Assembly: GCA_964344325.1 (NCBI GenBank)
Contig: CAYFMX010000010.1
Coordinates: 2,332-66,331 of the forward strand
DNA: 64,000 nucleotides
From: an uncultured Piscirickettsiaceae bacterium
GTDB taxonomy: Bacteria > Pseudomonadota > Gammaproteobacteria > GCF-002020875
Reading direction: 5' to 3'
Positions within the stretch are counted from its first letter, which is position 1. Each line of letters starts with the position of its first letter. The notes under the pieces were generated by a model. That model was not told where the DNA came from. It saw only the letters and a program-made list of their open reading frames with translations, and searched no databases. Shown one piece after another: positions 1 through 64,000 of this stretch. The translations under genes and the position numbers were made by a program.

Positions 1-852
1 CAACACGAAGAAGCAGAAGAAAAACTCCGCAAAGCAAAGAAATTCCAAGAAGAAAACTATGGAGAATTAATTGCAGAGTTATTCGAGCAACCGAAGGAAG
101 AACTAAAAACTGGAGCACGAAAAGATTCGCATCGTGCAATGTTATTAACCGTAGCAACGACGGCTCTTGCTATTTTTGTCGGAATTTTAGGGACGAAGTG
201 GTTCAACCCTGATATGAATGATGAATTTAGAGAACTTACCAAGCGAATTGAAGAATTGCCAAAATTGTCTACACAACCAGTTTCATCCAATATTCAAGTA
301 GTACATATAGGGGAAAAATTCACCGGTGAACGTTATCTGCGACTAGATCAGAACGGTAATCCAATAGAATCTTCCAGCTATGAGGAAAAACCATGGGATT
401 GTGTGCTAGATAAGAAAACTGGCCTGATGTGGGAAGTAAAGACTACAGATGGCTGGCTACGAGACCAATATCATGACTATACATGGTACAACCCGGATAT
501 GAGTTCTAATGGCGGGCATGCAGGGAGAGAGGAATATGATAAATGTCGCACTAATACTCCTTGCAATATAAGTGCTTATGCAATATCCGTAAACAAATCA
601 GGCGTGTGTGGAAAGAATGATTGGAGGATGCCAACAATTGATGAATTATGGAATTTATCAGATCGGAGTCACGTTACCCCAAAACTTGATGAGAATTATT
701 TTCCAAATACAGTTATTTTTGGGAAATATTGGTCTGCATCAGTTGATAAGGAATCCGTGTTGAAGGCATGGAGTATTCATTTTAATGGAGATGCTTATAA
801 TTCTTACAAAGCAAGCTCATATAAAGCACGACTTGTTCGCGATGGAGAATAA
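1..852 (+). CDS. DUF1566 (Lcl C-terminal-like) domain membrane-anchored protein, 5' partial; reading frame runs off the window start
   Basis: Frame 1 is open from nt 1. TM helix LLTVATTALAIFVGILG. C-terminal part matches the DUF1566 pattern (W..PT..EL..L, SIHFNGDAYNSYKASSYKARLVRDGE). Confidence 0.6.
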   Translation, partial: QHEEAEEKLRKAKKFQEENYGELIAELFEQPKEELKTGARKDSHRAMLLTVATTALAIFVGILGTKWFNPDMNDEFRELTKRIEELPKLSTQPVSSNIQVVHIGEKFTGERYLRLDQNGNPIESSSYEEKPWDCVLDKKTGLMWEVKTTDGWLRDQYHDYTWYNPDMSSNGGHAGREEYDKCRTNTPCNISAYAISVNKSGVCGKNDWRMPTIDELWNLSDRSHVTPKLDENYFPNTVIFGKYWSASVDKESVLKAWSIHFNGDAYNSYKASSYKARLVRDGE

Positions 853-868
853 TCAAGATACTAAGATT

Positions 869-1105
869 ATGACTACATATCTCCTCTCACTTCTCGCCCT
901 CCCAACCCTACTTGCTATTTGGATATTGTTCCAACTCTGGCTAAAAAAACACGACCCGGAGCAGTTTGACTACCACCCCGGCTGCGGTGCATGCTCCAGT
1001 GGCTCGTGCAACCCCCCAAACCTGAAAAATCTGGAAGAGATACAGCAGGCGACACAAACGGTACAATTCGCCCCATCCAAAAATGCAGGTGAGGAGAAAA
1101 CCTGA
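869..1105 (+). CDS. small Cys-rich membrane protein (FeoB-associated Cys-rich membrane protein-like)
   Basis: In-frame ATG at 869 inside the listed ORF. One N-terminal TM helix then a GCGACSSGSC cysteine cluster. Stop overlaps the mdh start. Confidence 0.35.
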   Translation: MTTYLLSLLALPTLLAIWILFQLWLKKHDPEQFDYHPGCGACSSGSCNPPNLKNLEEIQQATQTVQFAPSKNAGEEKT

Positions 1106-2046
1106 TGATGATGAAAAAACGGAAGATCGCGCTGATCGGTGGCGGACAGATCGGACTAGCACTGGCGTTGATGGCAACGCAACGGGAACTGGCCGGACTC
1201 GTTATTGTAGATTTGCCGCAACACATTGATGCAATCCGCGGAAAAGCCCTCGACATGGCAGCAATGTCCCCACACTTGGGAGTGGACGCAGACATCAAAG
1301 CTACCAGCGATTACGCGCAGATTGCAGGCTCCGACGTGATCATCGTCACTGCAGGTGTACCGCGCAAATCGGGGATGAGCCGCGATGATCTGTTGGAAAT
1401 CAACATGGGCATCATCCGCGATGTTGCCAAAAAAGTGAAACGACATGCGCCCGATGCATTTGTGATTCTCGCCACCAATCCGGTCGATGCAATGTGTCAG
1501 CTCTTCTATGAGAAATCAGGGCTGCCGAAAAATCGCGTGGTTGGTCTCTCTGGCGCACTGGACACCGGACGGTTCAAAACATTTCTGGCGATGGAAACTG
1601 GCTTTTCGACCAAAGATGTCTCTTGCATCGTGATGGGTGGACATGGCCCGACGATGATCCCGATCACCCGTACTGCCACCATTGGCGGCATCCCAATCAG
1701 TAATCTACTTTCCGCGAAGCAAATCGAAGAGATCGCGGAACGGACACGCCATGCGGGAACGGAAATTGTCAAATTGCTTCGTCAAGGGAGTGCATATATC
1801 AGTCCGGCGGCTTCCATTCTGGAGATGGCAGAAGCTTATCTCAACGACAAAAAACGGCTGATTGCTTCTTCTACCCTCTGCGAAGGGGAATTTGGCATCC
1901 AACGTCTTTTTATTGGCGTACCGTGCGTGATTGGCGCAGGCGGCGTCGAAAAAGTGATTGAGATGGAATTAACCAAAGAGGAGAAAAAACTGCTGGATTT
2001 GAATATCCAGTCGATTCAGGAAAATCTGGCGAAGATGAATTTGTGA
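1105..2046 (+). CDS. mdh: malate dehydrogenase (LDH-like, NAD-dependent)
   Basis: N-terminal Rossmann motif KIALIGGGQIGLALAL and LDH/MDH family conservation over the full length. 313 aa. Confidence 0.9.
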   Translation: MMMKKRKIALIGGGQIGLALALMATQRELAGLVIVDLPQHIDAIRGKALDMAAMSPHLGVDADIKATSDYAQIAGSDVIIVTAGVPRKSGMSRDDLLEINMGIIRDVAKKVKRHAPDAFVILATNPVDAMCQLFYEKSGLPKNRVVGLSGALDTGRFKTFLAMETGFSTKDVSCIVMGGHGPTMIPITRTATIGGIPISNLLSAKQIEEIAERTRHAGTEIVKLLRQGSAYISPAASILEMAEAYLNDKKRLIASSTLCEGEFGIQRLFIGVPCVIGAGGVEKVIEMELTKEEKKLLDLNIQSIQENLAKMNL

Positions 2047-2060
2047 AAATAAATCTCTAA

Positions 2061-2501
2061 TTAATCAGAAGTTAACTCTAGTGGCGACTGATTACGCATA
2101 AAATCAGCCACTTTATAAAGCGCATCACTAAGAAATTTTGCTGTTTCCTGATCTACAACCACCTCTTCAATCGCCTGATTCATGCAGGCCATCCACTGGT
2201 CGCGCTCTAGTTCACCGATTTTGAACGGCATGTGCCGCTGACGCAGGCGCGGATGGCCATATTTTTCGATATAGAGCTGTGGCCCGCCCATCCAACCGGA
2301 CAAAAACTCAAACAATTTTTCGCGCATCGGTGTCAAATCTGCCTCGTGCATATCCCGCAGTGGCGTTTTGAATTCTTCGCGCTCGTCCATCAGATCATAA
2401 AAACAGTTCGCCAGTTTGCGCACCACATCCTCGCCACCTACTTTTTCGTACAAAGTAACCGTCAGTGGCGCACCTGTTTGTGTTGGTTGAATCGGTTGCA
2501 T
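2061..2501 (-). CDS. glbO: group 2 truncated haemoglobin
   Basis: 146 aa. Motifs LYEKVGGEDVVRKLANCFYDLM and FLSGWMGGPQLYIEKYGHPRLRQRH are typical of trHbO. Confidence 0.75.
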   Translation of the reverse strand: MQPIQPTQTGAPLTVTLYEKVGGEDVVRKLANCFYDLMDEREEFKTPLRDMHEADLTPMREKLFEFLSGWMGGPQLYIEKYGHPRLRQRHMPFKIGELERDQWMACMNQAIEEVVVDQETAKFLSDALYKVADFMRNQSPLELTSD

Positions 2502-2582
2502 CAGCCCAAGATTCCCTTTGCGTTTCTTGTCTTTTTAGTTCTTTTCCAGATTTCTATTTTTGATCGGGATATAAAGAAGAAA

Positions 2583-3359
2583 TTACTGGAATTTCCCTTT
2601 TCCCTTTAGATAGACTTTGTAATTCTGGGTTGCGTTGTCCTTGGATTGCTCCAAACTGGAATCATGAAGAAATAATTCCATCCGTAAACGATCCCGCTTG
2701 GAACGCTCTGTTCCCAACGCTTCAGAAAAGGTGTACCAACTGTGCGCTTCTGTAAAAGAAAAGATATCTTCTTCGTAGATTTTTCCTATTTTCCGCGCTA
2801 ACTCACCACGATCAATACTGTCTGCAAAGGGTATGGAATTTAGCACTCGTTTCTCCAACCAGGAAACCGCTTTTTGTGCATCAGCTTCCACTGGCCCCCC
2901 TTTAATGAAAAGGCTTCCTAACTCTTCCTGCAAGGCAGCACGATGGGACATCGTAACAAACGGTTCAATTATCGCAAAAACGGGCTGTATTCTTGTATCT
3001 GAAACACCATTTTCCTGTGCCAAAGTCAACGTTAACAATGCACGCGAAATATCTCGCGGGATATGTCTGCCTTCCGCATAGAACCGCCCTAGCTCAAATT
3101 GAGCCTGAGAGTTGCCTTGTCCAGCGAGTTGCAGTAAATCCATCCTCCCCTGATTAATTCTCCCACTCCGAATGGCACTCAGACCGTCCCGAAGCATTTG
3201 CTCATCCGTCCGCTTCTTCTGAACAGGTTGTGGTGGCGCAGGTTCCACTGCTGCCGCAATCGGAATGACTGTAGAGGATATAAAAACAGAAGTAACGAAA
3301 GTTACTGTTAAAATAGTAACTGGTAACAAACGCAGAAAATATTGAGAGTATTGTTTCAT
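2583..3359 (-). CDS. Sel1-repeat (TPR-like) secreted protein
   Basis: N-terminal signal/TM segment. Sel1-like repeats (AQFELGRFYAEGRHIPRDISRAL, FIKGGPVEADAQKAVSWLEK). Confidence 0.6.
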   Translation of the reverse strand: MKQYSQYFLRLLPVTILTVTFVTSVFISSTVIPIAAAVEPAPPQPVQKKRTDEQMLRDGLSAIRSGRINQGRMDLLQLAGQGNSQAQFELGRFYAEGRHIPRDISRALLTLTLAQENGVSDTRIQPVFAIIEPFVTMSHRAALQEELGSLFIKGGPVEADAQKAVSWLEKRVLNSIPFADSIDRGELARKIGKIYEEDIFSFTEAHSWYTFSEALGTERSKRDRLRMELFLHDSSLEQSKDNATQNYKVYLKGKGKFQ

Positions 3360-3519
3360 AGAATAGAAATTAAGTGATAAAAATATTAAATGATAAAAAT
3401 TAAATTTTAAAAAAATTTGTTATTCCAAATTTAATTCGCGAGAAAAATACCCTGAAGAGTTTCAGAACAATTATTTATTTATAATCTCTTCATATTTTAG
3501 CCGAAAACTACAATGAGAA

Positions 3520-4095
3520 TCACATACCCGTCTTTTGGATTGCACCAAATACCTCTTCCAAACCTGGTTTTCCGTTGAAAATCTCTTCTTGCGTCAATCC
3601 GTCTAGTTCATGCGGAAAAACGAGCCAATCCTCGGTTTCATGTAGATAAAAATCAGGGATCAGATTGTTTTTCGTTCGGTTGTTTTTTGGTTTGAACCAC
3701 GGCGTGGCGATACGGATTTCCTGCGGCAATTTATTGTCCATCCGGTTTTTCAACGCATCCAGAATCGCCTCCAGACTACGCCCAGTATCAAACACATCAT
3801 CAACAATCAGCAACTGATCCGCCGGAACCGAATTGTCGATAATCTGATCCAGCCCAGAAACTTTAATATTGCTCTCTTGTTGCGCAATACCTGTATAGGA
3901 GATTGTCTGGATCGCCATATGCGCCATTTTTACGCCAAGATAATCGAGGATTTCATGCACTGCAATTGCCACTGACGTGCCGCCGCGCCAAACCCCCGCC
4001 AGCATCGTCGGTCGGAAACCACTATTAAAAATATCTGCACCAAGCTGGAATGAATCTAACAGCAAATCGTTGGCGGAGAGGTAGGTTTTATTCAC
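3520..4095 (-). CDS. phosphoribosyltransferase family protein (purine PRTase-like)
   Basis: PRPP-binding motif LLIVDDVFDTGRSLEAI and PRTase type-I fold signature VWRGGTSVA. Start overlaps the stop of the upstream ParE-like toxin (ATGA, 4 bp). Confidence 0.6.
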   Translation of the reverse strand: MNKTYLSANDLLLDSFQLGADIFNSGFRPTMLAGVWRGGTSVAIAVHEILDYLGVKMAHMAIQTISYTGIAQQESNIKVSGLDQIIDNSVPADQLLIVDDVFDTGRSLEAILDALKNRMDNKLPQEIRIATPWFKPKNNRTKNNLIPDFYLHETEDWLVFPHELDGLTQEEIFNGKPGLEEVFGAIQKTGM

Positions 4096-4397
4096 CGTGT
4101 GGTTCCTTTAAGGTAATTCTTCAGTTTCATTGCACCATGAAAGATACCTAAAACTTTAACCGCATCCGGTTGAACCAAATAGGCAATCCGATAATGTTCA
4201 TGCAGCAAAATACGAATTTCTCCTCCTGCTTCATCACCATATTTATAGCCAATTAACGGGAAATCTTCCAAAAGCTGCACTTTTTGATGAACTCCTTCGA
4301 CAATGCGATTTGCAGCATCAGGATTACGTTCAGCAATATAATTATGGATGTCATTTAACCATTCAATTGCTGATTCAGCCCAAATTATCTTTGCCAT
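4092..4397 (-). CDS. type II toxin-antitoxin system RelE/ParE family toxin
   Basis: 101 aa. ParE/RelE-like signature (IRILLHEHYRIAYLVQPDAVKVLGIFHGAMKL). Overlaps the upstream antitoxin gene by 13 bp. Confidence 0.75.
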   Translation of the reverse strand: MAKIIWAESAIEWLNDIHNYIAERNPDAANRIVEGVHQKVQLLEDFPLIGYKYGDEAGGEIRILLHEHYRIAYLVQPDAVKVLGIFHGAMKLKNYLKGTTR

Positions 4398-4570
4398 TCT
4401 CGAATTCTGAGCAGTACTTCTTCATGGGGAACTGTTCTACCGTTTTCCACATCTTCCAGCCCTCGCGCGATCATCTGCCCAAATGCTAGTTCTCTCAGAA
4501 TTTCCTCATAGGAGGCATCTTCCGGCTGTGCCTGAATTGTGGCACTCATCTGTTCTTTAATAGCAGACAT
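4385..4570 (-). CDS. putative addiction-module antitoxin (small acidic antidote protein)
   Basis: 61 aa, acidic, immediately upstream of and overlapping the ParE-like toxin. A paralogous pair occurs at 63265-63779. Confidence 0.6.
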   Translation of the reverse strand: MSAIKEQMSATIQAQPEDASYEEILRELAFGQMIARGLEDVENGRTVPHEEVLLRIREWQR

Positions 4571-4573
4571 AAA

Positions 4574-5218
4574 TCACGCCCCATACTGCTCACGGTATTT
4601 TTCGATATTGGCAAGATGCGTCTCCATCCCCGGCTTGCCTTGCAGATATTCGACCAAATCCGCCAAGCAAATAATATTCGCGACTTGCACACCATATTCC
4701 GCTTCCACCTCTTGGATTGCAGAGCGATTACCTTCCTTACCGCGCTCCTGACGATCCAGCGAAATCACCACACCGCCAAATTCGGCATTGTTTGCAGCAA
4801 TGATTTCAACCGATTCACGGATCGCGGTTCCAGCAGTGATGACATCGTCAATCACCAGAATTTTTCCTTTCAACGGCGCACCAACAATACTGCCGCCTTC
4901 GCCATGGTCTTTCGCCTCTTTGCGGTTGAAGGCAAACGGCACGTTGCGTTTGTGTTTTTCTGCCAACGCTGCCGCCGTCACTGCTGCCAATGGAATGCCC
5001 TTATAGGCTGGGCCAAAAAGCAGATCAAATTGGATGCCACTGTCAACAATCGCTTCCGCGTAATAGTTTCCGAGCCGCGCCAAGTGTGTGCCAGTGTTGA
5101 ACTGCCCTGCGTTGAAGAAATAGGGGCTGATGCGTCCTGATTTCAGCGTGAATTCGCCAAAACGCAGAACATTGGCTTCAATGGCAAATTCGATAAATTG
5201 GCGTTTGTACTCTTCCAT
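4574..5218 (-). CDS. pyrE: orotate phosphoribosyltransferase
   Basis: Full-length OPRTase similarity ([36 protein letters not shown]). Confidence 0.9.
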
Positions 5219-5265
5219 GTGGGCAGCTCCAAAAGTCAGAAATCAGTGATAAAAAGTGTACGGTA

Positions 5266-6000
5266 TCACACTTCGCCATGCAGATAGCGTTGCCGATCGT
5301 ATTCATCAAAGCGTTCAATCGCATAGCGCAACATCGTGCGCGGCATTTTTTTGTAGCAGGAGCCGGTTTGCAAAAACTTCTCCTCGCGTTGCTGGTCGCG
5401 TTTGCCCACTTCGCGTAACATCCAGCCAACCGCCTTGTGGATCAAATCTTCCTCATCTTTCAGCAACAATTTCGCAATTTTGAGCGTATCGCCGAACTGA
5501 TCCTGCTTGATGAAATGGTGTGTTGAGATAATTGAAATCCGCCGTTCCCATAGCGATTCTGATTTTGCCAGTTCGTGCAAAATTGCACGATCACGATCCT
5601 CCAGAAACGCACCGACGATGTGCGGTGCAGTGACGTCGACCAAATCCCAATTGTTGATCTGCGCCGTGTTGCGCAAATAGATGTCGAACATCTCCTGCTG
5701 CTGTTCCTCCGTCGCTTTGGGGAATCGCGCCACCATCAGCAACAAACCGAACAGGCGCACTTCATGATATTCCGACTGTAATAGCTTTTCAGAAACCGTT
5801 AGCGGCACATTTTGATATTGCTTCACCAGCTTGCGCAAAATTGGTACACGGATACCGAGGAATTTATCACCATGGCCATACTCGCCTTCGCCTGTCTTGA
5901 AAAAGCGTTGCGAATGCTCTGCTGTCGCTGAATTGGAAAGCATGTACAGATGATTGGTGATTTGTTGGGTAAAAAAAAGGGTGGAGTCGGAATTCATCAT
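5266..6000 (-). CDS. DNA alkylation repair enzyme (AlkC/AlkD-like HEAT-repeat glycosylase family)
   Basis: 244 aa. Pattern RFFKTGEGEYGHGDKFLGIRVP...NNWDLVD matches pfam08713-type proteins. Confidence 0.6.
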   Translation of the reverse strand: MMNSDSTLFFTQQITNHLYMLSNSATAEHSQRFFKTGEGEYGHGDKFLGIRVPILRKLVKQYQNVPLTVSEKLLQSEYHEVRLFGLLLMVARFPKATEEQQQEMFDIYLRNTAQINNWDLVDVTAPHIVGAFLEDRDRAILHELAKSESLWERRISIISTHHFIKQDQFGDTLKIAKLLLKDEEDLIHKAVGWMLREVGKRDQQREEKFLQTGSCYKKMPRTMLRYAIERFDEYDRQRYLHGEV

Positions 6001-6126
6001 GATTCTTGTACTTATTATTATTTTATTATTTTTATTGATTTGATTCGTTTTTTTTTATGAACGTACTGGTCATTTTCTGTAATTATAAACGTTCACACAC
6101 AACAGGACTTACGTGTCAGGCCTCGG

Positions 6127-6487
6127 TTATTCATAAATCTTCCCCATAAATAATTCCGTCCCCTCTTTTTCCCATTTCATGAGTGCCTGCGTAAGCGAGA
6201 CATGCCCCAGTGCCTCTGCGTGCGTCTGTTCACATTCATCCTTTCTGCCGCGTTTCGCGGTTTTTGACCAGAATAAAATCCCACGGCTGCATAAAATCGA
6301 CGCTCGGCGCATGGTATGCAGCAGTCAAAATACGCATCAACGTTTCATCGGGAAATTGTGCAGGAAAACTGAAGATTTGCTGGCAATTTACTCCAATTCT
6401 TCGTAATTTTCTGGAAAAAAACGCGGCGAGCAGATCGCCAGAAAGATCAAATCTACTTCGCCGGTATTGGTAATTCGCTGGCGGCAC
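6127..6487 (-). pseudogene. nitroreductase-family gene remnant, truncated and frameshifted
   Basis: The segment ETLMRILTAAYHAPSVDFMQPWDFILVKNRE matches the nitroreductase N-terminal FMN-binding consensus (AP S..N.QPW.F.VV). The frame terminates after about 80 aa and continues briefly in another frame, far too short for a functional enzyme. Confidence 0.35.
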
Positions 6488-6744
6488 ATTGGCGGAATGA
6501 GCACCACATCACCGACATTCACTGCCGTTGGCGGAAAATCGTCGATTTCTACGCTACCGGTTCCCTGCAAAATGTAATAGCGTTCTGTCGTTTCTTTCAG
6601 CCGATGCCAGCGCGTGGTGACACCCGGCTCGACCCGTGCGCGGGCGATGGAAACTTCCGGGTCATTTTCCGTGTTGGAAATTTCCGTGATGAAGCATTGT
6701 TCGGAAGTGAAAAACTCTTTTTTTGAAGAATCAGAAAAAAACAT
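6388..6744 (-). CDS. cupin-domain protein
   Basis: Cupin barrel motifs (VEPGVTTRWHRLKETTERYYILQGTGSVEI, GDVVLIPPMCRQRITNTGEVDLIFL). Likely start MFFSDSS just downstream of apaH. Confidence 0.6.
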   Translation of the reverse strand: MFFSDSSKKEFFTSEQCFITEISNTENDPEVSIARARVEPGVTTRWHRLKETTERYYILQGTGSVEIDDFPPTAVNVGDVVLIPPMCRQRITNTGEVDLIFLAICSPRFFPENYEELE

Positions 6745-6751
6745 TGCGCTT

Positions 6752-7585
6752 TTATTTGAATGAAAAATGCGATTTGCATTCCACCTGAAACCATTGCGGC
6801 TCTGGCAAATCAATCCGCAACGCTGTCAATTTTCCACCCCAAAGACAGCCAGTATCCAGCGCAAACACATTATTCTCTTCGCGGGAACTGAGTGTTGACC
6901 AATGTCCGAATACGATCCGCTCTTGCGCAGTTTTGCGTCCCGGAGTACGGAACCAAGGAACCAGTCCCTCCTCCTGCGTGCCAATATCGCCCTTGGGCTG
7001 CATATCAAATTTCCCCTCCGGCGTGCAAAAACGCAACCGCGTCAGACAGTTCGTGATATAGCGCAACCGTTTGATACCCGCCAACGATTTTTTCCACCGC
7101 TTCGGCTTGTTGCCATACATATCAGTGAGAAAAAATTCATACTCATCGCTACGTAATACCTCTTCCACCTCGGCAGCACGTTTTTTCGCCCCCTTGAGCG
7201 ACCACTGCGGCGGCACACCGGCGTGGATCATCGTAAATTGCAACTCTTCATCGTGATGGAGTAACGGACGCTGACGCAACCAAGCCGTTAACTCCTCATA
7301 ATCCTCTGCTTCCAAAATCGGCTGCAATGTGTCCGCCTTATGGAGATAACGCTCATCCCCGGCATGCATTGCCAACAAATGGAGATCATGGTTGCCGAGC
7401 ACCGCCACTGCTTGGTCGCCGAGCGATTTAACAAAACGAAGCGTTTCCAACGATTGCGGCCCACGGTTGATCAAATCACCCGCAAACCAGAGCACATCTT
7501 CCGCCGGATCGAAGCGAATATGCTCTAACAGACAATGTAGCTCATCCAGACACCCTTGCAGATCGCCAATTGCGTAAACCGCCAT
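6752..7585 (-). CDS. apaH: bis(5'-nucleosyl)-tetraphosphatase (symmetrical)
   Basis: MAVYAIGDLQGCLDEL...GDLINRGPQSLETL...LGNHDLHLL metallophosphatase motifs. 277 aa. Confidence 0.9.
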   Translation of the reverse strand: MAVYAIGDLQGCLDELHCLLEHIRFDPAEDVLWFAGDLINRGPQSLETLRFVKSLGDQAVAVLGNHDLHLLAMHAGDERYLHKADTLQPILEAEDYEELTAWLRQRPLLHHDEELQFTMIHAGVPPQWSLKGAKKRAAEVEEVLRSDEYEFFLTDMYGNKPKRWKKSLAGIKRLRYITNCLTRLRFCTPEGKFDMQPKGDIGTQEEGLVPWFRTPGRKTAQERIVFGHWSTLSSREENNVFALDTGCLWGGKLTALRIDLPEPQWFQVECKSHFSFK

Positions 7586-7721
7586 TTTTTCTTCCTATAA
7601 TGAATTTATGTCTGTTTTATCAAAATTTTCTAGCCACTTTAATGCACCGGATGGTTCAGTAATAAATCCATTCAAGTTTTGAGTCATGTATGCAAAGTTA
7701 ATCATATTAGGAGAGCCGGTT

Positions 7722-7781
7722 ATTAGAGCCTAACGCCGGGGCTCACTGGAGAGCGAGCGAATCCAGTGAAGCCCATTATTA
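7722..7781 (-). repeat. attC-like structured repeat downstream of ORF 7779-8126 (13-bp imperfect inverted repeat followed by GGCGTTAGGC)
   Basis: Minus strand reads GGGCTTCACTGGA-(11 nt)-TCCAGTGAGCCCC-GGC-GTTAGGC. GTTAGGC equals the integron core-site consensus GTTRRRY. Confidence 0.45.
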
Positions 7782-8126
7782 TGTTTTGACATTGTATTTT
7801 GTTGCCAATATTTCAAATTGCCCACAAGCATTAAAATTGAATTTATAATGCTTGTGATTCTCCTCTTTTGTAATAACCTTCTGTTTTAAATGCTCTGACA
7901 GCCATGATGAGTTAAGTATTTCATGGCATTCGTCATATCTTTCGCCTTCCATGAATTGTTCTATAGTTTGCCACTTATAAGCAGCAACTCCTTCAAACAC
8001 TATCGTTACTTCAATTTCTCGCCAATCTGTGAATGATAATGTCAATATATCATCTGACTGCTGTACCTCGGGATAATCTGCATCAGCGGTTGAAAAAGGA
8101 GTGTTTATTATTTTTGCGCTTTCCAT
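7779..8126 (-). CDS. hypothetical protein (cassette-like ORF 3)
   Basis: 115-aa ORF with no recognisable domain. AT-rich relative to flanks. Flanked by attC-like repeats. Confidence 0.45.
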   Translation of the reverse strand: MESAKIINTPFSTADADYPEVQQSDDILTLSFTDWREIEVTIVFEGVAAYKWQTIEQFMEGERYDECHEILNSSWLSEHLKQKVITKEENHKHYKFNFNACGQFEILATKYNVKT

Positions 8127-8232
8127 TTTCTTTCATTAAACATAACGCCACAATCACCGGCAAGCCAAGCAACTCTTGGCGAGTCCCTGCTGGCACTGCC
8201 AGCAACACAGGTGTATTGCTTTGTTAGCTGTA
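8127..8232 (-). repeat. attC-like structured repeat downstream of ORF 8233-8625
   Basis: Minus strand: AGCTAAC immediately after the stop codon, internal palindromes TGCTGGCA-G-TGCCAGCA and GCCAAG-AGTTG-CTTGGC, ending GGCGTTATGT about 20 nt before the next start codon. Confidence 0.4.
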
Positions 8233-8625
8233 TTAGCCATGTATAAAAAATATATCCGTTTCAATACCGTCATCGACCATTGGTACCTCAATAGATAGGA
8301 GGTCATTTAGCAATGAAACGAATTCGTTCTCTGACATAATTCTCTGAGATTTTGCACAGTACATAGCCCTCAGCTCTCCCGTAGAAACCGTGATTTTGTC
8401 GATGCTAAGAATTCCTCTTTCGTTTAATAACTCCGCTAAAGCCATTACATCATCAGACGGGGCATCTGATTCCCGCATCCACCAGACGAAGTCTTGAATT
8501 TCATCTGGGTTCCCAGTTTCATATATCACTCGCCCAGTGATCTTTTCCTCAGATTCCGAGACCCAGTGGATGTCTTCCGCTCCAAGTGCACTTAAAAATT
8601 GTTTTAGAAACTGCTTACGTCTCAT
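8233..8625 (-). CDS. hypothetical protein (cassette-like ORF 2)
   Basis: 130-aa ORF, no recognisable domain. Start lies 20 nt downstream of a GCG/TTAGCT junction. Confidence 0.45.
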   Translation of the reverse strand: MRRKQFLKQFLSALGAEDIHWVSESEEKITGRVIYETGNPDEIQDFVWWMRESDAPSDDVMALAELLNERGILSIDKITVSTGELRAMYCAKSQRIMSENEFVSLLNDLLSIEVPMVDDGIETDIFFIHG

Positions 8626-8639
8626 AGTTCATTCGGACA

Positions 8640-8746
8640 GCTAACGCTCAGGCTCAGGGGCATTACGCAGCGGAGCGAGGCTTGTGGCATTTAGCCACAA
8701 ATGAGCACCGCGGAGTAATGTCCCTTGAAGCCAATTGTTAGCTTGT
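8640..8746 (-). repeat. attC-like site: AGCTAAC ... GTTAGCT 7-bp inverted cores enclosing paired inverted repeats and a central palindrome
   Basis: Minus strand: AGCTAAC-AATTGGCTTCAA-GGGACATTAC-...-TGTGGCTAAATGCCACA-...-GTAATGCCCC-TGAGCCTGAGC-GTTAGCT. This follows the R''-L''...L'-R' architecture of integron attC sites, located directly 3' of ORF 8747-9616. Confidence 0.5.
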
Positions 8747-9616
8747 TTAATCCTCATCAAAAGATTTCAGTATCTTGATGAATTCTTCATTATCTTTAAT
8801 GCCGTTAAACCCAGGATCCACGCTGAATAAATCTTCAACTAGCAGGTCTTTTGATTTCAATACTTTAAGTAAAGAAATAGCCTCATCTTGTTTCCCTACC
8901 TGTGAATACACTCTAGCCAACTGATAACTTAGGTAATGATTGTAGTAACCGTCTTTCGTAATCTGCTTTGTGTCATACAAGAACTGAATTGCACCGTCCA
9001 TATTTCCGCTCGATAAATACAAATTCAACATCGAGTCATTTTGTATAAAGGCCTTTCTTTCTTGCGCAGCGTTATACGAAGAAACATACGTATATAAAAG
9101 AAGAGTTACGGAGGCGATAATACCGATCAAGAATAGTAATTTTATCCAAATAGGTGTTTTTTCAACATATTCGATTTGTTTTCCTACAACATCCTCACCA
9201 ACAACACTGAGTTCCACATCATCTTTTTCTATATTAGACAGTAAACTTGTAATCCTTAAATCAACACCCTGTGTAAAAACTGGAATTCTAATAACCTTTT
9301 CGCAAGTACTACTTCCATCTTCCACTGCATATGCCATTGCATCCACAGAGGTAACTACTTCAAATGACAAGAACTCAGACCTTTCGGGCGCTTTTATTAA
9401 GACCCTAATGTCTTTAGCACTTTTATTTCCATCATTTGCAATTATCCAGCTTTTCCCTAACTGCTGCTGCTTGGAAAGAGCTAAAGACGGCATAGGCTCC
9501 CAATATATCTTTGCCTTACGTGATTGAAGCCGCACGAGATAAAAAGCAAATCCGAACGTAATCAATCCACCTATAAACATAAATAGGACTTCTTTTAATA
9601 TGTTTATGTCAGTCAT
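8747..9616 (-). CDS. hypothetical membrane protein with C-terminal TPR-like region (cassette-like ORF 1)
   Basis: 289 aa. Two predicted TM helices (LFMFIGGLITFGFAFYLV; LLFLIGIIASVTLLLYTYV). C-terminal TPR-like helices (YYNHYLSYQLARVYSQVGKQDEAISLL). Confidence 0.5.
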   Translation of the reverse strand: MTDINILKEVLFMFIGGLITFGFAFYLVRLQSRKAKIYWEPMPSLALSKQQQLGKSWIIANDGNKSAKDIRVLIKAPERSEFLSFEVVTSVDAMAYAVEDGSSTCEKVIRIPVFTQGVDLRITSLLSNIEKDDVELSVVGEDVVGKQIEYVEKTPIWIKLLFLIGIIASVTLLLYTYVSSYNAAQERKAFIQNDSMLNLYLSSGNMDGAIQFLYDTKQITKDGYYNHYLSYQLARVYSQVGKQDEAISLLKVLKSKDLLVEDLFSVDPGFNGIKDNEEFIKILKSFDED

Positions 9617-9811
9617 AACCTATCCCTTCTACAAGCTAACAATCCAATATACGGACTAGCTAGTCCGCTTAATTTTCTTAAGTATACGGACAATATAGTC
9701 CGCATATTCATCTAAATCTAACCCAAAAACGGACAATCCCACTTATTGCGATACAACCAAACTGTCAAAAAGAAAAAATCAAGCACATAGAAAAAACTTT
9801 CAAATGAAGAC
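9617..9811 (-). promoter_or_regulatory. attI-like / promoter region heading the cassette-like array
   Basis: Minus strand has GTTAGCT 23 nt upstream of the ORF1 ATG. Two direct repeats TATACGGAC(N6)TAGTCCGC, one containing the perfect palindrome CGGACTAGCTAGTCCG. Confidence 0.35.
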
Positions 9812-10654
9812 CTAATCGGGTGAGGACAACGCACTTAATGCAGCGAATTCCTGCAACGAAAGCGTCTCTGCACGACGGATTGGATCAATTCCACTCTGTT
9901 CAAACTGCTCCAGCGAGACCAGCTTTTTCAAACTGTTACGTAAGGTTTTTCGTCGTTGCGCAAACGCGGCGGTGACAACTTGTGCAAAATGTGCCTCATC
10001 CGCAATTTCAACCGTTGACGTTTCCCACGGAACCAGCCGCACCACAGCAGAATCGACTTTCGGTGGTGGATAAAACGCGTGCGGCGGCACATCCAGAATT
10101 GACTCTACACGACAAAACCGCTGCACCATCACCGAAAGCCGCCCATACGTGCCACTACCCGGCATTGCCGCAAGGCGGTTCACCACCTCTTTTTGCAGCA
10201 TAAAGTGCATGTCCTGAATGATTGGCAACTGCGGCAGCAACTTGAAAATCAGCGGCGTGGAGATGTTGTAGGGCAAATTGCCAACAATGCGCAACTTTCG
10301 GGGATTCTCTTTCGATATTTCTGGAAGTAAGGTGGAAAAATCAAACTTCAGCACGTCTGCACTGTGAATCGTCAATTTTCCAGATTCACCAGCATCGGCA
10401 CATTTTTGCTCCAGAATTGGAATCAAATCGCGATCCAGCTCAACCGCCTGCATCTGTTTGACGAGCGGCAGCAATTCGCAGGTCAATGCGCCCTGTCCTG
10501 GGCCAATTTCGACGAGCCGATCATTTGGTTGCGGATCAATCGCACCAACAATTGCGCTAATGACCGAGAAATCTTGCAGGAAATTTTGCCCAAACCGTTT
10601 ACGCGGGCGGTGCGATGATTGAGAAGATAAGTTGGAAGAGGAAGGGGAATTCAT
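9812..10654 (-). CDS. rsmA: 16S rRNA (adenine1518-N6/adenine1519-N6)-dimethyltransferase
   Basis: RFGQNFLQD...VEIGPGQGALT SAM-binding motifs. Conserved position downstream of pdxA. Confidence 0.9.
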   Translation of the reverse strand: MNSPSSSNLSSQSSHRPRKRFGQNFLQDFSVISAIVGAIDPQPNDRLVEIGPGQGALTCELLPLVKQMQAVELDRDLIPILEQKCADAGESGKLTIHSADVLKFDFSTLLPEISKENPRKLRIVGNLPYNISTPLIFKLLPQLPIIQDMHFMLQKEVVNRLAAMPGSGTYGRLSVMVQRFCRVESILDVPPHAFYPPPKVDSAVVRLVPWETSTVEIADEAHFAQVVTAAFAQRRKTLRNSLKKLVSLEQFEQSGIDPIRRAETLSLQEFAALSALSSPD

Positions 10655-11661
10655 CCCTGTTTGGCCAATTCCATCGCGACTTGCAAACTGCCAAGATCAG
10701 CCTTACCGGTCCCTGCCAGTTCCAACGCTGTGCCGTGATCAACCGAAGTACGCAAAAATGGTAGTCCTAACGTCACATTGACCGAACGCCCGAAACCGCT
10801 GTGTTTCAATACCGGCAACCCTTGGTCATGGTACATCGCCAACACCGCGTCCGCCGTTTCTAGCATCCGTTCAGTGAACAGCGTATCGGCAGGCAATGGC
10901 CCAATCAAATCCATGCCTGCGCTACGTAATTCATCCAATACTGGCGTGATGATTTCGATCTCTTCGCATCCGAGATGCCCATCTTCGCCTGCATGCGGAT
11001 TCAGCCCGGCCACCAGAATTTTCGGCTGCGCAATATGGAATTGATCCCGCAAACTATTGTGCAAAATCGTCGCTGTATCCCGCACTTTCTCTTTCGTAAT
11101 TGCGGCTGCCACTTCTGAAAGCGGAAGATGAGTCGTCACCAACGCAACGCGCAAAGTCTCGTTGGCAAGCATCATCACCACTTCATCGACACCACACAAC
11201 GCCTGCAAAAATTCAGTATGGCCAGTGAACGGAATTTGCTGAACACTGCCAGATTGGCACGTTTTGCAAAGCAACCCCAGCTCCCCGGCCTGATTGATGA
11301 TCCCTTTATGGATCGGCCCAGTTACCAGCGCAGAAAATGGACTATTTTGATCCAGACACAAATTTGTCGCGGTACGGATTGTCTCCAACACATACGATGC
11401 GCTCGTCGGATTCAAACGCCCGGCAACTGCCTCGCCATCTAGTGGAATCGGATAGACAGAAAGTTTCCCTGCTTCCCGCGCAATGGGTTCCCCAATCTGC
11501 CAAAAAGCAGTCTGAATTGGCAGATTGAGCAAATCGGCACGACTTTGCAGCAATGCAGGATCGGCAAACGCTACCAGATCAAAATTCCGCGCCTGCTGCG
11601 CATATTGCACTGCAAGGTCAGGGCCGATCCCGGCAGGCTCGCCGGGCGTGAACGCAATCAT
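10651..11661 (-). CDS. pdxA: 4-hydroxythreonine-4-phosphate dehydrogenase
   Basis: Full-length PdxA similarity (IAFTPGEPAGIGPDL...GLNPHAGE...HGTA). 4-bp overlap with rsmA. Confidence 0.9.
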   Translation of the reverse strand: MIAFTPGEPAGIGPDLAVQYAQQARNFDLVAFADPALLQSRADLLNLPIQTAFWQIGEPIAREAGKLSVYPIPLDGEAVAGRLNPTSASYVLETIRTATNLCLDQNSPFSALVTGPIHKGIINQAGELGLLCKTCQSGSVQQIPFTGHTEFLQALCGVDEVVMMLANETLRVALVTTHLPLSEVAAAITKEKVRDTATILHNSLRDQFHIAQPKILVAGLNPHAGEDGHLGCEEIEIITPVLDELRSAGMDLIGPLPADTLFTERMLETADAVLAMYHDQGLPVLKHSGFGRSVNVTLGLPFLRTSVDHGTALELAGTGKADLGSLQVAMELAKQG

Positions 11662-11701
11662 AAAATCAGCAACTCAATCGGCTGATTCATCACCCATCCG
11701 A

Positions 11702-12724
11702 TCAATAATCGGATTCGTTCAAGTGATACTGAACAAAAGCTTCATTCCGAATACGGCGTACCCAAGCTTCCGTCTCTTCACCCAATTTACGCTGATAAAG
11801 CAATTGTTCTGCACGTGAACGAATGACTTTCTTACTAATTTCTTCACCAGATTGATTACTAATATGACGCACATCCAACAACTTCAGAAAATGAAAACCA
11901 TACTGGTCTCGAAGTGGGCCAACGAACGATTCTTTCTCTACTCTAGGCAAATGCTTAGTAAAAAGCGACGGTAGCTCCTCCGCACGTTTCCACGGCCATT
12001 TCCCCCCTTGCAACGCATGGGTTCCGCTAGAATATTTCATGGCTACCTGCTCAAAAGCAACGCCAGACCGCAACTCTTTTTCCGCAACGGCTGCTTTCTG
12101 TTTGGTTTTGGAAAAATAGGTAGATGTTGCAGATTCTGGAAAAGAGATGAGGATGTGTCCCAGCTTGTACTCTTTGAAAGCATTGATGCTATTCTCTAGC
12201 TGCTTGACTGCATGATCTACCTCATCCTTGGTCAAACGAATCCGACGCTGCAACCGTTGCTCTTTGAAACGCTCCATAGTCAATTGCCGTTTTACATCCT
12301 CACGAAGCGTAGCGTACGGTGTTCCCTGCTGCTCCAACCGCTGCTTCAGGATTACTAGATTGACACCACTGCTCTTGGCAATCCGCTGTAATGCCTGATC
12401 AACCATTGCCTCTGTCGCCTCCATCCCGGCAGCCTTCGCATCCTGATATCGCAAACGATCCAGAACAATTTGCTCCAGCACCTGTCGAGTCAAATCTTGC
12501 AGAGGAGGCAGCGTAATATCCTGTTTTTCCAGCCGTTTTAAAACTGCTGCAATCTCTTCCCGCAGCTCTGTTTCCATAATGACGTCATCATTAACGACCG
12601 CAACAATTCGATCCAGAAATTTGATTCTCTCTGCTTGTGCTGTTACCGAAAAACCAAGCAATGAAAACAATAAAAGCAACGTAGGAAAAATAATTGTTCG
12701 TGGAAACAAAAACAGATTTTGCAT
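11702..12724 (-). CDS. surA: periplasmic chaperone/peptidyl-prolyl isomerase SurA-like
   Basis: Signal peptide (MQNLFLFPRTIIFPTLLLLFSLLGFSVTAQA). SurA N-terminal chaperone domain plus one parvulin-like region. Conserved lptD-surA-pdxA synteny. Start chosen at the signal-peptide Met inside the listed ORF. Confidence 0.75.
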   Translation of the reverse strand: MQNLFLFPRTIIFPTLLLLFSLLGFSVTAQAERIKFLDRIVAVVNDDVIMETELREEIAAVLKRLEKQDITLPPLQDLTRQVLEQIVLDRLRYQDAKAAGMEATEAMVDQALQRIAKSSGVNLVILKQRLEQQGTPYATLREDVKRQLTMERFKEQRLQRRIRLTKDEVDHAVKQLENSINAFKEYKLGHILISFPESATSTYFSKTKQKAAVAEKELRSGVAFEQVAMKYSSGTHALQGGKWPWKRAEELPSLFTKHLPRVEKESFVGPLRDQYGFHFLKLLDVRHISNQSGEEISKKVIRSRAEQLLYQRKLGEETEAWVRRIRNEAFVQYHLNESDY

Positions 12725-12825
12725 TACAGTAGATCCTTTAACAGATTTAAAAACATGCTGAATTTTCCGAGTAGCGTCACAATTCAATTTCTTAAACAAA
12801 TTTAATTTATTGACTTACCTGTTTT

Positions 12826-15057
12826 TTAAAGCCCATACATCCCGATCAACTGATCCATGGAATTTCCTTGTCCGGCCGCACCTAATCCTTTCAATTCAAA
12901 CATCAACCACCAAGTTGTATCATATTCATAGGTCGCATCATTATCATCTGCATCAATCAGGTGATGATTACGGCTGAAGCTTGTCTTCCAGCAACAGGTC
13001 TCATACTCCACACCGATCATTTCTTCCAGCTTATGACGCTTACCTGAACCTAACTCACGATCAGCACGCCCAATCAGATTCCATTTTGGCGTCAGCTTCA
13101 CACCAGCAGTCAAAGCAGCCTGCTTTTTATTGTCATCCTCGGTATCGTTCGGATCCAGATCCCGCTGCCGCAGAAAACCAGCACGCAGGAAGTGTCCTCC
13201 TTGCATGTAATATTGATACTGCGCATGCGCTGTGTCATTTTCCATACTATACGGATCCCAGTTACTGACCGCTTCCACGGTATGTGGCCCCAATGCTGCA
13301 CGCAATTTGCCCACAATATTCGACCAATCCCGTTCCTCCTGCACAAAATTATACGCTTGTGCAATAGATGCAGTGACCAATTGGTTTCCCTGTTCTGATC
13401 CCACTAAATGGGTACTCACCTTCGCCGTCACCTGATCCACATGCGAAGTCTTGTCCTTACCCAACCAAAAATTGTTCCTCAGATATTCATTCTCATCCGC
13501 ACGCAATTGCGTGGAATCGAAATGATCCAGTTCCGCACTCAAATCGCCATCCCGCCCTTTGGGAATGTAAGTATAGGTGAGCGTCGGCTCCAGTTCCTGC
13601 CGATACCGCCCGCCTGTCAGATCGCGGTCCAGAAACAATCCCGTCTGTAGCGAATAGGTTGGTGTCGTGCGTTGCACTGAATCGACATTGTTACCGGTCG
13701 CATCCAGATTGTAATCCGCATAAGCAACTGAAACCTGCGGACGAACAAACGCCGCATTATTCAGCATCGTGTGGGTATAAGAAATTTCCGGATTGATCCA
13801 GCTGCGTCGCCCCGTCGTTTCTGTTGGGCTGCTGTGGTCAAAATCTGTCCACTGGCTGTGGAAACCGTAATTGAAGCGGTTATCCCTCCCCGGCGTTGCC
13901 CATGCCAGATTCAACTCCGGCATTTTTTTGTACGGAATTTCATCCGCATCCAAATCATCTGCTACCATGTAGTAACCAGACAGCAACGCGCTCGCCTGCC
14001 ACTGCCCATTCTGATAGTTAAGCTGCGCCCGCTGGTTCAGGCGATCCACGCTGGAACGATTCAGAGAATCTGCCAAATCCTCATAATAATCACGATCCGA
14101 AAGCCGTCCGTAATCAATTTCGTAAGTGAAAAGACCATTCAATGCGCCATTATGAGCAAGCTTCAACTCATAACGATCTTTATTGCTGTATAGATCATCA
14201 TCTGGCAAAAAACTGGCTTCCAGCTGCCCTTGATAATCCGTATCCAAATAGCGGTACTCTCCTCCTAACATCGCCCCGCGTTTGGAAACGCCGCCCGGCG
14301 TAATCGTCATATCCTGATTTGGTGCGAGATTCCAGTACCACGGCACATTGACTACCGCGCCATTGCGGTCGGTATATTTGAGATTTGGCATCAACCAACC
14401 ACTTTTACGGCGTTCGTCGGTTGGGAATGTATAATACGGAGAGTAGAAAATCGGTGTATCCCGGAATGTCACCACCGCCCCTTTCGCTGTACCCCAGCCC
14501 GTCAATTCATTCACTGCAATCAAATCTGCATGAAGCTTCCAACTTCCATCTTCAGATCGGCAATTAGAATAGTCCGCATCGACATACCGCGTGGTATAAG
14601 TTCCCCGTTTTTCCACCCGCGCCGCTTGCCCCCAGCCATTGCCGCCGGGAACAGTGTAGGTAGCGTTTTCGATTACCCCGGTATCATTGGTGTGGTTGAA
14701 CCAACCCCGTGCACCAGTCAACACTTGCTCCCCTTGCTGGAACAATTGCAAATTCCCTTCCGCGTTGAGCCGTCCACTATTATCGTCATATAGTAATTCG
14801 TCCGCCTTCATCACCTGATCTGCCTTGGTGGCGACCACATTATTCCGGTAGCGGTAACGTCCCTGATCCAACATAGAAGCTTCATCGGCTTCCACCTGAA
14901 TCGCCTGTTCTGCACGGTCTGCAATTTGTAATGGATTAGCGATACCAGTTCTTGGAGCCGGGCAACTGTCCGCTTGCGCGGCTGTCGCGATCAGTGTCGC
15001 CAAGAGGGAAAACGCAAAAGGAGGAAGAAGAGAAGTCGGTCGGGAATAACGTGTCAC
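12826..15057 (-). CDS. lptD: LPS-assembly outer-membrane protein LptD
   Basis: 743 aa. Signal peptide, OstA-like N-terminal domain, large beta-barrel region. Synteny with surA. Confidence 0.9.
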   Translation of the reverse strand: MTRYSRPTSLLPPFAFSLLATLIATAAQADSCPAPRTGIANPLQIADRAEQAIQVEADEASMLDQGRYRYRNNVVATKADQVMKADELLYDDNSGRLNAEGNLQLFQQGEQVLTGARGWFNHTNDTGVIENATYTVPGGNGWGQAARVEKRGTYTTRYVDADYSNCRSEDGSWKLHADLIAVNELTGWGTAKGAVVTFRDTPIFYSPYYTFPTDERRKSGWLMPNLKYTDRNGAVVNVPWYWNLAPNQDMTITPGGVSKRGAMLGGEYRYLDTDYQGQLEASFLPDDDLYSNKDRYELKLAHNGALNGLFTYEIDYGRLSDRDYYEDLADSLNRSSVDRLNQRAQLNYQNGQWQASALLSGYYMVADDLDADEIPYKKMPELNLAWATPGRDNRFNYGFHSQWTDFDHSSPTETTGRRSWINPEISYTHTMLNNAAFVRPQVSVAYADYNLDATGNNVDSVQRTTPTYSLQTGLFLDRDLTGGRYRQELEPTLTYTYIPKGRDGDLSAELDHFDSTQLRADENEYLRNNFWLGKDKTSHVDQVTAKVSTHLVGSEQGNQLVTASIAQAYNFVQEERDWSNIVGKLRAALGPHTVEAVSNWDPYSMENDTAHAQYQYYMQGGHFLRAGFLRQRDLDPNDTEDDNKKQAALTAGVKLTPKWNLIGRADRELGSGKRHKLEEMIGVEYETCCWKTSFSRNHHLIDADDNDATYEYDTTWWLMFELKGLGAAGQGNSMDQLIGMYGL

Positions 15058-15353
15058 GGGATTGCAACCAGGTTTTGACGTTTCAGTTTCAACGCACTCA
15101 CTAAAGCACTCTCAGTACTTTTCAGCACTTTCAATTCCATTTTTATGCATATTTATGCACAACAATTGAATTCAAAACGAATTCGAAAACGCGTTAACCG
15201 AAACGGTTCGTCGGAAAAGGTTAAAAATCGCATAAAATCGCCTCAAATTCAATGCAATTGGCAGAATAGATTCAGAATCACAAGCGAATAAAAGGTTCCG
15301 TTCCTAAAAAAAAATTGTGTATCATACGCCGCTTCCAAAACTGGAACCGTTGT

Positions 15354-15430
15354 CGGAATGTAGCGCAGTCTGGTAGCGCACCTCGTTCGGGACGAGGGGG
15401 TCGGAGGTTCGAATCCTCTCATTCCGACCA
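15354..15430 (+). tRNA. tRNA-Pro (anticodon CGG)
   Basis: 77-nt cloverleaf: acceptor CGGAATG/CATTCCG, D stem GCGC/GCGC, anticodon stem CCTCG/CGAGG with loop TTCGGGA, T loop TTCGAAT, 3' ACCA encoded. Confidence 0.85.
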
Positions 15431-15525
15431 TTTTCTTTCCGGTTTCTTTGAATTTTTCTTCCCGAGTTTCATTCCCCTAACATCCTGTCAAAGTGATTTG
15501 CAAAGGGACAGAAAAGGAACATCCT

Positions 15526-16566
15526 GTGGACAAGCGGCTTCAACAACTCACGACATGGATTTCCGACCAGACGGGAACAGCCCCACAACAGATTGAACCG
15601 GCCTCCGAAGATGCCAGTTTTCGGCGTTATTTCCGCATGACGCAAGCAGACGGCAGCACAACCATTCTGGTCGATGCGCCGCCGGAAAAAGAAGATCCCC
15701 AACCCTTTGTTACCATCGCAAAAGTCTTGCGAGAGATTGGCCTTAACGCGCCAGAAGTATTTGCTGCTGATCTGGAACAAGGTTTCCTCTGGCTTTCTGA
15801 TCTGGGAACAACTTCTTATTTAGATGCGCTCAATACAAGCGATTTAGAAAAAGCCGACGCGCTTTACAAAGATGCAATTCGCGCACTAATCCAGCTGCAA
15901 ACCCACTGGCCGAAAAAACACGACCCAGAATACACGCCACAACACGAATTGCCCCGCTACGATGTCACTTTGTTGCTGGCAGAAATGAACCTCTTCCGTG
16001 ACTGGTATCTGCGCCAACATTGTGGTTTGAAACTGGAAGACAAACGCAACCGGATTTTCTGCCACACATTTTCGCTACTTGCTGATAATGCACTGAAACA
16101 ACCGCGTGTAACTGTGCATCGTGATTATCACTCGCGCAATCTGATGGCTATCAAAGAAAACAACCCTGGCATTTTAGATTTTCAGGACGCAGTACGCGGA
16201 CCAATCACCTACGATCTCGTTTCGCTGTTGCGTGACTGTTACATTGCCTGGCCTGCTGAACAGATCGAAACATGGCTATTGTGGACATATCAGCAAATGC
16301 AAACCGCCGGACAACTGGAGGAAGTTCCATTCGAGCAGTTCCAACGCTGGTTTGACTGGATGGGAATGCAGCGTCACCTCAAGGCAATTGGTATTTTTGC
16401 GCGGCTCCACCACCGCGACGACAAATCCAACTACCTCAATGACATTCCACGCACGATGAACTATCTGGTGGAAATCTCCGCAAAATATCCAGAACTGGCT
16501 CACTTCCATCAGTTCTTGCGTGCGTTACAAGCTGAACAGTCTGAACAAGCTAAATCCAGTTCATAA
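15526..16566 (+). CDS. amgK: N-acetylmuramate/N-acetylglucosamine kinase (aminoglycoside-phosphotransferase fold)
   Basis: APH-like kinase motifs (HRDYHSRNLM, ILDFQD). Conserved pairing with the downstream murU-like gene, as in Pseudomonas. Likely GTG start at 15526 with AAGGAA Shine-Dalgarno sequence. Confidence 0.7.
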   Translation: MDKRLQQLTTWISDQTGTAPQQIEPASEDASFRRYFRMTQADGSTTILVDAPPEKEDPQPFVTIAKVLREIGLNAPEVFAADLEQGFLWLSDLGTTSYLDALNTSDLEKADALYKDAIRALIQLQTHWPKKHDPEYTPQHELPRYDVTLLLAEMNLFRDWYLRQHCGLKLEDKRNRIFCHTFSLLADNALKQPRVTVHRDYHSRNLMAIKENNPGILDFQDAVRGPITYDLVSLLRDCYIAWPAEQIETWLLWTYQQMQTAGQLEEVPFEQFQRWFDWMGMQRHLKAIGIFARLHHRDDKSNYLNDIPRTMNYLVEISAKYPELAHFHQFLRALQAEQSEQAKSSS

Positions 16567-16574
16567 TTCCCAGT

Positions 16575-17270
16575 ATGAAAGCGATGATCCTTTCCGCCGG
16601 TCGCGGCGAGCGAATGCGTCCGTTGACGGACAGACAACCCAAACCACTGCTAAAAGTGGGTGGAAAATCACTGCTAGAACACCACATTGAGGCGTTGAAA
16701 CGCGCTGGAATCACCGAACTGGTAATCAACCATGCATGGTGTGGCGACAAAATTATTGCCAAACTGGGAACTGGTAAGCGATACGGCGTTTCAATCCATT
16801 ATTCATCCGAACAGCCTACCGCACTGGAAACTGGCGGTGGAATTTTGCAGGCTTTACCCTTGCTTGGCGATGCACCATTTCTTGTTGTGAGCGGCGATAT
16901 TTTTACCGATTATGATTTTTCCCAACTCGCCAATATTCAGCCAGCTCCCGAAACACTGGCACACCTAGTATTGGCTGATAATCCAGTTCATCATCCACAC
17001 GGTGATTTCCACCTTGATGATCAAAACAATCATCAAACTGAAAAAAGCAGGAAAATTTCTCTGGATGGCGCATCAAAACTGACTTACAGCGGCATCAGCC
17101 TGCTCCGCCCGGAACTATTCAACGATTGTGATCCGGGCGCATTTCCGTTACGCATTCCGCTCCGCAAAGCGATCCGCAACGGTACTGTCACTGGCGAACA
17201 CCACCCAGGATTCTGGTCCGATGTAGGTACACCAGAGCGTTTAACAACGCTCCAGCAAAATCATTTCTGA
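16575..17270 (+). CDS. murU: N-acetylmuramate alpha-1-phosphate uridylyltransferase
   Basis: Nucleotidyltransferase motif [23 protein letters not shown]. Adjacent to amgK. Confidence 0.75.
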
Positions 17271-18409
17271 TCCGTCAGATTCTCAAAGAAAGTTTTCATC
17301 TTGTCGACCCAGGAAGAGTGCTGCGGACTATGTTTCTCGCGCTTCTTCTCCAACGACTCACCGAACTCCTTGAGCAATTTTTTCTGATGATTACTGAGGT
17401 TGACTGGTGTCTCCACTATGATTCGGCAAAGCAAATCACCCGTACTGTGACTCCGTACTGATTTAACCCCTTTACCACGCAATCGGAACAGCTTCCCAGT
17501 TTGTGATTCCGGTGGAATCTTCAGCTTCACACACTGACTTTCACCGAGGCAGGGCACTTCTACTTCACCACCCAATGCCGCTTCCACAATCCCGACCGGA
17601 ATTTCACAATAGAGATCATCGCCATCACGGGTGAAAATCTCATGCTCTTTCACCTGAACCTCAACGAACAGATCGCCCGATGGGCCGCCATTGCGCCCTG
17701 CCTCACCCTCACCGCGCAGCCGTACGCGGTCACCCGTATCGACCCCAGCTGGAATATTGACGGAGAGCGTCTTCTCGCGTTTGACTTGTCCGGAACCATT
17801 ACATGCAGTACACGGCTCTTTGATCTCTTTGCCAGAACCGTGGCACGTCGGGCAGGTCTGCTGCACGGAGAAAAATCCCTGCTGCATCCGCACCTTACCC
17901 GCGCCACCACAGGTACTACAAGTAACGGGTGAAGAACCCGGTTTTGCGCCCGTCCCTTTACAGGTATCGCACGTCTCATGAACTGGAATGCGGATTTCTC
18001 GCTTCACGCCGGAAATCGCCTTATCCAATGTCAACACCATGCGGTAGGCGATATCAGAACCGCGATAAACCCGTGGCCCACCACCTTGCTGACGCCGACC
18101 ACCGCCACCGAAGATATCGCCGAACATATCCTCGAAAATATCCCCAAATCCAGCGCCACCGCCTGCACCACCACCCATTGAAGGATCAACGCCTGCATGT
18201 CCAAACTGGTCATACGCAGAACGCTTTTGCGAATCGCTCAAAATTTCATGCGCTTCCTTGACCTCCTTGAATTTGGCCTCCGCATCCTCGCTATCCGGGT
18301 TACGGTCAGGATGATATTTCATCGCCATCCGCCGGTAAGCTTTCTTCAAATCCGCTTCACTGGCGTTTTTATCAACGCCAAGCACTTCGTAATAATCTCG
18401 TTTTGACAT
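17261..18409 (-). CDS. dnaJ: molecular chaperone DnaJ
   Basis: J domain (DYYEVLGV...HPDRN), G/F-rich linker, four CxxCxGxG zinc-finger repeats. Confidence 0.95.
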
Positions 18410-18507
18410 GATTTGTTATGACTAAAAAAACTAAAGAACGAAACCAAAAAAAGCACACAGACCCAATCTGGAATCTGTGTGCCTATTTTCAAGACAGCAC
18501 AAAATGA

Positions 18508-20436
18508 TTATTTCTTGTCCTTGTCGACTTCCTCAAACTCCGCATCGACCACATCGTCATCCTGCGCAGCAGAAGATGCGCCTGCATCGCCGTCCGGCTG
18601 ACCACCAGCTGCACCCGCTTGCTGCGCATACATCCGCTCGGTCATCTTGGAAGAAGCTTCGGTCAACACCTTGGTTTTCGCTTCGATCTCTTCCTTGCTA
18701 TCGCCCTTCATCGCAACTTCAAGTTCACCAACCGCTTTGTTGATCGCCTCTTTCTCCGCATCATCGACCTGATCACCCGCCTCTTCCAATGCTTTCTTCG
18801 TTGCATGAACGAGCGCATCAGCCTGATTACGCGTTTCGACCAGTTCGTTGAACTTGCGGTCTTCATCCGCATGCGCTTCCGCATCCTTGACCATCTTATC
18901 GATCTCGTCATCACTCAAACCACTGGATGCCTTGATCACAATCGACTGCTCTTTACCCGTTGCTTTGTCCTTCGCAGAAACGTTGAGGATACCATTCGCA
19001 TCAATGTCAAAATTCACCTCAATCTGCGGCTGACCACGCGGCGCAGGTGGAATATCACTCAAATCAAACCGACCGAGTGATTTGTTCGCTGTCGCCTGAT
19101 TGCGTTCACCCTGCAAAACGTGAACTGTAACTGCGGTCTGGTTGTCGTCCGCTGTGGAGAAAACCTGATTCGCCTTGGTCGGGATCGTGGTGTTCTTGTC
19201 GATCAGCTTCGTCATCACACCACCGAGCGTCTCAATACCGAGTGACAACGGAGTCACGTCGAGCAACAACACATCATTCACATCACCTGCCAACACGCCA
19301 CCCTGAATCGCCGCGCCCATCGCAACCGCTTCATCCGGGTTCACGTCTTTACGTGGCTCTTTGCCGAAAAAGGCCTGTACTGCTTCCTGTACTTTCGGCA
19401 TACGGGTCTGACCACCGACCAAAATCACATCGCCGATGTCCGAATTGGAAAGCCCTGCATCCTTCATCGCCTGACGGCATGGTTCAATCGAACGCTGCAC
19501 CAGATCGTCCACCAAAGATTCCAGCTTCGCACGGGTGATCTTCAGATTCATATGCTTCGGCCCAGAGGCATCTGCAGTAATGTACGGCAAATTGATGTCG
19601 GTCTGCTGACTGGAAGAAAGCTCAATCTTCGCCTTCTCTGCTGCCTCTTTCAGACGCTGCAACGCCATTGGGTCTTTAGACAGATCGACCCCCTGCTCGT
19701 TCTTGAACTCCGCAACCAGATGATCCATCAAACGGTTGTCAAAATCCTCACCACCGAGGAAGGTATCACCATTCGTTGCCAATACTTCAAACTGATGCTC
19801 ACCATCAATTTCTGCAATTTCAATAATCGAAACGTCGAACGTACCACCACCCAAATCGTAAACGACTACGGTACGGTCGCCTTCTTTCTTGTCCATCCCG
19901 TACGCCAACGCTGCCGCAGTTGGTTCGTTGATGATACGTTTTACATTTAGGCCGGCAATTTTGCCCGCATCTTTCGTCGCCTGACGCTGGGAGTCGTTGA
20001 AGTAGGCTGGAACGGTAATGACCGCTTCTGCCACCTCTTCGCCGAGATACTCTTCGGCAGTTTTCTTCATCTTCATCAACGTACGCGCAGAAACTTCAGG
20101 CGCCGCCATCTTCTTGCCGTTCACCTCGACCCATGCATCGCCGTTGTCCGCCTTGACAATCTTATACGGAACCAGATCAATATCTTTCTGTACTACTTCG
20201 TCTTCAAAGCGACGACCAATCAGACGCTTGATCGCAAATAGTGTGTTATGCGGGTTGGTTACTGCCTGACGTTTCGCCGCCTGACCGACCAAAACTTCGC
20301 CATCTTCTGCATAGCCGATAATGGATGGGGTTGTGCGTGCGCCTTCGCTGTTTTCAATGACCCGTGCCTTGTCGCCTTCCAGTACGGAAACACAAGAGTT
20401 AGTAGTTCCCAAGTCAATGCCGATAATTTTTGCCAT
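18508..20436 (-). CDS. dnaK: molecular chaperone DnaK (Hsp70)
   Basis: [24 protein letters not shown] and other Hsp70 signatures. 642 aa. Confidence 0.95.
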
Positions 20437-20479
20437 AATTTTCTTTCTCCAATTCGATTATTTCAAAATAGCTCAAACT

Positions 20480-20821
20480 CTATGTTGCAGGGACAAAGCA
20501 ACCATCTACATTATCAACATCAGCTACATCAGCTACATCTTGATCTTCTGCCTTCTGATTTTCTATTAAACCACTAGCTTGGGCTTTAGTAATCACTACC
20601 TTAGTCTTGGTATCTTGATAAATCTTTTTGTAAGCTGAAATATCGTCTTCTGTATATTCATACGAATTCGAGCTATTTTTTGTCATTTGTAAAGCAATGA
20701 CTTCTGGATGCACCCCCTTTTCACACACTTTTCCTACACGTTCAATAGTCGAACCCGCCCGACTAGTAGGACTAGAGACTTTATCCAAGCTATCTTCAAC
20801 TGCATCAACAATTTTCGACAT
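20480..20821 (-). CDS. hypothetical small protein inserted between grpE and dnaK
   Basis: 113-aa ORF. AT-rich versus flanking heat-shock genes. Sits 44 nt upstream of dnaK and directly downstream of a sigma-32-type promoter. Confidence 0.45.
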   Translation of the reverse strand: MSKIVDAVEDSLDKVSSPTSRAGSTIERVGKVCEKGVHPEVIALQMTKNSSNSYEYTEDDISAYKKIYQDTKTKVVITKAQASGLIENQKAEDQDVADVADVDNVDGCFVPAT

Positions 20822-20904
20822 AATTTTTCTCCAAACTCAAATTTTTTAAATAACTAAAATACCTTAAAACTGTTCGAGCACTTCCAAATCATCACGAATG
20901 CCCC

Positions 20905-20934
20905 ATCAATGGGGGCTGGATTTCTACTTTCAAG
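20905..20934 (-). promoter_or_regulatory. sigma-32 (RpoH)-type heat-shock promoter
   Basis: Minus strand CTTGAAA-(13 nt)-CCCCATTGAT matches the consensus CTTGAAA-N13-15-CCCCATnT. Located upstream of ORF 20480-20821 and dnaK. Confidence 0.6.
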
Positions 20935-20950
20935 GAATTTTTTGATTTTT

Positions 20951-21556
20951 TCATGAAGCAACCACAATCACTTTCGCGGCACGAATCAATCGTCCATTGA
21001 GCAGATAGCCCTTCTGGATCACATCCATCACAGTATTCGGTTCCATCTCCGGGTTTGGGACCATTGTCATCGCTTCGTGCTGTTCTGGATCGAACTTCGC
21101 TCCCATCGCATCAACCACTTCGACATTAAATTTCTCCAGCACACCCAGCATCTGCTTGCGGGTCAAATCCATTCCTTCACGCAATTTCTGGAACTCTTCG
21201 GAATTTTCCCCAGCATCATCCGCCGCCTTTAACCCCAAGTCCATGCTATCGACCACTCCGAGCAACTCTTTGACAAATGGCTCCAGCGCAAATTTGTGCG
21301 CGTTTTCAATATCACGAGTGGTACGCTTGCGCAGATTGTCCATCTCCGCCTGTGTGCGAGTCATGCGGTCAAAATAATCCGCGACTTTTGCTTCCAACTC
21401 CTCAATTTGCTGCTCTGGTGCACTAAATTGCAGCAAATCTTCTTCTGAGTTTTCTGCACCTAGATTCAACTCAATCGCCTCGTCTGCGTTTGCCGCATCC
21501 GTATTTTCCGCCGCCAACTCTTCCTGATTTTTCTCCGCTTCACTCATCCAAAACAC
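20951..21556 (-). CDS. grpE: nucleotide exchange factor GrpE
   Basis: GrpE coiled-coil and C-terminal domain (DNLRKRTTRD...FDPEQHEAM). Start possibly at MSEAEK (21547). Confidence 0.9.
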   Translation of the reverse strand: MFWMSEAEKNQEELAAENTDAANADEAIELNLGAENSEEDLLQFSAPEQQIEELEAKVADYFDRMTRTQAEMDNLRKRTTRDIENAHKFALEPFVKELLGVVDSMDLGLKAADDAGENSEEFQKLREGMDLTRKQMLGVLEKFNVEVVDAMGAKFDPEQHEAMTMVPNPEMEPNTVMDVIQKGYLLNGRLIRAAKVIVVAS

Positions 21557-21696
21557 CCTCTACAAAAAAGAAATACCTTGCCCTGCTCCCAATTCTAGAA
21601 ATCTGAAATTGGAAACTTGAAAAAAGAAACTGATTTTATTGAAGTTCTGAACTCAAACCACAGAACAACAAAAAACAATGGAACCGAAAATGGGGG

Positions 21697-22755
21697 CTAA
21701 CGAGCCAAATTCAAGGCTGATCCCAATAATTTTGCAGTCATATCGACCAACGGGATTACCCGGTCGTAGGCCATGCGGGTCGGACCTATGACACCGAGCA
21801 CACCAACCACCTGGTCTTCCACACGATAAGGCGCAGTAATTACGCTGCAATCATCAAAAGTTTCAAAACCGGATTCTTCGCCGATGAAAATCTGCACGCC
21901 GTCGGAATCCATACAACGATCTAGCAAGTGCAACATTGACTGTTTTTGGCTGAATGTCTCAAACAACTGACGTAAGTGGTTCACATCACCGAGTTCTTCG
22001 TAGTTCATCAGCTGAGTACGCCCACGCACCAGCACCTCATCCTCATCCTGACCTTGCAAAGTTTGGTCAAACATTGGTTGCGCCGCAGCCTGCACCACTG
22101 CCCGCATCGATTGATCCACTTCCTGCCGTGCCCGATCCAACTCTTCCAGCAAGCGACCACGCACCAACGCCAAATCTTCTCCGGCAAATTGCGCATTGAA
22201 CCAGTTCGCCGCCTGTTGCAATTGCGATTCGGAAAACGGCTGCTCGGTTTTGATGATGCGGTTCTGCACCTCGTTGCCCTGCGTCACCAGAATCGCCAGC
22301 ACTTCGTGTTCGGAAAGCGCGACAAACTCCAGCTGCCGCAAAATCACTTGCTCGCGGCGCGGCACCATCACCACGCTCGCCATTTGCGTCATTTCTGAAA
22401 GTAGCGAAGAGGCCGAAGAGAAAATCTCTTCCGGGCGTTTCCCATCTGCACTGACTTGTGATTCCAGTTGTTGCACTTGTGCTGTTTCCAGCGGCTGTAC
22501 AGTCAGCAGCGAATCGACAAAAAACCGATAACCTTTTTGCGTTGGAATGCGCCCTGCGGAGACGTGTGGTGCGGCGATCAATCCCATCGCGCCTAAATCG
22601 GACATGGTGTTGCGGATTGTCGCCGAACTGACTTTCAGCCCCGGCTCGCGGGAGAGCGTGGTTGAGCCGACCGGTCGGCCTTCACGGATATGATGCTCCA
22701 CCAACGCTTTCAGCAAGCGTTGTGCACGGTCTGTGAGCGGGATTTCCTTGCCCAT
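21697..22755 (-). CDS. hrcA: heat-inducible transcription repressor HrcA
   Basis: N-terminal winged-helix DRAQRLLKALVEHHIREGRPVGS. 352 aa. Upstream of grpE. Confidence 0.9.
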   Translation of the reverse strand: MGKEIPLTDRAQRLLKALVEHHIREGRPVGSTTLSREPGLKVSSATIRNTMSDLGAMGLIAAPHVSAGRIPTQKGYRFFVDSLLTVQPLETAQVQQLESQVSADGKRPEEIFSSASSLLSEMTQMASVVMVPRREQVILRQLEFVALSEHEVLAILVTQGNEVQNRIIKTEQPFSESQLQQAANWFNAQFAGEDLALVRGRLLEELDRARQEVDQSMRAVVQAAAQPMFDQTLQGQDEDEVLVRGRTQLMNYEELGDVNHLRQLFETFSQKQSMLHLLDRCMDSDGVQIFIGEESGFETFDDCSVITAPYRVEDQVVGVLGVIGPTRMAYDRVIPLVDMTAKLLGSALNLAR

Positions 22756-22828
22756 GTTTTCTTTCTTGCAGTCCGTCGGGTTGAGTCGCGGGAATGGCTG
22801 GATACCAAGTTGATTAAGGCCGCGAAGG

Positions 22829-22855
22829 TTAGCACCCGTTGAACGAGAGTGCCAG
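22829..22855 (-). promoter_or_regulatory. CIRCE-like inverted repeat (HrcA operator), partly degenerate
   Basis: TTAGCACCC-N9-GAGTGCCAG versus consensus TTAGCACTC-N9-GAGTGCTAA (8/9 and 7/9). About 75 nt upstream of the hrcA start. Confidence 0.5.
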
Positions 22856-22956
22856 AAATGAAATCCCTATGATGCAAATTTGAAACCCGCCCCCCCCCTA
22901 ATATAATGGTCAAGTTTTTTTGTAGAGAAATTAAGCCGCTTTTTTCATTCGTCGTT

Positions 22957-23421
22957 TCAATTGATTTCACGGGAACCCGGATCCAGCACACAAGCCAGAT
23001 AGCTCCATCCAGCGTGGGTCTTGATGTAGGTAATGTCGCCAACCCAATGAGTATGGCAGGTTCCGGGATTGAATTTCCGCTGCAGCAAATTCGGTGCTTT
23101 GGGATGCTGTTCGCCGCTGTTGGGGTAGGAATGTCGTTTTTTAGGGGAAACAGCAACGATCCCTGCTTCCTCCATTAGTGAAGCCACCCGGTACAATCCG
23201 ATTTCAATCCCTTGATTTTTCAATGCCTTCTTTATCCTGCGTTTCCCGTACGTGTGGTCGCTTTCTTTTGATATCCGATGCATTTTTTGGATAACCAATT
23301 GTTTTTCAGGGGATTCCACTTTATTCAGATGATAGTAACAGGTGCTTTCTTTGACTTTGAACACGTGGCATAGCGTGCGGATAGAGTATTCTGAATTAGC
23401 CTTCTTCAGCCCGGAAATCAA
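22957..23421 (-). pseudogene. IS3-family transposase OrfB, 3'-truncated
   Basis: 154 aa covering only the N-terminal portion of the integrase-core domain. The catalytic DDE region is incomplete. Confidence 0.6.
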
Positions 23422-23729
23422 CGCAACGCGCTGTTTTCCCTTGCGAAGAAGGCAGCCGCCTTTTTTAAAATTTCATTGTCCTGTTTGGCCTGCCATAGTT
23501 GTTTTTCAAGCGCCTGAATTTTCTGTTGTTCCTCCGCGAATGCCTTCCCTTGCGGGGTTTTGCCTTCCAGTTCTTCGCGGTACTATTTTTTCCAGCGCGT
23601 CACCGCCGATGCACCAGCACCGGAGATTTCCATTATTTTTTTGTTGCTGTAATTTTCCTCCACCATAAGTTTGGCATAATGCTGCCGCTGTTCCGGGGTG
23701 AAAGAAATCCGTTCTTTTCTTGTGGTCAT
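22957..23729 (-). mobile_element. IS3-family insertion sequence remnant
   Basis: orfA: HTH transposase N-terminus MTTRKERISFTPEQRQHYAKLMVEEN, then frameshifts. orfB-like ORF 22957-23421 has the HTH_21 region and the start of the rve/DDE domain (HTHWVGDITYIKT...LACVLD) but is truncated. No intact terminal inverted repeats identified. Confidence 0.65.
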
Positions 23730-24149
23730 TTGGTTTTTTTCCAGAGTATTTGAAGAGGAATATAGGCTATAAAACTCTCTGAAATTATTTAAACCACTAC
23801 ATTCCTCGAATGAACCACCATTAAAACTACTCAGGCGGGTTTCTTCATCCTCTTCAAGTAGATGGGCGTAGTAGATATTACCAATATGCTTGATTTGATC
23901 GCCTGAAAGCTCTTGCAATGGCAGCTGCTTGAGCTGCTCCAGCCTCCTGCGGTGGGCTTCAAACTTCTCATCTACCTCAATAGCAGCAATACGGACAAGC
24001 CTCAGGGCTTCCCGATAATCTTTAGTCTTGAGTGAGAAAGTTTCTTCGCGTTTACCGTACGTATCCCGAATATCTGTAGGGACTGCTGCACGGTGATAGT
24101 AGGTTGAATTACGGCGGTATAGACGGGTGTGTCCAGACATCTTCTCCAT
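23730..24149 (-). pseudogene. tyrosine-type phage integrase N-terminal fragment, interrupted by IS3 orfA
   Basis: N-terminal TRLYRRNSTYYHRAAVPTDIRDTYGKREETFSLKTKDYREALRL resembles the arm-binding N-terminus of P4-like integrases. The frame runs directly into the IS3 orfA sequence. Located 90 nt from the tRNA-Ser 3' end. Confidence 0.5.
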
Positions 24150-24240
24150 AGCTCCACTGTAACACCCTGATGTAACAGTGAGAAGATTAACCGTCTGATT
24201 TACTTATAACTTATTGAAGTTATAGGAGAATAGTAGTGTA

Positions 24241-24332
24241 TGGCGGAGGGATAGGGATTCGAACCCTAGATAGGCTACAAACCTATGCCGGTTTTCAAGA
24301 CCGGTGCATTCAACCAGCTCTGCCATCCCTCC
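24241..24332 (-). tRNA. tRNA-Ser (anticodon UGA)
   Basis: 92-nt type II tRNA: acceptor GGAGGGA/TCCCTCC, anticodon stem CCGGT/ACCGG with loop CTTGAAA, long variable arm CATAGGTTTGTAGCCTATC, TTCGAAT T-loop, CCA encoded. Confidence 0.85.
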
Positions 24333-24455
24333 GGGAAGCAGCGCATTCTAATAAAGTTAAAAACTGATTTCCAGCGGATTTTTTCATCATGCACAAAAAA
24401 ACCTGATGCGCCGAAGCACATCAGGTTTCCTTTGATCAAGTCAGCAAGTTTTCGC

Positions 24456-24878
24456 TTACTGGCGAGCTTTTGGAGCCTCTGGAGCTGGCGCATAGTGCGG
24501 AGCCGGAGCCATGCCGCCCATACCCATGCCACCCATGCCGCCATAAGGGCCATATGGATAACCACGATAATGCGGCTGATATGGGTAGCTCTCTGATCTC
24601 CAGTCAGAATCACCCTGGAAGCGAGTATCGTTAGACGCATCCCAGTCTGTATCCATATCCGTATGGCCTTTACCGGAAGCGTTTACAGTCATGCTGAAGT
24701 CGCCTTCTGCATCACCTGTACCGCGACCTGCGCCACGACCGCGGGAATCCATCGCGCCGTCCGCAGAACCTGTGCCATAACCGTGGTAGTTGTCGTCATC
24801 GCTGAAGAATGCGGAAGCCCCTGTAGAAGCCATCGCAGCCAAAGCAATTGCAGCAATCATCTTTTTCATTGTGCTCAT
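24456..24878 (-). CDS. secreted Gly/Tyr/Pro-rich low-complexity protein (possible sulfur-globule-protein-like envelope protein)
   Basis: Signal peptide MSTMKKMIAAIALAAMASTGASA. C-terminal YPYQPHYRGYPYGPYGGMGGMGMGGMAPAPHYAPAP low-complexity region. Confidence 0.5.
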   Translation of the reverse strand: MSTMKKMIAAIALAAMASTGASAFFSDDDNYHGYGTGSADGAMDSRGRGAGRGTGDAEGDFSMTVNASGKGHTDMDTDWDASNDTRFQGDSDWRSESYPYQPHYRGYPYGPYGGMGGMGMGGMAPAPHYAPAPEAPKARQ

Positions 24879-25119
24879 CCTCTAAGTTTTACGAAAGTTA
24901 AAAATCTTGGTTAAAAGTGGGTGAAAGAAATGATGTCCGAAAACCTGTTCACAACTTCTTACCGCTTCATGCTTTCGTACCATCCCAAACTCTGGAACCA
25001 ATCCTACAATTGATTCCTTGAATGATAAAATAATAATATTCTATATGCTAATAAATTTTACTTATGATCTTCCAATTTTTCTCTAACATTCCAACTTTTC
25101 CCAACTATCACCGCTATCC

Positions 25120-26700
25120 TCAATGTTCGCGGGTTGCATGGAAGGTAACATCTGGCCAACGTTCCATCGCCAAATCCAGATTGACGCGCGTCGGCGCAAG
25201 ATACGTGAGGTTCCCACCACCATCCATTGCCAGATTGTCGCGGTTTTTGGATTTGAACTCCTCCAGTTTCACAGCATCCTCACACGTTACCCAGCGTGCC
25301 GTTTGGACAGAGACATTTTCATAAATTGCCTCAACCTTATACTCGTGTTTAAGGCGGTGGGCAACCACATCAAACTGCAACACACCAACCGCGCCCAAAA
25401 CCAGATTGTTGTTCTCCAGTGGCATGAACAACTGCGTCGCCCCCTCCTCTGAAAGTTGCTGCAACCCTTTTTGCAACTGCTTGTTTTTCAGCGGGTCTTT
25501 AAGCCGCACCAGCCGGAACAGTTCTGGCGCAAAATGCGGAATACCGGTGAACTGGATCGTCTCCCCCTGGCTAAAACTGTCACCGATCTGGATCGTACCG
25601 TGGTTATGCAAACCAATAATGTCGCCCGACCACGCTTCCTCCGCATGCTCACGATCCCCCGCACGGAAGGTGAGCGCATTAGGCACATTTATGTCCTTAT
25701 TGATCCGTGACTGATGTAATTTCATCCCTTGCGAAAATTTTCCGGAACAAATCCGCATAAACGCAATGCGATCACGGTGTTTCGGATCCATGTTTGCCTG
25801 GATTTTGAAGACAAACCCGGTCAATTTCTCTTCGCTCGGTTCGACCGTGCGGGTCTCTGCATCGCGAGATTGGGGGGATGGTGCAATTTCTACAAAACCA
25901 TCCAACATCTCTTTCACACCAAAATTACCCAATGCTGTGCCGAAGTAAACAGGTGTTAACTCCCCGGCAAGATATTCATCCAGATCAAATTCGTGACTCG
26001 CACCACGCACCAGTTCCAGTTCTTCGCGTAAATCTTCTGCAAGTGAACCAATCGCTTCATCTAATTCAGGATTATCTAATCCTTTGATAATCCGTTCTTC
26101 CTGAATCGTATGGCCTTGACCCGTTTGATAGAGCACAGTCTGGTCATTATCCAGTTCATAGATGCCTTTGAACTGCTTGCCCATACCGATTGGCCAGTTG
26201 ATGGGCGCACATTTGATGTTGAGGATTTCCTCAACTTCGTCCAGCAACTCAATCGGATCGCGGATTTCCCGATCCATTTTGTTAATGAACGTGAGAATCG
26301 GCGTGGTACGTAGGCGGCACACTTCCATCAGTTTGATCGTACGCGCCTCAACACCTTTTGCACCGTCGATCACCATTAGCGCAGAATCGACCGCCGTCAA
26401 TGTGCGGTAGGTATCTTCAGAAAAATCCTCATGCCCCGGCGTGTCGAGCAAATTCACCATCCGCTCTTTATACGGAAACTGCATCACCGACGTAGTCACC
26501 GAAATACCGCGTTCTTTCTCCATCTCCATCCAGTCGGAAACCGCATGGCGATCCGAGCCGCGCCCCTTGACTGTACCCGCCTGCTGGATCAGCTTGCCAA
26601 ACAACAACAGTTTTTCGGTAATGGTGGTCTTGCCCGCGTCGGGGTGAGAAATAATCGCAAACGTGCGGCGTTTGCCGACCTCTTCTTCAAGTTGGCTCAT
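25120..26700 (-). CDS. prfC: peptide chain release factor 3
   Basis: GTPase motifs [24 protein letters not shown]. 526 aa. Full-length RF3 similarity. Confidence 0.95.
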
Positions 26701-26810
26701 GGGAAATATCTGGAAAATCTAGATTTGAAGACAGGAAAAAAGAGCCAATTCTACCCGGATATTAATTACTGTGCTGCGCTATATCTGCGCACTCTTTTCG
26801 ATCCATTTGT

Positions 26811-28721
26811 TTAGATTGGAACCGCCTTCAAAGAAATCGTCAAAAAGAAGCCCAACAACGTCGCCAAACCAATAATTGAGCCGCCTTTGCTATACGCTTC
26901 AGGCAACATCGTCTGCGCAATCATCGTCAACATTGCACCAGCCGCCAATCCCTCTAACAATGAGAGCCAATACGGATCAGCCCCCTGCATCAAGCTGCCG
27001 AAAGCAGCACCAATACCAGTGAAGAGCGCAATCGAAACCCACATCGCCAGAATCTTGAAGCGCGAAAACCCCTCTTCCCGCATCCCGCGTGAACTGGAGA
27101 GTGCTTCTGGATAGTTGGAGAGAAACAGACCGGCAACCAATGCCAAACTGATCCCCAATCCGCCGCCGCTTGGATCAGTTTTTGCGCCGATCACGAATGA
27201 TTCCGGAATGCTATCCAGCAAAATACCAAGCCAAATCGCCACTGACGCGCCATGTTGGGAGGTAGACTCAATTCCCATCTCCAGCATCGAAGGGGGCATC
27301 TTTCCAACTTGCACCGCCTTCCGCGCCCGGCTGACCCACGCCAGCACACGCCCCTGATCGAGATTGTAACGTTGCTGGAGATAGCTGTTGAATGCGCGAC
27401 TTTTGAAATTATGCGCCAAACGCACTCCAAAATTCGGGTAATGGCGAATCAACCGCCCCAAATCGTGGCGGCGAAATGCCCAAACACCAATATCCGTTTT
27501 TGCCTCTGCGCTCATCGTATGGCGCAGATCACACAGGAACGCGAAACTGCCAATTGCATCACCCATATCCTGTGTATGGACTTTGCTTCGGTCTTCCATA
27601 TCACGCAACGTCACTTCGCCATGATCAATGATGTAAAAGTAATTGGCTGGCTCACACTGCTCGTACAATTTCTCCCCGGCCTTATAGCGACGATAGGTGA
27701 GAAAATGCCCAAACTGCTCCGCTTCATTTGGACTCATATCCTCCAACCACGGGATGCGCTCCAGCGGATGGGCAGCGACAAATGCGGCAAAACGGTCAGA
27801 CAGGCTTTCAAACGGTTTCGCATCAGGCAAATGGCCACTCTGCTCGCAATCGACCTCCTCACGTACCTGATCACGCCACTGCGCAATTTCTGCATCATCC
27901 ATCCCTACAGCACGCAAGTGTTTGCGGATATCCTTCCCAGTCAGCAACCATTGAGAGACTGCTTCACGGAAAGCAGATGAGGCTTCCAGCAATTGCAATC
28001 CGGTCTCTTTCGGCAACGTTGGAATCCAACTGTCCCTGGTGGTGCGAGCGATCTTGGCGTGCGGCGTGCCAGTGAAAAAAGGCCGCAGCCCGAAAGTACT
28101 GTTTTCGCCGACTACCTCTGGTGCTTCTGTGCTGCCGGGCGTTTCCAGTTCAACACAACCGCGCCCCACCATATAGAGCGTCTCGGACGGATCGCCCGGC
28201 ATGTAGAGGATGCTTCCCTTGGCATAAAAGCGCGTCTCCACATGATCGGCGATAAAACGAACTTCGTCATCCTGTTGCAGCTTGCTGAAAAGCGTTGTCC
28301 GTCCCAACCCCTGCATAATTTTGATCAGGTTTTTGCGTGCCGTGGTATTCCGGTGCACCACCACCGAAGAGTGCTTGCGACGGTATCCACCAAAATTGCT
28401 GACGGCCTTGTCCAACAGGAAAAAGATCAGTCCACCCGCTAGCCCACCAAGCGTCAACCCGCCAAAATGACCATGTTCCACCGCTGGGGCAACCAGATCA
28501 ATCGCCAACGCGGCGAGCAACGCCCCACCCCCGAATGCCATCAATGCTGCAACGACGCGTGGTTCCGGTCGCCACAGGAACGAATGTAACGCGCCCAATG
28601 GCAGGGAAATCGCACTGACAATCCCGATCAGAAAGGCAGTAAAGGCAAGTTGTTCAAGCGCAGTCATAGCCGTGCAATTTTCTCTTTCTATAGTCTCTAA
28701 AACAGTCTCAAAAAAATGCAC
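26811..28721 (-). CDS. ZIP-family metal transporter with two cyclic-nucleotide-binding domains inserted in the central cytoplasmic loop
   Basis: N-terminal and C-terminal polytopic segments resemble ZupT/ZIP (GISLALVAGLFLSNYPEALSSS ... LLEGLAAGAMLTMIAQTMLPEAY). The middle about 330 aa contains two CAP/cNMP-binding-like beta-roll regions (FYAKGSILYMPGDPSETLYMVGRGCVELE; YKAGEKLYEQCEPANYFYIIDHGEVTL). Confidence 0.55.
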   Translation of the reverse strand: MHFFETVLETIERENCTAMTALEQLAFTAFLIGIVSAISLPLGALHSFLWRPEPRVVAALMAFGGGALLAALAIDLVAPAVEHGHFGGLTLGGLAGGLIFFLLDKAVSNFGGYRRKHSSVVVHRNTTARKNLIKIMQGLGRTTLFSKLQQDDEVRFIADHVETRFYAKGSILYMPGDPSETLYMVGRGCVELETPGSTEAPEVVGENSTFGLRPFFTGTPHAKIARTTRDSWIPTLPKETGLQLLEASSAFREAVSQWLLTGKDIRKHLRAVGMDDAEIAQWRDQVREEVDCEQSGHLPDAKPFESLSDRFAAFVAAHPLERIPWLEDMSPNEAEQFGHFLTYRRYKAGEKLYEQCEPANYFYIIDHGEVTLRDMEDRSKVHTQDMGDAIGSFAFLCDLRHTMSAEAKTDIGVWAFRRHDLGRLIRHYPNFGVRLAHNFKSRAFNSYLQQRYNLDQGRVLAWVSRARKAVQVGKMPPSMLEMGIESTSQHGASVAIWLGILLDSIPESFVIGAKTDPSGGGLGISLALVAGLFLSNYPEALSSSRGMREEGFSRFKILAMWVSIALFTGIGAAFGSLMQGADPYWLSLLEGLAAGAMLTMIAQTMLPEAYSKGGSIIGLATLLGFFLTISLKAVPI

Positions 28722-28846
28722 TGTACAGCAAAAAAGTTACAAAACGCATGCTCTCTGACCGGAAAATCTTTTTATCCCGGCATTCAAAAGAATGCTATAG
28801 TGGCTTCTATCTAAATGTCTGACTTTTTTACTAGGGAATAGCGCAT

Positions 28847-29242
28847 ATGAGCAACGATACCGAACTCAATTTCACCTATGAAGAACGTCAACATTTAACC
28901 ATCCGCGTGCTCTCTGTGATGCGCGACTGGAAGCTGAGTGAAACAGAACAGATGGTGTTGCTCGGTCTAGCCCACGAAAAACCGCGTATGTTGACTAAAT
29001 TGCGTAATGGCACGCCACTGCCGGATGATCAGGACATTTTGCAGCGGGTGCGCCATCTCGTCGGGATCGGCGACGCGCTGGAGCGCAACTACCCACGAAC
29101 CCAGGGCGGCGGGCAAGTATGGCTGCGGCACACCAACAAATATCTCAATAAACGTACACCCATCGCAATGATGCTGGAAGATGGAATTTACGGAATGCAC
29201 CAGGTCTGGATTCGCCTCGACTGCACTCAGGGATGGGATTAA
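28847..29242 (+). CDS. Xre/MbcA/ParS-like toxin-binding-domain (DUF2384) protein, orphan antitoxin-like
   Basis: C-terminal WLRHTNKYLNKRTPIAMMLEDGIYGMHQVWIRLD matches the DUF2384 consensus (W L..PN..LGG.TPL.L..T..G...V...L.RI). No RES/ART toxin gene follows. Confidence 0.55.
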   Translation: MSNDTELNFTYEERQHLTIRVLSVMRDWKLSETEQMVLLGLAHEKPRMLTKLRNGTPLPDDQDILQRVRHLVGIGDALERNYPRTQGGGQVWLRHTNKYLNKRTPIAMMLEDGIYGMHQVWIRLDCTQGWD

Positions 29243-29256
29243 TAAGGAACGCTGCT

Positions 29257-29889
29257 ATGAAAATGATAGGAAATTTAATCGGTGCCCTATTTTTGATTCT
29301 GGTATCACTCCCCGCAACTGCAGGCCATAATTCGCTTCACGATCTGGTCTCTCAGGACAATCTGTCGGAAGTGGAAGAGTTACTTCAACAGAAAAAAAGC
29401 AAACGTCTGCTCAAGAAATCCAACTCCTATAACGAAAAGCCAATCCATCTCGCACGCTCTCCAGAAATGGTGCATTTGTTAGCTAAACATGGCGCAAAAG
29501 TGGATGCGGAAAATCGCTTTGATGACACCGCATTGCTACACGCCGTCGCCCGAGGTGATGTGCCGCTGATTGAAGCGTTGCTGGAAGCAGGCGCAGATCC
29601 AAATCATAAAAACCGTTTCGGCGATACGCCATTGCAGGAAGCCGTTTGGCGCAACCTCACCGTGATTACCAACTTGCTGGTTCAGTCTGGCGCATCTGTG
29701 GATCGGGCAACCAAATATGGAGGAACTGTGCTCCATATTGCGGTACGTCGGGGCAACACCGCAATGGTCACTACCTTATTACAAGCTGGCGCAGACGCTC
29801 AGGTCAAAGATCGCCACGGGCATAGCGCGACCGATCTGGCAAGTAGTGACGAGATGCGCGAAGTGATGCGGACAGAAATCTGGCGGTAA
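29257..29889 (+). CDS. secreted ankyrin-repeat protein
   Basis: Signal peptide MKMIGNLIGALFLILVSLPATAG. At least four ANK repeats (DTALLHAVARGDVPLIEALLEAGADPN; DTPLQEAVWRNL...; GTVLHIAVRRGNTAMVTTLLQAGAD). Confidence 0.75.
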   Translation: MKMIGNLIGALFLILVSLPATAGHNSLHDLVSQDNLSEVEELLQQKKSKRLLKKSNSYNEKPIHLARSPEMVHLLAKHGAKVDAENRFDDTALLHAVARGDVPLIEALLEAGADPNHKNRFGDTPLQEAVWRNLTVITNLLVQSGASVDRATKYGGTVLHIAVRRGNTAMVTTLLQAGADAQVKDRHGHSATDLASSDEMREVMRTEIWR

Positions 29890-29938
29890 ATCTGGATCAA
29901 ATCCGACAAATTCAGATCAATTTCGGAGACTGATAGCT

Positions 29939-30079
29939 ATGTGGCGCATTTACTTAATGATCGGGCTCGTCGCTCTGGCAATTTTCCTGATGTTCCGCTT
30001 AGCGCGGAGCAGCAAGGAGCGGGAACGGGCTGAACGCGATCAATCGGACAAAAACCAGTCCGATCAGGACGACTCATAA
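29939..30079 (+). CDS. candidate small membrane protein (46 aa)
   Basis: ATG with GGAG about 10 nt upstream. One TM helix WRIYLMIGLVALAIFLMF followed by a charged tail. In an intergenic gap, not in the ORF track. Confidence 0.3.
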   Translation: MWRIYLMIGLVALAIFLMFRLARSSKERERAERDQSDKNQSDQDDS

Positions 30080-30095
30080 ATCAAGGCAAACAAAA

Positions 30096-31067
30096 TCAAA
30101 CGGCTTTGACGTGTACCAAATCCAGCATATTCAACGCGCCAACCAGTTGTCCCTGTTGATCTACAACCAACAGCCCGTTGATTTTTTTTTGATCCATCAA
30201 CTGTAGTGCCTCCTCCACTAAGCGATCAGGAGCAATAGTGGTGCAGTCTTTGCTCATCACTTGCGTGATCTTTGTAGTGAGCAAATCCCTATTTTGATCT
30301 AACGTACGCCGCAAATCGCCATCCGTATAAATGCCGAGGATCGCACCGTCCGCATCGACAATCGCCGTCATTCCCAAACTTTTTGAAGTCATCTCCACCA
30401 GCGCATCGCGGATCGTCGCTTCTGCTGAAACTTTCGGGATACGTTCGCCAGTGTGCATCACATCTTCCACTTTCAACAACAGCCGCTTGCCCAGCGATCC
30501 TGCTGGGTGCGAACGGGCGAAATCTTCCGCTGTAAAACCGCGTGATTCCAGCAATGCCACTGCCAGTGCATCGCCCATTACCAGCGTTGCCGTAGTACTG
30601 GAAGTCGGTGCCAGACCAAGCGGACACGCCTCTTTTTCCACGCCGATATTGATATGGATATCAGCGCGGGTCGCCAACGTCGAATCTGGATTGCTGGTCA
30701 GCGCAACCAACGGCACATTAAGCCGTTTGATGATTGGCAACAGCATCAATAATTCCTGCGTCTCCCCGGAATTGGACAATGCAACCACCACATCCCGTTC
30801 AGTGATCATTCCCAAATCGCCGTGGCTCGCCTCACCCGGATGGACGAAAAATGCCGGTGTCCCCGTACTCGCCAATGTCGCCGCAATTTTATTGCCGATA
30901 TGTCCCGACTTCCCCATCCCGGTGACAACAACTCGCCCTGTACACCGGAGAATCGTTGCGCAGGCTTGTTCAAACTGTGCGTCCAGTTGTTGCAATAAAG
31001 CGAAAACGGCACGTGTTTCCTCTTCAATCACAGCACATGCGAGGGGAATAAATTGATGTGATATCAT
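30096..31067 (-). CDS. kdsD: arabinose-5-phosphate isomerase (KpsF/GutQ family; SIS + tandem CBS domains)
   Basis: SIS motif VVTGMGKSGHIGNKIAATLASTGTPAFFVHPGEASHGDLGMI. C-terminal CBS pair. 323 aa. Confidence 0.85.
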   Translation of the reverse strand: MISHQFIPLACAVIEEETRAVFALLQQLDAQFEQACATILRCTGRVVVTGMGKSGHIGNKIAATLASTGTPAFFVHPGEASHGDLGMITERDVVVALSNSGETQELLMLLPIIKRLNVPLVALTSNPDSTLATRADIHINIGVEKEACPLGLAPTSSTTATLVMGDALAVALLESRGFTAEDFARSHPAGSLGKRLLLKVEDVMHTGERIPKVSAEATIRDALVEMTSKSLGMTAIVDADGAILGIYTDGDLRRTLDQNRDLLTTKITQVMSKDCTTIAPDRLVEEALQLMDQKKINGLLVVDQQGQLVGALNMLDLVHVKAV

Positions 31068-31116
31068 CTTTAATTCTCCCCGATTAAACGCTTCACAAAA
31101 ACTTTAATAACCTGTT

Positions 31117-31968
31117 TCACAAAATCTGACGGAAAATATCGTCCACTTTGTTGAATGCACGTTCTACTTTTCTAATTTCATTGTCCATTACTTGCACATC
31201 CGCCTGTCCATCAATTGTTTTTCCTGCCATCTCAATACTTGATTTAATCAAACTGAACAATGCGCTATTCACTGGATGCTGCCCCTGCCCGCCACGCATT
31301 TTGCTGGCAATTTTCTTCAATTGCGCAAACTCATCAGACCAATCTTTCACCACCCATTGATCTTCTGAATCTTCTGCCTCTTCTGTCTGCCCCAGACTAT
31401 TGTCATCGCCGAATACCGTAATAATCCGACCAGTATTTTTGGCACGCATATACTCCGCTTTCAATTCCTTACGGATACCGCCTCCTAAATGGACATTATA
31501 TCCTTGTAAAAAACCATCGTAGATAATTTTCCCCTGAAAGGGCAACAACACCATTCTTGCCATCGTCGGCAGATATTGCTTCGGGATCATATCCGCCAAA
31601 GCATCCGACAATGACCAAATCCCATAAACCTGATCCTGCTTGCCTCCATTTCCAGAGCCAATCACGATCGTATGTTTTTTCAGATGACGCTCAATATAAA
31701 ATGTGCCTTTTTTAAAATTTTTCCATCCACGGATCGTCTCCAAATCTTCCTGACCAAAACCATCCGGATTTTCAGCGATATACTGATCGGTCAATTCTGG
31801 ATGCTCCAGTATCCCATCCCGGATTAAAATCCGTTCGCTATTGTCCGCATCCCATAAATCCTCCAATGTTTTTATTGATGGGACAATATTTTTCTTCCCA
31901 TTCACAAACAACATCAGTGACCACATCAGTTCAAAAAATTTTCGTCCTTCTTCTTTTGGTAACCGCAT
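31117..31968 (-). CDS. hypothetical protein, 283 aa, no recognisable domain
   Basis: Long ORF with typical local codon usage. Cytoplasmic, no TM segment. Single gene between kdsD and the rne leader. Confidence 0.5.
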   Translation of the reverse strand: MRLPKEEGRKFFELMWSLMLFVNGKKNIVPSIKTLEDLWDADNSERILIRDGILEHPELTDQYIAENPDGFGQEDLETIRGWKNFKKGTFYIERHLKKHTIVIGSGNGGKQDQVYGIWSLSDALADMIPKQYLPTMARMVLLPFQGKIIYDGFLQGYNVHLGGGIRKELKAEYMRAKNTGRIITVFGDDNSLGQTEEAEDSEDQWVVKDWSDEFAQLKKIASKMRGGQGQHPVNSALFSLIKSSIEMAGKTIDGQADVQVMDNEIRKVERAFNKVDDIFRQIL

Positions 31969-32468
31969 CGAAACTCCCTTTTGTCCAATCTGTTTTTACT
32001 TATTTTCCAATCTATTTTTATCTATTTTTAAACATTTTTAAATATGGAAAAAATGCACGATTCGCACCAATTTTTTTCATCATAGTACAAAACAGGTTAC
32101 AAGAGAGATATTTTTATCCGTCCAAAAAACATTCCTACTTGACAGACCGTTTGCGGATTAACCCCTTCACTGGTATAGTTTTTTCCGCTTGTCATGACCC
32201 CCTTCCGCATCCGCTCTGGATGCAGGATCACTCCAAGCAAAAAACAATTACTTGCAGGCTGCTGACAGCAACGCAAATGCGTCTGGGCGGCCTGTTTTTC
32301 CGTTTACAGGTTCCGGCAGAACCGGGCTGGCGATGGTTCGTTCACTGATGGTGACGGAAGAACCACCAGTTCCTGGCAAATTGCGCCAAGGCTCACGACC
32401 CCCACCCGGCAGACCGAACCTTAAATATCAATGGATATATAAGAACATCAGGATAAAAAGAACCGGTA
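31969..32468 (+). promoter_or_regulatory. rne promoter/long 5' leader region (putative autoregulatory UTR)
   Basis: About 500-nt non-coding region upstream of rne with extensive GC-rich hairpin potential near 32150-32430. RNase E genes in gammaproteobacteria carry long structured autoregulatory leaders. Confidence 0.35.
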
Positions 32469-34871
32469 ATGAAAAGAATCTTAATTAACGCAACGCAGCA
32501 GGAAGAGTTGCGGGTCGCGCTGGTGGACGGGCAACACCTCTACGATCTCGATATCGAAAGCGCCGTCTACGAAAAGAAAAAAGGGAACATCTACAAAGGG
32601 ACGATTGCCCGTATCGAAGCAAGCCTCGAAGCCGCATTTGTCAACTATGGCGCAGAACGCCACGGCTTTTTGCCGTTCAAGGAAATCTCCCGCGCCTATT
32701 TCACCCAATCGATGATCGAAAAGATGGAACAGGGCGAACGCCCGACCATCGAAAATGCGCTTAAGGAAGGGCAAGAGATCATCATTCAGGTGGAAAAAGA
32801 GGAACGCGGCAACAAAGGCGCAGCATTGACCACCTTCATCAGCATGGCGGGACGTTATCTCGTTTACATGCCGAACAACCCGCGCGCTGGCGGCATCTCC
32901 CGCCGAATTGAAGGCAAAGAGCGTCAGGAACTGCGCGAAGCAATGCGCGAACTCAGCATTCCGAGTGGCGCAGGTGCCATTGTGCGCACTGCCGGTGTTG
33001 GCAAAAACAGCGAAGAGTTGCAGTGGGATCTCGACTACCAACACCGCATCTGGGAGAGCATTGAAAAAGCAGCGGCAGAAAAACCTGCACCCTTCCTGAT
33101 TTATCAGGAGAGCGACATCATCATTCGTGCGTTGCGCGATTACCTGCGCGATGACATTGGCGAAATTCTGGTCGATGACGACGACACCTACAGACTGGCG
33201 CAGCAATTTATGTCGCAGGTAATGCCGCAAAACCTGCCGAAATTGAAGAAATTCACCGGCAATGCGCCGATTTTTACCCGTTTCCAGGTCGAAAGCCAAC
33301 TGGAGAGCGCATTCCAGCGCGAAGTGAAACTCCCGTCCGGCGGCTCCATCGTCATTGATCACACCGAAGCGTTGATCTCCATCGACATCAACTCGGCACG
33401 CGCGACCAAGGGTAGCAATATTGAAGAGACTGCACTCAACGCCAACCTCGAAGCCGCGGACGAAATTGCCCGGCAGCTGCGGTTACGCGACAGTGGCGGC
33501 CTAGTCGTTATCGACTTTATTGATATGAACGCCTCCCGCAATCAACGGGCGGTGGAAAACCGATTACGAGATGCGTTGAGACTGGATCGCGCCCGCGTGC
33601 AGGTGGGGAAAATCTCCCGCTTTGGTTTGCTGGAGATGTCCCGTCAGCGGTTGCGTCCATCGCTGGGTGAATCGTCGCACACACCATGTCCACGCTGTAA
33701 CGGACAGGGAACAATCCGCGGCACGCAATCGCTTTCGCTTTCGGTATTACGTTTGATTCAGGAAGAGGCGTTGAAAGAGGGAACAGCAGAAATTACCGCG
33801 CAGTTGCCGATTGCTGTCGCTACGTATCTGCTCAATGAGAAGCGCGAAGAGGTCGCGGCGATTGAGAAGCGGATGAACATTGCCATCGTGTTGGTGCCGA
33901 ACCACACGCTGGAAACCCCGCATTACGCGATTGAACGCTCCCGCAAGCGCACCGATCAGCAGGATCAAGAGCATCGCTCCAGCTATGATCGCGTTGAAGA
34001 GCGCGAACTTCCGCCAGAGGAAGATCACAGCAAGGCGTTCGAGAAAGTGACGTGGGAAAAACCGGCAGTGCGCGAAATGATGCCGAACACGCCGATGCCA
34101 CCGCGCAGTTCCGCGCCCGCGCAGAGCAAACCGCAACCCAAAACTGAAGATACCTCCTTCGTGCGGAAATTGATTTCCGGGTTCAGCGGCCTTTTCAGTA
34201 GCAGTGAGCCGGAGAAGAAAGAGGAGAAAAAACCGGCTGGCAGACATCCGTCTTCGCGCAACCGCAGTAGCGGCAACCGCAACAATCGGGGTGGCAACCG
34301 CAACCGCCGAGGTGGCAACCGCAATAATTCGCGCTCCAACTCCGGCAACCGCAACAATCGCGGACAAGGCGGAGGACAAAATCGTTCGTCTCAAAACCAC
34401 CAAAACCGGGGGCGTAAACCAGCGGCGGATTCGACAAAACCGGATAATGCGCAAACGCAGTCTGCGCAGAAATCTGTGGAAAAACCGGTGGAGAAACCCA
34501 CCAACAAACCGGCTGCAAAACCTGTAGAAAAATCGGCAACAAAACCTGCGCCTGCTCTGGAGAAGAAGCCAGCGCATAAATCGGAAAATAAATCGGAAAA
34601 CAGACCGGCGACTCCTCCAGCCGATCAGTCCGCGAACAAACCGGCAACTCCGAAACCGGCTGCTTCATCCACGGCAAACAAGCCTGCGGAAAAACCAACA
34701 GCTGCGCCGACACCCGCGCCTGCCGCAGAGAAAAAACCGGAACCAGCTGCGCCAAAACCTGCGTCAAAACCGACATCTACTGCAACGCCGAAACCGGCAG
34801 AGACAGCCAGTTTCGCCTCAGCAGAGAAGCCGCAGAAAAGTGAATCGGGAGATGTGCCGAAAACGGACTGA
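32469..34871 (+). CDS. rne: ribonuclease E
   Basis: N-terminal catalytic domain with S1 ([30 protein letters not shown]...GFLPFKEI). Arg/Asn/Ser-rich and Pro/Ala/Lys-rich disordered C-terminal scaffold. 800 aa. Confidence 0.95.
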
Positions 34872-35109
34872 TCCGATTCGTTTCTGATTGCGTTTGATAG
34901 ACAGATGAATGCTCCCTGAGTGAAAATTCCGGGAGCATTTTCTTTTTTCACCATTCACGGATGATACGTAGTGGTTAAAACCACTACCTACAAGCGATAA
35001 TCCCGCTGGGATCAACCTTTCTCCATAGGAGAAATGGCGTAAAGCCGATGGTTTTAACCATCGGTGAACAATATGCGCAAATCAACAACCATATCCATTT
35101 TGTTTAGCT

Positions 35110-36636
35110 ATGCTCGAAATTTTCACCCTTTTTATTGAAAAACTGCTCGAACCGGTTGGCTTTATCGGTTCATTGTTGTTTTTCGTCTGGCTGGTGTGGA
35201 GTTTTTTGGTTTGGAAAACACTCAATGGCCCAGAAACAAAACCTGGTGCAGAAAAGTCTGGGCGCGATAAATTATTAGATCGGGCAGCAGATGGTTTAGG
35301 TTTTCAAAAGAAATATCTTGATTTATTGGGATGGCTACTCAACAAAACCACAAACTGGATTAAAGATAAGGAAAAAGTAAAAACTGCGACTGAAAATGCC
35401 CGAAAAAAACACTGGCTAGGAGTGCCGCTGTTTACGGTTGAAGCGTTTGAATTCAATTTAAAACTGGCGCTGCTTTATCCGATTTTAGCTTTCTTTTTTG
35501 CTTGGGGAGTTTTTCAAGAAACCGGAAATTTAGCCAGTTTACCGATTCTCCCTGAAGAGTTTAGTTGGTTTGAACGCATCACCGCGCTCTTCGGACTTAT
35601 GGCTATTTTCTACAGCTTTTATAAATCCAAAAAAACTGAAGGCTGGAAAAGCCTTTTATGGTTCGCTGTCGCTGGCGCTTTCGCTGGCGCTTTCGCTTTC
35701 GCTTTCGCTGGCGCTTTCGCTTTCGCTGTCGCTGGCGCTTTCGCTGTCGCTGTCGCTGTCGCTGGCGCTGTCGCTGGCGCTTTCGCTGGCGCTGTCGCTG
35801 GCGCTTTCGCTGTCGCTGGCACTGTCGCTGGCGCTTTCGCTATAGGAGTATTTATTCTATACGAAAAACTCCTTAAACATACACCTAAAAAACTCTGGCT
35901 GTTTTGGGGATTGTTCACTCTTTCTTATCTAGTCATTGCATTCGTAACCATTTATTGGTTTTCTACCCAAGAAGATGCAAAACCGGAAGGACTCATTATT
36001 CTTCTCTTTTATACATTATTACCACTATTAAACGTACCTTTAGACTGGCTTTCCCTCAGTATTACCCGCAGTTTGTTGTATGCCATCCAAACGAAAATCC
36101 ACACAGGTTTTCGCGCAGTTGCATGGGCAGTTGTCGATCTATTTTTAGCATTTATTTTCCTGATTTTAATTACAACCGTTACTACGATTGGAATTGCCGC
36201 TGTGAATTTCACCGCCGATTTTGCGGGTGGAAAACCGATTCTGGATTTAACCGCACTATTCGCCGGAATCCACGCTGATCCACTCAACAAAGAGTATTGG
36301 TGGATTTATTTTCTCTTTCTTTCTACGCTGATTCCGACCGCACTTCACGCACTCGTCGCCAGTTTTGCCGTGATTTTCTGGGTTCCACAAAAAACACTGC
36401 GAAAACTCGTTTCCAACTGGCAAAAAGACCACAAAAACTACGATTTTCTGCAATTTTCCGCCGTTTGGGGCTATTTGAGCTTTATGCCTGTGCTTGCGCT
36501 GCTTTCGCCGCTGATTGTGCTGGTTGGAATTCCGTATCTACTGCTATTTAGCTGGGGCGATGTATTTACATTGGGCAGTTGGATGCTGACCGGCATGGAA
36601 AATCTTGCGCGTGCGATTGATCCGACGATGAGGTAA
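35110..36636 (+). CDS. polytopic membrane protein of unknown function containing an (Ala-Gly/Phe/Val)n repeat tract
   Basis: 508 aa, more than 10 predicted TM helices. Central AGAFAGAFAFAFAGAFAFAVAGAFAVAVAVAGAVAGAFAG... encoded by a tandem hexanucleotide repeat. Confidence 0.6.
   Translation: MLEIFTLFIEKLLEPVGFIGSLLFFVWLVWSFLVWKTLNGPETKPGAEKSGRDKLLDRAADGLGFQKKYLDLLGWLLNKTTNWIKDKEKVKTATENARKKHWLGVPLFTVEAFEFNLKLALLYPILAFFFAWGVFQETGNLASLPILPEEFSWFERITALFGLMAIFYSFYKSKKTEGWKSLLWFAVAGAFAGAFAFAFAGAFAFAVAGAFAVAVAVAGAVAGAFAGAVAGAFAVAGTVAGAFAIGVFILYEKLLKHTPKKLWLFWGLFTLSYLVIAFVTIYWFSTQEDAKPEGLIILLFYTLLPLLNVPLDWLSLSITRSLLYAIQTKIHTGFRAVAWAVVDLFLAFIFLILITTVTTIGIAAVNFTADFAGGKPILDLTALFAGIHADPLNKEYWWIYFLFLSTLIPTALHALVASFAVIFWVPQKTLRKLVSNWQKDHKNYDFLQFSAVWGYLSFMPVLALLSPLIVLVGIPYLLLFSWGDVFTLGSWMLTGMENLARAIDPTMR
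35664..35843 (+). repeat. tandem hexanucleotide repeat (GCTGGC/GCTTTC/GCTGTC) x30 inside the CDS, in frame
   Basis: Directly visible: about 180 bp of GCT-NNC hexamers with three unit variants. Antisense and shifted-frame ORFs 35570-35918 are artefacts of this repeat. Confidence 0.9.
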
Positions 36637-36698
36637 GTGTGCCAAAATTGGCAAACCGTTAGACTCTAACAAATTTCACAAATTACTCTTAATCCCTC

Positions 36699-36929
36699 AT
36701 GAAAATCCACTTTTCCCGCCATGCCCGAAGAAGAGCAAAGCTCTACAAAATTCCCGAACAAATTGTGACTTCAATTCTGGAAAATCGTTCGTTTCTGGAA
36801 GGGCAACACGAACTGATCGAAGAAGTGGAAGAATTCCGTTACCCAATCAAAATTGTGATCGCAGCCGGCAATGAAACCATCACCGTGATCACTTGCTACC
36901 CATTGAAGAAAAAACGAGAACAACAATGA
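36699..36929 (+). CDS. DUF4258-family putative toxin
   Basis: N-terminal HFSRHARRRAKLYKI matches the DUF4258 signature (HA..R...R.I). 76 aa. Overlaps the downstream DUF2283 gene by 4 bp. Confidence 0.6.
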   Translation: MKIHFSRHARRRAKLYKIPEQIVTSILENRSFLEGQHELIEEVEEFRYPIKIVIAAGNETITVITCYPLKKKREQQ

Positions 36930-37168
36930 AAGTTTATTATGACGAAGAAGTAGATTCCGTTTACCTAGAGTTAGGAACAGAAACTCCAGATGGCGTGATT
37001 GAAATGGGTGAAGGTATCCACGCGGATACAACCGAAACTGGAAAATTGGTGGGTCTGGAAATTCTGGACGCATCTAAAAAAATGGACATTTCCACCATCA
37101 TGAATTACTCCATCCAACTCAGCCCCAGCCTGTTCCCCAAACAAGCACAGGCCATTGGAGCAAACTAG
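36926..37168 (+). CDS. DUF2283-family putative antitoxin
   Basis: MKVYYDEEVDSVYLEL...GKLVGLEILDASK matches the DUF2283 signature. Start MKVYYD inside the listed ORF. Confidence 0.6.
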   Translation: MKVYYDEEVDSVYLELGTETPDGVIEMGEGIHADTTETGKLVGLEILDASKKMDISTIMNYSIQLSPSLFPKQAQAIGAN

Positions 37169-40100
37169 GCAATTTAAGATGTCTCCTTCCCCTATTTCCC
37201 CCCTCTCCCCACCCGCTCTCCAGTCCGCACAGAAAAAACTACGCTGGGGGCGGCTTTACGGCAGCGCAGCCGGACTCGCACTCACCCACGCCGCGCAACA
37301 AGCGGACGGCCCAACACTGGTGATTTGCCGCGATTCGACCACCGATGCACAACTGCGCGAATCCATCGCCTTTTATGCCGCGGGAACCGACCTGCCGGTG
37401 CTCCATTTTCCTGACCAGGAGACGCTCCCCTACGACAAATTCTCGCCGCATCCGGACATCATTTCACGGCGGCTGGAGGTGATGGCGCGGCTGCCAACGA
37501 TGGGGCGTGGCATTGTCGTCGTTCCGGCGCATACACTGATGCAGCGCATCGCCCCGCCTGCCTACATCCACGGTCATACCTTTCTACTCGCGGCAGGCGA
37601 AGATCTGGATCGTGAAGCTCTGCTGATGCGCCTCGAACGTGGCGGCTACCACAACGTTGCACAGGTGATGGAACATGGTGAATATGCACTGCGCGGCTCC
37701 ATCATTGACCTCTTCCCAATGGGGGCAGAACAGCCTTACCGCATTGACCTGTTCGACGAGGAGATTGAGACCATCCGCCTGTTTGATCCGGAAACGCAGC
37801 GCACCACGGAAAAAGTGTCAGAAATTCGCCTCTTCCCGGCGCGGGAATTCCCAATGACTGAAGAGGCGGTCAAACAGTTCCGCCAACGCTATCGCGCCAA
37901 ATTTGAGGGCGATCCGCAGCAAAATCCAGTTTATCGCGATGTAAGCCAAGGCATTGCCCCAGCGGGTATTGAATATTACTTGCCGCTCTTTTTTGACAAT
38001 ACCAATGCGGATAATCCAAACAAAACCGGAACCGCAACACTGTTTGATTATCTACCAGACAACGCACAACTGATGTTGATGGAAGGCATTGAGGCTTCTG
38101 CTGAAATCTTCCGTCAAGAGGTCGAAGAACGCTATGAAACACAGCAATCACTCGACGCACTGCGACGAATACTGGAACCCGACGAATTGTTCCTGCGTGT
38201 TGATGAACTGTTTGGACAATTCAAACATTTTCCGCGTGCTGAACTCGATACATTTGAGCAAGACAAGAATTTAGCGCAACAAAATTTAGAAAACGGTACA
38301 AACCAAGCAGGCCAATCCAACTTTGCGACCCAAAAAGTGCCACAACTTTCAATGCCACCGCGTTCGGAAAATCCATTGCAGCGTGTCGCCAAATTTCTCG
38401 ACGAATTTGAAGGACGGATGTTAATTGTCGCCGAATCTGCGGGACGACGCGAAGCGTTGCTAGAACTGTTCCGTGGACGAAAAATCCACCCAAAACAGGC
38501 TGAAAACTGGAATACATTTATCGCGGGCAAGAAAAAACTGGCGATCACTGTCGCACCGCTCGAAGCGGGATTGATGATGACCGAGCCGGAAATTGTGGTG
38601 CTGACTGAGCCACAAATTTTCGGCGAACAGGTGCTACAACGGCGGCGGCGCAGTGGAAAACGGCGCGGCGCGATTAGCGAAGATGCGGTCATCCACCACC
38701 TCTCCGAGCTAAAAATCGGCGATCCTGTAGTGCATGTCGATCATGGTGTAGGGCGATACCAGGGGTTACAGTCGATTGAAGCGGGTGGCAACACCGCTGA
38801 ATATTTGCTGCTGGAATATGCGAAAGAGGACAAATTGTATGTGCCAGTCACCGCGCTGCACCTGATCGGGCGTTACACCGGCGTGGAGCCGGACAAAGCC
38901 CCGGTGCATCGGCTCGGCAGTGACCAGTGGACAAAGGCGAAACGCAAGGCAGCAGAAAAAGTCCGCGATGTCGCGGCGGAATTGCTCGAAATCTACGCCA
39001 AACGCGCCGCAAAAACGGGACATGCGATTACTGAACCCGATCTTGAATATCACCAATTTTCCGCACAATTCCCGTTTGAGGAGACCCCCGACCAAAGTGA
39101 CGCGATTGGCGCGATCATTAAAGATATGGAGTCGCCACAGCCGATGGATCGACTCATTTGTGGCGATGTCGGTTTCGGCAAAACCGAAGTGGCGATGCGT
39201 GCCGTTTTCCTCGCAGTGCAAAACGGGCATCAAGTGGCCGTGCTGGTACCGACGACGTTGCTCGCGCAGCAACATTACGAAAACTTCACCGACCGCTTCG
39301 CCGACTGGCCATTCAAGGTAGAAGTGCTGTCGCGCTTCAAAACCAAAAAAGAGACCGATGATGCGCTCAAACTGCTGGCCGATGGAAAAATCGACATCGT
39401 GATCGGTACGCACAAACTGATCCAGCCGACGATCAAATTCCACCACCTTGGAATGGTGGTGATCGATGAGGAACACCGTTTTGGCGTACGCCAGAAAGAC
39501 CAGTTCAAAGCATTACGCGCCGAAGTAGATGTGTTGACGATGACTGCCACGCCAATTCCACGCACACTCAACATGTCGATGTCCGGGCTACGCGACTTGT
39601 CGATCATCGCCACGCCACCAACCAACCGCGTTGCAATCAAAACCTTCGTACGTGAATGGGATGCCGGGCTAATCCGCGAAGCATGTATCCGCGAAATTCA
39701 TCGTGGCGGACAAGTTTACTTTTTGCACAACCAAGTAGAAACCATTGAACGCATGGCAGACGATGTGCGCAAATTAATTCCCGAAGCAACGGTCGAAATC
39801 GCTCACGGGCAGATGCGCGAACAGGAGCTAGAACGGGTGATGAAAGACTTTTACCATCGCCGCTTCAACATCCTCGTCTGCTCAACAATCATCGAAACGG
39901 GCATTGATGTACCGACCGCCAACACCATCATCATGAACCGCGCTGACCGGCTCGGGCTGGCGCAGCTCTATCAATTGCGCGGACGTGTGGGACGTTCGCA
40001 CCATCGCGCTTACGCCTATCTCGTCATTCCATCGCGCAAAAACATCACTGCCGATGCGATGAAGCGGCTCGAAGCAATTGAATCAATTGAAGAGCTAGGC

Positions 40101-40709
40101 GCAGGGTTTACGCTTGCAGTGCATGATATGGAAATTCGCGGCGCAGGCGAACTGCTTGGTGACGGGCAAAGCGGCCATATGCAAGAGATTGGGTTTGAAT
40201 TGTATTCAGAGATGCTTGACCAGGCAGTGAAAGATTTAAAATCGGGCAAAACACCAGAGCCATCGCTGGAAACTCAGGTCACCGAAGTCGATTTGGGCAT
40301 GCCTGCGCTGCTGCCAGAAGATTACTTACCCGACATCAATGCGCGGCTGGTGCTCTACAAACGCATCGCGGCGGCAAACAATGCGGATGAGCTACACGAA
40401 TTACAGGTCGAGATGATCGACCGTTTTGGATTGCTGCCCGATCCAACGAAAAACCTGATTCTCGCCACAGAAATCCGTCTGCAAGCTGCGCCATTAGGAA
40501 TTCGTAAAGTCGAGTTTGATGCAGATGGATTACAAATTGCTTTCAACGAAAAACCGGAAATCGATCCGCTCAAGCTGATCGAATTAATTCAAAAACAGCA
40601 CAAGGTTTTTCAGTTGAAAGGGCAGGATAAACTGCGGATGAACAAACCGGCGGAAACCGTTGAAGAACGGGTTGAGGCGTGGGAGAAATTGTTGGAGCAG
40701 TTGGTTTAG
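37155..40709 (+). CDS. mfd: transcription-repair coupling factor
   Basis: 1184 aa. UvrB-homology N-terminus, RNAP-interacting domain, SF2 helicase motifs (GDVGFGKTEVA, DEEHRFG), TRG motif. Confidence 0.95.
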   Translation: MEQTRQFKMSPSPISPLSPPALQSAQKKLRWGRLYGSAAGLALTHAAQQADGPTLVICRDSTTDAQLRESIAFYAAGTDLPVLHFPDQETLPYDKFSPHPDIISRRLEVMARLPTMGRGIVVVPAHTLMQRIAPPAYIHGHTFLLAAGEDLDREALLMRLERGGYHNVAQVMEHGEYALRGSIIDLFPMGAEQPYRIDLFDEEIETIRLFDPETQRTTEKVSEIRLFPAREFPMTEEAVKQFRQRYRAKFEGDPQQNPVYRDVSQGIAPAGIEYYLPLFFDNTNADNPNKTGTATLFDYLPDNAQLMLMEGIEASAEIFRQEVEERYETQQSLDALRRILEPDELFLRVDELFGQFKHFPRAELDTFEQDKNLAQQNLENGTNQAGQSNFATQKVPQLSMPPRSENPLQRVAKFLDEFEGRMLIVAESAGRREALLELFRGRKIHPKQAENWNTFIAGKKKLAITVAPLEAGLMMTEPEIVVLTEPQIFGEQVLQRRRRSGKRRGAISEDAVIHHLSELKIGDPVVHVDHGVGRYQGLQSIEAGGNTAEYLLLEYAKEDKLYVPVTALHLIGRYTGVEPDKAPVHRLGSDQWTKAKRKAAEKVRDVAAELLEIYAKRAAKTGHAITEPDLEYHQFSAQFPFEETPDQSDAIGAIIKDMESPQPMDRLICGDVGFGKTEVAMRAVFLAVQNGHQVAVLVPTTLLAQQHYENFTDRFADWPFKVEVLSRFKTKKETDDALKLLADGKIDIVIGTHKLIQPTIKFHHLGMVVIDEEHRFGVRQKDQFKALRAEVDVLTMTATPIPRTLNMSMSGLRDLSIIATPPTNRVAIKTFVREWDAGLIREACIREIHRGGQVYFLHNQVETIERMADDVRKLIPEATVEIAHGQMREQELERVMKDFYHRRFNILVCSTIIETGIDVPTANTIIMNRADRLGLAQLYQLRGRVGRSHHRAYAYLVIPSRKNITADAMKRLEAIESIEELGAGFTLAVHDMEIRGAGELLGDGQSGHMQEIGFELYSEMLDQAVKDLKSGKTPEPSLETQVTEVDLGMPALLPEDYLPDINARLVLYKRIAAANNADELHELQVEMIDRFGLLPDPTKNLILATEIRLQAAPLGIRKVEFDADGLQIAFNEKPEIDPLKLIELIQKQHKVFQLKGQDKLRMNKPAETVEERVEAWEKLLEQLV

Positions 40710-40808
40710 GAAGCCCCGTCACTCCCGCGTAAGCGGGAGTCTGGAAATCAGCATTGCAAACAAAACAGATTCCCGATTACAACATTCGAGAATAACAATG
40801 CCTAACCT

Positions 40809-41876
40809 CTACTTAAACGGCTGTGGCTTCGGCGTTGCCGGGTTGGACGGTGGCAAAATCGGCATCTCAAACTTCGGTTGCTCACCAGTCAACGTTTTCA
40901 AAAATGCAACAATTTTTGCATTCTCTTCTTTAGTAACCGGGCGATTTAACTGAACCTTCGCCATCACATCCACCGCCTCTTCCAGCGTTTGTATCGCACC
41001 ATCGTGGAAATACGGATAGGTCATCTCCACATTCCGCAATGTTGGTACTTTAAATTTATACAGATCCGCTTTTTTGCCTGTTACCCCTTCACGCCCAGTT
41101 GCAGGATTATTGGTTTTGTATGGCTTCGCCAATCCCATCTTCTGATAGGAGTTTCCACCCACTGCCGCGCCATTGTGACAATTAACACACCCTTTCGACT
41201 TGAAGAGTTGGTAGCCTTCATATTCGGTGGTCGTCAGCACATTCGGTTCGCCATCCAACCAACGGTCGAAACGGGAATTCGGCGTCACCAAAGTCTCTTC
41301 AAACGCCGCAATCGCCTCTGTCACTCGATCAATGTTGATCTGATTCGTGCCAAACACACTCTGGAATTCACGCACATAACCCGGCATTGACTGCAAAATT
41401 TCCACTGCCAGTTTATGCGTGGAACCCATCTCACCCGGATTAGCGATCGGACCACCCGCCTGCTCTTTCAAATCTTTTGCACGCCCATCCCAGAATTGCG
41501 CGAGGTTATAGCTGGAATTCAACACCGTCGGCGCGTTGATTGGCCCTTGATGCCAGCCATGCCCGATGGAAGTCGGCAGATTGTCTGTGCCGCCCATACT
41601 CAAATTGTGACACGAGTTACAAGAGATAAATCCGGATTTGGAAAGGCGCGGATCAAAATAGAGCTTCTTGCCCAGCTCCACCTTCGCCAAATTGACCGTT
41701 TTCGGCTCACGAACTGGCTGGATTGGCTCCTTCTTCAACGCAGTAAACTTCACCGGCTGATATTCGCCGGTTGTCCACGGCGCAATCGGTTGAGTCATCG
41801 CCATCGCGGATGCCGTCACCGTCCCCAAAGCCAACGCCATCGCGCTTTTGATGATGGTCTGTTTGAACCTGTTCAT
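40809..41876 (-). CDS. dihaem cytochrome c peroxidase (CcpA/MauG family)
   Basis: Signal peptide. Two CxxCH haem motifs (CNSCHNL, CVNCHNG). Conserved GEMG/W region. Confidence 0.85.
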   Translation of the reverse strand: MNRFKQTIIKSAMALALGTVTASAMAMTQPIAPWTTGEYQPVKFTALKKEPIQPVREPKTVNLAKVELGKKLYFDPRLSKSGFISCNSCHNLSMGGTDNLPTSIGHGWHQGPINAPTVLNSSYNLAQFWDGRAKDLKEQAGGPIANPGEMGSTHKLAVEILQSMPGYVREFQSVFGTNQINIDRVTEAIAAFEETLVTPNSRFDRWLDGEPNVLTTTEYEGYQLFKSKGCVNCHNGAAVGGNSYQKMGLAKPYKTNNPATGREGVTGKKADLYKFKVPTLRNVEMTYPYFHDGAIQTLEEAVDVMAKVQLNRPVTKEENAKIVAFLKTLTGEQPKFEMPILPPSNPATPKPQPFK

Positions 41877-41894
41877 CGTATTCTTTCTCCCAAA

Positions 41895-42395
41895 CTATTT
41901 CTTCAATTTTTCCTGCAATTTCGCGTCTGCTGCCTGCACGTTCCGCGCATTTTCTTCGCGTTCTGCTTTCAGACGTGCCGCCAGATCAGCATCCGCAGTG
42001 GAAAGAATTTGCGCTGCCAGATAGGCTGCATTTTTTGCACCCGGTTTACCAATCGCAACCGTCGCCACTGGAATCCCGCCCGGCATCTGCACGGTAGAAA
42101 GCAAGGAATCCATCCCTTCCAACGCGCCATTCATCGGCACGCCAATCACCGGTTTAACCGTTGCTGCCGCCACTGCGCCTGCCAGATGCGCTGCCAGACC
42201 TGCCGCCGCAATAAATGCGCCACAACCACGCTCGTCAGCGGTTTTCACATATTCATGGGTAATTTGCGGCGTGCGGTGCGCGGAGGTGATTTTCACCTCA
42301 TACGGCACTTGCAGTTTTTCCAGCGTATCCAGACACGCCTGCATGGTTGGCAAATCAGAATCAGAACCCATCAATACCGCTACAAAATGTCCCAT
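41895..42395 (-). CDS. purE: 5-(carboxyamino)imidazole ribonucleotide mutase
   Basis: VAVLMGSDSDLPTMQ...AHRTP...AGLAAHL motifs. 166 aa. Confidence 0.9.
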   Translation of the reverse strand: MGHFVAVLMGSDSDLPTMQACLDTLEKLQVPYEVKITSAHRTPQITHEYVKTADERGCGAFIAAAGLAAHLAGAVAAATVKPVIGVPMNGALEGMDSLLSTVQMPGGIPVATVAIGKPGAKNAAYLAAQILSTADADLAARLKAEREENARNVQAADAKLQEKLKK

Positions 42396-42450
42396 TTTAT
42401 ATTCTCCTAAAAAATAGTGATCAAAAAATCTCTACAACAAAAAGGTCAAA

Positions 42451-42993
42451 TTATATCTTAAATAAAACCCTCATTAAAAACCCGACACCTGTATCAATAA
42501 GGTTACTTAAAATTGAAGAACCAACCAAACCTACAAGCTGGTTATCACGTGGTGCCACATATTTATCCTCAATAGATTTCCACGAAACATTATCCTCAAT
42601 CATTTTCAATAGATTAATATGGTTAGTTTCAAACCGAACATATCCAAATGAAGGAACAGTAGATTTTACCCAATTATAATATGGCGTATTCGGATTATCA
42701 TCCTCAACATAAAAAAATACATTATTTATCTCCAAATAATATGCAGGATCTAATTCATCATCAACCAAGTCTTCTACCCAAAACAGTGAGCTTATGATCT
42801 TACTATTCCAATAAAGCATATAATCTGAAATATATTGACTACGTACAACATTTCCTTTCTTTCCATCAAATGTTACTAACTTTATTCCTATTTTAGGTTC
42901 AGGAATTTCAACCCTCCATTCGTCCTTATAATCTCCCATAAAATTCGGCTTAACAAGCATCAGTACGGTTTTCAGCCCATCTTTTATAAACAT
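42451..42993 (-). CDS. hypothetical protein (AT-rich islet gene 2)
   Basis: 180-aa ORF, no recognisable domain, very AT-rich relative to flanks. Overlaps the upstream secreted-protein gene by 10 bp. Confidence 0.4.
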   Translation of the reverse strand: MFIKDGLKTVLMLVKPNFMGDYKDEWRVEIPEPKIGIKLVTFDGKKGNVVRSQYISDYMLYWNSKIISSLFWVEDLVDDELDPAYYLEINNVFFYVEDDNPNTPYYNWVKSTVPSFGYVRFETNHINLLKMIEDNVSWKSIEDKYVAPRDNQLVGLVGSSILSNLIDTGVGFLMRVLFKI

Positions 42994-43352
42994 TTCATAA
43001 GCTTACGCCTATAATCCTCAACTGTCTCTACACTCAAATCAGAACGACCTATCTGCCAATAATCTAATGCAGCATCTAGTAATTCTTGGGTTATTACTAT
43101 AAATGAAAGGATAACATTCTGATGGTCAGAGCTTGACCAACTAGTATCTGAAACCCAGCTTGTATCATCATTTGCGTATGAAGACTTTACTATACAAACT
43201 TGAGTATTAAGTGCAACTTGGTTTCTGAAAACCTTACGAAATTCAACTTGATTATCTATCTTCCCTTCAGCCACCAAAAAACTTGGACTGCCGATCCCCA
43301 TCATGAAAACAACGACTATTAATAATTTAATGTCTATTTTCATAAAAAACAC
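42984..43352 (-). CDS. hypothetical secreted protein (AT-rich islet gene 1)
   Basis: 122 aa with N-terminal signal peptide (MKIDIKLLIVVVFMMGIGSPSFLVA/EG), no recognisable domain. Confidence 0.4.
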   Translation of the reverse strand: MFFMKIDIKLLIVVVFMMGIGSPSFLVAEGKIDNQVEFRKVFRNQVALNTQVCIVKSSYANDDTSWVSDTSWSSSDHQNVILSFIVITQELLDAALDYWQIGRSDLSVETVEDYRRKLMKCL

Positions 43353-43588
43353 TCTCGTAGATCAAACAACAGTAAAACTCAACACCTTCAAGATAGAAAT
43401 AAAAAATCAAGTAAAATTAAGAGCTATAAAATAGAAAAGAATTTCTCAAAGAACTAGAGCCAATACTAAAAACTCTATTATATTTTGCAAATAAAAAGGA
43501 TTTTACTACTGGTAATAGTAAACAATACCTCTATTTTTTCCCATTAAGGTAAAGCAATAGAGGGTATTGTACTGATGATTCTAGCCTA

Positions 43589-46243
43589 CTACGCTTTTTT
43601 CTTTGTTGTTGCGCGTTTTTTAGTGGTTGATTTTTTCGTTGCAGACTTTTTGGTCGCCGTCTTTTTTGTTGCAGCTTTTTTCGTGGTCGATCTCTTCGTT
43701 GTCGCTTTGCGTTTCTCCGACGCACGAATCGCCGCCGCACCTTGTGCAGCAATCAGCCGGATTGATTTTCCTTGTTCTGCCAACGTATCCGCAATTTCCG
43801 TCGCCAGTTTCAACTTGTTCTCTTTAACCTGCAACGTCGCATCCGGCGCACCTTTACTGTCTTTCAACAACGAAAATCCACCACCGTAAAACTGTTTGGA
43901 GAGACGTTTTTTCTCTTTCTCGGTTTTCTCCAACAACGCCTCGCATTCTGCAAGTGTCAACGTATCTGGTTCACGATCTTTCGGCGGTTTCGCATTTTTG
44001 AAACCGTTGGTAATGAAAGGCCCCCAACGCCCATCCAAAACTTGCACCGGCGAATTTTCAAACAACGCAATCTCTTTTTCCCGATCATCGTTGCGTTTCT
44101 TGTCGATGAACGGCAATACCTCTTCCAGCGAAATCGTATGCGGGTCTTCCGGCTCAATGGAGACATTTTGTGCCACCAGCGTAATTCCTTTGACTGTTTT
44201 CTCATCCAGACTATCGAGATAATCGCGCACCGCCTCATCAACAAACGCTGCGTATGGCCCGAACCGCCCGGTATTGACCATCACCGCCAAACCGTCCTGC
44301 GTGGTTCCCAACTGGCGCGGCAATTCAAACAGCGGCAACACCTCTTCCAACGTGACAGAGTCCATCCGTTGGTCGGGACGTAACCCGGCGAATTGCGGTT
44401 TTTCCTCATCGTCACGCGTGCCGATTTGCGCATACGGGCCATACCGACCAATTTTTACGCTGACTGGACGACCTGTTTTCGGATCATCGCCCAACACACG
44501 CGTCTGCGACGCCTCTTCGCGGGAAATATCGGCTGCCCCTTCCACTTTTTCGTGGAACGGCGCGTAAAACTCTTCCAACATTTCGCGCCAATCCAGCTCC
44601 CCGGCAGCGATTTGGTCGAATTCCGATTCCACCCGCGCCGTAAAATTGTAATCCACCACATCGGAGAAAAACTTGACCAGAAAGTCGTTGACCACGCCAG
44701 CTACATCTTGCGGAACCAGCTTGCCTTTGTCAGAACCAGTCATTTCACTGCGATCTTCGCGGGCAATTCCCCCCTCCCGCAACGCCAGAATACGCACCAC
44801 ACGCGGCTCACCCTCGCGCTCTCCTTTCGCTACATAACCACGATTCTGGATCGTCGAAATCGTCGGCGCATAAGTCGATGGACGACCAATCCCCAACTCT
44901 TCAAGCTTTTTAACCAGACTCGCCTCGGTGTACCGCGCTGGCGGACGGGTGAAGGACTCCTGCGCCTGCATTTCCAGCAATTGCAACGCCTCGCCCTCTT
45001 TCATCGCTGGAAGCCGTTTCTCTTCCTTGCTGCTCTCCGCGTAGACTTTGAGGAAACCTTCAAAGGTAAGCACTTCGCCTTTTGCGATCAGATTTTCATC
45101 AACAGTAGAGACGCCAATCGTCGCCGTGGTGCGTTCAAACCGTGCGTCCGCCATCTGTGATGCAATTGTTCGCTGCCAAATCAAGTGATAAAGCCGCTGC
45201 TCATTCTTTTCACCAGCAACTTCAGCGCGGCTTAAATCGGTTGGGCGAATCGCCTCGTGCGCTTCTTGCGCGCCTGCCGATTTGGTTTTGTACTGGCGGC
45301 GTTGCCAAAATTCTTCGCCCAGCGACTGTTTGATCCAGTTTTCCGCCTCCCCCAATGCCTGACCTGACAAATTGACCGAATCAGTACGCATATAGGTAAT
45401 TTTTCCCGATTCGTATAAACGCTGCGCTACCATCATCGTCTGCCGTACCGAAAAACCCAGCCGTTGCGACGCCTCCTGCTGCAAGGTTGACGTCGTAAAT
45501 GGTGCACGCGGGGAACGTTTTGCCGGTTTTTGCTCAATTGTCTGAACCGTGAAATCCGCACCATCCATCTTCTCCAGAAACTGTTGTGCCGCCTCTAGAT
45601 TTTCACGCTCTTTTGGCAAAACCGCATTGACAGTCGCGCTGCCTGCGGTTTCCAGTTGTGCGCTCACTTTGAACGAAGAAACTGCCTCAAACGCATCAAT
45701 TTCGCGTTCCCGCTCCACAATCAACCGCACCGCAACCGACTGCACACGCCCGGCAGACAAACCGGTCTGAATTTTGCGCCACAACACCGGAGACAATTCA
45801 AATCCGACCAGTCGATCCAGAATTCGTCGCGCCTGTTGCCCATCAACCAAATCGCGGTTGATTCGACGCGGGGTTTCAATTGCATTCAAAATCGCAGTTT
45901 TGGTAATTTCGTGAAAAACAATACGCTGACTGTTTTCTGGCGTTAATCCCAGCACCTGCTCCAAATGCCATGCAATCGCCTCTCCTTCGCGGTCCTCATC
46001 CGATGCCAGCCAGACCATTTCGGCCTTTTTTGCCGCCCGTTTCAATTCATTGATGACACGGGTTTTATCTTCCGTCACTTCGTAGGTCGGCTCAAATCGT
46101 TTCTCAATCTCGACACCCATCCCTTTTTTGGGCAGGTCGCGCACATGCCCGTAGCTGGACATGACGGTGAAATCTTTCCCCAAAAACTTCTCAATCGTCT
46201 TGGCTTTCGCCGGGGATTCCACAATAACGAGATTTTTGCTCAC
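43589..46243 (-). CDS. topA: DNA topoisomerase I with C-terminal Lys/Thr-rich repeat tail
   Basis: TOPRIM start NLVIVESPAKAKTIEKFLG (likely GTG start at 46243 inside the listed ORF), zinc-ribbon region, terminal KRSTTKKAATKKTATKKSATKK tail. Confidence 0.9.
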   Translation of the reverse strand: MSKNLVIVESPAKAKTIEKFLGKDFTVMSSYGHVRDLPKKGMGVEIEKRFEPTYEVTEDKTRVINELKRAAKKAEMVWLASDEDREGEAIAWHLEQVLGLTPENSQRIVFHEITKTAILNAIETPRRINRDLVDGQQARRILDRLVGFELSPVLWRKIQTGLSAGRVQSVAVRLIVEREREIDAFEAVSSFKVSAQLETAGSATVNAVLPKERENLEAAQQFLEKMDGADFTVQTIEQKPAKRSPRAPFTTSTLQQEASQRLGFSVRQTMMVAQRLYESGKITYMRTDSVNLSGQALGEAENWIKQSLGEEFWQRRQYKTKSAGAQEAHEAIRPTDLSRAEVAGEKNEQRLYHLIWQRTIASQMADARFERTTATIGVSTVDENLIAKGEVLTFEGFLKVYAESSKEEKRLPAMKEGEALQLLEMQAQESFTRPPARYTEASLVKKLEELGIGRPSTYAPTISTIQNRGYVAKGEREGEPRVVRILALREGGIAREDRSEMTGSDKGKLVPQDVAGVVNDFLVKFFSDVVDYNFTARVESEFDQIAAGELDWREMLEEFYAPFHEKVEGAADISREEASQTRVLGDDPKTGRPVSVKIGRYGPYAQIGTRDDEEKPQFAGLRPDQRMDSVTLEEVLPLFELPRQLGTTQDGLAVMVNTGRFGPYAAFVDEAVRDYLDSLDEKTVKGITLVAQNVSIEPEDPHTISLEEVLPFIDKKRNDDREKEIALFENSPVQVLDGRWGPFITNGFKNAKPPKDREPDTLTLAECEALLEKTEKEKKRLSKQFYGGGFSLLKDSKGAPDATLQVKENKLKLATEIADTLAEQGKSIRLIAAQGAAAIRASEKRKATTKRSTTKKAATKKTATKKSATKKSTTKKRATTKKKA

Positions 46244-46421
46244 AATGGATGCCTTCAAAAAATTTTGAACAATAATTGAGTTGCGGTTGCTGATCGGTTC
46301 CAAAAAAAACCCGCTGCTTGAGCGGGCGACCCTCCCGGGGTGCGGAAGGATGGAGGAAACTTGCTTTCCCGTCAATCTACTTCCGTTTTTTCAACATTTT
46401 TTCAGTTGAGCATAACCGAAT

Positions 46422-47588
46422 TTAACGCAACCGGGAGACCCGCCCTCCCGCCACATTGGCAACCCATCCTTCAATTTCCAGTTTCAAAATCATGGAAGAA
46501 ACTTCCGCGCTCGTCAATCCACTTCGATCAATCAGGTCATCCACCAACATTGGATCAAAACCCAAAATTTCCAGTAGCTTCCGTTCTTTTGGATCAGCAA
46601 TATCCGCAGAAATTGGTTGTGCCTCGACGGCCACTTGCGCGACTTGCTCGGTCAAAACGGATTGCTCATGCACGAGCGAAAGCATTCCACCCAGCTCTTC
46701 AATAATGTCTTCCGCCGTCTCGACCAGCTTTGCCCCTTCGCGGATCAGTTTGTGGCAACCTCGCGCCAATGGATTATGGATTGAACCGGGAATTGCAAAT
46801 ACTTCGCGCCCTTGCTCCAACGCCATCCGTGCGGTGATCAGTGAACCACTCTTGCGTGCTGCCTGCACCACCAACGTTCCCAATGCCAAACCGCTGATGA
46901 TGCGATTGCGACGCGGAAAATGTTCCGCACGCGGCTGTGTGCCAACTGGAAATTCGGAAACAATTGCGCCCTGTTCGGCAATTTGATGCGCCAAAACGCG
47001 GTTTTTCGCTGGATAAACGCGGTCTGGCCCCGTCCCCACTACCGCGACAGTTTTGCCACTCTCCAATGCGCCCTGATGCGCTTCGGTATCGATCCCCAAT
47101 GCCATACCACTGGTGACAACCAATCCAGCACGTGCAAGCTCTCGCGCAAAGCTGTGGGTCATCTCCTTGCCAGACAAATCGGAATTACGGCTGCCGACAA
47201 TCGCCACTTGCGGCATTGACAAAATTTTTGGATCACCGCGCACAAATAATACGGGCGGCGGATCAGGAATTTCTTTGAGCAATTCTGGATAATCGGTGCT
47301 TTCCCACGTCAACACATGGGTATTTTCCTGTTCTAGCCACTCCAGATCGTCTTTAATCTCCGTTTCTTTAACAGAATCCAGAAACTTCAGCGCACGATTT
47401 TGGAACACGCCACTAGAACGGCGCATTGCCGATGAAGCGGACAACACCTCCTGTGGGGAACCAAATTGCTCCAACGCATTGCGGAAGGTGATTGGTCCCA
47501 CCCCCGGCGCATGGAGCAATAGTAACCACGCCTTGATTGATTCTGAAACGGAAATATGATCAGACAAATCCAAATTCCTTTCCTTCAT
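46422..47588 (-). CDS. dprA: DNA-processing protein DprA (Smf)
   Basis: Rossmann-like DprA core (AIVGSRNSDLSGKEMT...GMALGIDTEAHQGAL) plus C-terminal winged-helix region. Confidence 0.85.
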   Translation of the reverse strand: MKERNLDLSDHISVSESIKAWLLLLHAPGVGPITFRNALEQFGSPQEVLSASSAMRRSSGVFQNRALKFLDSVKETEIKDDLEWLEQENTHVLTWESTDYPELLKEIPDPPPVLFVRGDPKILSMPQVAIVGSRNSDLSGKEMTHSFARELARAGLVVTSGMALGIDTEAHQGALESGKTVAVVGTGPDRVYPAKNRVLAHQIAEQGAIVSEFPVGTQPRAEHFPRRNRIISGLALGTLVVQAARKSGSLITARMALEQGREVFAIPGSIHNPLARGCHKLIREGAKLVETAEDIIEELGGMLSLVHEQSVLTEQVAQVAVEAQPISADIADPKERKLLEILGFDPMLVDDLIDRSGLTSAEVSSMILKLEIEGWVANVAGGRVSRLR

Positions 47589-47693
47589 GAAAAAAATGGC
47601 AACCTATACAAAATTCTATCTACACTGCAATTTCTGTATCCGATAAAATATCCTGAAAATAAAAATCTGCACTGTAACGTCGAGGGAAAAACA

Positions 47694-48806
47694 ATGATGA
47701 AAGCCATCGCATATATTTTCAGTATGGCAATATTTCCCTGTTTTCTAGCCACCCATACATTCGCTGATTCAGCTCAAACTGAAGCTGCAAAATCCAACCA
47801 TTCTGCAACACCAACATTCATTGAAACCGGTGAGCATTCTACTGATCTGACAAAACCAGCTTTTGTTCAAATTGGTACAGATTCCGTCTCTAAAATAGAA
47901 CAAAATCTTGTCATCACAGAAGGGGGCTTCACATCTGTAGCAGAGCAAATCGCTACCCCCCAATCAGCGAATCAAACGACCCTGCCTGATATACCGAAAC
48001 CTACTATTCAACCCAGCACACATAAATCTCAAAACAATTCCAGCCAACAGAAAACTCGCCAAAAACAGGAAAAACCTGTAAAAACCAAACCATCAAAATC
48101 ACAGGAACAGAAATCTTTAAAAAAAACACAACAGAAAAATCAGACACAATCAACTGAAAAAAAATCACATCAAAACACAAATCAGAAACAAAAAAAAATA
48201 AAACCAGACACTCAAGAAAAAACACCAACTAAAACCAAAACATCGCCAAAAACAGAACCACAACAAAAGAAGAAAAAACAAGAAAAAGAAAAACCAAAAA
48301 AAATAGAAAAAAAGAAAACAGAGAAAAAAACAGCAACAGAAAATTCAACACCAACGGAAGATCAGCCAAAAGAAACTATACAGCCATTTAATATTGAACA
48401 AAGTGTAATCAAAGTAGCACTATGGGAGGGTGCTTCCCCAAAAGAGGCAGAAAAATTAATACTTTCCAAAGGGGTAGATATCGATCTGACACTTGCCAGC
48501 CGTCAACGTATCTCTGAATCATTACGTAAGCATGATATAAAAAATCCACATTATTTTGAAATTTTTCAGTTTTGTACTCCAGAAGAGATACGAAAAATCG
48601 TTGATGTTGATATCATCTATTCAGTTTATATGCCATGCCAGATTTCTCTGGTAGAAGATAACAAAGGAAGACTCTGGCTCATTACTTTAAATCTCGATAT
48701 TGTTATCCAAGATCGTCCATTGCCATCGGATATTTTTCAAATTCTAATTAAAACTAACAAAAAATTAATGACGATTATGTCTGCTGCCGCGACTGGAAAA
48801 TTCTGA
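47694..48806 (+). CDS. secreted DUF302-domain protein with long Lys/Gln/Thr-rich low-complexity linker
   Basis: Start MMKAIAY with GAGGGA Shine-Dalgarno sequence inside the listed ORF. Signal peptide. About 120-aa K/Q/T-rich region. C-terminal DUF302-like core (FEIFQFCTPEE...YMPCQISLVEDNKGRLWL). Confidence 0.55.
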   Translation: MMKAIAYIFSMAIFPCFLATHTFADSAQTEAAKSNHSATPTFIETGEHSTDLTKPAFVQIGTDSVSKIEQNLVITEGGFTSVAEQIATPQSANQTTLPDIPKPTIQPSTHKSQNNSSQQKTRQKQEKPVKTKPSKSQEQKSLKKTQQKNQTQSTEKKSHQNTNQKQKKIKPDTQEKTPTKTKTSPKTEPQQKKKKQEKEKPKKIEKKKTEKKTATENSTPTEDQPKETIQPFNIEQSVIKVALWEGASPKEAEKLILSKGVDIDLTLASRQRISESLRKHDIKNPHYFEIFQFCTPEEIRKIVDVDIIYSVYMPCQISLVEDNKGRLWLITLNLDIVIQDRPLPSDIFQILIKTNKKLMTIMSAAATGKF

Positions 48807-48908
48807 TGCACGTAATGTACACCACCTAAACTGAAACTGAACGGAGTAATGTGCTACGCAGTTTAGGTAGAAGCTCGGACAAAGATACTCAGTTTATTGC
48901 TAGATTTT

Positions 48909-49136
48909 TCAGATTCTCCAGAATTTTTTGGGGTTTCCCTTGGTTTTACCGTCCTTTTTTACCGCTTTTTTCGGATGATCATCAAGCAGAAATTCGTCCT
49001 CATCCTCCATCAAAATCCGGTTCGCATCCCCTTCCAGATCATCATATTGCCCTTTACGAATCGCAAAAATCAGCACAACGACCGAAATAATCCCCAAAAA
49101 CAGCATGCCCGGAATCAATGTATAAATCACTTCCAT
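48909..49136 (-). CDS. ccoS: cbb3-type cytochrome oxidase assembly protein CcoS/FixS
   Basis: Single TM helix then GQYDDLEGDANRIL, the characteristic FixS motif. Follows ccoI. Confidence 0.8.
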   Translation of the reverse strand: MEVIYTLIPGMLFLGIISVVVLIFAIRKGQYDDLEGDANRILMEDEDEFLLDDHPKKAVKKDGKTKGNPKKFWRI

Positions 49137-49138
49137 CG

Positions 49139-51616
49139 CTATCTTCCTCTCCTCTGCCGAAACATGCGCCGAATCCGCGCCGCATTGCCAATCACCAAAA
49201 GCGAGCTGATCGGCATCGAAATCGCAGCGATCAGCGGCGTAATGTAGGCCATCATCGCCAACGGCACCATGATCACATTGTAGGTGATTGAAATCCCGAT
49301 ATTCTGCCGCACGGTACGCAACGTCCGCCGCGACAACTGTGCCGCCATACCGATTTTTTCCAGTTCGTTGGAAAGCAAGACAATATCGGCATTTTCGACT
49401 GAAATATCCGTTCCAGAACCCAGTGCAATGCCGATATCGGCACGCGCCAAGGCAGGTGCATCGTTAACCCCATCGCCAACCATCGCCACCGGCTCGCCAC
49501 GTGCTTGCAATTGCGCAACCCGATTCGCTTTCTCCTCCGGCAACACTTCTGCAATCAGATTGATTTCTCCACCGAGATTTTTAACAACTGCCCCCGCAAC
49601 TTGTTGTCGATCCCCAGTCAACAAAGAGATTTGTGCGCCATCCGCCCGCAACTTTTCCAATAGTTCTTTTGCGCCCGGACGAATTTGATCCGCCAGCATC
49701 ACCACACCTGCCAATTGTTGATCAACCGCGAGAAAAACCGCGCTCTCTGCATTCTGTTCCGCATCGGCAACAAACTGCGAAACATCTGCGCTCAACGCAA
49801 TTTGATGCTGCTCCATCCATGCTGCTGTGCCCAACAACAATGCGTTTTCATCGACCATCCCGGAAACGCCCGCACCCGGTGTGTAGTGGAAATTTTCGAC
49901 ACTCATCACGCCCAATTCCGGAAACCGTTTTTTCGCCTCCTGCACAATTGCTTTAGCAATCGGATGTTCCGAATAGGATTCCAACGCATACGCAAACCGG
50001 AAAAATTCACTTTCTGAAACCGTAGCATTTTCTGCTTTGGACAAATTAGACAAATAAACCTGCCGGACTTTCAATTTTCCTTCGGTCAATGTCCCGGTTT
50101 TGTCGAAGACAAAATGGCGAATGCCAGAAAGCGTCTCCAGCACACTACCGTTTTTGATCAACACCCCATTCCGCGCACCTACACCAGAGGCTACTGCAAT
50201 CGCCATTGGCGTCGCCAACCCGAATGCGCAAGGGCAAGTAATAATCAATACCGAAGTCGCTGACATCAACGCCAACTCAAAATCGGTCGACAGCCATAAC
50301 AGAAAGGTAAGTGTCCCTAACACCAGTGTTACCGTCACAAACCATGGCACAATGCGGTCGGCAGTGCACTGGATCGGTGCTTTGGAAGCTTGCGCAGTCT
50401 CGACCAGATCCAGAATTTTTCCAAGCGCAGTCTGTCCCAGCGTCTTTTCGACCTGTAGTTCCAGTGTGCCGCTACCGTTGACTGTCCCGGCAAACAGTTG
50501 ACTCCCCGTCTGTTTCGCAACCGGAACTGATTCGCCGCTCAGCATTGACTCGTCCACTTCACTCATACCGCTTTGCACCACACCATCGACCGGAATTTTC
50601 TGTCCTGGCTTCACGCGCACAATTTCGCCAGTTTTGAGCGCACGAATCGGCACAGCTTGCTCTTCGCCATCGCGTAGTACCAATGCAACCCGAGGCTGCA
50701 GATCAATCAGTCGCTGCGTGGAAGAGACTGCCTGTCGCTTCGCTGCCGCCTCCAGAAACCGCCCGACCAAAATCACAAAAATAAAATTGACGACGGTATC
50801 ATAATAAACTTCGCCAATTGTCGAGCCAGTCGCGGTCACATAAGTTGAATAGAGATAGGTGACTGTCGCACCAATCGCAATCGGCAAATCCATCGTCAAA
50901 TGGCGGTTAACTACTCCCTGCCATGCCCCTTTCAGAAATGGGAAACCGGAGTAAAGCAAGGTCGGCGTCGCCAGACAAAAACCAATCCAGTAAAACATTG
51001 TGCGGAATTCCCCTTCCGCCGCGCCGGTGTAAAGCGCGATGGAAATCCACATCAAATTCATCATCGCAAATCCGGCAAACACCAGCCGGTACAACAATGA
51101 ACGGTTCTGTTTTTTCAAAGCGCCATCGGCAATACCAGGATCAAATGGCACTGCCGCATAACCAATCAGCGACAACCGCTGGATAATTGCGGAGAGTTTG
51201 ATTTGCGTCGGTTTCCAACGCAGTAACAAACGTTTTCCAGAGAGATTGACCTGCGCTGATTCGACACCCCCTATTGCGGCAAGCGTTTTCTCAATCAACC
51301 AAACACAGGCAGAACAGTGAATACCCTCGACGAGCAGATGAATCTGGCGAACGCCCTCCCCCACTTCCTGGACAAATTCTGCCTGAACCTCTTCCAGATC
51401 AAAAAAAGCGGCCTCTTCAGAAAGTTCCGGTGGTGGCGCGAGGACGCTATCTTCAGGGGTACGGTCGTAAAACCCTTCCAGACCCGCTTCATGGATCGCT
51501 GTGCAAACGGCTTTGCAGCCATGGCAACAAAATTGATGCTCCTGTCCATCAATTTTTCCCGCCACAATCCCCCGCTTCGGCAATGGAAGCGAACAGTGGA
51601 AACAGGATTTCTCCAT
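49139..51616 (-). CDS. ccoI: copper-translocating P-type ATPase CcoI/FixI
   Basis: CFHCSLP N-terminal metal site, CPC, DKTGTLT, GDGVNDAP motifs. Start MEKSCFHC inside the listed ORF. Confidence 0.9.
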   Translation of the reverse strand: MEKSCFHCSLPLPKRGIVAGKIDGQEHQFCCHGCKAVCTAIHEAGLEGFYDRTPEDSVLAPPPELSEEAAFFDLEEVQAEFVQEVGEGVRQIHLLVEGIHCSACVWLIEKTLAAIGGVESAQVNLSGKRLLLRWKPTQIKLSAIIQRLSLIGYAAVPFDPGIADGALKKQNRSLLYRLVFAGFAMMNLMWISIALYTGAAEGEFRTMFYWIGFCLATPTLLYSGFPFLKGAWQGVVNRHLTMDLPIAIGATVTYLYSTYVTATGSTIGEVYYDTVVNFIFVILVGRFLEAAAKRQAVSSTQRLIDLQPRVALVLRDGEEQAVPIRALKTGEIVRVKPGQKIPVDGVVQSGMSEVDESMLSGESVPVAKQTGSQLFAGTVNGSGTLELQVEKTLGQTALGKILDLVETAQASKAPIQCTADRIVPWFVTVTLVLGTLTFLLWLSTDFELALMSATSVLIITCPCAFGLATPMAIAVASGVGARNGVLIKNGSVLETLSGIRHFVFDKTGTLTEGKLKVRQVYLSNLSKAENATVSESEFFRFAYALESYSEHPIAKAIVQEAKKRFPELGVMSVENFHYTPGAGVSGMVDENALLLGTAAWMEQHQIALSADVSQFVADAEQNAESAVFLAVDQQLAGVVMLADQIRPGAKELLEKLRADGAQISLLTGDRQQVAGAVVKNLGGEINLIAEVLPEEKANRVAQLQARGEPVAMVGDGVNDAPALARADIGIALGSGTDISVENADIVLLSNELEKIGMAAQLSRRTLRTVRQNIGISITYNVIMVPLAMMAYITPLIAAISMPISSLLVIGNAARIRRMFRQRRGR

Positions 51617-51696
51617 AGTGCTTTCTGTGACGTTTTCTGTAGCGTGACTGCGACTGGACAAATCAGCGGTCAAAACCAACGAAGCCCAACACGCGA

Positions 51697-52200
51697 CTAG
51701 AGCAGATCGCCAATTCGATACTCCGCTGCATAGCTCTTCTCGCCCTGCGCCAGTGCAAACTGCAAATCCCACACGCCCGGCAACGGCAACGTCACTTCAC
51801 TTTCGTAAATGCCTTTATGCACCTCGTTCACCTGTACAGTGAAATCATGCTTTGCCCCAGAAGGCCGGTAGAACGTCACGGTCCCTTCTACCCCGGAAAC
51901 CGGCTGCCCTGCACGATCCGTCAGGGTAAAACGTAATGTCTGTTGCTGGTTTGGAATTGGTTTGTCCATTGTCACTCCAATTTTCCAACCTAGCTGACGG
52001 TCGGCTTCTATTTGCTGCAACACAGTGCGTTCATGATGGCGGCCTTTTTCATAATAGTCGCGTTCCACCAACCCAGGCCCTGTCAATGCTGCCATCGAAA
52101 TCATGCCGATATTGACAACTAATACAACCGCTACAATCACTAACCACCCGATCACCCACGGATTTTTAAATGCCTGTTTGTTGGATTGTGAAATCCCCAT
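51697..52200 (-). CDS. ccoH: cbb3 oxidase assembly protein CcoH/FixH
   Basis: Single N-terminal TM helix and FixH-family length and pattern. Between ccoG and ccoI. Confidence 0.75.
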   Translation of the reverse strand: MGISQSNKQAFKNPWVIGWLVIVAVVLVVNIGMISMAALTGPGLVERDYYEKGRHHERTVLQQIEADRQLGWKIGVTMDKPIPNQQQTLRFTLTDRAGQPVSGVEGTVTFYRPSGAKHDFTVQVNEVHKGIYESEVTLPLPGVWDLQFALAQGEKSYAAEYRIGDLL

Positions 52201-52258
52201 CTACAAATCTCCCAAAATTGGACGAATCGTCAAATCAGCGTTTTTTTTCAGTTTCTCG

Positions 52259-53695
52259 TCAATATCCCGGCCCAAAGAACACGCTTTCGTAAGTGCTGCT
52301 CAACTCCGGATTTTGCGTATCTTCAATCCGGAATGTCACCGCAAACGGATAATCGGCTTGCTTCGCAAACTCACGCGGCAAACGCAGGTAAACCGTATGT
52401 GGCGTCGTATCTTGCCGTGCGACAGCAAATGGTTCTTCCGCGCCAACCAGTTTGAGATGCTTGGCAACCCCATCTCCATCAATCACCGTAACTCGCACTG
52501 TTGATTGCTGACTATTCTTATTCAACACCTTCAATTGGTACTTGTTTTGGAGCGAGCCATCAGAGCGGGTCACATAAAGCGGCTGACGTTCATGTAACAC
52601 TTTCAACTCCAGACCTGATAGATTCGACATTCCGTAAATGATTCCGCCCAGCGAGACAATCAAAATCGACGCATAAACCAATACGCGCGGACGTTTGAAT
52701 GACGGCACCACCTTCTCGCCCCGTAACTCATCCAGCGAGGCATAACGGATCAACCCTTTCGGACGGCCAATTTTCCCCATCACCGTATCGCACGCATCAA
52801 TACAGAGCGAACAAGAGATACATGCCTCCGCCGCTGCTTCCCGGCGAATATCAACACCAGTCGGGCATACCGCAACACACTGGTTACAATTGATACAGTC
52901 GCCGTTCCCTTCCCCGACTTTCCCCTTTACTAAACGCCCACGTGGCTCACCACGATTCTCATCATAGGAAGGCAATGTTGTTTGACTATCCAACATCACT
53001 GCCTGCAAACGCGCATAGGGACAGAGCCACAAACAAGCCTGTTCCCGCAACACCCCTGCCAGAAAAAATGTCCCGGCAGTAAGCAGGGTAATCATAGTAG
53101 TTTCGACTTTGCCTAGATCTCCGATAAACAGACGCGCCCACAAATCGAACACATCTGTGAACCAAGCCACAAAACTGATACCCGTCAATACCGCGATCAG
53201 CAGCCAAAAAAAGCTCTTGATCATCCGTAATTTGATTTTGTGTACATTCCACGGCGCAGCATCCAAAACCCTGCGTTTATTAGGAGCACCTTCAACTTTA
53301 GTCTCAATCCAGGTAAATAAATCTGTCCATACCGTCTGAAAACAGAAAAAACCGCAATAGACACGACTATAGAGTGCTGTCGCAACTGCCAATAAAATCG
53401 CGAAAAAGAGCAAGAGCAAAGAGAGCATCCAAACATCTTGCGGCAGAATCGTTAAACTGAAGATCTGGAATTTTCCCTCTGGAATATCCAGCAAAATCGC
53501 TTGTTCGCCATTCCAACGTAGATAAGGCCCTAAAAAGAAAATAAGCCAAATCATGGAAGTTTTTGTCTTCAGACTCCGAAAACGCCCCGATGCGCGTTTT
53601 GCATGAATAGTGGCGTTACCCGTGTTAACCGTCCACTCCTCATATAATTCTGAATCTTCTTTCTCTTTAACCACCATGGACTTTATCTTCTCCAA
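52259..53695 (-). CDS. ccoG: cbb3 oxidase accessory ferredoxin CcoG/FixG
   Basis: Polytopic N-terminus. Two 4Fe-4S motifs (CINCNQCVAVCP, CISCSLCIDAC). Confidence 0.9.
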   Translation of the reverse strand: MEKIKSMVVKEKEDSELYEEWTVNTGNATIHAKRASGRFRSLKTKTSMIWLIFFLGPYLRWNGEQAILLDIPEGKFQIFSLTILPQDVWMLSLLLLFFAILLAVATALYSRVYCGFFCFQTVWTDLFTWIETKVEGAPNKRRVLDAAPWNVHKIKLRMIKSFFWLLIAVLTGISFVAWFTDVFDLWARLFIGDLGKVETTMITLLTAGTFFLAGVLREQACLWLCPYARLQAVMLDSQTTLPSYDENRGEPRGRLVKGKVGEGNGDCINCNQCVAVCPTGVDIRREAAAEACISCSLCIDACDTVMGKIGRPKGLIRYASLDELRGEKVVPSFKRPRVLVYASILIVSLGGIIYGMSNLSGLELKVLHERQPLYVTRSDGSLQNKYQLKVLNKNSQQSTVRVTVIDGDGVAKHLKLVGAEEPFAVARQDTTPHTVYLRLPREFAKQADYPFAVTFRIEDTQNPELSSTYESVFFGPGY

Positions 53696-53822
53696 TCAAA
53701 CCAAGAAATAAAATAAACAAAAAAGGGAGACAGATAACCAATCTGCCTCCCCCTCTCAGCATTAAAGTCTACAACCTATCCTCACAGATTTTATCAATCT
53801 GCCTGATCAGGCAATCCAACAA

Positions 53823-54728
53823 TTACTGGCCTCCGCCCAATTGATGAACATAGACTGCTAACTTCTTGATATTCCCTGCCCCTAGATCTTTACCGTTCGG
53901 ACCAAACGCCGGCATTACTGCATTACGTGTCTCTGGATTGCCTGAAACATTAACCCCATGCTCAATAGTATGTCTCGCACTCTCCAGACCACCTGGTGCA
54001 AAACGCCATACAGAATCGGTCAGATTTGCAGACCCCATTGTTGGCTTACCTTTCCCATCTGCGCCATGGCATATAAAGCATCCACCTTTTTGCGGATTAT
54101 TAAATAATTCTACGCCTTCCTCATTCGCATCTGCTGTACCTTCTCCCAATGCCATAACGTACTGAACAAGAGTCTCAATCTCATCTTCAGTGAGACGTCC
54201 CTTGTAGGCACTCATGATACCTTTACGACCATTCGTAATAGTCCGCTCAATTGCCTCAACTGTACCACCTGCTAGCCAGTCATCATCTGCCAATACAGGA
54301 TAACCACTCTCATCTACAGTTCTTCCTGGCGTCCCAGCACCACCAGTTGCGTGACAAGCTGCACAGTTATCACCAAATAGCACTTTTGCGGAACGTATGC
54401 TGTACTCACGCAATTCATCGTCTTCCAGCATCATTGCTACCGTCACATTTGGATCTTTAATACGATCCTCGTATTTGGCGCGAATCAGATCAATTTTATC
54501 CATATCCTCCTGCGACTCGTTCATCGATGTCCAACCCATCAGACCCGTGCTATAGGTCGTAAACGTCGGCAACGTCGGATAAAGGATGAAATATCCCAAA
54601 ATAAACATCCAGCTTAAATGCAGTCCCCAACGCCACCAATTCGGTGGGTCATTGGTTAGCTCCCGCAAATCTTCGTCCCAAAAATGCCCCGTATTTTTCT
54701 CACCGGGAAACGGATTCTGCTCACTCAT
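53823..54728 (-). CDS. ccoP: cytochrome c oxidase cbb3-type subunit III (dihaem)
   Basis: Two CxxCH motifs (CAACHATGG, CFICHGADG). N-terminal TM anchor. Confidence 0.9.
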   Translation of the reverse strand: MSEQNPFPGEKNTGHFWDEDLRELTNDPPNWWRWGLHLSWMFILGYFILYPTLPTFTTYSTGLMGWTSMNESQEDMDKIDLIRAKYEDRIKDPNVTVAMMLEDDELREYSIRSAKVLFGDNCAACHATGGAGTPGRTVDESGYPVLADDDWLAGGTVEAIERTITNGRKGIMSAYKGRLTEDEIETLVQYVMALGEGTADANEEGVELFNNPQKGGCFICHGADGKGKPTMGSANLTDSVWRFAPGGLESARHTIEHGVNVSGNPETRNAVMPAFGPNGKDLGAGNIKKLAVYVHQLGGGQ

Positions 54729-54743
54729 TCTCTTTTCTCCGTG

Positions 54744-54941
54744 CTATCCATCCAGTTTGTCTGCTTCATCAATTGAATTGCGTTGATCTTCCAGCTTTTT
54801 CTTGTTACCCGGCAGGAAAACCAACACATAAGCAGCAACCATCGCTATAAAAACCATGACCGTGACGATCAGGCCAACCCAGTCCGTTACGGTCATCGCG
54901 GCCCAATCAGTATGGAAATACCCCAGTTCTTCCTTATTCAC
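54744..54941 (-). CDS. ccoQ: cbb3-type cytochrome oxidase subunit IV
   Basis: 65-aa single-TM protein between ccoO and ccoP. Confidence 0.75.
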
Positions 54942-55659
54942 GGTATGCCTTATTCGGATCCAGTTTTGCCATAGTTCCTAATACTTGCAGATAAGCAATT
55001 ACAGCTTCCATCTCTGTCTTGCCCCGGATTTTCTCCGCTGCACCCTCAATATCAGAATCACGATAAGGAACCTTCCCGTATCCTGGCATGCCACGCAATA
55101 CACGCATCTTCTCTTCGATAGAATCTGCATCTACCTTCTGTTCAGCCAACCAAGGATAATTCGGCATCACAGACTCAGGAACAACCGAACGCGGCGCAAT
55201 CAAATGACGGCGATGCCATTCATCGGAATATTTCCCGCCGACACGCGCCAGATCAGGTCCCGTACGTTTGGAACCCCACTGGAACGGATGGTCATACATG
55301 GACTCGGAAGCCAAAGAGTAATGCCCATAACGCTCCCGTTCATCACGGAATGGACGAATCATCTGAGAGTGGCAGAGATAGCAGCCTTCACGGATGTAGA
55401 CATCACGTCCTGCCAACTCCAGCGGCGTATAAGGACGGATACCATCTCCTGCTTTCCAGTTCTCCAGCGTATCACTCTCGCCACGCTGCCAAACAATTTC
55501 CGGCGATTTGTTATGTTCCATTGTATCTTTAATGGTAAACAGCGGAACAATTTCAACAAAACCACCAACCGAAAGCGAAAGCATGATCAGAATGAGCATC
55601 GCGATCGCGCTTCGCTCCACCTTGTCCTGTAATTTGGACCCGTAAATTTTATCAGCCAT
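54934..55659 (-). CDS. ccoO: cytochrome c oxidase cbb3-type subunit II (monohaem)
   Basis: CYLCHSQ haem motif. Full-length CcoO similarity. Confidence 0.9.
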
Positions 55660-55676
55660 TTTTTACAATCCCCCCT

Positions 55677-57074
55677 TTACTTGCTAGTTGCCGGAGCGTT
55701 ACGGACAGTCTGAATCACATTAATGAGCATTACTACTGCCCCGGACCAGAAGATCAAGCCGCCAACTGCACGCATCACATAGTAAGGATGCATTGCTGAA
55801 ACAGATTCTGCGAAGGTGTAGCTCAATGTGCCGAACTCATCATAGTCACGCCACATCAAACCCTGCATGATGCCGGAAACCCACATCGCGGTGATGTAAA
55901 CCACAGCACCAATTGTTGCCAACCAGAAATGGAGATTCACCAGTTTTGCGGAGTACATCCGGGTATGCCACAACTTCTCAACCATGTGGTAAATCGCACC
56001 GGAAGCAACCATCGCTACCCAGCCCAACGCGCCAGAGTGTACGTGACCAATCGTCCAGTCTGTGTAGTGGGACAATGCATTGACTGTCTTCACAGCCATC
56101 ACTGGCCCTTCAAAGGTAGACATTGCGTAGAACGCAAGCGAGATAATCAGGAAGCGCAAAATATAGTCTTCACGCAATTTATCCCATGCTCCGGAGAGAG
56201 TCATCATACCGTTCACAGAACCACCCCAAGAAGGAATGATCAATGCGAGGGAGATGCCTGCACCCAAAGAACCAGTCCAGTCTGGCAATGCAGTGTACTG
56301 GAGATGATGCGCACCCAACCAAACATAACCAAATGCCAATGCCCAGAAGTGCAATACAGAAAGACGATAGGAGTAAACCGGACGCTGTGCCTGCTTCGGT
56401 ACGAAGTAGTACATGATGCCCAAGAAACCTGCTGTCAGGTAGAAACCAACTGCGTTATGACCCCACCACCACTGGATCATTGCATCCTGTACGCCAGAGA
56501 ACAGGGAGTAGGATTTGAACAAATCAACAGGAACCGCCAAGCTGTTCACGATATGAATGTAGGAAACCATTACCATCATACCGAGGAAGAACCAGTTGGA
56601 TACATAAATATGGGAAGTCTTCCGCTTGATGATCGTCATAATAAAGTTAAGGCTATATGCAACCCACAAGAGCGTCATCAAAATATCCAGTGGCCACTCC
56701 ATTTCTGCATATTCCTTACTCTGAGTAATCCCAAAGAAGAAGGAGAGCAGTGCCAATATCATCATGATATTCCAGCCCCAGAAGGTGATCCAAGCCAGAC
56801 CGTTACTCCAGAGGGGAACACCACATGTCCGCTGTACGGTATAGAAACCTGTCGCTAGCAACACACATCCACCAAATCCAAAGATAACCGTATTGGTGTG
56901 CATTGGACGCAAACGCCCAAACGTAATGTTTGCCAAATCAAAGTTCAGAAATGGCCATGCCAATTCTGACGCTACGTACACTCCAAGGAATGTACCCAAA
57001 ACCAAGTAGACGACGGCCATTACGGCAAACCATCGCACCACTCCGAAGTGATATTTCTCTGCTGTCGCTTCCAC
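55677..57074 (-). CDS. ccoN: cytochrome c oxidase cbb3-type subunit I
   Basis: Haem-copper oxidase TM helices with conserved His ligands. N-terminus [16 protein letters not shown] matches the CcoN start. Likely GTG start at 57074 preceded by TAGGGGGG Shine-Dalgarno sequence. Confidence 0.9.
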
Positions 57075-57319
57075 GAAGAACCCCCCTAAAAGCCCAATAA
57101 AAACAATATGGAAAACCCTTTCCCGACAAAAGGCCCGCCACCTAATCCACAAACCGCAGCTTTAATTATTACAGAAAAAAGTAGAACATTCAAAATCACT
57201 GATGCAAAATATTGCTTGAAAAACAATAATTTTGCTGTTTCTCAATTTTCCTTTCCAAGCTATTGAAACTGCTTGCCTAGCTGGTCATCTACTCCATCTG
57301 ATACCGATCTGATGATTAC

Positions 57320-57427
57320 CTACGAATCAGCATCATTTTGACCATGTTTTCCTGCCATCACAAAAGGCAACACCAGCCCGGCAATAATTGCAACCGTCAT
57401 CAAATAACCCAATAATTCCAGAAACAT
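57320..57427 (-). CDS. candidate 35-aa single-TM small protein upstream of ccoN
   Basis: Minus-strand ATG at 57427 with GAGGGA 7 nt upstream. Product MFLELLGYLMTVAIIAGLVLPFVMAGKHGQNDADS. Not in the ORF track (below length cut-off). Confidence 0.3.
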   Translation of the reverse strand: MFLELLGYLMTVAIIAGLVLPFVMAGKHGQNDADS

Positions 57428-57617
57428 AACATCATCCCTCGCTCAGTTTTTTGTAGTTCCAATACAAGTTCAACACATAGAAACCCCAAAATTCATAGGG
57501 GTTTGGCAATCTAATTTTATACAATCCTTATATTTTCCGCACTCTAAAAAAGTAACATTCAAAAAATCAATCACCATATAGACTTCAATCTATTGGTGAA
57601 CTTTCAGCGAATCTTTA

Positions 57618-60248
57618 ATGACAAAACCAGATTCTCCTTTCATCCTGACTACAACCGCACAACAGGCGCGCTTCCTACGCGACTATTGGCCGACACAAAA
57701 CTTATCACGGGAAACTTCTGCCTGGGAACGTCCACAAATTTTGTCGTTCTCTGCATGGCTGCACCAGTGCTGGACAACATGGCTGGAATCCAATGTGGAT
57801 TTGCCTCTGCTGCTACGCCCGGAACAGGAACGTTATCTTTGGCAAGAAACTTTTCCTGTCACTGCAAACAATCCATTTCTGCGGATTAGCGCATTAGTTG
57901 AACAGGCAATGAAAGCCTATCGTACCTTGCATGAATGGGATATTGATCCACACAACCCAACGTTTGACTTAATCCCACACACCGAAGAAATCGCATTATT
58001 TATAGAATGGAAACGAAAATTTGAGGCGCGTTGCAAATCAGAACAACTTCTTCCTGCTGCGCAGCTGACCAAACAAATCCAGCAGACCATTCTCTCTGAC
58101 GAAATCAGACGTATTGTTTTACCTGAGGCAATACAAACCTACCGTATCGAAGATTGGCCACCCACTGCACAGCAATTGATCGCCGCACTAGAACAACAAG
58201 ATATTGTATGTTCTTCATTCAAATTGCCTAAACAGACAGAAAATAGCTGTTTCATTGAGCTGGAAAACGAGCAGAATGAATTGCTTACCGTTGCGCACTG
58301 GTCAAAAAACCATCTGCAAAAAGGATCACAGCGCATCGGAATTATTTTCCCCAATTTATCCGAAAAACGAACAACCATTGCCCAAGTTTTCAGTGAAACG
58401 TTGGTTCCGAAAAGCGCGGTACACCCTATTCCCAGCAGCCAACGCCCATTCGCACTTTCTGGCAACGCCTCTCTTCTTGCTGATCCATATATCTATATTG
58501 CGCTACAATGGCTGCAATTTCTCCATAACGGTTTATCACTTGCAGAAACTGGGGTTTTGCTACGTTCGCCATTTTTACTGGACAAGGAAGAACTGGATGC
58601 ACGCACCCAAATCGATTTGCGCCTCCGCACTGCAGGGAATCCGCATATTTTGCTGCCAACTTTGCTATTCCACGCAGAAAACCTTGATCAAAAACTGAAT
58701 CGTTGTCCACAACTTTCTGCCACATTGCAAACGCTCCATACCCAACTAAAAACGCGCACTACGGCGACAGAATGGGCAAAACGCTTCACGCATTGGCTTA
58801 CAATTGTCAGTTGGAACAAAAATGCCACTGAAAATGAACAGGCATTCTTTATATATGACCAGTGGCGTGAAGCGCTGAACCGCTTCTCTGCGCTCGGTGA
58901 TTTTATTGGTGACATTTCGTTCGGACGTGCACTGACTGAATTGCTGCAAACTTTGCAGCAATTGCCTGCCACTGCGCCCAACACCACTGCACCGATCCAG
59001 ATTTTAAGTCGTGAAGAGGCGCGTGGGCTGCAATTTGATGCACTCTGGATCGCCGGTTGCCACACACAACACTGGCCAAAAACCGAACCACTCAATCCAT
59101 TTTTACCGCGTGAATGGCAGATGGCACACTTGCCATTCACTGATCCGCAGAAAGCATTGGTTACCGCGCAAAAAGAAATTTCTGCATTTCAACACGCCGC
59201 ATCAGAAGTTATTTTCAGTGCTCCGGCGCAGATCGATGGACAGGAAACGATTGCTTCATCGCTGTTTGCCGATCTACCTCGCAAAAAACCTTCAGATTGG
59301 CATCCAAGTCCACAACAACCCTGGTGGCAAATCCCGATTCAGTCCGAAACAGTTACCGAACCGCAAACTCCCCTCCCCCACTCCCAAATGCAGGGCGGTT
59401 CTTCTGTATTGACGGATCAATCGCAATGCCCGTTTCGTGCTTTTATCCGTCATCGCCTGCAAGCGAAAAAACTGGAAACCGAACACATCGGCCTGGATGC
59501 TCGTGAACGCGGTATTTTATTGCACAAAATTCTGGAACAATGTTGGGATCATCCCGATCTTCAGCGCGATCAGAAAAATCTGAAAAACCTTTCCGATGAT
59601 TCGATTCGGGCGTTGGCTGAATTTGCCGTAGCTGCTGTGGTGCAAACTTTCCAGCAATCCCGTACTGATCGCATTGGTAACCGTTTTGCGCAAAATGAGC
59701 AGGAACGGCTCATCGAACTCACTTTCCACGCACTCAAACTTGACCAACAACGCGCTGTGCCATTTACGATTGAAGCGATGGAGGAAAAACAACTTGCCGA
59801 ACTAAGCAGTCTCGCCATTACGCTCAAAATGGATCGCATCGATCAGGTGGAAATCAACGGAGAGAAAAAACGCGTGTTGATTGACTACAAAACTGGCTCC
59901 GTCAGTGCAACGAAATGGCAAGGCGAACGCCCTGAAGAATTGCAACTTCCTCTTTACGCAACCCAATTAGAAGCAGTCACCGCGGTTCTCTACGAAGAAA
60001 TCCGTAGCGATAGCCTAGCGTACAAAGGCGAAACGGAATTCGAAGAAATTCTGGACGGCATTCCAAAAAATATCGCCAAAATAAAACCCAATGAAAATTG
60101 GGAACAACAATTGAGCGATTGGCAAACCGCTATCCAAAAACTCGCCGCAGAATTCAAGGCGGGCGAAGCGCAAATTGCACCACTGAAAGGCAAACAGAAT
60201 TGTCAGTATTGTGGGCTGGAAATGATCTGCCAAGTGGAATTTTCGTAG
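57618..60248 (+). CDS. PD-(D/E)XK nuclease superfamily protein (AddB/RecB-like C-terminal nuclease with terminal Cys cluster)
   Basis: C-terminal LIDYKTG...LPLYA...CQYCGLEMIC is the AddB-type nuclease/Fe-S signature. 876 aa. N-terminal region resembles an inactivated superfamily-I helicase. Confidence 0.6.
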   Translation: MTKPDSPFILTTTAQQARFLRDYWPTQNLSRETSAWERPQILSFSAWLHQCWTTWLESNVDLPLLLRPEQERYLWQETFPVTANNPFLRISALVEQAMKAYRTLHEWDIDPHNPTFDLIPHTEEIALFIEWKRKFEARCKSEQLLPAAQLTKQIQQTILSDEIRRIVLPEAIQTYRIEDWPPTAQQLIAALEQQDIVCSSFKLPKQTENSCFIELENEQNELLTVAHWSKNHLQKGSQRIGIIFPNLSEKRTTIAQVFSETLVPKSAVHPIPSSQRPFALSGNASLLADPYIYIALQWLQFLHNGLSLAETGVLLRSPFLLDKEELDARTQIDLRLRTAGNPHILLPTLLFHAENLDQKLNRCPQLSATLQTLHTQLKTRTTATEWAKRFTHWLTIVSWNKNATENEQAFFIYDQWREALNRFSALGDFIGDISFGRALTELLQTLQQLPATAPNTTAPIQILSREEARGLQFDALWIAGCHTQHWPKTEPLNPFLPREWQMAHLPFTDPQKALVTAQKEISAFQHAASEVIFSAPAQIDGQETIASSLFADLPRKKPSDWHPSPQQPWWQIPIQSETVTEPQTPLPHSQMQGGSSVLTDQSQCPFRAFIRHRLQAKKLETEHIGLDARERGILLHKILEQCWDHPDLQRDQKNLKNLSDDSIRALAEFAVAAVVQTFQQSRTDRIGNRFAQNEQERLIELTFHALKLDQQRAVPFTIEAMEEKQLAELSSLAITLKMDRIDQVEINGEKKRVLIDYKTGSVSATKWQGERPEELQLPLYATQLEAVTAVLYEEIRSDSLAYKGETEFEEILDGIPKNIAKIKPNENWEQQLSDWQTAIQKLAAEFKAGEAQIAPLKGKQNCQYCGLEMICQVEFS

Positions 60249-60307
60249 AAATTCACAGAATTTACCGTATGATGCGCCGCTTTTTTTCAAAATACAATTT
60301 TTCCGCT

Positions 60308-62401
60308 ATGTCCAATCCAAACAATCCACTACTTGCCTTTGAAACCTTTCCGCCATTTTCCAAAATCCACCCGGAGCATGTGCTCCCTGCCATTGAAACG
60401 CGGCTGAAAACCTGTCGCGAAACGGTCGAAACGCTGCTTGCGCAACCGCAACCACTCACGTGGGAAAATCTGGTCGCGCCGCTGGAACTTGTGGAAGACC
60501 AGCTCAACCGCACCTGGTCGCCGGTGAGCCTTCTCAATGCAGTCGTCAACACGCCAGAATTGCGTGAAGCCTACAATGCCGCATTGCCGCTACTTTCCGA
60601 CTATTCGACGGAGATGGGGCAACATCGCGGCTTATACGATGCTTTTCTTGCGATTTCCGAATCTGCCGATTTCAAAAACCGGTCGCATGAGCAGCAAAAA
60701 GTGATCGAAAATCGGTTACGTGATTTCAAATTGTCTGGCGTGAGTTTGGAGACAGACGAAAAAGAGCGTTACCGCGAAATCAGCCAGAAATTATCCAAAC
60801 TGACCTCAAAATTTAGCGAAAATGTGCTCGACTGCACCAATCAGTGGGAAAAAATGATCACCGATGAAACATTGCTGGCTGGCTTGCCTGAATCCGCGCT
60901 CGCGTTAGCAAAGCAATCTGCAAAAGAGAACGCAGAGGGCGATGAAAAAGCAGAAGAGACAAAAAATCGTTGGCGGTTCACGCTCGAATTCCCCTCCTAT
61001 CTGGCTGTGATGACCTACGCTGACAACCGTGATCTCCGCGCTGAAATGTACGAAGCGTTTGCAACCCGCGCTTCCGAAACTGGGCCACATGATATAGCAC
61101 TCGACAACAGCGCAGTAATGGCAGAAATCCTCGCGCTACGGCAGGAAAAAGCCAAATTACTCGGTTTTGAAAGCTACGCCGACTATTCGCTCGCGACCAA
61201 AATGGCTGATTCTCCCCGGCAAGTGGTCGATTTTCTGGATGATCTTGCTGCCCGTTCGCTCAATTCTGCCAGAGCAGAATTGCAACGGCTACGGGATTTT
61301 GTCGGCATCAAATATTATGAAAACGACTTACAAGCGTGGGACATCGCCTACTACAGCGAAAAGCTCAAGGAGGCCGAGTACGCCATCTCCGAAGAGGAGC
61401 TGAAGCCATGGTTCCCGCTTAATCGCGTGCTGCAGGGGATGTTTGCAGTCGTTGAAAAACTCTACGGCATCCAGATTACCGAAAAAACCGATGTAGCAGA
61501 GATCGACACATGGCATGAATCGGTACAATTCTTCGAAATTACTGATAAAAATGGCGAACATCGTGGCACTTTTTATCTTGACCCTTATGCACGCCCCCAC
61601 AAACGCGGCGGTGCGTGGATGGATGAGTGCGCCGTTCGGCATCGCTCTGCGGAAACCAAACAACAGCCGATTGCCTATTTGGTCTGCAACTTCACCCCGC
61701 CGATTGGTGATGATCCAGCGTTATTGACACATGATGAAGTGGTCACTCTCTTCCATGAGTTTGGACACGGCCTGCACCATCTGCTGACGCAAGTCGATGA
61801 ACATGCAGTTTCCGGCATCAACGGTGTGCCGTGGGATGCGGTCGAATTGCCAAGCCAGTTCCTCGAAAACTGGTGCTGGCAGGAAGAGGCACTGCCACTC
61901 TTTTCTGGCCATTACCAAACCGGGGAAGCATTACCACATGAAAAATTTACGCAATTGCTCGCCTCACGTAATTTCCAGTCGGCGATGGGCATGGTGCGGC
62001 AACTGGAGTTTTCACTGTTTGATTTCAAACTGCACCAGCAGGCTGATGCACCAAAAAATCGCGAAGAAATTTACGCCACTTTAGAAACGGTTCGCGAACA
62101 GGTTTCGGTGATGAAACCGCCCGCATTTAACCGTTTTCCGCACAGTTTTTCACACATTTTCGCAGGAGGCTATGCGGCAGGTTATTACAGCTACAAATGG
62201 GCAGAAGTCTTATCCGCGGATGCGTTTTCCCTGTTTGAAGAACACGGTATTTTCAATACAGAAAAAGGCGAAGCGTTTTTGAATACAATTCTCGCTGTGG
62301 GTGGAACGTATGATTTGATGAAACAGTTTAAGAAATTCCGGGGACGGGAGCCGAAGATTGATGCGTTGTTGAAGCATTCGGGGATTCAATCGGATTCGTA
62401 G
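60308..62401 (+). CDS. prlC: oligopeptidase A (M3 family Zn metallopeptidase)
   Basis: HEFGH zinc motif. M3 family similarity across the full length. Start MSNPNNPLL inside the listed ORF. Confidence 0.9.
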   Translation: MSNPNNPLLAFETFPPFSKIHPEHVLPAIETRLKTCRETVETLLAQPQPLTWENLVAPLELVEDQLNRTWSPVSLLNAVVNTPELREAYNAALPLLSDYSTEMGQHRGLYDAFLAISESADFKNRSHEQQKVIENRLRDFKLSGVSLETDEKERYREISQKLSKLTSKFSENVLDCTNQWEKMITDETLLAGLPESALALAKQSAKENAEGDEKAEETKNRWRFTLEFPSYLAVMTYADNRDLRAEMYEAFATRASETGPHDIALDNSAVMAEILALRQEKAKLLGFESYADYSLATKMADSPRQVVDFLDDLAARSLNSARAELQRLRDFVGIKYYENDLQAWDIAYYSEKLKEAEYAISEEELKPWFPLNRVLQGMFAVVEKLYGIQITEKTDVAEIDTWHESVQFFEITDKNGEHRGTFYLDPYARPHKRGGAWMDECAVRHRSAETKQQPIAYLVCNFTPPIGDDPALLTHDEVVTLFHEFGHGLHHLLTQVDEHAVSGINGVPWDAVELPSQFLENWCWQEEALPLFSGHYQTGEALPHEKFTQLLASRNFQSAMGMVRQLEFSLFDFKLHQQADAPKNREEIYATLETVREQVSVMKPPAFNRFPHSFSHIFAGGYAAGYYSYKWAEVLSADAFSLFEEHGIFNTEKGEAFLNTILAVGGTYDLMKQFKKFRGREPKIDALLKHSGIQSDS

Positions 62402-62461
62402 TTTTCCGGTCTATAAGCAGGCACAATAAGTACCTGCTTCTACCGAAAATTTCTATTCAAC

Positions 62462-63070
62462 TCAACTCTTGGATTGCGCAGCTTTGAGCAATTTCTGACC
62501 CTCTCTAATCGGAACCATTGTCCTCAGAAAGGGAATATTTAAGCTAAGAATCTTTTTCACCTCTCTAGCAGAAATTGGAGTTTCTAACTTAGTAAAACCT
62601 GATAACTCCTGATAATGGCATTCTCCTACATCTCCATTGTAATCACGAATAAGCGTTTCTCCGGGTGCGGTTCCAAATGCAATAACACCAACACCATTTT
62701 CATAAAGAAATACAACATCACCTGACTTGATACGATCAATATTGAATTTCCAAGGATCGTAAAACGCTGCTGCAATTTGCTCCCTTACCATACGATCAGT
62801 ATCTTCAATATTATTCCGCTTATTAGTATTGAGAAGATAATACGAACATTCAGATAAATCCTCCTCTATTTCATCAAGCTTCATAGCCTTCTTTGCTTCT
62901 TCCACTCCATCATCTATCAAAGTGGCCAATGTTTCTTGCTTAGAAAGACCTAAATATTCTGCAAGCTCTTCAACGAAGGAATGTGTTTCTGCTGAAATTC
63001 TTACCGTTGATGCAATTAACTTTGACTTAACAATTTTCTTTTCCTGTAGAAGCGCAGAGATTTTACTCAT
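62462..63070 (-). CDS. hypothetical protein with PUA-like (EVE/ASCH-like) C-terminal domain
   Basis: C-terminal GDVVFLYENGVGVIAFGTAPGE...CHYQELSGFTKLETPIS resembles EVE/PUA-like folds. AT-rich. Probable start MSKISALL. Confidence 0.4.
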   Translation of the reverse strand: MSKISALLQEKKIVKSKLIASTVRISAETHSFVEELAEYLGLSKQETLATLIDDGVEEAKKAMKLDEIEEDLSECSYYLLNTNKRNNIEDTDRMVREQIAAAFYDPWKFNIDRIKSGDVVFLYENGVGVIAFGTAPGETLIRDYNGDVGECHYQELSGFTKLETPISAREVKKILSLNIPFLRTMVPIREGQKLLKAAQSKS

Positions 63071-63264
63071 TGGAATTTCTCCAAAATATGTTAATGAAGA
63101 AACCATAATACCCGAGATTCATATTCGAGTCAAATATGAATCTTATAAGAATCAATAGAGAATCTTAAGTCCACCACCAAATCGTCTCAGTAACAACATC
63201 CTCCAGAGCAGCCCCCTTTTCAGCCAATATATTTCGGATATTCCACATCCAAATCAACCTTCAC

Positions 63265-63564
63265 CTATTTTCTATTCAACCCAAAACTGGGATGACGGTG
63301 ATTGTGCCGAATAGCATCAATCCACACTGTTTCTTCATCCGGACAGCGAAACAAAATCGAATAAGGAAACCGATGCACCAGACAACGCCGCATTTCTTTT
63401 TCAACTTCAACGACTGCATATTGAAATGGATTGTCTGAGATACGCTCCAATGCATCATAAATTTCTGCGCGGAACTCGTTTCCCAAACCAGAACGCTGCT
63501 GATTGTAATAGGCAACTGCATCACTCAAATCTGATATGGAAAGCGGATGATATTCCAGCCTCAC
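63265..63564 (-). CDS. type II toxin-antitoxin system RelE/ParE family toxin
   Basis: 99 aa, ParE-like (RCLVHRFPYSILFRCPDEETVWIDAIRHNHRHP). Preceded by a cognate small antitoxin gene. Confidence 0.7.
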   Translation of the reverse strand: MRLEYHPLSISDLSDAVAYYNQQRSGLGNEFRAEIYDALERISDNPFQYAVVEVEKEMRRCLVHRFPYSILFRCPDEETVWIDAIRHNHRHPSFGLNRK

Positions 63565-63566
63565 AA

Positions 63567-63779
63567 TTATCCCTGACTGGTTCTTCGCATAAATTCTTCA
63601 TGAGAAACTGGCTTTACTAATCCCGATTCCATCTCTGCGTCACGCTGTAACGCAATTGCAAGCCCTTCTGGATCAACCAAATCATTTTCCAAACTTTCCC
63701 ATGCCGCCAAAGCCAACTGTTCCCGCGCTTGCGGTGGCAAAGCGAGCACTTCCTGTTCTAACTGCGCAACACTCAACAT
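63567..63779 (-). CDS. putative addiction-module antitoxin
   Basis: 70-aa acidic protein (LSVAQLEQEVLALPPQAREQLALAAWESLE), the same family as ORF 4385-4570. 2-nt gap to the toxin gene. Confidence 0.6.
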   Translation of the reverse strand: MLSVAQLEQEVLALPPQAREQLALAAWESLENDLVDPEGLAIALQRDAEMESGLVKPVSHEEFMRRTSQG

Positions 63780-63813
63780 AGCTAATTCTCTCTATTTCAC
63801 TTGAAGCCTGAAT

Positions 63814-64000
63814 TTAATTCCGCCGCCAAGTCGTCCCAGTCGCAGCATCTTCTAAAATAACCCCTTTTTCGGTCAGCAAATCCCGAATCCGATCTGATTC
63901 CGCCCAGTTTTTCTCCGCACGCGCCTGCGCACGATCTGCAATCAACTGGTCAATTTCTGCATCAGAAAGCCCATCTTCCCCGGCATCGCCGCGCAAGAAC
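63814..64000 (-). CDS. cysS: cysteine--tRNA ligase, C-terminal end (gene continues beyond window)
   Basis: C-terminal [38 protein letters not shown] matches the conserved CysRS tail. Frame open to the window edge. Confidence 0.8.

Follow-up and report, generated by a model that had tools for sequence, protein, structure and literature searches.

Organization of the locus

Three small open reading frames (ORFs) of common orientation lie between rsmA and apaH on the minus strand of the 64-kb stretch of DNA analyzed here (the window), at the positions that an earlier reading made from the letters alone (the sequence-only reading) had given them. Both flanking genes are intact: the upstream rsmA is co-oriented with the cassettes described below and encodes a protein whose C-terminus matches those of relatives to its end, and the downstream apaH is 60% identical to the apaH of L007, a related genome. 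The GC content is 35 to 44% within the rsmA-apaH interval versus ∼50% in the flanks. The features, in the direction of transcription, are as follows.

9812-10654, minus strand: rsmA (16S rRNA dimethyladenosine transferase; Pfam RrnaAD, 7.9e-70, 235 bits)
9641-9811, minus strand: AT-rich spacer of 171 nt, from the end of rsmA to the first junction
9648-9681 and 9683-9716, no strand assigned: paired direct repeats of 34 nt each, 76% identical
9634-9640, minus strand: GTTAGCT core, with the crossover between G9640 and T9639
8645-9639, minus strand: cassette 1, 995 nt
8747-9616, minus strand: ORF1, 289 aa
8639-8744, minus strand: attC1, 106 nt (R'' AGCTAAC, R' GTTAGCT)
8146-8644, minus strand: cassette 2, 499 nt
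8233-8625, minus strand: ORF2, 130 aa
8140-8230, minus strand: attC2, 91 nt (R'' AGCTAAC, R' GTTATGT)
7734-8145, minus strand: cassette 3, 412 nt
7779-8126, minus strand: ORF3, 115 aa
7728-7785, minus strand: attC3, 58 nt (R'' ACATAAT, R' GTTAGGC)
7586-7733, minus strand: spacer of 148 nt, from the array end to the start of apaH; its sole ORF has 30 codons
6752-7585, minus strand: apaH (diadenosine tetraphosphatase; Pfam Metallophos)

The three-cassette array thus spans window positions 7728-9640 on the minus strand. At its start, ...GGATTG|TT is joined to TTAGCTTGT; the predicted empty site, without cassettes, would read ...GGATTG|TTAGGCTCT. At its other end, the TTAGGC... past the last G shows no R'' match beyond the shared core in a complementarity matrix, and neither of the two covariance models described below found an attC site in 7586-7733. 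A fourth, decayed cassette in that spacer was considered and rejected for want of an attC match. Rfam returned nothing relevant, either at gathering thresholds on the window or at E values up to 10 on 7400-10000, and the interval had no match in a phage collection.

Structured repeats with attC architecture

The claim that each stop codon is followed by a structured repeat with a terminus of the GCG/TTAGSC type was borne out: the repeats measure 106, 91, and 58 nt and end in GAGCG|TTAGCT (attC1), GGCG|TTATGT (attC2), and GGCG|TTAGGC (attC3). We searched the window, with filters off, using two covariance models trained on outside sequences only. Model R1 drew on nine clinical class 1 attC sites carried by plasmids, with aadB, smr, and aadA5 excluded as disrupted or unclear; model R2 drew on 69 environmental attC sites adjoining intI genes. 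With both models, the top three matches in the 64 kb (128 kb over both strands) were the three sites, at full length and on the minus strand. attC1 scored 25.1 bits with R1 (E, 3e-4) and 27.3 bits with R2 (E, 7e-4); attC3 scored 23.4 bits (E, 9e-4) and 17.5 bits (E, 0.09); and attC2, third in the window with R1 at 10.3 bits (E, 2.2) and nonsignificant by that clinical model alone, ranked second with R2 at 19.7 bits (E, 0.03). The next-best window matches reached 9.6 bits (R1) and 12.5 bits (R2), and outside cassette arrays scores stayed at or below 16 bits throughout 1.5 Mb of loci including the window; real environmental attC sites score 19 to 49 bits.

The geometry of the sites is canonical: an R box and an L box are set apart by spacers of 3 to 6 nt, and the L box has a one-base bulge. 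Each site has inverted core sites at its two ends (R'', consensus RYYYAAC; R', consensus G|TTRRRY), with T for the final C in the attC3 R''. This R'' thus reads ACATAAT rather than ending in AAC, and it overlaps the stop codon; in L188, which carries a homologue of cassette 3, the R'' is ACATAAC, with the canonical C. A T and an A are bulged on the R''-L'' arm of attC1, where GAC follows the L'' stem; attC2 has 3-nt spacers, as in the arr-3 attC, and a single bulged A, and attC3 has a single bulged T. The bulge sits at the extrahelical column of the models, with T or A as the top-strand base, where the usual base is C. Folded as single-stranded DNA, the bottom strand of attC1 reached -30.1 kcal/mol (z = -6.1) and its top strand folded less well, at -26.5 kcal/mol; attC2 and attC3 showed no asymmetry between bottom and top strands. 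Covariance searches and bottom-strand folds with an extrahelical base, both proposed earlier as checks on the attC interpretation, came out in its favor.

Cassette boundaries and recurrence in other arrays

Each attC begins 0 to 3 nt from the stop codon of its ORF, and each ATG lies 20 to 24 nt past G|TT, in keeping with the ∼20 nt estimated before; all three cassettes carry one co-oriented, promoterless ORF. The 5' ends of cassettes 1, 2, and 3 are complementary to their own R'' over 9, 8, and 8 consecutive nucleotides, respectively, versus 3 to 6 nt for the R'' of the other cassettes in the matrix. Judged from the sequence, such complementarity of 8 to 9 nt to a cassette's own attC is characteristic of cassettes that were integrated at G|TT as circles.

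The same boundaries recur elsewhere. A homologue of cassette 2 in L181/L182 has the same start, G|TTAGCTGT, and the same R'', CAGCTAAC, and the homologues in L181, L182, and L189 all keep the boundaries next to different neighbors. Cassette 3 has a homologue in L188 (83% amino acid identity; start, G|TTATGTTTAAT), again with boundaries kept and neighbors different. Arrays with these cassette 2 and 3 homologues have adjoining attC matches of 30 and 45.8 bits. No homologue was found for cassette 1; attC sites of its type are present in L013 and CP013100.1 (see below). Together, these observations support the view that the three sequences are genuine integron gene cassettes with attC sites.

Could the ORFs instead be ordinary accessory genes, with repeats of a dispersed REP, BIME, or terminator family after them? 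GC-rich imperfect palindromes located after stop codons are what such a family would offer, and the sequence-only reading had itself named abundant copies at unrelated sites as the observation that would count against attC. We found no further copies on either strand of the 64 kb, nor the GCGTTAGSY pattern anywhere else in it. The hairpins are not followed by a T run, except for a weak match at 8162-8146, and the repeats differ in sequence and length yet have the attC geometry in common. Nor would a REP family account for complementarity to a cassette's own R'' across 400 to 1,000 nt or for the same cassettes adjoining attC sites in unrelated metagenomes. Within the window, this explanation is refuted, and we give it hardly any credence.

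Within its own population the array is uniform. It is identical in five comparable contigs (three runs of PRJEB17505; one population), and the locus is present in the assemblies of four runs of that project, again one population and all identical; no cassette is seen to be gained or lost among them, and the comparison is thus uninformative on cassette turnover. We found no paper mentioning PRJEB17505.

Cassette-encoded proteins

The sequence-only reading found no recognizable domains in the ORFs, a description that fails for ORF1, which combines two hydrophobic helices with a C-terminal TPR end domain (NCBIfam NF047558, 32.5 bits); no homologue of ORF1 was found besides itself. ORF2 has five homologues, carried on cassettes elsewhere, and its AlphaFold2 model (pLDDT, 90.9) had no significant PDB match. 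ORF3, with 18 homologues, yielded an all-beta model (pLDDT, 94.5) that matched 5v77_A (E, 1e-3) and the immunity protein PIM7 (8owu_E; TM, 0.44) in the PDB, and its homologues elsewhere neighbor Imm42 (L188) and SUKH-3 (L090). The ORF3 family is not exclusively cassette-borne, because the homologues in L087 and L090 are followed by no obvious attC and no R1 match at default filters. PADLOC returned no match for the three cassette proteins, and none matched a known antibiotic-resistance or defense family in the libraries searched. The array adds three uncharacterized cassette proteins, of which ORF3 is possibly of the immunity type.

A cassette cluster without an integrase

No tyrosine recombinase or fragment of one was found anywhere in the 64-kb window, which extends to the whole window what had been noted for either side of the array. 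The best E value of an IntI HMM was 0.34 over all ORFs of 40 aa or longer in the six frames, and tblastn with the L013 integrase gave no match. The sole tblastn match to IntI1, at 55141-55341 (E, 0.02), was discarded as spurious, being the FixO cytochrome oxidase subunit. The integrase-free stretch extends 7.5 kb on one side of the array and 54 kb on the other. The intI that a complete integron would have next to its array and divergent from it is absent, rsmA ending 171 nt before the first junction; the earlier suggestion of a very divergent integron is likewise unsupported, since the window lacks recombinases of every kind.

A CALIN is defined as two or more attC sites spaced by 4 kb or less, with no integron integrase within that distance (PMC4889954). 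Here, three attC sites lie within 1.02 kb, and we assign the element to this already-known kind because the window holds no tyrosine recombinase or fragment. We put the probability that the rsmA-apaH interval is a cluster of three bona fide gene cassettes without a neighboring integrase, i.e., a CALIN, at about 0.88. That reading, offered before from the sequence, is now carried by the covariance models, the bulged hairpin, the R'' complementarity, the occurrence of the cassettes in other arrays, and the lack of an integrase. The foreign base composition of the interval and the rarity of its proteins also speak for it.

On the coding strand, no promoter or terminator was detected between rsmA and ORF1, and no sigma-70-like promoter points toward the cassettes; a terminator scan gave no more matches than chance. 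From the absence of such signals, we infer that the cassettes are probably transcribed by read-through from the rsmA operon, because they lack promoters and terminators of their own and are co-directional with surA-pdxA-rsmA. In the mechanism we propose, each cassette would once have been a circle, recombined by an integron integrase via the folded bottom strand of its attC, with a G|TT in the rsmA-apaH spacer as the target. Transcription continuing from rsmA would then read the cassettes, and apaH would be transcribed after them. The integrase gene would lie elsewhere, in the chromosome or in a plasmid like that of “Candidatus Tenderia electrophaga” with the same attC type, or would have been lost.

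Integrons of related genomes and the spacer before the array

Among the GTDB species representatives, the best RsmA match was that of L007 (68% identical). L012 and L013, two related metagenome-assembled genomes whose RsmA proteins are 59 to 61% identical to the window's and rank sixth and seventh of 517 relatives found, bear a complete integron at the same place and with the same orientation, immediately 3' of rsmA: a convergent intI (TIGR02249, 483 to 500 bits) comes first after rsmA, then a LexA-like box and attI, and then cassettes running in the direction of rsmA. This linkage is specific, because none of 80 other environmental (metagenome) intI loci has rsmA nearby; these 80 loci contained neither a window cassette protein nor a match to the spacer. 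attC1 and the first L013 attC are of the same 106-nt type, with 71 of 113 positions identical. The two align without gaps, the central part is 71% identical (versus a median of 45%), and two pairs of the terminal hairpin show compensatory changes; the cargo is unrelated. The plasmid integron of “Ca. Tenderia electrophaga” (CP013100.1) has an attC, cut there by an insertion sequence, that matches attC1 at 90% identity over 81 nt; this integron encodes a 332-aa integron integrase beside attI (TIGR02249, 398.6 bits) and carries cargo proteins unrelated to those of the window.

We regard the spacer at 9641-9811 as a candidate attI or a candidate secondary site. Each of its 34-nt repeats contains a CGGAC-N6-GTCCG palindrome (9652-9667 and 9687-9702) unique to this spacer within the 64 kb, and the repeats form a nested hairpin of ∼65 nt (as single-stranded DNA, dG of -14.9 kcal/mol; z = -4.8) that ends 6 nt before the crossover, with a proximal arm of GTCCGT.... 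The layout is like that of the Tenderia attI, in which the hairpin ends 5 nt before G|TT and the proximal arm is GTCTCG.... Neither R1 nor R2 matched an attC in the spacer, and the idea that its hairpin is a truncated attC was rejected, with no R'' and no model match. Local alignments of the spacer with the attI sites of L012 and L013 and with the prejunction DNA of L181 were no better than shuffles. Of the attI-like layout proposed from the sequence, the GTTAGCT core, the repeats, and the Tenderia-attI-like architecture stand, and significant similarity to a verified attI was not found. The spacer has a GC content of ∼31 to 33%, similar to that of other intergenic DNA in the window. CGGACAATA-AGTC may resemble the ends of Tn7. 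The G|TT at the first junction is trivially compatible with attG-type insertion at 5'-GWT-3', and its left flank is unusually structured.

One interpretation makes the spacer a working “orphan” attI, a capture platform lacking an integrase gene that would borrow an integrase in trans and use the rsmA operon promoter in place of Pc. Three observations fit it, one being the Tenderia-like hairpin layout. Logan assembly graphs of two sequencing runs break exactly at G|TT (contig L002 ends at 9638, and L005 and L006 start at 9666), and in L181/L182 paired GTCTCTATATT repeats precede a second array that has a co-oriented host gene upstream and no intI within the 400 nt upstream. We nevertheless consider such a working platform unlikely. 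Its integrase in trans could come, for example, from a plasmid integron of the Tenderia type.

Relic or capture

How the CALIN arose can be explained in two main ways. In the first, it is the relic of a sedentary chromosomal integron 3' of rsmA, from which intI was cleanly deleted, leaving attI, which would be the repeat-bearing spacer at 9641-9811, and a short array; we regard this as close to an even chance. The complete integron of L012 and L013 at this position, with rsmA near none of the 80 other intI loci, argues for it, as does the attC1 type shared with L013. The 171-nt spacer is comparable to the distance from intI to the crossover, which is 138 nt in L013 and about 150 nt in class 1 integrons, and its repeats and hairpin stop 6 nt short of G|TT versus 5 nt in the verified Tenderia attI. 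Retention of arrays at an ancestral integron locus has a precedent in Xanthomonas (bioRxiv 10.1101/2025.06.18.660453). Against a relic, no intI fragment, LexA box, or Pc-like promoter is left, and the spacer has no significant similarity to the attI of L012 or L013. In the closest relative, L007, uspA separates rsmA from apaH and there is no attC; L008 to L011 have no array. PdxA identity to L012 and L013 is 56 to 58%, which brings them no nearer than many other orders, so shared ancestry of the integron would need many losses. Finally, attC sites in large sedentary arrays tend to be alike (PMC4889954), and the three here are mutually unlike. If the array is a relic, what remains of it would now depend on the rsmA operon for transcription.

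The second explanation is capture at a secondary, attG-type G|TT in a native spacer by a chromosomal or plasmid integrase acting in trans, which we rate as a real possibility that falls short of even odds. Cassettes insert efficiently into genomes at 5'-GWT-3' and are expressed when close to host promoters (bioRxiv 10.1101/2022.09.11.507474), and intI remnants are rare near small CALINs (bioRxiv 10.1101/2022.09.11.507474; PMC4889954). A mobile source of integrase and cassettes exists, because the complete integron that holds the 90%-identical attC is plasmid-borne in a Chromatiales bacterium, and the plasmid is mobilizable. The heterogeneity of the three attC sites is as in mobile integrons, the GC content of the spacer is that of other intergenic DNA, and the interval from rsmA to apaG/apaH is variable in other lineages (L007, L037, L046, L059, and L086). 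However, the cassettes are unlikely to have landed by chance at the same flank and in the same orientation as the L012/L013 integron (with 80 loci, a rough estimate puts this well below 1%), and a repeat and hairpin architecture at the crossover is not expected of attG. Under capture, the cassettes would have been kept through operon read-through, and the position in common with L012 and L013 would be a coincidence or reflect a general hotspot. Overall, we slightly favor the relic, left by a chromosomal integron 3' of rsmA like those of L012 and L013, over fresh capture at a secondary site.

Comparison with known integron systems

The locus leaves the known workings of integrons unchanged. It bears on the debate over whether integrase-less clusters arise by loss of intI or by capture at noncanonical genomic sites, and it could serve as a natural test case for CALIN origin because it combines a clean three-cassette array in a conserved operon with an integron at the same flank in relatives and a plasmid integron of the same attC type. 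The position of the L012/L013 integron, the sharing of the attC1 type, and the Tenderia-like layout of the spacer go beyond the sequence-only reading.

With CALINs as described by Cury et al. 2016 (PMC4889954) and in IntegronFinder 2.0, the element shares a small chromosomal array with no intI or intI pseudogene nearby. It differs in sitting inside a conserved housekeeping operon, co-oriented and without terminators, in being preceded by a spacer with repeats and a hairpin that is a possible attI, and in having related genomes with a complete integron at the same flank. Like the attG insertions and SALINs of Loot et al. (bioRxiv 10.1101/2022.09.11.507474), it lies off any platform, is joined at G|TT, and is within reach of a host promoter; unlike them, it holds three cassettes rather than one, and its left flank is structured and repeated, whereas attG sites are reported as neither. 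Among sedentary chromosomal integrons at a fixed locus (downstream of ilvD in Xanthomonas and of rsmA in L012 and L013), it shares with those of L012 and L013 the chromosomal neighbor, the cassette orientation, and, in attC1, the L013 attC type. It departs from sedentary integrons in having no intI, LexA box, or Pc-like promoter and only three cassettes, with dissimilar attC sites.

A CALIN between rsmA and apaH

The interval between rsmA and apaH holds a real, well-formed CALIN, a group of clustered attC sites with no integrase, as the sequence-only reading had proposed: three attC sites are recognized by two covariance models, and no integrase was found in the window. On the window's minus strand, the gene order is surA, pdxA, rsmA, three small ORFs, and apaH.

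10654..9812, minus strand, rsmA
9616..8747, minus strand, ORF1
8625..8233, minus strand, ORF2
8126..7779, minus strand, ORF3
7585..6752, minus strand, apaH

GC content is 35 to 44% in the rsmA-apaH interval versus ~50% in its flanks. An imperfect palindrome lies directly 3' of each of the three ORFs, the palindromes end in GAGCG|TTAGCT, GGCG|TTATGT, and GGCG|TTAGGC, and the distance from G|TT to the next ATG is 20 to 24 nt. By coordinates and by sequence, the earlier account of the ORFs, structured repeats, TTAGSY ends, and ATG spacing was accurate.

Elsewhere in the window, a ParE-family toxin gene and a 61-amino-acid partner (~4092-4570, minus strand), probably a toxin-antitoxin pair, are flanked by two phosphoribosyltransferase genes. 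Two tRNA genes (15354-15427, plus strand, and 24244-24332, minus strand) are the sole Rfam matches in the window.

Covariance models and cassette complementarity

Rfam gave no match for the three repeats, and the training sequences of our two attC models, R1 and R2, exclude the window. For R1, class 1 arrays were located in plasmids with an IntI1 query (100% identical), and nine of their attC sites were used (VIM-4, aac(6')-Ib4, aadA1, cmlA5, arr-3, dfrA1, dfrA27, and two cassettes of unknown function), which RNAalifold folded into the textbook layout of R box, spacer, and L box with a one-base bulge. Searched over the entire window, on both strands and with filters off, R1 returned as its best three matches exactly the three proposed sites, all full length.

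8744..8639, minus strand, attC1 (25.1 bits, E 3e-4)
8229..8140, minus strand, attC2 (10.3 bits, E 2.2)
7785..7728, minus strand, attC3 (23.4 bits, E 9e-4)

Across 1.5 Mb of loci including the window, R1 matched nothing above 16 bits outside cassette arrays, and in 80 environmental intI loci it found 86 sites (19 to 49 bits), nearly all where an array would be expected by side and by strand. R2, trained on 69 of these environmental sites, likewise placed the three window sites at the top (27.3, 19.7, and 17.5 bits; next match, 12.5 bits).

After integration at G|TT, the 5' bases of a cassette are complementary to its own attC's R''. When the starts at each junction were compared with each R'', the own site gave 9, 8, and 8 consecutive complementary bases and any other site gave 3 to 6; in the same matrix, the flank after the last attC had no R'' complementarity beyond the shared core. 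A terminator or REP family would not give own-R'' pairing across 400 to 1000 nt.

The spacing of attC1 is that of the aadA1 site in one arm (AAC, 5 nt, a bulge-bearing L'' stem, GGG-A-C) and in the other (8-nt L', 6 nt, then GTT). The attC2 spacers are shorter, at 3 nt, like those of the arr-3 site, and attC3 is a minimal site of 58 nt. The bulge falls at the model's extrahelical column, where the top-strand base is T or A, not C. On folding as single-stranded DNA, suggested in the sequence-only reading, attC1 alone preferred the bottom strand (-30.1 kcal/mol, z = -6.1, versus -26.5 for the top); the asymmetry was absent in attC2 and attC3.

Cassettes elsewhere and their cargo

A search of 5.8 billion proteins gave no homologue of ORF1, a protein with a TPR end domain and two hydrophobic helices. 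ORF2 has 5 homologues and ORF3 has 18, mostly on short contigs. One ORF3 homologue (L188, 83% identical) starts after G|TTATGTTTAAT, ends in R'' ACATAAC (973-979), and comes after an attC scoring 45.8 bits and an Imm42 cassette. Because this homologous cassette has ACATAAC, the window's ACATAAT (7778-7784) is probably a decayed copy, and the last attC may be decaying. An ORF2 homologue (L181/L182, 52% identical) starts after G|TTAGCTGT and has R'' CAGCTAAC in a 30-bit attC; another lies within an array (L189). Two ORF3 homologues (L087 and L090) have no obvious attC after them and no match in the R1 search.

The ORF3 model (pLDDT 94.5) weakly resembles an uncharacterized Neisseria protein and the immunity protein PIM7, and Imm42 and SUKH-3 genes adjoin ORF3 homologues. 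The ORF2 model had no structural match, and PADLOC had no match for any of the three ORFs.

Integrons of relatives and a plasmid

In approximately 50 of 80 relatives, rsmA is followed by apaG-apaH or apaH; the nearest RsmA in the species collection (L007, 68% identical) has uspA between rsmA and apaH. R1 gave an unexpected match 2 kb after rsmA in L013, a relative found via RsmA. There (10783-12917) and in L012 (10801-13626), whose RsmA proteins are 59 to 61% identical to that of the window, a complete integron lies directly 3' of rsmA, with a convergent 459-amino-acid integrase (TIGR02249, 483 to 500 bits), a LexA-like box, attI, and cassettes that share the orientation of rsmA. None of 80 metagenome intI loci had rsmA nearby.

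Both related MAG contigs (L013, JBFMHP010000001; L012, CAZKZP010000009) end within the cassette array. Their integrases (10808-12187 and 11108-12487, respectively, minus strand) carry an N-terminal extension of ~140 amino acids with a second SAM-like domain ahead of the normal core (residues 145-459), a long form also present in about a dozen metagenome loci (L101-L112).

Against the window, tblastn gave one spurious match (FixO) with IntI1 and no match with the L013 integrase, and an HMM of three integron integrases gave a best E of 0.34 over all stop-to-stop ORFs of ≥40 amino acids.

Window attC1 and the first L013 attC have the same length, 106 nt, and their alignment (71/113 identical) is gap-free. 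Their normally variable centers are 71% identical, compared with 45% as the median for 69 environmental sites, with compensatory changes at two terminal-hairpin pairs; the cargo proteins are unrelated. When plasmids were searched with the entire interval, the one match was an attC that shares 90% identity with attC1 across 81 nt and is interrupted by an insertion sequence. It belongs to a complete integron's array (integrase TIGR02249, 398.6 bits), carried by a mobilizable plasmid from Ca. Tenderia electrophaga, a Chromatiales bacterium (L191, CP013100.1 76596-94676).

A candidate attI

Between rsmA and the first junction, the spacer (9641-9811) contains two 34-nt direct repeats, each with a palindrome, CGGAC-N6-GTCCG, unique in the window. 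Jointly they form a hairpin (~65 nt, z = -4.8) that stops 6 nt short of G|TT; in the verified Tenderia attI, a 30-nt hairpin with GTCTCG... in its proximal arm stops 5 nt short of G|TT. The direct repeats and the hairpin partly support the attI-like layout proposed earlier, but local alignment of the spacer to the L012/L013 attI or to L181 was no better than shuffles, so that the spacer is a plausible but putative attI.

Two direct GTCTCTATATT repeats stand just ahead of the first G|TTAGCT in L181/L182. A scan of both strands of 4.1 Mb placed such pairs in these two loci alone, the same two from which the pattern was derived. The marine array begins after the two direct repeats and one inverted copy (L181, 300-420; L182, 190-310); the 400 nt ahead of it, which take in the end of a co-oriented host ORF, contain no intI, and this may be another array that lacks an integrase and has an attI-like site.

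In the window, a second core, GTTAGAT (9715-9740, minus strand), precedes the first junction by 81 nt and has ahead of it a GTCCGT-N5-GG motif like that at the junction.

In two runs (ERR2281803 and ERR2281800), Logan contigs of the same population are interrupted at the crossover: L002 extends as far as ...GGATTGTT (9638), and 9666 is the first position of L005 and L006. This suggests an assembly-graph branch at the first junction; larger-k assemblies, identical to one another, read straight through it.

From rsmA to ORF1, the coding strand showed neither a sigma-70-like promoter nor a terminator, and expression of the cassettes by predicted operon read-through is the simplest inference.

Origin of the array

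Our tentative preference, at a probability of roughly 0.45, is for decay of an rsmA-linked integron, given the chromosomal position shared with the L012/L013 integrons, the attC type shared with L013, and the attI-like spacer. The position and the spacer also weigh against capture of the cassettes in trans, to which we give an only slightly lower probability and for which the missing trace of intI and the dissimilarity of the attC sites to one another argue, both counting against decay. Capture also agrees with the plasmid carrying the same attC type and with the published ease of cassette insertion into genomes (bioRxiv 10.1101/2022.09.11.507474). As attC sites without an integrase, the array fits the published definition of a CALIN (PMC4889954) and is thus a known kind of element.

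What the first reader, a model, noticed from the sequence alone, without database searches (positions are those of the whole stretch)
26811..28721. ZIP-family metal permease fused to tandem cyclic-nucleotide-binding domains
The protein begins and ends with ZupT/ZIP-like transmembrane segments. The C-terminal half aligns by eye with ZupT TM4-8 including the metal-site region, though here it reads SNYPEA rather than the canonical HNxPEG. The enlarged central cytoplasmic loop (about 330 aa) contains two CAP-family cNMP-binding beta-rolls. This would place metal (Zn/Fe/Mn) uptake under direct cAMP/cGMP gating, which I do not recognise as a described arrangement for ZIP transporters. The substitutions at the canonical His/Gly positions may indicate altered metal selectivity, or a sensor rather than a transporter.
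Basis: partly seen in the sequence, partly recalled or inferred. Interest (0 to 1): 0.6.

Follow-up and report, generated by a model that had tools for sequence, protein, structure and literature searches.

The report
ZIP metal transporter with inserted sensor domains
This gene encodes a real but unstudied metal-ion transporter of the ZIP type with two cyclic-nucleotide-sensor-like domains built into its cytoplasmic loop, but in this protein both sensor pockets lack the residues that normally hold cAMP or cGMP, so it probably responds to some other signal.

Summary
Window 26811-28667 (-) encodes a 618-aa protein (636 aa from an upstream GTG). It has ZIP helices TM1-3, a roughly 380-aa cytoplasmic insert with two CNB-fold domains, then ZIP TM4-8. 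Pfam Zip and cNMP_binding x2 both pass their thresholds, and the AF2 model has pLDDT 91.

The protein belongs to a large uncharacterised clade, found in at least 562 species genomes and 214 representative clusters at E<=1e-30. The clade's ZIP core carries 0, 1, 2 or 3 CNB inserts.

The metal site is remodelled across the whole clade, relative to BbZIP: H177->D, N178->G/S, Q207->S/A, D208->N, E240->T, with E181 and E211 kept. This points to one all-oxygen site and a harder cation than Zn.

The cAMP/cGMP-gating reading is not supported for this protein. Both phosphate-binding cassettes lack the Glu, Arg and Gly169 equivalents, and His replaces Arg in 92/119 (CNB-A) and 117/119 (CNB-B) sequences. 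Single-CNB sister proteins keep textbook cassettes (FGEIALL..PRTAT), so cNMP-gated ZIPs probably do exist.

The commonest neighbours of tandem-family genes are pstSCAB genes (11 of 76 loci, three phyla), though not in this window.

Best reading: a ligand-gated divalent-cation ZIP whose sensor has moved away from cNMP, possibly linked to phosphate status. No literature describes it.

The parts
26811..28667 (-). CDS of the ZIP-CNB-CNB protein (618 aa from ATG 28667, stop 26811-26813). The longest ORF extends to GTG 28721 (636 aa).
   Evidence: ORF list. 100% identical 618-aa database protein P0001. Homologues start at or after residue 1-11 of the 618-aa form. Translation checked.
28398..28667 (-). 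ZIP TM1-TM3 (residues 1-90). TM2 carries invariant FGGGALLAAL and a conserved acidic D57.
   Evidence: Single-stretch alignment to BbZIP 63-302. AF2 helices 3-31, 36-64 and 68-90. Conservation.
28347..28397 (-). Conserved juxtamembrane linker NFGGYRRKHSSVVVHRN (family consensus D-Y-G-G-F-x-R-K-x-S-T). G93, G94 and R97 are invariant; K98, S100 and T101 are near-invariant. Predicted flexible.
   Evidence: Column counts. pLDDT <50 at residues 94-97.
27933..28295 (-). CNB-fold domain A (residues about 125-245).
   Evidence: Pfam cNMP_binding. phmmer alignment to yeast PKA regulatory subunit Bcy1 (3of1). AF2 beta-roll 144-219 plus helices.
28041..28094 (-). Phosphate-binding-cassette region of CNB-A: FGLRPFFTGTPHAKIART. 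Leu is at the Glu200 position and His203 at the Arg209 position.
   Evidence: Alignment to PKA/PKG. In the family: His 92/119, Arg 4/119, no Glu among the six commonest residues, which account for 111 of 119 sequences.
27768..27932 (-). Helical inter-domain linker (residues 246-300).
   Evidence: AF2 helices 245-253, 258-273 and 290-299.
27363..27767 (-). CNB-fold domain B (residues about 301-435).
   Evidence: Pfam cNMP_binding best stretch 344-427 in 636-aa numbering. Alignment to Plasmodium PKG. AF2.
27501..27554 (-). Phosphate-binding-cassette region of CNB-B: IGSFAFLCDLRHTMSAEA. Ser is at the Glu200 position and His383 at the Arg209 position. The near-invariant Gly380 is Asp in this protein only.
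   Evidence: alignment. Family counts: His 117/119, Gly380 117/119, Asp 1/119.
27249..27362 (-). Linker from CNB-B to TM4 (residues 436-473).
   Evidence: AF2 helix 438-453 followed by coil.
26814..27248 (-). ZIP TM4-TM8 (residues 474-618).
   Evidence: Pfam Zip stretch 492-627 in 636-aa numbering. BbZIP alignment. AF2 helices 474-495, 508-531, 536-558, 565-595 and 598-615.
27198..27218 (-). TM4 metal-site motif LDSIPES (BbZIP H177-N178-L-P180-E181-G). D485, P488 and E489 are invariant.
   Evidence: BbZIP site residues from PMC9873690.
27102..27119 (-). TM5 metal-site motif SNYPEA (BbZIP Q207-D208-V-P-E211-G). N518, P520 and E521 are invariant.

Best explanation
The gene encodes a ZIP-fold divalent-cation transporter. 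Its cytoplasmic TM3-TM4 loop has been replaced by a folded regulatory module of two CNB-fold domains.

Shown:
- The 3+5 TM ZIP core and the tandem CNB-fold insert are present.
- The carboxylate/amide ligands D485, E489, N518 and E521 are invariant.
- The BbZIP M2-site ligands are lost (D208->N, E240->T, N178->G/S). The M1 His/Gln are replaced by Asp/Ser.
- Both CNB domains lack the Glu200, Arg209 and Gly169 equivalents. His is conserved at the Arg position.
- The same ZIP core occurs without an insert, with one canonical CNB, and with three CNBs.
- Tandem-family genes recurrently lie next to pstSCAB.

Inferred:
1. The protein moves a cation through a single all-oxygen site by the ZIP elevator mechanism. 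The site suits Mn2+, Fe2+, Mg2+ or Ca2+ better than Zn2+.
2. TM3 belongs to the static scaffold domain and TM4 to the moving transport domain. A rigid ligand-responsive module tethered between them would therefore allow or block the sliding movement, which gates transport.
3. The module descends from, or shares origin with, a true cNMP sensor like that of the single-CNB relatives. In this tandem subfamily it no longer binds cAMP/cGMP in the canonical way and reads another cytoplasmic signal at the His-containing cassette, mainly in CNB-B.
4. The physiological setting is often phosphate acquisition. That could mean cation supply matched to Pi uptake or storage. Nothing in this organism's 64-kb window shows that link.
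For: - Architecture.
- Family size and spread: 293 full-length hits; at least 562 GTDB species genomes across Gammaproteobacteria, Campylobacterales, Scalindua, cyanobacteria and Alphaproteobacteria; 214 cluster representatives at E<=1e-30.
- Metal-site mapping to BbZIP: with the eight site residues taken from PMC9873690. Invariance. The same pattern holds in 128 representatives, including stand-alone ZIPs: D 128/128, E 122, N 126, E 127, T 98.
- The TM3 (scaffold) and TM4 (transport domain) assignment is from PMC9873690.
- Cassette degeneracy. Its meaning comes from PMC2246266.
- Contrast with single-CNB relatives: 37/55 have Glu+Arg and 28 also have Gly169, against 0-1 of 26 per domain in tandem forms.
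- pst neighbourhood: PstS-type PBP_like_2 is the commonest family among immediate neighbours (6/140). ABC permease is the commonest at the second position (6/123). PstS/C/A/B and PhoU are confirmed above curated cut-offs. True pst genes lie within 57-3455 bp in 10 loci, plus L081 (11 of 76). An OprO/P phosphate porin sits in L024. No adenylate or guanylate cyclase appears among the commonest neighbour families.
Against: - No transport or binding data exist for any member. The cation, the direction and the ligand are all inferences.
- His can still hydrogen-bond a phosphate, and Popeye-type domains bind cAMP without a canonical cassette (my own knowledge). Non-canonical cNMP binding is therefore not excluded.
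- The pst link holds for only about 14% of loci. It is absent from this window.
- No Pho box was found upstream here or in 18 cyanobacterial loci.
- This protein is an outlier in its own family: Gly380->Asp in the CNB-B cassette and a 4-residue insertion in the TM4-TM5 loop. Its sensor may be further degenerated.
- I could not inspect model coordinates, so the CNB-to-TM contacts are not examined.
Confidence: 0.55

Rival explanations
1. One reading: cAMP or cGMP binds both CNB domains and directly gates Zn/Fe/Mn uptake through the ZIP core.
For: - Both domains pass the Pfam cNMP_binding threshold and superpose on PKA/PKG tandem CNBs.
- Cassette length is canonical: the Gly-to-His spacing is 10, as for PKA G199-R209.
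- The single-CNB sister subfamily has textbook cassettes, so the clade as a whole is tied to cNMP signalling.
- An Arg-to-Lys change in PKA lowers affinity only about ten-fold (PMC2246266).
Against: - Glu200, Arg209 and Gly169 equivalents are all missing in both domains. His is conserved instead. Only 0-1 of 26 tandem representatives have Glu+Arg in either domain.
- PMC2246266 links these losses to other ligands or to no cNMP binding, as in CooA, CprK and PDZ-GEF.
- No cyclase appears among the commonest neighbour families.
Confidence: 0.2
2. The two CNB-fold domains bind no small molecule. They serve as a structural or dimerisation module, or carry an 'intrinsic ligand', like the CNB-homology domains of CNNM Mg2+ transporters and KCNH channels. 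Regulation, if any, comes through partners or through the conserved RKxST linker.
For: - Canonical ligand contacts are lost in both domains.
- CNB-A is only moderately conserved at the Arg position: His 92/119, and the rest mixed.
- The two domains show no detectable similarity to each other by BLASTP.
- The precedent of CNBH domains in cation transporters is from my own knowledge.
Against: - His383, Thr/Ser384 and Gly373/380 in the CNB-B cassette are kept in 117/119 sequences across several phyla. That looks like selection on a pocket rather than drift.
- The cassette length is preserved.
Confidence: 0.15
3. The conserved cassette histidines ligate haem or the transported metal itself. The module would then be a redox/gas sensor or a cytoplasmic metal-feedback sensor, as in CooA or the His-rich loops of eukaryotic ZIPs.
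For: - In CooA a His at the position structurally analogous to PKA Arg209 coordinates haem (PMC2246266).
- The TM3-TM4 loop is where eukaryotic ZIPs sense cytosolic metal through His-rich segments (my own knowledge).
- Host taxa are mostly redox-gradient organisms.
Against: - The CooA haem pocket requires deletion of the CRP 72-82 segment (PMC12937710), whereas the cassette here is full length.
- One conserved His per domain is too few for a metal site, and no conserved Cys/His/Asp cluster accompanies it.
Confidence: 0.06
4. The protein no longer transports. The ZIP core is a membrane anchor or a periplasmic metal sensor, and the protein acts as a receptor.
For: The metal site departs from the canonical ZIP motif. 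The ZupT equivalog model scores far below its cut-off (18 against 252 bits).
Against: - There is no output domain of any kind.
- D485, P488, E489, N518, P520, E521, T550 and the TM7 MLPEAY motif are invariant or nearly so in 119 sequences.
- They are shared with stand-alone ZIPs of the same clade. That is the pattern expected for a working transport site.
Confidence: 0.04

Closest known systems
BbZIP / ZupT-type prokaryotic ZIP transporters (Pfam PF02535; structures 5TSA, 8GHT)
   Same: - Eight TM helices in a 3+5 arrangement.
- A single-stretch alignment over BbZIP 63-302.
- The Pro-Glu pairs of the TM4 and TM5 motifs and the TM7 PE motif are kept.
- The Pfam Zip threshold is passed.
   Different: - A roughly 380-aa folded insert replaces the short His-rich TM3-TM4 loop.
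- Six site residues are changed: M99->L, H177->D, N178->S (G in the family), Q207->S, D208->N, E240->T. H275/E276 also become Q/T.
- The second metal site is probably lost.
- The ZupT equivalog model is not met.
Single-CNB ZIP-CNB proteins of the same clade (for example P0162, Pyrinomonadaceae NNE67968.1, 442 aa; P0158, P0183, P0188)
   Same: The ZIP core has the same D-G-x-P-E / S/A-N-x-P-E / T signature, and the insertion point between TM3 and TM4 is the same.
   Different: They carry one CNB domain, not two, and it keeps the canonical cassette (FGEIALL..PRTAT) and Gly169. These are the likely true cNMP-gated ZIPs. They are also uncharacterised.
Tandem CNB-A/CNB-B module of PKA and PKG regulatory subunits
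   Same: Two consecutive CNB folds joined by helices. These are the best structural matches, with Foldseek E about 1e-13. A basic R-R/K-x-S motif lies upstream of CNB-A.
   Different: Both cassettes lack Glu and Arg. There is no kinase partner. The module is inserted inside a membrane protein rather than free-standing.
CNB-regulated ion transport proteins: MloK1/SthK channels, MscS-like bCNG channels ('Channel_Bact' in PMC2246266), sperm SLC9C1, and CNNM Mg2+ transporters with a CNB-homology domain
   Same: The design principle is shared: a cytoplasmic CNB-fold domain attached to an ion-translocating membrane domain. In CNNM the CNB-homology domain does not bind cNMP (my own knowledge).
   Different: In those proteins the CNB domain is C-terminal to a channel or a DUF21 fold. 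Here it is inserted between the scaffold and transport halves of an elevator-type ZIP. No ZIP-associated family appears among the 30 CNB families of PMC2246266.
Eukaryotic ZIPs regulated through the TM3-TM4 loop (ZIP4 and IRT1 His-rich loops, ZIP7 phosphorylation)
   Same: The same loop is the regulatory site (my own knowledge, not tested here).
   Different: Those loops are disordered and act through metal binding, phosphorylation or ubiquitination. Here the loop is a folded ligand-binding-type module.

Membership tests
ZIP (Zrt/Irt-like protein) family, Pfam PF02535 / TC 2.A.5 | Sequence match to the family profile above the curated threshold | tested here: met
   Zip scores 42.1 bits against a gathering score of 35.1, E 8e-11, in two stretches. 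Relatives score 47-62 bits.
ZIP (Zrt/Irt-like protein) family, Pfam PF02535 / TC 2.A.5 | Eight TM helices in a 3+5 arrangement, with a variable cytoplasmic loop between TM3 and TM4 | tested here: met
   The AF2 model has 3 plus 5 TM helices. The insert-deleted sequence aligns to BbZIP 63-302 in one stretch.
ZIP (Zrt/Irt-like protein) family, Pfam PF02535 / TC 2.A.5 | Canonical TM4/TM5 metal-site motifs (H-N-x-P-E-G and H/Q-D/N-x-P-E-G) forming a binuclear centre | tested here: not met
   The motifs read L-D-S-I-P-E-S and S-N-Y-P-E-A. Pro and Glu are kept, but His/Asn and Gln/Asp are replaced and E240 becomes T. This is a variant site, conserved across the whole clade.
ZIP (Zrt/Irt-like protein) family, Pfam PF02535 / TC 2.A.5 | Divalent metal transport activity | not testable with these tools
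   Needs uptake assays or proteoliposomes.
ZupT (NCBIfam NF003243 equivalog) | Score above the equivalog cut-off | tested here: not met
   18.4 bits against a cut-off of 252.
Cyclic-nucleotide-binding (CNB) domain fold, Pfam PF00027 | Profile match above threshold and the beta-roll plus helices fold | tested here: met
   92.2 bits against 27.5, in two stretches. AF2 shows the beta-rolls. Foldseek matches PKA/PKG tandem CNBs.
Functional cAMP/cGMP-binding CNB domains | Phosphate-binding cassette with Glu (PKA E200) and Arg (PKA R209): FGE[LIV]AL..[PV]R[ANQV] | tested here: not met
   CNB-A has Leu and His; CNB-B has Ser and His. In the family, Arg is present in 4/119 (A) and 2/119 (B), and Glu is not among the six commonest residues at that position in either domain. 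The motif definition is from PMC2246266.
Functional cAMP/cGMP-binding CNB domains | Gly in the beta2-beta3 loop (PKA G169), co-conserved with Arg209 | tested here: not met
   The position is Ser in CNB-A (family A/C/S, Gly 5/119) and Ala in CNB-B (Ala 103/119, Gly 1/119).
Functional cAMP/cGMP-binding CNB domains | Measured binding of cAMP or cGMP | not testable with these tools
   Needs ITC or a fluorescence assay on the purified module.
Pho regulon / pst-associated genes | Conserved genomic linkage to pstSCAB | tested here: inconclusive
   True pst genes are adjacent in 11 of 76 relatives' loci from three phyla. None lies in this 64-kb window.
Pho regulon / pst-associated genes | Pho box upstream of the gene | tested here: not met
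   No PhoB-type box lies near 28668-28846; the 2 window hits are elsewhere and fewer than the chance expectation. A crude scan for SphR-type repeats upstream in 18 cyanobacterial loci was no better than control windows.

The most novel reading that the evidence does not exclude
The tandem CNB module has been re-tuned from cyclic nucleotides to a phosphate-status signal: orthophosphate, pyrophosphate, polyphosphate or a phospho-metabolite held by the His-substituted cassettes. The protein would then be an accessory cation importer of the Pst system. It would match entry of a hard divalent cation (Mg2+, Mn2+, Fe2+ or Ca2+) to phosphate uptake or polyphosphate storage. Together with its single-CNB, truly cNMP-type sisters, it would define the first ligand-gated branch of the ZIP family, present from bacteria to alveolate algae.
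Probability: 0.12. Interest if true: 0.75.

Novelty: new variant of a known kind. Interest (0 to 1): 0.55.

Why it matters
- ZIP transporters are the main zinc, iron and manganese importers from bacteria to humans. How their cytoplasmic TM3-TM4 loop controls the elevator movement is still unclear.
- This clade offers folded, ligand-type sensor domains wired into exactly that loop, in several natural versions: none, one canonical CNB, two non-canonical CNBs, three CNBs.
- That series is a ready-made comparison for testing how a ZIP can be gated. It could also show whether second messengers control metal uptake directly in bacteria.
- The remodelled all-oxygen metal site is a natural experiment on ZIP selectivity.
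- The recurrent placement beside the high-affinity phosphate transporter hints at a link between cation and phosphate homeostasis in sulfur oxidisers, anammox bacteria and cyanobacteria.
- All of this is prediction. No member has been studied.

Tried and rejected
- Regulatory RNA: the Rfam scan of the whole window found only two tRNAs and no metal or cNMP riboswitch near the gene.
- Pho box: the PhoB consensus with up to 3 mismatches gave 2 hits in the window, none near the gene and fewer than chance. A periodic 8-mer scan upstream in 18 cyanobacterial loci was not better than control windows.
- Promoter and terminator scan of 26500-29000: counts equal the shuffled expectation, so it is uninformative.
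- pst genes in the window: tblastn with PstS, PstC, PstA, PstB and PhoU from relatives' loci found nothing.
- Internal duplication: BLASTP of CNB-A against CNB-B of this protein gave no alignment, so recent duplication is not supported.
- The 'PstB' cluster from single-linkage clustering was partly generic ABC ATPases (L024, L028, L031, L080 at about 30% identity). These were removed from the pst count, and L081 was added.
- Haem sensing as in CooA was considered and down-weighted, because the cassette is full length.
- The window neighbours give no functional clue: prfC, an ankyrin-repeat protein, a SIS/CBS isomerase and two ORFs without Pfam hits.
- Literature: the searches for a ZIP-CNB fusion returned nothing relevant.
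Full report

Yes. An uninterrupted ORF runs from 28721 (GTG) to 26811 on the minus strand (636 aa). An identical 618-aa protein is in public databases (P0001). All 119 aligned relatives start at the position of the ATG at 28667, and the 18 upstream residues have no counterpart. I therefore take 26811-28667 as the CDS and use 618-aa numbering below (add 18 for the ORF numbering).

- Pfam finds cNMP_binding twice (92 bits, threshold 27.5) and Zip PF02535 in two stretches (42.1 bits, threshold 35.1).
- With the middle removed, the remaining 255 residues align in one stretch to BbZIP residues 63-302, the structurally solved bacterial ZIP. That covers all eight helices.
- An AlphaFold2 model built on 119 sequences is confident (pLDDT 91.2, pTM 0.83). 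It shows three N-terminal TM helices, two beta-roll domains with flanking helices, and five C-terminal TM helices.
- Foldseek places the middle on the tandem CNB-A/B modules of PKA and PKG regulatory subunits.
The TM4 motif reads LDSIPES.

**2. How common is it?**

- The first protein search returned 293 hits. The 120 listed were nearly all 600-630 aa (one was 526 aa), all carried cNMP_binding, and most also carried a precomputed Zip hit. They were named only 'cyclic nucleotide-binding domain-containing protein' or 'CRP-like cAMP-binding protein/zinc transporter ZupT'.
- A scan of one genome per species found at least 562 carriers. They include sulfur-oxidising and methanotrophic Gammaproteobacteria, Campylobacterales, Scalindua (anammox), many cyanobacteria, Rhodospirillales and magnetotactic bacteria.
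- The window's protein is at most 52% identical to any of them.
- An exhaustive HMMER search of 1.84 billion cluster representatives gave 214 hits at E<=1e-30 and revealed a wider clade.
- The same ZIP core occurs in four forms:
  - with no insert (P0151, P0222, about 300-330 aa, labelled ZupT by JGI);
  - with one CNB domain (about 430-470 aa, the most numerous form among representatives);
  - with two CNB domains (this family);
  - with three CNB domains, including a eukaryotic protein from the alga Vitrella brassicaformis (CEM33398.1, 864 aa).

**3. The membrane part**

PMC9873690 lists the eight residues of the BbZIP binuclear centre: M99, H177, N178, E181, Q207, D208, E211 and E240. It assigns TM4 to the moving transport domain and TM3/TM7 to the static scaffold domain.

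- In the alignment these positions are L50, D485, S486 (Gly in most relatives), E489, S517, N518, E521 and T550. H275/E276 on TM7 become Q585/T586.
- D485, P488, E489, N518, P520, E521 and T550 are invariant in 119 sequences.
- The same pattern holds in 128 representatives of the wider clade, including the insert-free ZIPs: D 128/128, E 122, N 126, E 127, T 98.
- The altered site is therefore a property of this ZIP clade, not a by-product of the fusion. It is under strong selection, as expected of a working transport site.
- Three of the four M2 ligands are replaced by non-carboxylates, so I infer a single site.
- The M1 position is formed by Asp, Glu, Glu and Ser, an all-oxygen set without His or Met. 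Ordinary coordination chemistry then favours a harder cation (Mn2+, Fe2+, Mg2+ or Ca2+) over Zn2+. This is inference only.

**4. The sensor part**

Kannan et al. (PMC2246266) define the canonical phosphate-binding cassette as FGE[LIV]AL..[PV]R[ANQV]. They show that Arg209 contacts the cyclic phosphate and co-evolves with Gly169. They also note that families without these residues bind other ligands (haem in CooA, chlorophenolacetate in CprK) or are of unknown specificity (PDZ-GEF, with His or Met).

- In this protein the alignments to PKA/PKG put Leu and His in CNB-A, and Ser and His in CNB-B, at the Glu and Arg positions.
- Across 119 relatives the Arg position is His in 92 (A) and 117 (B), and Arg in 4 and 2. 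Glu is not among the six commonest residues at its position in either domain.
- The Gly169 position is Ala/Cys/Ser.
- Cassette length is unchanged, with a Gly-to-His spacing of 10. That speaks against a CooA-like haem pocket, which needs that segment removed (PMC12937710).
- By contrast, 37 of 55 single-CNB representatives have both Glu and Arg, and 28 also have Gly169. Their cassettes are textbook, for example FGEIALLTDAPRTATV.
- Among 26 tandem representatives, at most one per domain has Glu plus Arg.
The window's protein belongs to a branch whose sensors have moved away from canonical cNMP recognition.
- The near-invariance of His383 with Thr/Ser384 and the two cassette glycines suggests a pocket that is still used, mainly in CNB-B.
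- The window protein itself is an outlier. Gly380 is Asp (1 of 119), and the TM4-TM5 loop carries a 4-residue insertion.

**5. Genomic context**

In the window the gene lies between prfC (downstream, 110-bp gap) and a divergent pair: a 131-aa ORF without Pfam hits and an ankyrin-repeat protein. Further out is a SIS/CBS sugar isomerase. None of this is informative. No pst gene occurs in the 64 kb.

The 76 relatives' loci with usable flanks cover 773 kb of flank. Across them context is mostly variable, with one recurrent theme.

- The commonest Pfam family among immediate neighbours is the PstS-type binding protein (6/140).
- The commonest family among second neighbours is the ABC permease (6/123).
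- NCBIfam confirms PstS, PstC, PstA and PstB above curated cut-offs, and Pfam confirms PhoU.
- True pst genes lie 57-3455 bp away in L005, L022, L024, L036, L038, L040, L053, L055, L062 and L063, and also in L081.
- These loci come from cyanobacteria, Gammaproteobacteria and a planctomycete, and the arrangements differ. Examples are pstS-C-A-B followed by the gene after 65 bp in Xenococcus PCC 7305; the gene followed by pstSCAB-phoU in a Methylococcales MAG; and divergent pairs elsewhere.
- L024 also has an OprO/P phosphate porin.
- Assuming about two pst clusters per 4-Mb genome, I would expect fewer than one such locus in 76. That figure is my estimate, not a computed control.
- No cyclase appears among the commonest neighbour families.
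- Direct tests for Pho boxes were negative or uninformative.

**6. Mechanism proposed**

The protein is most likely a divalent-cation importer working by the ZIP elevator mechanism. The tandem CNB module is tethered between the scaffold helix TM3 and the transport-domain helix TM4. It would restrain or release the sliding of the transport domain in response to a cytoplasmic ligand.

- Shown: the anatomy, the conservation patterns and the neighbourhood statistics.
- Inferred: the gating, the cation class, the non-cNMP ligand and the phosphate connection.
- Rivals, in order of my confidence: canonical or non-canonical cNMP gating (0.2), a ligand-free structural module (0.15), a haem or metal sensor via the histidines (0.06), and a non-transporting receptor (0.04).

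**7. Comparison with what is known, and novelty**

- The protein is a ZIP by profile and topology, but it fails the canonical metal-motif test and the ZupT equivalog model.
- It has CNB folds but fails the three sequence tests for cNMP binding.
- The 30-family CNB census of 2007 lists no ZIP-linked family.
- None of my full-text searches found a paper on the fusion.
- Automated annotation already shows both domains, and CNB fusions to transport proteins are a known design principle.
- I therefore class it as a new variant of a known kind. It has moderate-to-good interest as a natural series of gated ZIPs, with an unexplained sensor change and an unexpected phosphate-transporter neighbourhood.

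Noticed in passing
Proteins P0148-P0220 (for example P0158, P0162 = NNE67968.1 Pyrinomonadaceae, P0183, P0188, P0200); not in the window: A sister subfamily of about 430-470 aa has the same ZIP core but a single CNB insert. Its phosphate-binding cassettes are textbook (FGEIALL..PRTAT) and it keeps Gly169. These are probable true cNMP-gated ZIPs, and I found no description of them in the literature.
   Followed up: partly
P0237 (CEM33398.1, Vitrella brassicaformis, 864 aa); also P0225, P0244, P0246 and P0257 (800-890 aa): Versions with three CNB-like inserts exist, at least one of them in a eukaryotic alveolate alga. They keep the same D-A/G-x-P-E / S-N-x-P-E metal-site signature.
   Followed up: partly
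window 28347-28397 (-), residues 91-107: The linker just after TM3 is almost invariant across the family (D-Y-G-G-F-x-R-K-x-S-T; here NFGGYRRKHSS). It reads like a basic R-R/K-x-S kinase-type or pseudosubstrate motif placed upstream of CNB-A, as in PKA regulatory subunits. It is the only low-confidence stretch of the model.
   Followed up: no
window 27501-27554 (-) and 27120-27197 (-): The window's protein is an outlier within its own family. The near-invariant Gly380 of the CNB-B cassette is Asp (1 of 119), Ala196 of the CNB-A cassette is Pro (6 of 119), and the TM4-TM5 loop has a 4-residue insertion (KTDPSGGGLG).
   Followed up: partly
L011 1097-6849, L012, L065: In three gammaproteobacterial MAGs the gene is preceded by a P2-type cation ATPase (Cation_ATPase_N/C with an N-terminal HMA_2 domain), metK and a small HMA_2-domain protein. 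This second cation-transport neighbourhood is distinct from pst.
   Followed up: partly
L024 10169-11572; L053 4177-5331; L038 9378-9899: Other single-case neighbours were seen: an OprO/P phosphate-selective porin between the gene and pstS (Scalinduaceae), an SBF/ACR3-type permease beside pstS (Xenococcus), and a ComFB-family protein (Snowella).
   Followed up: no
window 23583-24332 (-): A tRNA gene (24244-24332, minus strand) lies directly beside a 188-aa ORF with a DUF6538 domain (23583-24149). The layout suggests the edge of an integrated mobile element.
   Followed up: no
window 24456-24878 (-): A 140-aa ORF has a signal-peptide-like start and a Gly/Met/Pro/Tyr-rich low-complexity tail (GGMGGMGMGGMAPAP). 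It has no Pfam match.
   Followed up: no
window 28847-29889 (+): Divergent from the ZIP-CNB gene is a 131-aa ORF with no Pfam hit. It overlaps by 10 bases a 218-aa protein with a signal-like N-terminus and ankyrin repeats (Ank_2, E 2e-37). The same pair is present on the independent Logan contig L001.
   Followed up: no
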